From a bacterium (GTDB lineage: Bacteria; Hydrothermota; 32-111): 16,485 nt of DNA. Below the pieces are notes generated by a model. It saw only the letters and a list, made by a program, of their open reading frames with translations, was not told the origin of the DNA and searched no databases. Positions 1 through 16,485 of the stretch are shown here, piece after piece; position 1 is the stretch's first letter, and each line of letters begins with the position of its first letter. A program made the position numbers and the translations under genes. Location: positions 1 to 16,485 of the forward strand of contig JBFXGO010000047.1 in the NCBI GenBank assembly GCA_050239825.1, read 5' to 3'.

Positions 1-65
1 CACCATTATACATAAAAAAGTTATCAAGACAATATGCCGACAGTTGTGATGAGTATAACTTACAA

Positions 66-93
66 TTGTTTTTTTCGGAAGAATCAATATAAT
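66..93 (+). promoter_or_regulatory. Putative sigma70-type promoter of the serine hydrolase
   Basis: TTGTTT(66-71)-N16-TATAAT(88-93). The -35 is weak. Confidence 0.4.
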
Positions 94-151
94 AAAAGAC
101 AAATTTGTAATTTCAGCCGATTAAATGCGTATAGGAAAAAAAGGAGGATCA

Positions 152-1909
152 GTGAAAAAAATATTCGTTTTGATTCTGATTTTGACAGCGGCTCTTTTCT
201 CAGCAGGCGAAACCGCCGACTATTCTGCTCTGATAAAGGATGTTGACGCTTTTGTGGATTCCGTAATGAAGACTCACAATGTACCTGGAGTATCAATTGC
301 CGTTGTAAAAAACAATGAAGTGATTCTGGCAAAAGGATACGGATACAGGAACCTGAAAGAAAAACTCCCTGTTACGAAAAATACTCTCTTCTGCATAGGC
401 TCATCAACCAAGGCTTTTACAGCGACAGCTCTCTCCATTGCCTCCGATGAAGGGTATCTTGATTTTGATGAAAAAGTCACAAAATACATGCCGGATTTTG
501 AATTGAATGATAAGAGTGTATCTGACAATGCTTTGGTGAAAGATTTACTGACACATAGAATCGGACTTCCCCGTCATGACTTTATGTGGTACGGCTCTTC
601 TTTCACAAGAGAGGAAATATACAAGAGACTGAAGTATCTCGAACTTTCCGCCGGTCTCAGAGAAACATTTCAATATCAGAATCACATGTTTATGACAGCG
701 GGTCTTCTTTTGGAGAGGGTGACAGGGAAAACATGGGAGGATTTCGTCAAAGAGAGAATATTTGTGCCTCTCAACATGAATGAAACAAATTTATCGACAG
801 ATGATTCGAAAAAATCCGCAGACTACGCGCTGCCATATCTTTTGGATAACAAAAAAATAACAGAGATTCCTTTCAGGGAATTTCCGGCAATGGGCCCTGC
901 GGGAACAATAAATTCAAATGCGGTTGATATGGCTAACTGGCTTATGTTCAATCTTAACAGAGGAAATGTGAACTCAAAACAGCTGATTGCCGATGCATCA
1001 TTTGCCAGAATGACGACGCCGCAGATGATTGCCTCTCCTGTCTCTGGCAGTGAGGAGAATTCTTACCCATCATACGGGATGGGCTGGTTCATTCAATATT
1101 ACAGAGGGCATTATATAGTTCACCATGGAGGAAATATCGACGGATTCTCAGCTCTTGTATCATTCTTCCCGGATGACTCATTTGGAGTTGTTGTGCTTAC
1201 AAACATGAATGCAACACCGCTGACTTCAATCATTAATTATTATATTTCCGACAGACTCATGAATCTTGAACCTGTCAACTGGAGCGAGAGGATTGCAACA
1301 TCTGAGGATAAAGCGGAGGAAGTCGTGAAGAGCGCTGTAGAACAAAGAGTGAAAAATACAAAATCCTCGCACTCATTGAATAGCTATGCGGGAACTTACG
1401 AAAATAAAGGATACGGTTTGATGAAAATTGATTATAAAAATGGAAAACTCCATCTGAAATACAATATTCTTGATATGGACTTAAATCATTATCATTACGA
1501 TGTATTCTCCGGCAAATCGAAGATGCTCGGTGATATGGAGATGAAATTCCGTTTTGAATCTGCTTCTGACGGGAGCATAGCTAAGGTATATGCGCCTCTT
1601 GAAATGAGTGTTGGAGAAATATGCTTTGAGAGAGTTGCAGAGAGCGAATTCACATCAAAAGAGTATCTGGAAAAGTTTACAGGCATTTACGCAACAAAGG
1701 ATTTCTCAATTGCAGTTGACTTAATTTCAGGCAAACTCAAAATGACGATACCGGGACAGCCGCAATACACTCTGCTTTCAAAAGAAATGAATTCGTTCAG
1801 CATAGAGGAATTGACCGGATTTGCCGTTTCATTTGAAGTTAAGGGAAACAATGTGACAGCCATGAATCTTATTCAACCGAATGGAACATTCAGAGTCGAA
1901 AAAAAATAA
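152..1909 (+). CDS. Secreted serine hydrolase, beta-lactamase class C/AmpC-like family, with probable DUF3471-like C-terminal domain(s)
   Basis: SxxK motif (IGSSTK), LLTHRIGL, YxN (FQYQN) and HGG (HHGGNIDGF). Signal peptide VKKIFVLILILTAALFSA. The start is probably GTG at 152 after SD AGGAGG, not the ORF-track start at 125. C-terminal YAGTYENKGYG is typical of DUF3471. Confidence 0.88.
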   Translation: MKKIFVLILILTAALFSAGETADYSALIKDVDAFVDSVMKTHNVPGVSIAVVKNNEVILAKGYGYRNLKEKLPVTKNTLFCIGSSTKAFTATALSIASDEGYLDFDEKVTKYMPDFELNDKSVSDNALVKDLLTHRIGLPRHDFMWYGSSFTREEIYKRLKYLELSAGLRETFQYQNHMFMTAGLLLERVTGKTWEDFVKERIFVPLNMNETNLSTDDSKKSADYALPYLLDNKKITEIPFREFPAMGPAGTINSNAVDMANWLMFNLNRGNVNSKQLIADASFARMTTPQMIASPVSGSEENSYPSYGMGWFIQYYRGHYIVHHGGNIDGFSALVSFFPDDSFGVVVLTNMNATPLTSIINYYISDRLMNLEPVNWSERIATSEDKAEEVVKSAVEQRVKNTKSSHSLNSYAGTYENKGYGLMKIDYKNGKLHLKYNILDMDLNHYHYDVFSGKSKMLGDMEMKFRFESASDGSIAKVYAPLEMSVGEICFERVAESEFTSKEYLEKFTGIYATKDFSIAVDLISGKLKMTIPGQPQYTLLSKEMNSFSIEELTGFAVSFEVKGNNVTAMNLIQPNGTFRVEKK

Positions 1910-1917
1910 ATACGCTC

Positions 1918-1945
1918 TTGACATTTTTTGAAAAATTATTAAAGT
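1918..1945 (+). promoter_or_regulatory. Putative sigma70-type promoter pointing into the intergenic hairpin
   Basis: Perfect TTGACA(1918-1923)-N16-TAAAGT(1940-1945). The predicted +1 (~1952-1953) coincides with the 5' end of the stem. Confidence 0.5.
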
Positions 1946-1952
1946 TGATAGT

Positions 1953-2017
1953 GGAAGCAGGCCTAACTTTATCGGTACTACTACTACATTAACCGATGAA
2001 TCCTGCTTCCTTTTTTT
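1953..2017 (+). ncRNA. Candidate ~65-nt small RNA and/or intrinsic terminator between convergent genes
   Basis: Outer stem GGAAGCAGG(1953-1961)/CCTGCTTCC(2002-2010). Inner stem TTTATCGGT(1968-1976)/ACCGATGAA(1992-2000) with one G-U pair. 15-nt loop ACTACTACTACATTA, followed by T7 (2011-2017). Confidence 0.45.
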
Positions 2018-3281
2018 ATTCCCCTGTGAGAATTAAAAATTGGTAATCCTTAATATACTTATTGAGAACTCCTGTGATATCGGCGGGTTTCATCTTAGAG
2101 ATTTTTTTCATGAACTTTGCGTCATGATCAAAATCGCCGTAAACCATGTAATTGTATCCGTTGTTGAAGCTTTTTGAGTCAGACCTCTCGTTTTCCATAT
2201 AGAACGAAGTCTCATAAAGGTTCCTCAAATCATCAATCTCCCTCTGAGTCAGACCCTCTCTCTTTGCCTTGTCCATCTCCTGTCTGAAAAGCGAAATGGC
2301 GCTGTCGGGGTAAGTGGTTGAAACATAAAATACTCCGTAATTGACTTTCTTGTCCGATGCTCCCATGTAAGCCGCATATGTGAGTCCGTGTTTTGTGCGC
2401 AGAGTTTCGTAGATTCTCTTCGAGAGTATGGACATCGCGATTCTTGCGGCGGCATAGTCATTATCTGTGACTGATGGAAGGTTGAATTTGCATGCGGCAT
2501 AGCTTGTCTCCAGATTCTTTTTCTTTTCCTGAATCAATGTGTCGCGCCCCAGATTCTTAAACTCTGAAGGCATTCTCTTCTGCCAGCTGTCATTGTTTTT
2601 CAAAAAAGAGAATTTATCCTTGATTTTGTTTTCAAGCTCTTTTCTTGGTATTCCGGTGACAATGCTAACAACTACCTTATTTTTCTTGGTCAGAAAATCG
2701 AGGTGGTTTCTCATTTCATCAGCGCTTATTTTTGAAACAGATTCCACATAACCGTCGGGAAGTGCGAGGTACTGATGCTGGCGGAAAAACCAATCATTCA
2801 GCCGAAGCCATATCAGTTCATCCGGATTTGTCTCTTTGGCATTGATCGCCTCTATCATCCTTTCTCTGATTATATTTACATTCTTCTCAAGGAATAGGGG
2901 ATTTTCCAGCATATCTGCGGCAACATCAAGCGCCTCTTCAAAATGCCTGCTGAATACCGTAAAACTAATAGCGGAATAATCATAATTGGTTGTTACATTG
3001 ATTCGCATCCCGAACCTATCCATCATCGAATTGATGTCTGATTCGGAATATTTTTTCGTTCCCTTCTGCACTGCTTCAAATATGAATTTTTCAATCCCGG
3101 CATTATCAAGGGTCGAATTCATTGAGCCGCCGTCAAAGAAAAATGTGATTGTTGAAATCTCTCTCTCTTTCGAATAATCGTAAATAAGATTTTTTCCGAA
3201 TGATGAATTCAGAATTTCAGCCTTTGCAGATAGAGAGATATATACAACAAATAAAAATGATATCAAAATAAGCCTTCTCAT
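2016..3281 (-). CDS. M16 (pitrilysin/insulinase) family protein, probably the non-catalytic subunit
   Basis: M16-like layout (FDGGS...AGIEKFIFEAVQKGTKKYS; RIYETLRTKHGLTY) but no HxxEH. Signal peptide. 4-bp overlap with the upstream M16 gene. Confidence 0.85.
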   Translation of the reverse strand: MRRLILISFLFVVYISLSAKAEILNSSFGKNLIYDYSKEREISTITFFFDGGSMNSTLDNAGIEKFIFEAVQKGTKKYSESDINSMMDRFGMRINVTTNYDYSAISFTVFSRHFEEALDVAADMLENPLFLEKNVNIIRERMIEAINAKETNPDELIWLRLNDWFFRQHQYLALPDGYVESVSKISADEMRNHLDFLTKKNKVVVSIVTGIPRKELENKIKDKFSFLKNNDSWQKRMPSEFKNLGRDTLIQEKKKNLETSYAACKFNLPSVTDNDYAAARIAMSILSKRIYETLRTKHGLTYAAYMGASDKKVNYGVFYVSTTYPDSAISLFRQEMDKAKREGLTQREIDDLRNLYETSFYMENERSDSKSFNNGYNYMVYGDFDHDAKFMKKISKMKPADITGVLNKYIKDYQFLILTGE

Positions 3282-4630
3282 TTTATTTCTCCTTTACTTG
3301 AGAATATTTCTTTAGCGGATTTTTCATCAGTCATTATGCCTTCGACATAGGGTTTGTTTATCAGGTACTCCTTCATAACGGATTTGATATCCTCTATGTT
3401 TACTTTCTTCAGATTTTGAAGATAATTCTGAAAATAATCTATGTCGGAAACACACCACCAAAATCCTACACCAAGGGCAAAATCAACGGATGATTCAATG
3501 TCCTGATAGAAATTCATCTCAGCTCTCTCCTTCGCCTGATTCAGTATTTCGTCGGTTAAAAAATCTGACTGATAAATTTGATTCAATTCCTCAAAAAAAA
3601 TATCCTTTACCCTCAAAGCATTCTCGGCGGGGGAAGAGGAGTAAAAAGTCACTGTTGCGCCGTCCCTTTGAGTATAGTAGCCGAGATAGTAATCGTATGC
3701 AATGCCCTCGTTGACCAGTTTTGTATATAAAGGCAGGCTTTTAAGCTTCATTATTTCGCATAAAAGGTCTATGGCGTATGTCTTTTCATTGTTCTTTCCG
3801 ACATCGGGGCCTCTAAAAGTAAGCATAAGGTCGGTCGCAGAAACATTCTGCACAGTGAATACTTTCTTGATTGATTCAAGCTCCGGGTGTTCGGGAAAAT
3901 CAAAATCAGGGTTCTCCATTCTGCTCCATTTTGAGAAGTATTTTCTGACAAGTTTCTCTGTTCTATTGAAGTCAATATCTCCCACAACTATAAGAGCCGA
4001 ATTGTTTGGTATGTAATATTTGTCTTTGATTTCAAACATCTGCTTCTGAGTGGCATTTTCAATGACGCTCTTATCGCCTATGGCATTTTTTCTATAGAAA
4101 AATTTTTCAAACATCGCCTCTTCATTCAATTGGTAGAATATGTATGAGGGTTCCGAAAAGTCCCTGTTAAATTCATTCAAAACAACATTTATCTCCTTTG
4201 CAAGCTCCAATGTGTCGAATATGGGGTCCATTATCGCATAAGCCATAAACTCTATCCCCTCTTCTTCGTTTCTTGAAGGCAGTGTGAAAAAGTATCTGAC
4301 CGCCTCATTGGATGTCATGCCGTTGTAAACTATTCCAAGCTCGCGTATTCTCTTTGCATAATCCTCTTGAGATGTCCATTTTTTGTTTCCCTTGAAGAAC
4401 ATGTGCTCATAGAGGTGAGAAAGACCGCAGTTTTCGGGTGTCTGAGTATATGCGCCGTTTTTGACGGCTATCTCAATCGTCACTATCGGTTCGCTTCCGG
4501 ATTTTATCATTATGACTTCAAGTCCGTTGTCGAGAAAGATGCTTCTGTACTCTCTGTCGAGTATGGTGCCTGCCTGCGTAAAAGCAATTGTAAGCAGAAG
4601 TGCGGAAATCAGAAACAAAAACTTCTTCAT
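3278..4630 (-). CDS. M16 family zinc metallopeptidase, catalytic subunit
   Basis: Inverted zincin motif HxxEH (GLSHLYEHMFFKG), LDNGLEV, YNGMTS, YYIPNNSALIVVGD. Signal peptide. SD AAGGAG. Confidence 0.92.
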   Translation of the reverse strand: MKKFLFLISALLLTIAFTQAGTILDREYRSIFLDNGLEVIMIKSGSEPIVTIEIAVKNGAYTQTPENCGLSHLYEHMFFKGNKKWTSQEDYAKRIRELGIVYNGMTSNEAVRYFFTLPSRNEEEGIEFMAYAIMDPIFDTLELAKEINVVLNEFNRDFSEPSYIFYQLNEEAMFEKFFYRKNAIGDKSVIENATQKQMFEIKDKYYIPNNSALIVVGDIDFNRTEKLVRKYFSKWSRMENPDFDFPEHPELESIKKVFTVQNVSATDLMLTFRGPDVGKNNEKTYAIDLLCEIMKLKSLPLYTKLVNEGIAYDYYLGYYTQRDGATVTFYSSSPAENALRVKDIFFEELNQIYQSDFLTDEILNQAKERAEMNFYQDIESSVDFALGVGFWWCVSDIDYFQNYLQNLKKVNIEDIKSVMKEYLINKPYVEGIMTDEKSAKEIFSSKGEIK

Positions 4631-5574
4631 ATCTTCTCCTTTATATTTTTTTTCTCGGTTAAAAAGAAAATCCCTCCCAAAATGCTGAATATAACCGTTA
4701 TTATGTAAAATGAGAGAGAAAGAGCCACGGTCTCTTCTTTAAGGGCTGTGGTGAAAAAAGTCATATACGCCCACTCTCTCAACCCGAGTCCGTTGATTGT
4801 CACAGGTATCATGCTTATAAGGGAGATGAAGGGAATATATATGACAAGTTCAATAAAATCAATTGAGAGTCCCTGAGACAAAACTATGAAGTAGTTCGTG
4901 AAAACAAAAACAACCTGTATCATAAATGAGAGAAGGAGATTTATCACAAGCTGTTTTTTGTGATTTTTTATGAGCCTGAGGGATGTGAAGAGAGAGTTGA
5001 TTCTCTCTCCGAGCTTTAAAAATCTAATTTTGGAAAACAATCCGTAAAAGAATTTAAAGACAATGTCATTTGAAATCGCAGTAAAGAAAATTGCGGAAAA
5101 AAGAACTCCTGCCGCCGAAATCGGAAGGAAATACTTTATCTGAACTCTGCTGAAGAATATTATAGGAACAATAATTATGTAGAAGAGTATTCCAAGAAGT
5201 CCTATCCACCTCTCTATCAGAATTGAAGATACCACATCTGAAAGGGGTTTCTCATCGTTGGCGACATATATTCCTCTGATTACATCAGTGCCTACAGTTG
5301 AGGGCAGAAAGTTGCCGAAGAAGAGGCCGATCATGTATATTTTGAAAGAGCGGAAAATGGAGACGCTGAAACCGTAAAGCTTGAGAACCATCTGCCATCT
5401 CAATGCAAGGATGTAGGTGAATGCAAAATTGGTGAGAAATGCTAAAAGAAGAAATGAGAATTTGGAATTTGCCATTACTTTCAATGTTCCCTGAAGGTCT
5501 ATTTTTGAAAATATTGCAAACATAATTAAGACGGTTATTATGATTCTCGCGAGGGTGTTTATAAATTGTTTCAT
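4627..5574 (-). CDS. UPF0104 / lysylphosphatidylglycerol synthase TM-region (flippase-like) membrane protein
   Basis: Multi-TM protein with ALRWQ, GLFFGNFLPSTVGTDVIR, IERWIG and IPVTINGLGLRE motifs. Start taken as ATG at 5574 (the ORF track uses TTG at 5577). Confidence 0.85.
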   Translation of the reverse strand: MKQFINTLARIIITVLIMFAIFSKIDLQGTLKVMANSKFSFLLLAFLTNFAFTYILALRWQMVLKLYGFSVSIFRSFKIYMIGLFFGNFLPSTVGTDVIRGIYVANDEKPLSDVVSSILIERWIGLLGILFYIIIVPIIFFSRVQIKYFLPISAAGVLFSAIFFTAISNDIVFKFFYGLFSKIRFLKLGERINSLFTSLRLIKNHKKQLVINLLLSFMIQVVFVFTNYFIVLSQGLSIDFIELVIYIPFISLISMIPVTINGLGLREWAYMTFFTTALKEETVALSLSFYIITVIFSILGGIFFLTEKKNIKEKI

Positions 5575-5580
5575 CAATTA

Positions 5581-5608
5581 AATATATGTTACTTCTTTGA
5601 TTTGTCAA
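5581..5608 (-). promoter_or_regulatory. Putative promoter of the flippase-M16-M16 operon (probably leaderless transcript)
   Basis: On the minus strand TTGACA(5608-5603)-N16-TATATT(5586-5581)-N6-ATG(5574), with no SD upstream of the ATG. Confidence 0.55.
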
Positions 5609-5712
5609 GAGTCGTCTCACACAATAAAAAAAGTTATAATAAATAAAAGTGTAAATGTAAAAGGCAAAAAAGCAGGGGGGATTGTTGTAAAGACAAAATC
5701 TTACTCAACCGT

Positions 5713-5756
5713 GTCACCCTAAACGCCTCTATGGTTATGACTATCGTGAAGGGTCT
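5713..5756. repeat. Module B hairpin GTCACCCT...GTGAAGGGTCT (copies at 5713-5756, 6060-6103, 16100-16143)
   Basis: ACCCT/AGGGT outer stem. In the 6060 and 16100 copies the inner stems are CAC/GTG and CTATGGT-TACG-ACTATAG. The 5713 copy is degenerate. Confidence 0.8.
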
Positions 5757-5802
5757 ATCAGGTTTTTGATGATTGAAGATTTTTTATGGGCTGCACGTGG
5801 GT

Positions 5803-5906
5803 GTAGCGTCGGCTCACACACTCCGCTTCGCCGCTTTATCAAGATGGGTTAGCGTAGCAAGGGGTTGCCCACTTGATGGGCGTCTGCGCGGAGCGTCCTC
5901 GCCGAC
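5803..5906. repeat. Module C core, copy 1 (104 bp nested hairpin)
   Basis: GTAGCGTCGGC...GCGTCCTCGCCGAC. Nested stems GTCGGC/GCCGAC, CTCCGC/GCGGAG, CGCC/GGCG, ATCAAG/CTTGAT, TGG/CCA. Confidence 0.9.
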
Positions 5907-5944
5907 TTGTAGCTTTCACTTTCAATAAGTTATTTAATTGATTG

Positions 5945-6030
5945 AATCTTCACAAAGCATTGGCTGGGGTGTAATGTGCGTGAACGCACATGATAGAGTT
6001 ATCGGGTTGCACCAGAACTTTGTGAAGATT
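5945..6030. repeat. Module D multibranch hairpin, copy 1 (copy 2 at 6300-6385; left-truncated copy at 16386-16458)
   Basis: Perfect 13-bp stem AATCTTCACAAAG/CTTTGTGAAGATT enclosing GGTGTAA/TTGCACC, ATGTGCG-N4-CGCACAT and GATA-N4-TATC. Confidence 0.88.
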
Positions 6031-6157
6031 ACTGTAAAGACAAAATATTAATCAGCAGAGTCACCCTGAACACGTCTATGGTTACGACTATAGTGAAGGG
6101 TCTATCAGTTTATTGGTTATTGATTATTGAAAATCGATTGAGGGGCTGCTGGCGGGC

Positions 6158-6261
6158 GTAGCGTCGGCTCACACACTCCGCTTCGCCGCTTTATCAAGAT
6201 GGGATAGCGAAGCAAGGGGTCAACCACTTGATGGGCGTCTGCGCGGAGCGTCCTCGCCGAC
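6158..6261. repeat. Module C core, copy 2
   Basis: 104 bp, near-identical to 5803-5906. Differences are confined to the apical region. Confidence 0.9.
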
Positions 6262-6462
6262 TTGCAGCTTTCGCTCTCAATAAGTTAATTAATTGATTGA
6301 ATCTTCACAAAGCATTGGCTTGGGTGTAATGTGCGCGAACGCACATGATAGAGGTATCGGGTTGCACCAGAACTTTGTGAAGATTAACAAAAAGACAAAA
6401 TCTTATTCATCTCCCCGTATTAAGCTCATGGCACACGGCTGTTTTTGTGGCTGTACGCGGGT

Positions 6463-6566
6463 GTAGCGTCGGCTCACACACTCCGCTTCGCCGCTTAATC
6501 AAGATGGGATAGCCAAGCGAGGGGTCAACCACTTGATGGGCGTCTGCGCGGAGCGTCCTCGCCGAC
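6463..6566. repeat. Module C core, copy 3
   Basis: 104 bp, near-identical to the other cores. Confidence 0.9.
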
Positions 6567-6751
6567 TTGTAGCTTACGAGTATCAATAAGAATTGATTTG
6601 CTTGTCCTCGGAAAAACATTGAATAGCAGTGCGGAGATGCACTGGAATTTTTCCTTGGAATTGTAAAGGCAAGTTATTTACTCAACTCTCCGTATTAAGC
6701 TCATGGCACACGGCTCACGGCTCAAGGCTGATTTGGTGGCTGCTGAATAGT

Positions 6752-6770
6752 GTAGCGTCGGCTCACACAC
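6752..6770. repeat. Truncated module C (5' 19 bp only)
   Basis: GTAGCGTCGGCTCACACAC, followed after 5 bp by the delimiter motif. Confidence 0.8.
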
Positions 6771-6945
6771 CAGTCTGTAAAGACAAAATCTTACTCAACT
6801 CACCGTGTTGCATTTCAATTCTTATTTAACGCCTTTTTATTTTTCAATTTTTGCACTCTTTACCTTTTAACCGTTCAACCTTGTAACTTTTTTTACTTTC
6901 TTCACCTAAGTACCTTTTACCTTGCGCTTTTTTTTATGTTACTTC

Positions 6946-6973
6946 TTTACTTATATATAATTTTTGTTATAAT
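6946..6973 (+). promoter_or_regulatory. Putative valS promoter
   Basis: TTTACT(6946-6951)-N16-TATAAT(6968-6973) with extended -10 TG. SD AAGGAG at 6986-6991. Confidence 0.6.
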
Positions 6974-6996
6974 GTTTTTTTGATTAAGGAGTATTG

Positions 6997-9549
6997 ATGG
7001 ACAAGATTTATGATTTTCTAAGCAATGAGGCGAAGTGGAACAAAAAATGGTCTGATGAAAAGACCTATCACACTAACCCCGATTCAAGGGAGTGTTATTC
7101 AATAGTAATACCGCCGCCGAATGTTACGGACATTCTGCACTTAGGACATGCTTTTAACAATTCCATACAGGATATTCTCATTCGTTATCACAGAAACCGC
7201 GGTTATAATGCCGAATGGCTTCCGGGAACAGACCATGCCGGAATTGCAACTCAGGTTGTGGTTGAGAAGCTTTTAAAGAAAGAAGGAAAGAAAAAAGAGG
7301 ATTTTGGAAGAGATAAATTTGAACAGGAAGTTTGGAAATGGGCAAAGGACAGGCGTTTTACAATACTGAATCAACTTAAGGGAATAGGAGCTTCTTGCGA
7401 TTGGGAGAGAACGAAATTCACTCTTGACGAGGATATGTCCAAAACAGTTGCTGTGGTGTTTAAAAAACTATACGAGAAAAAATATATCTATAAAGGTAAT
7501 TATATAGTCAACTGGTGTCCCAGATGCCACACTGCTCTTTCCGACGAAGAGGTTGACTACCATGAAAAGAATGGAAAACTCTACTATATAAGGTATCCGC
7601 TCTCTGATAACAGCGGACATATAACCGTTGCTACAACAAGACCCGAAACAATGCTCGGCGACTCTGCAGTAGCTGTGAATCCGCATGATGAAGGCAAAAA
7701 ACACCTTATCGGGAAAAAAGTGACATTGCCTCTGATGAAGAGGGAAATAGAGATTATTGCCGATGAATTCGTAGATAAAGAGTTCGGCACCGGATTTGTC
7801 AAGGTGACTCCTGCGCATGACCCAAATGATTTTACAATGGGCATGAAGCACAATCTCGACAAGAGAGTCATTATGGATACAAGGGGATTCATAAATGACA
7901 ATGGTGGAAAATACAAAGGTCTTGAAAGGTATAAAGCGAGAGAGGAGATATTGAAAGACCTTGAAGAGCTTAACCTGATTGAAAAAATTGAAGATTATAA
8001 AAATTCTGTAGGAGAATGCTATAGATGCAAAACAACAATTGAACCATACCTATCCGAGCAATGGTTCGTAGATATGACGGCTCTTGCCAAGCCGGCTCTT
8101 GAAGCATCTTTAAACAACACATTGAAATTTTATCCTGCAAGATGGCAGGGAGTCTATAACCACTGGCTCATGAATATCAAGCCATGGTGCATTTCCCGTC
8201 AGCTCTGGTGGGGCCATAGGATTCCCGTTTATTACTGTGACAGCTGTGAAAGCGAACATGTCTCTGTAGAAAAACTGACAGAGTGCCCTAAGTGCGGAGG
8301 AACAGTCAGGCAGGATGAGAATGTGCTTGATACATGGTTTTCTTCTTGGCTCTGGCCATTCGCCACATTCGGATGGTCTGACAACAGCTCGGATTACAGG
8401 TATTTCTATCCCACAAAAGTTATTGTCTCAGCCTCTGAGATTCTCTTTTTCTGGATCGCGCGGATGATTATGGCAGGAATAGAATTCACAGGAGAACTTC
8501 CATTCAGGGACATTTTCATCCACGGCACAGTGAGGGACTCAAAAGGTGTCAAAATGTCAAAATCTCTCGGCAACGGCATAGACCCGCTTGTCATAACAAA
8601 TAAATTTGGAGCTGATGCTCTCCGCTTTACCATTGTTTTTCTTTCCGGACAAGGAAAGGACCCCAACATAAGCGAGAAGTCATTTGAACTGGGAAGAAAC
8701 TTTGCAAATAAGATATGGAATGCCGCAAGATTCATCCTTTCCGACTCGGAAGAAAAGGCGCCTCACAACGTCTCTCCTGAAGATGAATTTGACGGATGGA
8801 TTTTGTCAAGACTATCAGAGGCGGAGAAAAACTTCAACTCGGCTATTGGACAGTACCGCCTCTCCGACGGAGCGCAGATTATTTATGAGTTTTTTTGGAA
8901 GGATTTCTGCGACTGGTATCTTGAGATAATGAAAGCGAGGGGTAAAAAGAAAGCAACTGCGCTCTTTGTGTTAAAGAGAGTTATGATGCTCTTAAATCCT
9001 TATATGCCTTACATTACCGAAGAGCTGCATCAAATACTCGGCGGAAAAAGCTTGATCCATGAGGAGACCTACAGTGAATTTGAATTCAGCGATTCACTTG
9101 CTCTTGAAAGAGTTGAGAATCTGAAATCCCTCATCGTTGCCCTCCGAAATCTGATGCAGGAGACAAATGCAAAAAGAGTATTTGTTCTTTGTGATGAGGA
9201 TTTCTTCAATACTTCTGAAAAATCAATGGACCTGCTTTTAAAACTATCAAAGCTTGAGGCAATTGACATAGTCAAAGAGAAGGCGAAGAGGGCAATCGCA
9301 GTGCCTTTCGCGAAGGGTATTGTATTTGTCAGTGCCGAGCAGATAGGAAATCTTGAGGAAAGAATAATTAAGTATGAGAAGGAACTGTCACAGATAAATT
9401 CTGAAATTGAAAAGACCGAGAGAAACCTTAAAAACGAAGGTTTTCTCAGCAAAGCGGATGAATCTGTTATTCAGATGATGAAGGAAAAGGTCGTTGAATT
9501 CTCTTCAAAGAAGGAAAGAATAGAAGAAATCCTTAAATCATTGAGGTGA
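6997..9549 (+). CDS. valS: Valine--tRNA ligase
   Basis: PPPNVT..LHLGH (HIGH), WLPGTDHAGIATQ, VATTRPETMLGD editing domain, WCISRQLWWGHRIP, DTWFSS, KMSKS and a C-terminal coiled coil. ATG at 6997 is 5 nt after SD AAGGAG. Confidence 0.98.
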   Translation: MDKIYDFLSNEAKWNKKWSDEKTYHTNPDSRECYSIVIPPPNVTDILHLGHAFNNSIQDILIRYHRNRGYNAEWLPGTDHAGIATQVVVEKLLKKEGKKKEDFGRDKFEQEVWKWAKDRRFTILNQLKGIGASCDWERTKFTLDEDMSKTVAVVFKKLYEKKYIYKGNYIVNWCPRCHTALSDEEVDYHEKNGKLYYIRYPLSDNSGHITVATTRPETMLGDSAVAVNPHDEGKKHLIGKKVTLPLMKREIEIIADEFVDKEFGTGFVKVTPAHDPNDFTMGMKHNLDKRVIMDTRGFINDNGGKYKGLERYKAREEILKDLEELNLIEKIEDYKNSVGECYRCKTTIEPYLSEQWFVDMTALAKPALEASLNNTLKFYPARWQGVYNHWLMNIKPWCISRQLWWGHRIPVYYCDSCESEHVSVEKLTECPKCGGTVRQDENVLDTWFSSWLWPFATFGWSDNSSDYRYFYPTKVIVSASEILFFWIARMIMAGIEFTGELPFRDIFIHGTVRDSKGVKMSKSLGNGIDPLVITNKFGADALRFTIVFLSGQGKDPNISEKSFELGRNFANKIWNAARFILSDSEEKAPHNVSPEDEFDGWILSRLSEAEKNFNSAIGQYRLSDGAQIIYEFFWKDFCDWYLEIMKARGKKKATALFVLKRVMMLLNPYMPYITEELHQILGGKSLIHEETYSEFEFSDSLALERVENLKSLIVALRNLMQETNAKRVFVLCDEDFFNTSEKSMDLLLKLSKLEAIDIVKEKAKRAIAVPFAKGIVFVSAEQIGNLEERIIKYEKELSQINSEIEKTERNLKNEGFLSKADESVIQMMKEKVVEFSSKKERIEEILKSLR

Positions 9550-10601
9550 TGATGAGCAAGAGCGTGACAAAGGGAATCCGAATATTCGTTCTGATAACTG
9601 TTTTAACCAGTATTGTCATGCTTTTTTTCACTGTCTCAGAAGAGACATGGCGCTCATTGGAAAAAATAAAGCCGATATATTTTTTAATAGCATTGGTTCT
9701 TCTTCTCGCTTACTACTATCTTGACGGACTAAGAATCAAGTTGCTTGCAGATGCGCTGGGATATAAAATATCCGTTATGACTGGAATTGATGTGGTGGTG
9801 GGAGGAATATTTCTTGCGGCAGTGACTCCATTCCAGTCAGGAGGCTACCCATTTCAAGTCTATTGCCTCAACAAGAGGGGCATACCGTACGGAGAGGGAA
9901 CCCTGATTCTTTTCATGCGCGGAGTTCTTGCAATTTTTTTTCATATTGCCGCACTTCCGTTCATATTCGTCACATACTCCTCTCTTCTTGAAAACAGCAT
10001 AGTAAAATGGCTCATAAGGTACATAATGGTATTGTATCCCGTGATGCTTTTAATTGCCATTATAGCCATAGCATTTCCCGGGAAGGTTGTGTCATTCATG
10101 ATGGCAATTGACAGAAAGTTCAACAAAAATGCAGGCAAGAACCAAAGCAAACTTGCCAAGGCTGCGAACTGGATAGATACTGAGATAAAATTATTTAAGA
10201 ACGGATTGGTATTTTATTTTACAAAGCGCAGGGCGTCTCTCTTCATAAATCTTGCTCTTACATTTATCGGTTATATACTGTTTTTCTCTCTTGCCGCAGT
10301 GATTTTGTATGCTTTGGGAGCCGGAATGAAAAATCCCGTGGCAATAGCAAGTCTGCAGTTTCTCCATAATTTCCTTGTATATTTCACTCCGACTCCGGGA
10401 GCGAGTGGAATCGCAGAGGCATTGTTCGCAATACTCTTCAAGGACATATGTCCGAAGGAGATTCTCGGACTCTATGCGATAATCTGGCGATTCTTCACTT
10501 TCACCATCGGAGCATGTATCGGAGGCTTTTTAACCCTGAAGATTGTAAATCAGTCAGGAACCACTTTGGATGAACTTATGAAAGATGAGAAGGGAAAGTG
10601 A
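9546..10601 (+). CDS. UPF0104 / lysylphosphatidylglycerol synthase TM-region (YbhN-like flippase) membrane protein
   Basis: Multi-TM protein with AVTPFQSGGYP, PTPGASGIAE and IWRFFTF motifs. Overlaps the valS stop. Confidence 0.85.
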   Translation: MMMSKSVTKGIRIFVLITVLTSIVMLFFTVSEETWRSLEKIKPIYFLIALVLLLAYYYLDGLRIKLLADALGYKISVMTGIDVVVGGIFLAAVTPFQSGGYPFQVYCLNKRGIPYGEGTLILFMRGVLAIFFHIAALPFIFVTYSSLLENSIVKWLIRYIMVLYPVMLLIAIIAIAFPGKVVSFMMAIDRKFNKNAGKNQSKLAKAANWIDTEIKLFKNGLVFYFTKRRASLFINLALTFIGYILFFSLAAVILYALGAGMKNPVAIASLQFLHNFLVYFTPTPGASGIAEALFAILFKDICPKEILGLYAIIWRFFTFTIGACIGGFLTLKIVNQSGTTLDELMKDEKGK

Positions 10602-11592
10602 TTTGAAGAATAGCATAAGAAGGGGGATTTTTCTCTTTGTTGTTTTCACCGCCGCAGCATATTTTTTAATATTCATTTTTTACCTGAAAGATCTGCCCCA
10701 AAACATTAGTATTGATTTTAGGCTGACGCACATTTGCGGAATAATGCTTCTTTTTTCAGTATCGGTTGTTTTCAATATACTGAGGGTCTTCTTCCTTGGA
10801 AAAATCTTTTCCAAAACATTCACATTTTATGATTCATCTCTCTTCACTCTCGGCGGAGTTCTCCTTGCCCTCATAACTCCCTTTCAGGCGGGAGGAATGC
10901 CCTTTCAGCTTTATATAATGTCCAAACGATCGATATCCCCGGGCGAAGGCTCTTCAATCCTTATCAGCAGAGGGCTTCAGTCGGTTGTTGTATTTATTGT
11001 GACAATACCCTTTACCTTGACATTCTTTTCCCATCTGCTCACAGGTAGCATGGTGGCGAATCTTATAAAATATTTCTTGATGTTATACTCGGTTCTATTT
11101 GTTGTAACAGCTACAGTCCTCTCATTTACGGAAAGAATAAAAAGAATCCTCACGGAAAAGAAGATGAATGTCAGATTGAGGAATGCTCTCTTTAAAGTGC
11201 TTGATGAAGTTGTCAATTTTAAAAAAGCAATTTATGCAATGTTTACAAAAGGCATTAAAGAAAGCATTTTTTCGCTTATCTGCACATTTATTTCTCTTTA
11301 CGCAGGATTCGCTCTGACATACTTCATAGTGCTTATGGCGAAGGGGAGCACCGACTTTTTCCTTTCATTTAACATTCAATTTATTCTCACATACCTTTCG
11401 GCATTTGTGCCGACTCCCGGCTCAAGCGGAGTTGCCGAAGGCGGGATTGCTCTTCTTTACTCTCAGATAGTTCCCAAGCAACAGATACTCTTGTTTATAT
11501 TTTTGCTGAGGCTTGTGACAACTTACATACCGGCCCTCTTGGGGCTTTTTCTCATGTTCGGCAAAAAGAGCATTCTTCAAGAGATGAAATAA
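10585..11592 (+). CDS. UPF0104 / flippase-like membrane protein, tandem paralog
   Basis: ITPFQAGGMP, PTPGSSGVAE and LRLVTTY motifs match the preceding gene. The start may be TTG at 10603. Confidence 0.82.
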   Translation: MRRESDLKNSIRRGIFLFVVFTAAAYFLIFIFYLKDLPQNISIDFRLTHICGIMLLFSVSVVFNILRVFFLGKIFSKTFTFYDSSLFTLGGVLLALITPFQAGGMPFQLYIMSKRSISPGEGSSILISRGLQSVVVFIVTIPFTLTFFSHLLTGSMVANLIKYFLMLYSVLFVVTATVLSFTERIKRILTEKKMNVRLRNALFKVLDEVVNFKKAIYAMFTKGIKESIFSLICTFISLYAGFALTYFIVLMAKGSTDFFLSFNIQFILTYLSAFVPTPGSSGVAEGGIALLYSQIVPKQQILLFIFLLRLVTTYIPALLGLFLMFGKKSILQEMK

Positions 11593-11593
11593 G

Positions 11594-12403
11594 TCACCTG
11601 TTTAAAAAAATTATTCTTATTCCGGCGGCAAAGAGAGCAATTGAAAGAATTATCACTATAAATTTTTCATTTACATGTCTTGATAATTTTGCTCCCACCT
11701 GAGCTCCCAAGATCGCTCCGATTGAGAGCAAAACCGCAAAAGAAAGAAACTTGAAATCATTGGATATTATGAAATGGGTGGCAATCGAAGCGGCGCTCAT
11801 TATCATCAGCGTAAAATGAGATGTGGCGGTTGCTATATGAGCTGGGATGCAGAGCATTCGTATCATGGCAGGCACATGTATTATTCCGCCGCCTATGCCG
11901 AGTATTGGAGAGATGAATCCTGTAAAAACGCTTATCAGAATCCCCTTATAGCAATTGTATGAGTATTTGAATATATTGCCGTCGCAGTCTTTTACCTCGC
12001 ACTTTATTTGATGCTTTGACACTTTTCCCGTGACATCCGGCTGTGGTTTTTTTATAAAGGAGAGAAGAAGGGAGATGGAAATAAGGAAGACTCCGAAGAG
12101 AATGTTGAACTCGCCTCTTCCTATGATTTTTGTTGCCAATGTTCCGAGAACAGAGCCCGGAAGAGTCGCTGATGCGAACATTGCGCCGGTTTTAATATCC
12201 ACTCTCTTCATCCTCAAGTATGCCGCTGTTCCGGAGAGTGAGTTGAAGAAAATCACAATCATTGATATAAGAGTAACATCTTTTACATTCATAGAAGGAT
12301 AGATGAGAAGAAGCACAGGCATCAGAATAAATCCGCCTCCTGCTCCGATGAGCGTTCCAAGCGCTCCAACCATAAAACCAATAAGAATTAAAATCGACAG
12401 CAT
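11594..12403 (-). CDS. Sulfite exporter TauE/SafE family membrane protein
   Basis: Duplicated glycine motifs GTLIGAGGGFILMP and SPILGIGGGIIHVP, plus ATATS. About 8 TM segments. Confidence 0.92.
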   Translation of the reverse strand: MLSILILIGFMVGALGTLIGAGGGFILMPVLLLIYPSMNVKDVTLISMIVIFFNSLSGTAAYLRMKRVDIKTGAMFASATLPGSVLGTLATKIIGRGEFNILFGVFLISISLLLSFIKKPQPDVTGKVSKHQIKCEVKDCDGNIFKYSYNCYKGILISVFTGFISPILGIGGGIIHVPAMIRMLCIPAHIATATSHFTLMIMSAASIATHFIISNDFKFLSFAVLLSIGAILGAQVGAKLSRHVNEKFIVIILSIALFAAGIRIIFLNR

Positions 12404-12409
12404 GATGAT

Positions 12410-12437
12410 ATTATGCTGTTAACATTTGAACAGTCAA
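12410..12437 (-). promoter_or_regulatory. Putative promoter of the TauE/SafE gene (probably leaderless)
   Basis: On the minus strand TTGACT(12437-12432)-N16-CATAAT(12415-12410)-N6-ATG(12403), with no SD. Confidence 0.5.
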
Positions 12438-12464
12438 GTATATTGTTCGGAAAAATTTGAATTG

Positions 12465-12492
12465 TTGACTTAAAATCAATAATCTATATACT
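12465..12492 (+). promoter_or_regulatory. Putative promoter of the 507-aa hypothetical gene
   Basis: TTGACT(12465-12470)-N16-TATACT(12487-12492). ATG lies 9 nt downstream and there is no SD. Confidence 0.5.
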
Positions 12493-12501
12493 TTCAAAAA
12501 T

Positions 12502-14025
12502 ATGAAAAAGAATGTATTGCTTTTCATCATAATTTTGCAGGCGATTATTTTAACCGCACAGAGCGGGGATGCATTCATATTCGGCGAGAGAATTCTCTCT
12601 CTGATGCAGAAATCTGTTCCGGAGAGTGAGAGGGACATAGTGAGAAAGAGTGTCGCCCTTCTTTATGCGCAGACCGATTATGAGGAGGAGGGAATCGCAT
12701 CTCTGATGACAATAAGAAACGAGAGCGAATATATTCCCGCAGTCATGACTTTTACAAACATAATGGCGGGTAAGTTTAATTTTAAAACAGCGAAAAAATC
12801 GGTTTCTCTTCTTAAGGGAGAATACAAACTAGAGGCAATGCTGGTAATCGCCGATGAAATGATAAACTCCGGAATCACTAATGAATGTGGGAAATTCTTG
12901 GAGGGCTGCGAATCAGCAATAGATAAGGATTTTGAACCGTATAAGACATCAAAGTTTCTGTCGGAACTCAGCACTCTCTACTATAGACTCAACAATACTC
13001 CAAAAGCTCTAGAGCTTATAAGCAGGGCGCTCTGGACTGCGCAATCCATAAAGGATGGAGATAAGAAGGCATTTGCCCTTAAGGATGTCTCACTCGCTTA
13101 TATTTCCATGAACAACAGACTGATAACCGGCATTGTGGAGAATCAGATAAATCAGACGAAGAATCAAAGAACTCTTCTTGAAATAGCAAAAGATTATCTT
13201 GAAGCAGGGGAGGTCGGAGGCACAAAAAAATTCCTGAAGACCGCGAAAGCAAGAACCGAAAAAGAAAATGATCTGAAGATGAAATCAGGACAGTTTTATG
13301 AAGCTGCTGTTCTCTATAAAAAAATAAAGAGTGAGAAGGATGCGGCCGAGTGCGCTAAAATGTCACTCAGCACAGCAAAGGTTATCCTGTCGCGGAATGA
13401 CAGGATAAATGCAATGATACGGGCGAATGACATCCTGAAAGAGGACAGCGTCTATTCGACTGCTCTGCAGGAGATACTTCTGGTGAAGGATTATAAGACG
13501 AGGGTTGATATGATAATAGATATATCTTCGGGATATATGAGGATGAATGCCAGAGAGAAGGGATTTTTCCTTTTGAAGATGATACTGGTGGATGTTAAGA
13601 AAAACAAAAAAATACTTCAGACAGAGAAAGTGTTGGAATCAATATCGGATATCTATATAGATAACGGCTCCAGCAGAGAGTGCGATGAATTCATTGACAT
13701 TTTAAAGAGGGATTTTTCAGAGTATCCCCTGATAATTTCCAAAATGTACCATGCAAACAACAGCTACAAATCAGCGATAAAATATGCGGAAAGGATAAAA
13801 GATTCAAAAAAACGCTCTCTTCAAAAAATAAAGATAACGGAGATGGTTTTTTCTGCATCTGACAAACAATTGTCTCAGGAAGTTCTGTCGAAGATGCTTT
13901 ACGAAATTTCTCTTTCAGAGGATGCATTATTCAAATGCATCCTTCTGGCAGATGTTTCAATCCTATGCATCAAATATCAAATATCCCTCGACAGAGAGTC
14001 ACTATCTCTGCTTGAAAAAATCTAA
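12502..14025 (+). CDS. Exported hypothetical protein, alpha-helical / TPR-like repeats
   Basis: 507-aa ORF with signal peptide (MKKNVLLFIIILQAIILTA) and TPR-like segments such as LSELSTLYYRLNNTPKALELISRAL and LLEIAKDYLEAGE. Family not recognised. Confidence 0.7.
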   Translation: MKKNVLLFIIILQAIILTAQSGDAFIFGERILSLMQKSVPESERDIVRKSVALLYAQTDYEEEGIASLMTIRNESEYIPAVMTFTNIMAGKFNFKTAKKSVSLLKGEYKLEAMLVIADEMINSGITNECGKFLEGCESAIDKDFEPYKTSKFLSELSTLYYRLNNTPKALELISRALWTAQSIKDGDKKAFALKDVSLAYISMNNRLITGIVENQINQTKNQRTLLEIAKDYLEAGEVGGTKKFLKTAKARTEKENDLKMKSGQFYEAAVLYKKIKSEKDAAECAKMSLSTAKVILSRNDRINAMIRANDILKEDSVYSTALQEILLVKDYKTRVDMIIDISSGYMRMNAREKGFFLLKMILVDVKKNKKILQTEKVLESISDIYIDNGSSRECDEFIDILKRDFSEYPLIISKMYHANNSYKSAIKYAERIKDSKKRSLQKIKITEMVFSASDKQLSQEVLSKMLYEISLSEDALFKCILLADVSILCIKYQISLDRESLSLLEKI

Positions 14026-15293
14026 TCTTTCTTTTTCTTGTAGGGAAGGTTCTTTGTTATTTCATCCAAAGCTATTCCCCTGTTTATAAAATAATCCTCG
14101 ATTTTCTTCTTTGTGGCATCATCGACTCTTCTCTCTATCGGATTCATTGCGCCGTCTCCGGCAAAAGAGATTAATCTGACTGAGAAATCAATAAGCGCTG
14201 ACAGCCCGTCCGGTGAAACATGATTCATTCCATCATCGGAAGTGTGAACATAAGCAGAAGGAAGGCCGCCCGCCCTGTAGAGATTGAGTGTGGGAACTCC
14301 CTCATACGAAAATGCCATATTGTCGCTTGAATAAATATCTTTTGCCACCTTGATGTTTATGCCATTATATCTGGCAATTGATTTGGCAACGGCGCATATG
14401 TCATCATTTCCGGTGACAATGCAGTAATTGTTGCCGACAATGTCGCCGGCGACATCTATGTTGATGCCGAAATTTATATTTCCCATAATATCTTTGTTTT
14501 TTGAAACAAAATACCTGCTTCCCCAAAGCCCCCACTCCTCTCCGGAGAAGAAGCAGAAAACAAGATTTCTTTTAACTGGATTTTTCCTAAAATAGCTCAA
14601 CAGCTCAGCCATAATTCCCAGTCCGCCGCTGTTGTCGGATGCTCCGGGAGAAAAAGGCACCGAATCTATGTGACCCATGACAAATATCGTCTCTTTTGTT
14701 TTTTTCGTTCCATCTATTTTTGCTATGACGCTTGTAGCGGCAGTTTTTCTTGTCTTTCCTGTTCCTACTGCTTTGACATGCTTTCCGTTCATTTCAATAA
14801 GCTTGACCGCATCCGCATATTTAATGTCAATCATCGGTATTATGCATTTGTCTCTGAACATCCAGCTGGACAGATGAAGGGATGAAGTTCTATTGTCGGT
14901 TCTTGAACATGTGATCATTGCCTTTACATTCTTTTTTTTTATTTCGGCAAACATCTTGTGTCCCGGCCTGTCTTTTATCATTACTATTTTTCCCGAAAAA
15001 TCAATATTGATATTTTTAAAATCCTCCGGAGATTCAATGCAGACAAGCTCTCCCGACACATTGAAAGGAACCGAGAGCCCATAGGGGGTTCCTTCAAGCT
15101 TCATTTTCCCTGCGCTTACGCTTCCTCTGCCCACCTCTGAAATATCAATGGGAAATGTCATCTTCTCGTGAGCAACTTTTATATCCTTCAAAAATTGTTC
15201 CAATGTTTTTATGCACCGTTTCTCTCCCTCTGTTCCTGCTATTCTAATTCCCTTGACTTTAAGCATCATATTGTAGGCAATTTTTCCGGACAT
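14022..15293 (-). CDS. M28 family aminopeptidase with PA-like insert
   Basis: Zinc-ligand motifs GHIDS, GASDNSGG, GEEWG, INIDVAG and YVHTSDD. Start is ATG at 15293 after SD AGGAGG (the ORF track starts at 15323). No obvious signal peptide. Confidence 0.9.
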   Translation of the reverse strand: MSGKIAYNMMLKVKGIRIAGTEGEKRCIKTLEQFLKDIKVAHEKMTFPIDISEVGRGSVSAGKMKLEGTPYGLSVPFNVSGELVCIESPEDFKNINIDFSGKIVMIKDRPGHKMFAEIKKKNVKAMITCSRTDNRTSSLHLSSWMFRDKCIIPMIDIKYADAVKLIEMNGKHVKAVGTGKTRKTAATSVIAKIDGTKKTKETIFVMGHIDSVPFSPGASDNSGGLGIMAELLSYFRKNPVKRNLVFCFFSGEEWGLWGSRYFVSKNKDIMGNINFGINIDVAGDIVGNNYCIVTGNDDICAVAKSIARYNGINIKVAKDIYSSDNMAFSYEGVPTLNLYRAGGLPSAYVHTSDDGMNHVSPDGLSALIDFSVRLISFAGDGAMNPIERRVDDATKKKIEDYFINRGIALDEITKNLPYKKKKD

Positions 15294-15313
15294 AATACCT
15301 CCTGTTTTTATTA

Positions 15314-15342
15314 ATCTTATCAAATAGAGAGTAAAAAGTAAA
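15314..15342 (-). promoter_or_regulatory. Putative promoter of the M28 peptidase
   Basis: On the minus strand TTTACT(15342-15337)-N17-TAAGAT(15319-15314) with extended -10 TG. Confidence 0.4.
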
Positions 15343-15363
15343 CAGTAAAATCCTCAATGGGTC

Positions 15364-15391
15364 TTGAATTGTAGAAGGAAAAAAATAGATT
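15364..15391 (+). promoter_or_regulatory. Putative promoter of the TonB-domain gene
   Basis: TTGAAT(15364-15369)-N16-TAGATT(15386-15391). SD AAGGAGG before ATG 15416. Confidence 0.4.
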
Positions 15392-15415
15392 ATACAGAGA
15401 ACAAAAGGAGGATTT

Positions 15416-16165
15416 ATGAAGAACAAAATCATCAATGACTCCTCGGTCCATTATGCAAGGAGGATGAAGGTATCCCTGTTGATTTCCTTAATAATGTTAA
15501 TATGCCTCTTCTCCCTTGCTCCGTCAATCAATACAAATCCATACACAATGAAAAATGAAAACAAAACAATTATTTTACAGGCGGTTATTGAACCTCTGAA
15601 GAACCTCTCCGACATGAAGGAGATTCCAAAACAGAGTCTGCCGAAGAGAATCACGGAAACGGAAAATGAGAATGAGGTAAGCGACATGGACATCAGAACG
15701 GATTTTGAAGATTCTGTAATTACAAATACAGATGAAGACGACAGAATATATACTATATATGAAACACCGCCGAAATTGCTTACTGGAATTGAAGTGAAGT
15801 ATCCTGAAGCGGCGAAAAAGATGGGAATTGAAGGAAAGGTTTATCTTAGAATTGTTGTTGAAAAAGACGGAAAAGTATCCTCTGTCGAGGTTATCAAATC
15901 AGACAACATAATACTTAATGATGCGGCAGTAGAGGCAGTCAAGAATGCTATCTTTTCTCCTGCAATGGCGAGGGACCTGCCTGTAAGGTGTGTGGTAACT
16001 CTGCCTATAATGTTCAAGTTGACAAAGTATAAAAGTGAAAATGTGAAAAGGCAAAAAAGCAGGGGAGATTGTTGTAAAGACAAAATCTTATTCAGCCATG
16101 TCACCCTGAACACGTCTATGGTTACGACTATAGTGAAGGGTCTATCAGTTTATTGTTATTGTTAA
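15416..16165 (+). CDS. Energy transducer TonB family protein (N-terminal TM anchor plus TonB C-terminal domain) with a repeat-derived C-terminal tail
   Basis: YPEAAKKMGIEGKVYLRIVVEKDGKV...LNDAAVEAVK...FSPA...VTLPIMFKL is a canonical TonB_C domain. The last 45 codons run through the repeat array. Confidence 0.88.
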   Translation: MKNKIINDSSVHYARRMKVSLLISLIMLICLFSLAPSINTNPYTMKNENKTIILQAVIEPLKNLSDMKEIPKQSLPKRITETENENEVSDMDIRTDFEDSVITNTDEDDRIYTIYETPPKLLTGIEVKYPEAAKKMGIEGKVYLRIVVEKDGKVSSVEVIKSDNIILNDAAVEAVKNAIFSPAMARDLPVRCVVTLPIMFKLTKYKSENVKRQKSRGDCCKDKILFSHVTLNTSMVTTIVKGLSVYCYC

Positions 16166-16485
16166 TTGATTGTTGATTATTTAAGATTGATTGGGGACTG
16201 CCGAATAGTGTAGCGTCGGCTCACACACTCCGCTTCGCCGCTTTATCAAGATGGGATAGCGTAGCAAGGGGTCGCCCACTTGATGGGCGTCTTCGCGGAG
16301 CGTCCTCGCCGACTTGCAGCTTTCGTGTATCAATAAGTTAATTATTTGTCTGTTGCAGTGGGGACACACCGAAGGAATGTCCCCACATTGGCTGGGGTGT
16401 AATGTGCGCGAACGCACATGATAGAGGTATCGGGTTGCACCAGAACTTTGTGAAGATTACTGAAAAGACAAAATCTTATTCATCT
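16029..16485. repeat. Modular structured repeat array, locus 2 (runs off the window end)
   Basis: Same leader as at 5643 (ATAAAAGTG..AAAAGGCAAAAAAGCAGGGG.GATTGT). Then delimiter 16073, module B 16100-16143, core C 16210-16313, extra hairpin 16358-16386, partial D 16386-16458 and delimiter 16461. Confidence 0.9.
16358..16386. repeat. REP-like palindrome GTGGGGACA-CACCGAAGGAA-TGTCCCCAC
   Basis: Perfect 9-bp inverted repeat starting GTGG and ending CCAC, with an internal CC-GAA-GG mini-hairpin. Present only in locus 2. Confidence 0.65.

Follow-up and report, generated by a model that had tools for sequence, protein, structure and literature searches.

A genus-restricted family of mosaic hairpin arrays with a possible link to a Y1 transposase

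The analysis of the whole 16,485-nt stretch of DNA (hereafter, the window) revealed two head-to-tail arrays of hairpin modules, at 5643-6810 and 16029-16485, whose units share a single order: delimiter A, a slot occupied by B or E, a core C, and a second slot occupied by D or D'. These arrays belong to a repeat family that is restricted to one genus and varies in site among congeners, and the pairing of its core C is maintained through compensated changes. We regard the family as a mosaic repeat of the BIME/NIME/BOX kind, possibly moved by a Y1 transposase whose gene lies on contig C5 (hereafter, the C5 type) and amplified by recombination, an explanation in which we place about even confidence.

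The repeat search detected 155-nt copies starting at 5763, 6118, 6423, and 16170 (81-88% identity), as well as a 272-nt pair at 5783/6138 (91% identity). The module coordinates were obtained from profile searches built from the window's own modules, and both kinds of search bear out the repeat positions proposed in the initial annotation of this DNA. The fixed grammar with a swappable slot 1 (B/E) and slot 2 (D/D') described there matches the profile-search placement, and core C has a length of 136 nt here in place of the 104 nt given earlier. The features are listed below by coordinates and strand.

5643..5685 (+), purine-rich left flank L, GTAAAAG-like, with GCAGGGGGGATTGT at its end; 2 genome copies
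5686..5709 (+), delimiter A, unit 1 (profile search)
5705..5766 (+), slot-1 module B, a hairpin, unit 1 (profile search)
5788..5923 (+), core C, unit 1, five stem segments forming a long imperfect hairpin
5931..6034 (+), slot-2 module D, a hairpin with an inner hairpin, unit 1
6032..6056 (+), delimiter A, unit 2 (profile search)
6052..6114 (+), module B, unit 2 (profile search)
6143..6278 (+), core C, unit 2 (profile search)
6286..6386 (+), module D, unit 2 (profile search)
6391..6410 (+), degenerate delimiter A with 5 mismatches (profile E 0.006)
6408..6440 (+), slot-1 module E, a tract of 7-nt period, GCTCANG (profile search and sequence)
6448..6582 (+), core C, unit 3 (profile search)
6592..6663 (+), slot-2 module D', a hairpin (profile search)
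about 6661..6686 (+), variant delimiter A', TTGTAAAGGCAAGTTATTTACTCAAC (read from the sequence)
6683..6717 (+), module E, unit 4 (profile search)
6737..6770 (+), truncated C, its first 35 positions, fused straight to A (profile search)
6775..6799 (+), terminal delimiter A, locus 1 (profile search)
6800..6821 (+), diverged copy of the 3'-terminal module Z, TCACCGTGTTGCATTTCAATTC (by-eye comparison with the Z consensus)
6859..6895 (+), CTTTTAC-like tract, a partial inverted complement of L
16029..16072 (+), left flank L, locus 2, starting where the TonB-like gene of congeners has its stop codon
16073..16096 (+), delimiter A, locus 2 (profile search)
16092..16154 (+), module B, locus 2 (profile search)
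16195..16329 (+), core C, locus 2 (profile search)
16340..16461 (+), module D with its 5' arm replaced by R, locus 2 (profile search)
16353..16385 (+), R, a 33-nt palindrome, GTGGGGACACACCGAAGGAATGTCCCCAC, replacing the D 5' arm
16460..16483 (+), last delimiter A, locus 2 (profile search); the array continues past the contig end

The left boundary shared by both loci, already noticed in the initial annotation, comprises 5643-5685 and 16029-16072, which are the sole two genome copies (blastn-short); left edges resembling L (GGGGAGATT) were observed at two further arrays. L is also partly complementary to 6859-6895 (37 nt, 70%). The fixed internal loop of C consists of CTCACACA opposite CGTCCTC, and in D' (6592-6663), a T run comes after a terminator-like stem (6627-6644). 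Genome-wide, the A' variant comes after D' in many arrays, and the junction between the 5' part of C and A recurs at other arrays. Slot 2 of locus 2 was rightly read as a palindrome plus a partial D, R standing in place of the D 5' arm.

By scanning the genome with the C profile, we retrieved 131 matches, 108 of them near full length. The whole family occupies 71 regions and 43,685 bp, about 2% of the 2.1 Mb genome, including 47 arrays of at least 200 bp, which reach up to 2.3 kb and are built from units of about 300-355 nt. Each module is found 48-131 times, in the same order throughout, and this recurrence excludes chance. The transitions counted around slot 1 were A to B (33), A to E (26), B to C (40), and E to C (41); those into slot 2 were C to D (58), C to D' (42), and C to R (4); and units closed through D to A (42), D to E (8), D' to A (17), and D' to E (19). 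A CRISPR array, with its short identical repeats and unique spacers of similar length, was rejected, as what separates the A copies here is itself repetitive (48-131 copies). Delimiter A has 97 genome copies (up to 5 mismatches), only two of which lie outside arrays, and 42 of the 48 copies of the R palindrome fall within arrays, all co-oriented. Modules within one array lie on one strand, with the exception of three inverted B modules at array edges. The array ends are heterogeneous, the first module being C in 26 cases, A in 11, and B in 8, and Z closes the 3' end of 15 of the 44 intact arrays.

The array is not bridged by any independent contig (those from Logan end at 5688, with short pieces inside), and the unit order therefore rests on the assembly, in which repeats might have been collapsed or wrongly chained. 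Depth summed within the array (238-6538, compared with a flank value of 23.8) does not measure copy number, since it includes contributions from other organisms and strains. However, the same grammar was found in 47 arrays, many inside long contigs, as well as in two other genomes and five metagenome contigs, and difference-free unit-specific pieces occur at single-copy depth (about 21, compared with 23.8 in the flank). Such an artefact is, hence, highly improbable.

The hairpin formed by core C spans approximately 125 nt, and its paired columns are 95% identical in comparison with 86% for unpaired columns, so the earlier statement that hairpins are conserved while linkers diverge holds for C. 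Stem-preserving covariation, which had been suggested as a check, is present. In an alignment of 69 distinct copies (three genomes) fitted to the model, which favours the structure, 94.0% of the cells are paired and 21 of the 33 pairs exhibit two-sided changes; the shuffled control gave 5.7 two-sided pairs (0 of 500 shuffles reached 21) and slid partners gave 3-10. A MAFFT alignment of 51 copies showed only 4 covarying pairs. Subfamilies of C swap whole stems with the CTCACACA/CGTCCTC loop unchanged. Two G-U pairs are fixed on the + strand in 51 of 51 copies, corresponding to A-C mismatches on the other strand, and, with three fixed G-U pairs set aside, the variants comprise about 30 G-U against 26 A-C, counts that are about equal and thus cannot tell RNA from DNA. 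Likewise, the folding z was -2.84 on the + strand and -4.83 on the - strand, each beating its shuffles, and with both strands folding well, the folding energy cannot pick a strand. The CTGATGA motif in some C copies was considered as a hammerhead core and rejected, as it is not conserved among copies.

These structural features raise the possibility that the arrays are structured RNA genes or parts of them, transcribed with or just after the upstream gene, in which the C hairpin would bind a protein or act in cis (3' end protection, termination, or a processed small RNA) and A could be a processing site. The compensated changes, the internal loop kept invariant even where stems are replaced, and the fixed + strand G-U pairs are consistent with this idea, as is the genomic setting: the arrays are non-coding and intergenic, most begin within tens of bases of a stop codon, and of the 19 whose two neighbouring genes share a strand, 17 run sense and 2 antisense to them. 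The terminator-like stem and T run in D' point in the same direction. On the other hand, protein recognition of a single-stranded DNA hairpin would yield identical covariation, folding on the - strand is no weaker than on the + strand, and, apart from the fixed pairs, G-U and A-C variants are equally common. The predicted promoters of both genes flanking locus 1 lie outside the array and are directed away from it, and the 131 C copies along with the variable array length better suit a selfish repeat. Moreover, the confinement to one genus and the absence of an array at the orthologous site of congeners are unlike a conserved RNA gene, and no Rfam family matched: the scan of the whole window at gathering score returned 0 matches, and relaxing the threshold to E up to 10 over 5550-7000 returned only two chance-level snoRNA matches. 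The search for tRNA or tmRNA found none. Taken together, we consider an RNA function of this kind unlikely. The G-rich strand carries 40 of the 47 arrays (85%) and 82.5% of the genes; this equal bias does not separate a replication-strand mechanism from co-transcription.

The initial annotation correctly stated that no mobilising enzyme is encoded inside the window; elsewhere, the genome harbors four Y1_Tnp (Y1/HUH transposase) genes (259-301 aa), whose products carry HUH and Tyr motifs, with a C-terminal HTH in two, and each of which is surrounded by inverted repeats. The four TIR types have 22, 35, 11, and 12 copies, scattered singly and in pairs across the genome, including inverted pairs 127-300 bp apart. 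The suggestion that a Y1/HUH gene would be tied to the repeats was sustained for one gene, that on contig C5, which encodes 259 aa and the end-repeat of which is joined to arrays, and only for a minority of arrays. This C5-type TIR has 22 copies, with 10 inside arrays and 2 within 30 bp of them, though arrays comprise 2% of the genome, and a C start comes after all 12. The TIR forms the exact 5' edge of 9 of the 43 intact arrays (about a fifth), five further TIRs are internal, and all 14 are co-oriented with the array, with none anti-oriented. At six of the nine TIR-edged arrays, the 100 nt upstream of the TIR are unique, and inspection of the sequences revealed that unique DNA abuts the repeat at the TIR outer end at these six loci. 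The flanks preceding the TIR often end in TTCT or TTTT, and no fixed target emerged. Two arrays both open with the TIR and close with Z, whereas 34 intact 5' edges are without the TIR, and neither array of the window begins with it. A single-unit element of about 390 bp on contig C44 reads TIR, linker, C, R, D', A', Z. A MITE was rejected, as no second, anti-oriented TIR was detected in or near any array and no duplicated flank or target was seen at the 47 boundary pairs. Modules A-E flank none of the four Y1 genes, and the TIRs that do are unrelated to A-E.

The TIR-C joints display three sequence patterns and could derive from as few as three old events copied with array pieces. In the congeners G001 and G002, no joint-spanning match was found, with many matches lying at contig ends, where the assemblies break at repeats. 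Orthologues of the C5 Y1 protein (at least 61% identity) are found only in the three array-bearing genomes, which share both the tRNA-adjacent locus of the gene and its TIR, and the Y1 family at large is present in 37 of 61 relatives, mostly array-less ones. Regarding other enzymes, TnpB (PF07282) and IS110 (PF01548) had no match in the genome (99% complete), and none of the five Phage_integrase matches, three of them above the cut-off, adjoins an array by coordinates.

Another explanation dispenses with a dedicated enzyme, taking the family for a satellite-like repeat that relies solely on homologous recombination, gene conversion, and slippage to spread and reshuffle, while the TIRs and R would be separate small elements favouring insertion or survival in these gene-free stretches. 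The heterogeneous array ends, the missing target duplication, and the 34 TIR-less edges of 43 agree with it; module swaps are expected from unequal crossing-over in the shared C core; R behaves like an independent inserter, occupying at least three different positions inside units and being found also after tRNA genes; and TIRs of other Y1 genes lie near some arrays (T18, 3 of 12 copies; T56, 1 of 11). Nevertheless, recombination alone would not readily explain how arrays arise at fresh sites, for example behind the TonB-like gene, where G001 and G002 have none, and it does not account for unique DNA meeting the repeat at the TIR outer end at six loci. If TIRs were nested at random, either orientation should occur and the two TIRs of a pair should be present, and the co-orientation of 14 of 14 TIRs, with 12 of 12 C5-type copies leading into a C start, counts against this explanation, which we judge unlikely.

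The distribution of the family among relatives was analyzed with a covariance model of C, which matched 3 of 150 related genomes, all from one genus, and with a unit query in BLAST, which matched 3 of 61 relatives; single units were also found on five metagenome contigs. The comparison with empty sites, which had been suggested earlier, succeeded at one locus and fell short at the other. The orthologous TonB site in G001 and G002 bears no array. Upstream of valS, no array is present in G002, where the alignment extends only from the promoter onward and a C 5' fragment is found, and this comparison is not cleanly orthologous. Loci shared among congeners differ in module content (G000 C36 versus G002 C41, and G000 C29 versus G001 C94). 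An apparent orthologous site with the TIR only (G002 C65 versus G000 C48) was dropped, being unalignable beyond the flanking gene.

Returning to the mosaic repeat with a possible Y1 mover, the unit would be a fixed series of single-strand hairpins: A, B or E, C, and D or D'. Seeding may proceed in trans, with the Y1 transposase moving, on one DNA strand, a TIR-started piece with C-type hairpins, and, once seeded, arrays would grow and exchange their slot modules as the nearly identical C cores and A delimiters recombine unequally or slip during replication. Given that the arrays mostly begin immediately behind a stop codon, any consequence for the cell is probably secondary; hairpins or terminator-like stems might, for instance, end up in transcript 3' ends. 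A further and rather doubtful conjecture is that the arrays are cargo of a TIRYT-type Y1 transposase, the first to be seen: a one-ended, single-strand cargo with a single TIR and long fixed-loop hairpins, ending in tracts of 7-nt period (E, Z) and multiplying head-to-tail; in a bolder variant, the fixed-loop C hairpin may, as RNA, be bound by the same Y1 or by a host protein.

These observations bring together, in one genome, a testable pairing of a conserved single-copy Y1 gene, its end-repeat, and an abundant hairpin family starting there in ten or so places. If the link is true, it would explain how an uncultured 2-Mb genome acquired 2% of structured repeats and would offer a defined substrate for the biochemistry of TIRYT-type Y1 enzymes, and a one-ended mode would make array building distinct from REP/RAYT systems or ordinary MITEs. 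If the link is false, the family still comprises a clear lineage-specific mosaic repeat with real covariation, which genome annotators and RNA-motif hunters should mask or handle carefully.

Among known systems, one unit had no BLAST match in plasmid and phage collections, and the literature searched on TIRYT, on WOR-3 repetitive extragenic repeats, and, by titles and abstracts, on Stahlbacteria yielded no description of the family. The accessible text on TIRtrons defines TIRYT as TIR-associated Y1 tyrosine transposases with dispersed TIR repeat families carrying the motif GGGGWSAS (Di Nocera et al. 2013, PMC3733652), and they correspond to subclass 2.1 in the accessible text of Quentin et al. 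(2018, PMC6006769). In the same portions of these two papers, TIR families are presented as short repeats that are single, in dimers, or in groups, some TIRYT genes are noted as bordered by repeats also present elsewhere in the genome, and no link to tandem long-hairpin arrays is described. The present genome, outside the window, resembles them in its Y1 (HUH and Tyr) genes bordered by inverted repeats, its dispersed TIRs, and the one TIR family joined to arrays. The R palindrome in the arrays contains GGGGACAC, matching GGGGWSAS at 8 of 8 positions, and the C5 TIR core AGGGACGG matches at 6 of 8. Differently from TIRtrons, modules A-E are not TIRs, and the sole link is the TIR abutting C starts.

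The initial annotation offered two readings, a BIME-like element and a multicopy structured RNA array; in line with the first, the arrays are non-coding, intergenic, multicopy, confined to one genus, and site-variable; the defining features of REPs and BIMEs are those in which they depart. A REP is an imperfect palindrome of 20-40 nt, one end of which bears a conserved tag (GTAG or CGTC), and a BIME combines REPs in alternating orientation with set linkers, the RAYT gene being flanked by REPs in a REPtron. As in REP/BIME systems of Enterobacteria and Pseudomonas, the family is an intergenic mosaic of hairpin motifs and fixed linkers, often just 3' of genes, with a high copy number in one lineage and a candidate Y1/HUH mover in the same genome. 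However, the modules here run head-to-tail on one strand in place of alternating in orientation, and the core hairpin, at about 125 nt, exceeds the 20-40 nt of a REP. A fixed GTAG tag is absent as well: G, A, or T may precede the invariant TAGCG, and the GTAG on the 3' side likewise varies. R is REP-sized (33 nt) yet lacks the REP tag, and the Y1 genes are bordered by TIRs and not by the hairpins.

PATE-like elements of the IS200/IS605 type have distinct end hairpins, insert 3' of a fixed short target, and rely on a TnpA/TnpB partner; of these features, unlike ends were seen in some of the present arrays, with the TIR on the 5' side in 9 of 43 and Z on the 3' side in 15 of 44. In the Neisserial intergenic mosaic elements (NIMEs), repeat units are delimited by short dRS3 repeats; the present arrays share with them swappable units (50-350 nt), a short conserved delimiter, and a location between genes. 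Unlike in NIMEs, A is a direct and not an inverted repeat, the units are long conserved hairpins, the sequences are dissimilar, and the host belongs to a different phylum. BOX elements of Streptococcus pneumoniae follow the arrangement boxA-boxB(n)-boxC, and, like BOX/ERIC elements, the present family is modular, non-coding, and hairpin-forming, with a variable number of internal modules and a copy number above 100 in a roughly 2-Mb genome. Bearing no sequence likeness to BOX/ERIC elements, it differs from them in its larger units (about 300-355 nt), its cyclic two-slot grammar, and its arrays of up to 2.3 kb.

The same repeated pieces make up two loci in the window, as revealed by a repeat search within it, and profiles built from the window's own modules placed these pieces in the layout of the initial annotation, that is, a modular array at two loci in which each unit obeys a fixed grammar of delimiter (A), first slot (B or E), core hairpin (C) and second slot (D or D'). 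Locus 1 reads A-B-C-D, A-B-C-D, A-E-C-D', A'-E-C(truncated)-A, where A' is a variant A, and locus 2 is A-B-C-[R + D]-A, in which a 33-nt palindrome, R, stands in place of D's 5' arm. The left boundary described as common to both loci is likewise real, and this flank exists in only two copies in the genome. The features concerned are as follows.

4627-5577, minus strand: gene with a lysyl-phosphatidylglycerol-synthase-type membrane domain, left neighbour of locus 1
5643-6810, plus strand: locus 1 array, between the minus-strand membrane-domain gene and valS
5643-5685: GTAAAAG-like 7-nt tract, left side of locus 1
6859-6895: CTTTTAC-like 7-nt tract, right side of locus 1
6994-9549, plus strand: valS, right neighbour of locus 1
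16029-16485: locus 2 array, after a TonB-like gene and running off the contig end
16353-16385: R

The TonB-like ORF (15416-16165) encodes 249 aa here vs 209-211 aa in two congeneric genomes (G001 and G002), and the repeat in locus 2 starts at the exact position of the congeners' stop codon, so that the frame continues into the repeat, which encodes about 45 of its codons. Elsewhere in the window, three LPG_synthase_TM paralogs surround valS (4627-5577, minus; 9546-10601 and 10585-11592, plus), a 507-aa ORF (12502-14025, plus) matched no Pfam family at E 0.001, and no tRNA was found.

The host genome (2.1 Mb, 67 contigs, 99% complete), of which the window forms contig C6, has WOR-3 MAGs as its nearest named relatives, with 67% identity in ValRS. 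Two BLAST rounds started from the window arrays marked 71 regions totaling 43,685 bp, about 2% of this genome, 47 of them being arrays of at least 200 bp. The initial annotation had proposed counting the modules genome-wide, and the profile search found each of them tens of times (C 131, of which 108 near full length; B 79, A 78, E 70, D 66, D' 65, R 48). Their order was uniform throughout: A leads to B (33) or E (26), B to C (40), E to C (41), C to D (58), D' (42) or R (4), D to A (42) or E (8), and D' to A (17) or E (19). Since only 2 of 97 copies of A lie outside arrays, both within small fragments, A belongs to the unit and is not a pre-existing site. An extra module (CTAGTCCAATATCACTGGTCACGAGTCAAG...) stands before a diverged C subfamily (stem 2 being GCTCAT/ATGAGC) and forms the end of some arrays, so that the five modules of the window do not exhaust the types in the mosaic. 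This module was located at the following places in the host genome.

C54:11157, extra module
C54:13968, extra module
C51:1-916, extra module
C28 array ends, extra module

That the array could be an artefact of assembly is unlikely, because there are 47 arrays, their units recur in three genomes and five metagenome contigs, and unit-specific pieces occur at single-copy depth. In the DNA run that best holds this region, the summed depth of short contigs over 5635-6773 exceeded the depth of the single-copy flank 10- to 270-fold. This is consistent with a very high copy number, perhaps more than the assembly contains, but other strains and organisms contribute to the sum.

On the plus strand the C core forms a long, imperfect hairpin whose 33 pairs are distributed over five stem segments. 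Across 101 distinct full-length copies, its pair cells comprised 2860 Watson-Crick, 270 G-U, 26 A-C, 150 other and 27 gapped cells, whereas sliding the 3' partner by 1-3 columns left only 469-1248 Watson-Crick cells. Stem-preserving covariation had been named beforehand as a test of the arrays. Among 51 MAFFT-aligned copies it was weak, with both-side changes in 4 pairs vs 1.4 in shuffles (2/500 reaching that value), because the C copies of this genome are very alike. It became evident in 69 distinct sequences drawn from this genome, its diverged subfamilies and the two congeners, where 94.0% of C cells pair and both-side changes occur at 21 of the 33 pairs vs 5.7 in shuffles (0/500) and 3-10 with slid partners; this alignment had been fitted to the model and is thereby biased towards the structure. 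Covarying pairs include five of six in stem 2 and all six in stem 3. Whole stems are exchanged between copies, GTCGGC/GCCGAC giving way to GCTCAT/ATGAGC or GCCGGC/GCCGGC and CTCCGC/GCGGAG to TCAGCC/GGCTGA, while the internal loop CTCACACA / CGTCCTC stays constant. Such exchange is unlike coding DNA, and only two ORFs of at least 60 aa overlap locus 1; we thus rejected a coding sequence. Compensated pairs were also observed in D and B.

The conserved fold and fixed loop point to recognition by a protein and are compatible with either RNA or single-stranded DNA. Both strands fold better than their own shuffles. A role of the arrays as structured RNA seems rather improbable to us: no Rfam family matched the array, in agreement with the novelty proposed initially, and both neighbours of locus 1 have their best promoter-like sites outside the array. 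In favour of such a role, a terminator-like stem lies inside D', and where both flanking ORFs share a strand, 17 arrays are sense and 2 antisense. In most arrays an upstream stop codon lies within tens of bases of the start. Arrays follow the locally G-rich strand in 40 of 47 cases vs 82.5% of long ORFs, a similar bias, so strand cannot separate a replication-strand rule from co-transcription.

Comparison with relatives placed the family within a single genus. The unit was present in 3 of 61 related genomes by BLAST and C in 3 of 150 by a covariance model, these three array-bearing genomes being congeneric and the family not being found in the other genomes searched; one unit compared with plasmid and phage collections gave no match. 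A metagenome pattern scan recovered five contigs from relatives (flanks 70-82% identical) bearing single units, C-D or B-C-D', not arrays. At the orthologous site after the TonB-like gene, neither G001 nor G002 has an array. Upstream of valS, G002 has no array, but this is not a clean empty site, since the alignment starts only at the promoter and a C 5' fragment is present; in G001, remnants of E sit 150-190 bp ahead of valS, at the end of a contig. At two further loci, arrays are present in two genomes but differ in module content. These compared loci show gain, loss and remodelling of arrays inside the genus. The BIME-like element initially suggested holds in this form: we interpret the family as a mosaic repeat of BIME/NIME/BOX type that is specific to its lineage, limited to one genus and about 2% of the genome in extent.

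A linked Y1/HUH transposase had also been sought. The genome, at 99% completeness, has neither TnpB nor IS110 and has four Y1_Tnp genes, encoding proteins of 259-301 aa that bear the HUH and Tyr motifs; a C-terminal helix-turn-helix is also present in two of them. Each gene is flanked by inverted repeats (TIRs) also found elsewhere in the genome. One of them, here called C5-type, has orthologs only in the two congeners (75% and 61% identity), which share its tRNA-adjacent location and its repeat; outside the congeners the best protein matches do not exceed 51%, the level of paralogs.

G000 (host genome) C5:4330-5109: C5-type Y1 gene, with orthologs on G002 C129 and G001 C97

In G000 and G002 the gene directly follows a tRNA gene; in G001 that tRNA gene is apparently split, its 5' and 3' parts flanking the two ends of the element, where the record has masked letters. 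The C5-type TIR has 22 copies, 10 inside arrays and 2 within 30 bp of one, whereas arrays cover 2% of the genome; repeats of two other Y1 genes have 0-1 copies inside arrays. All 12 array-linked copies are oriented like the array and run into a C start, directly or via the same 45-nt linker, and five come after a C truncated near position 50. When all arrays were counted using a looser core pattern, the TIR starts 9 of 43 intact 5' edges, with 5 more copies internal and 0 inverted. At six of these nine edges the preceding 100 nt occur nowhere else in the genome, and, as read from the sequences, unique DNA joins the outer end of the TIR at different loci. Of 44 intact 3' ends, 15 close with A', module Z and a 7-nt-period tract; two arrays have both TIR and Z, one of them (on C44) a single unit of about 390 bp.

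Most arrays, both window arrays included, lack this TIR at their edge. The TIR-C joints fall into three sequence patterns, which could trace to a handful of ancient events; in G001 and G002, whose assemblies break at these repeats, no match spanned a joint, and arrays have no second inverted TIR or target duplication. Moreover, arrays are missing from relatives that possess many Y1 genes. Hence we regard the link between transposase and arrays as a lead that is genuinely supported but falls short of proof. Spread through recombination alone, the transposase repeats having lodged in the arrays later, would accommodate the TIR-less edges and is possible but unlikely; the uniform orientation of the TIRs in arrays and the unique outer flanks of edge TIRs speak against it. 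We favour a combined route in which new loci were probably seeded by movement of a piece starting at the end-repeat of the Y1 gene. As the module grammar suggests, this piece would then expand, and have its slot modules exchanged, when the nearly identical C cores and A delimiters undergo unequal recombination or slippage with one another.

Tracts with a 7-nt period, in inverted orientation, often bracket arrays, and in a metagenome relative (contig L156) GCTGGTA / TACCAGC tracts stand on both sides of a single unit. E (GCTCANG, slot 1) and Z (AACYCGT, end module) are themselves 7-nt tracts. One idea is that such tracts might be bound by the Y1 protein through its helix-turn-helix. R (GTGGGGACACACCGWAGGAATGTCCCCA) is nearly invariant; 42 of its 48 copies are inside arrays, all co-oriented, in at least three positions (the 5' arm of D, the tip of C and before D'), and three copies directly follow tRNA genes. 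Copies beyond the window include the following.

G000 C7:59633-59665, R
G000 C7:59796-59828, R
G000 C27:45378-45410, R

A Y1 gene flanked by repeats constitutes the TIRtron/TIRYT of Di Nocera et al. (2013; PMC3733652) and subclass 2.1 of Quentin et al. (2018; PMC6006769), and the four genes described here have the same arrangement, as far as the available parts of these papers define it. R contains GGGGACAC, which matches the published TIRYT repeat motif in full, although R flanks none of the four Y1 genes. No description of the family was found in the literature on WOR-3 repetitive extragenic DNA, TIRYT or Stahlbacteria, the last judged by title or abstract. The new findings here are that the arrays are physically linked to a gene of the TIRYT type and that C covaries across its subfamilies.
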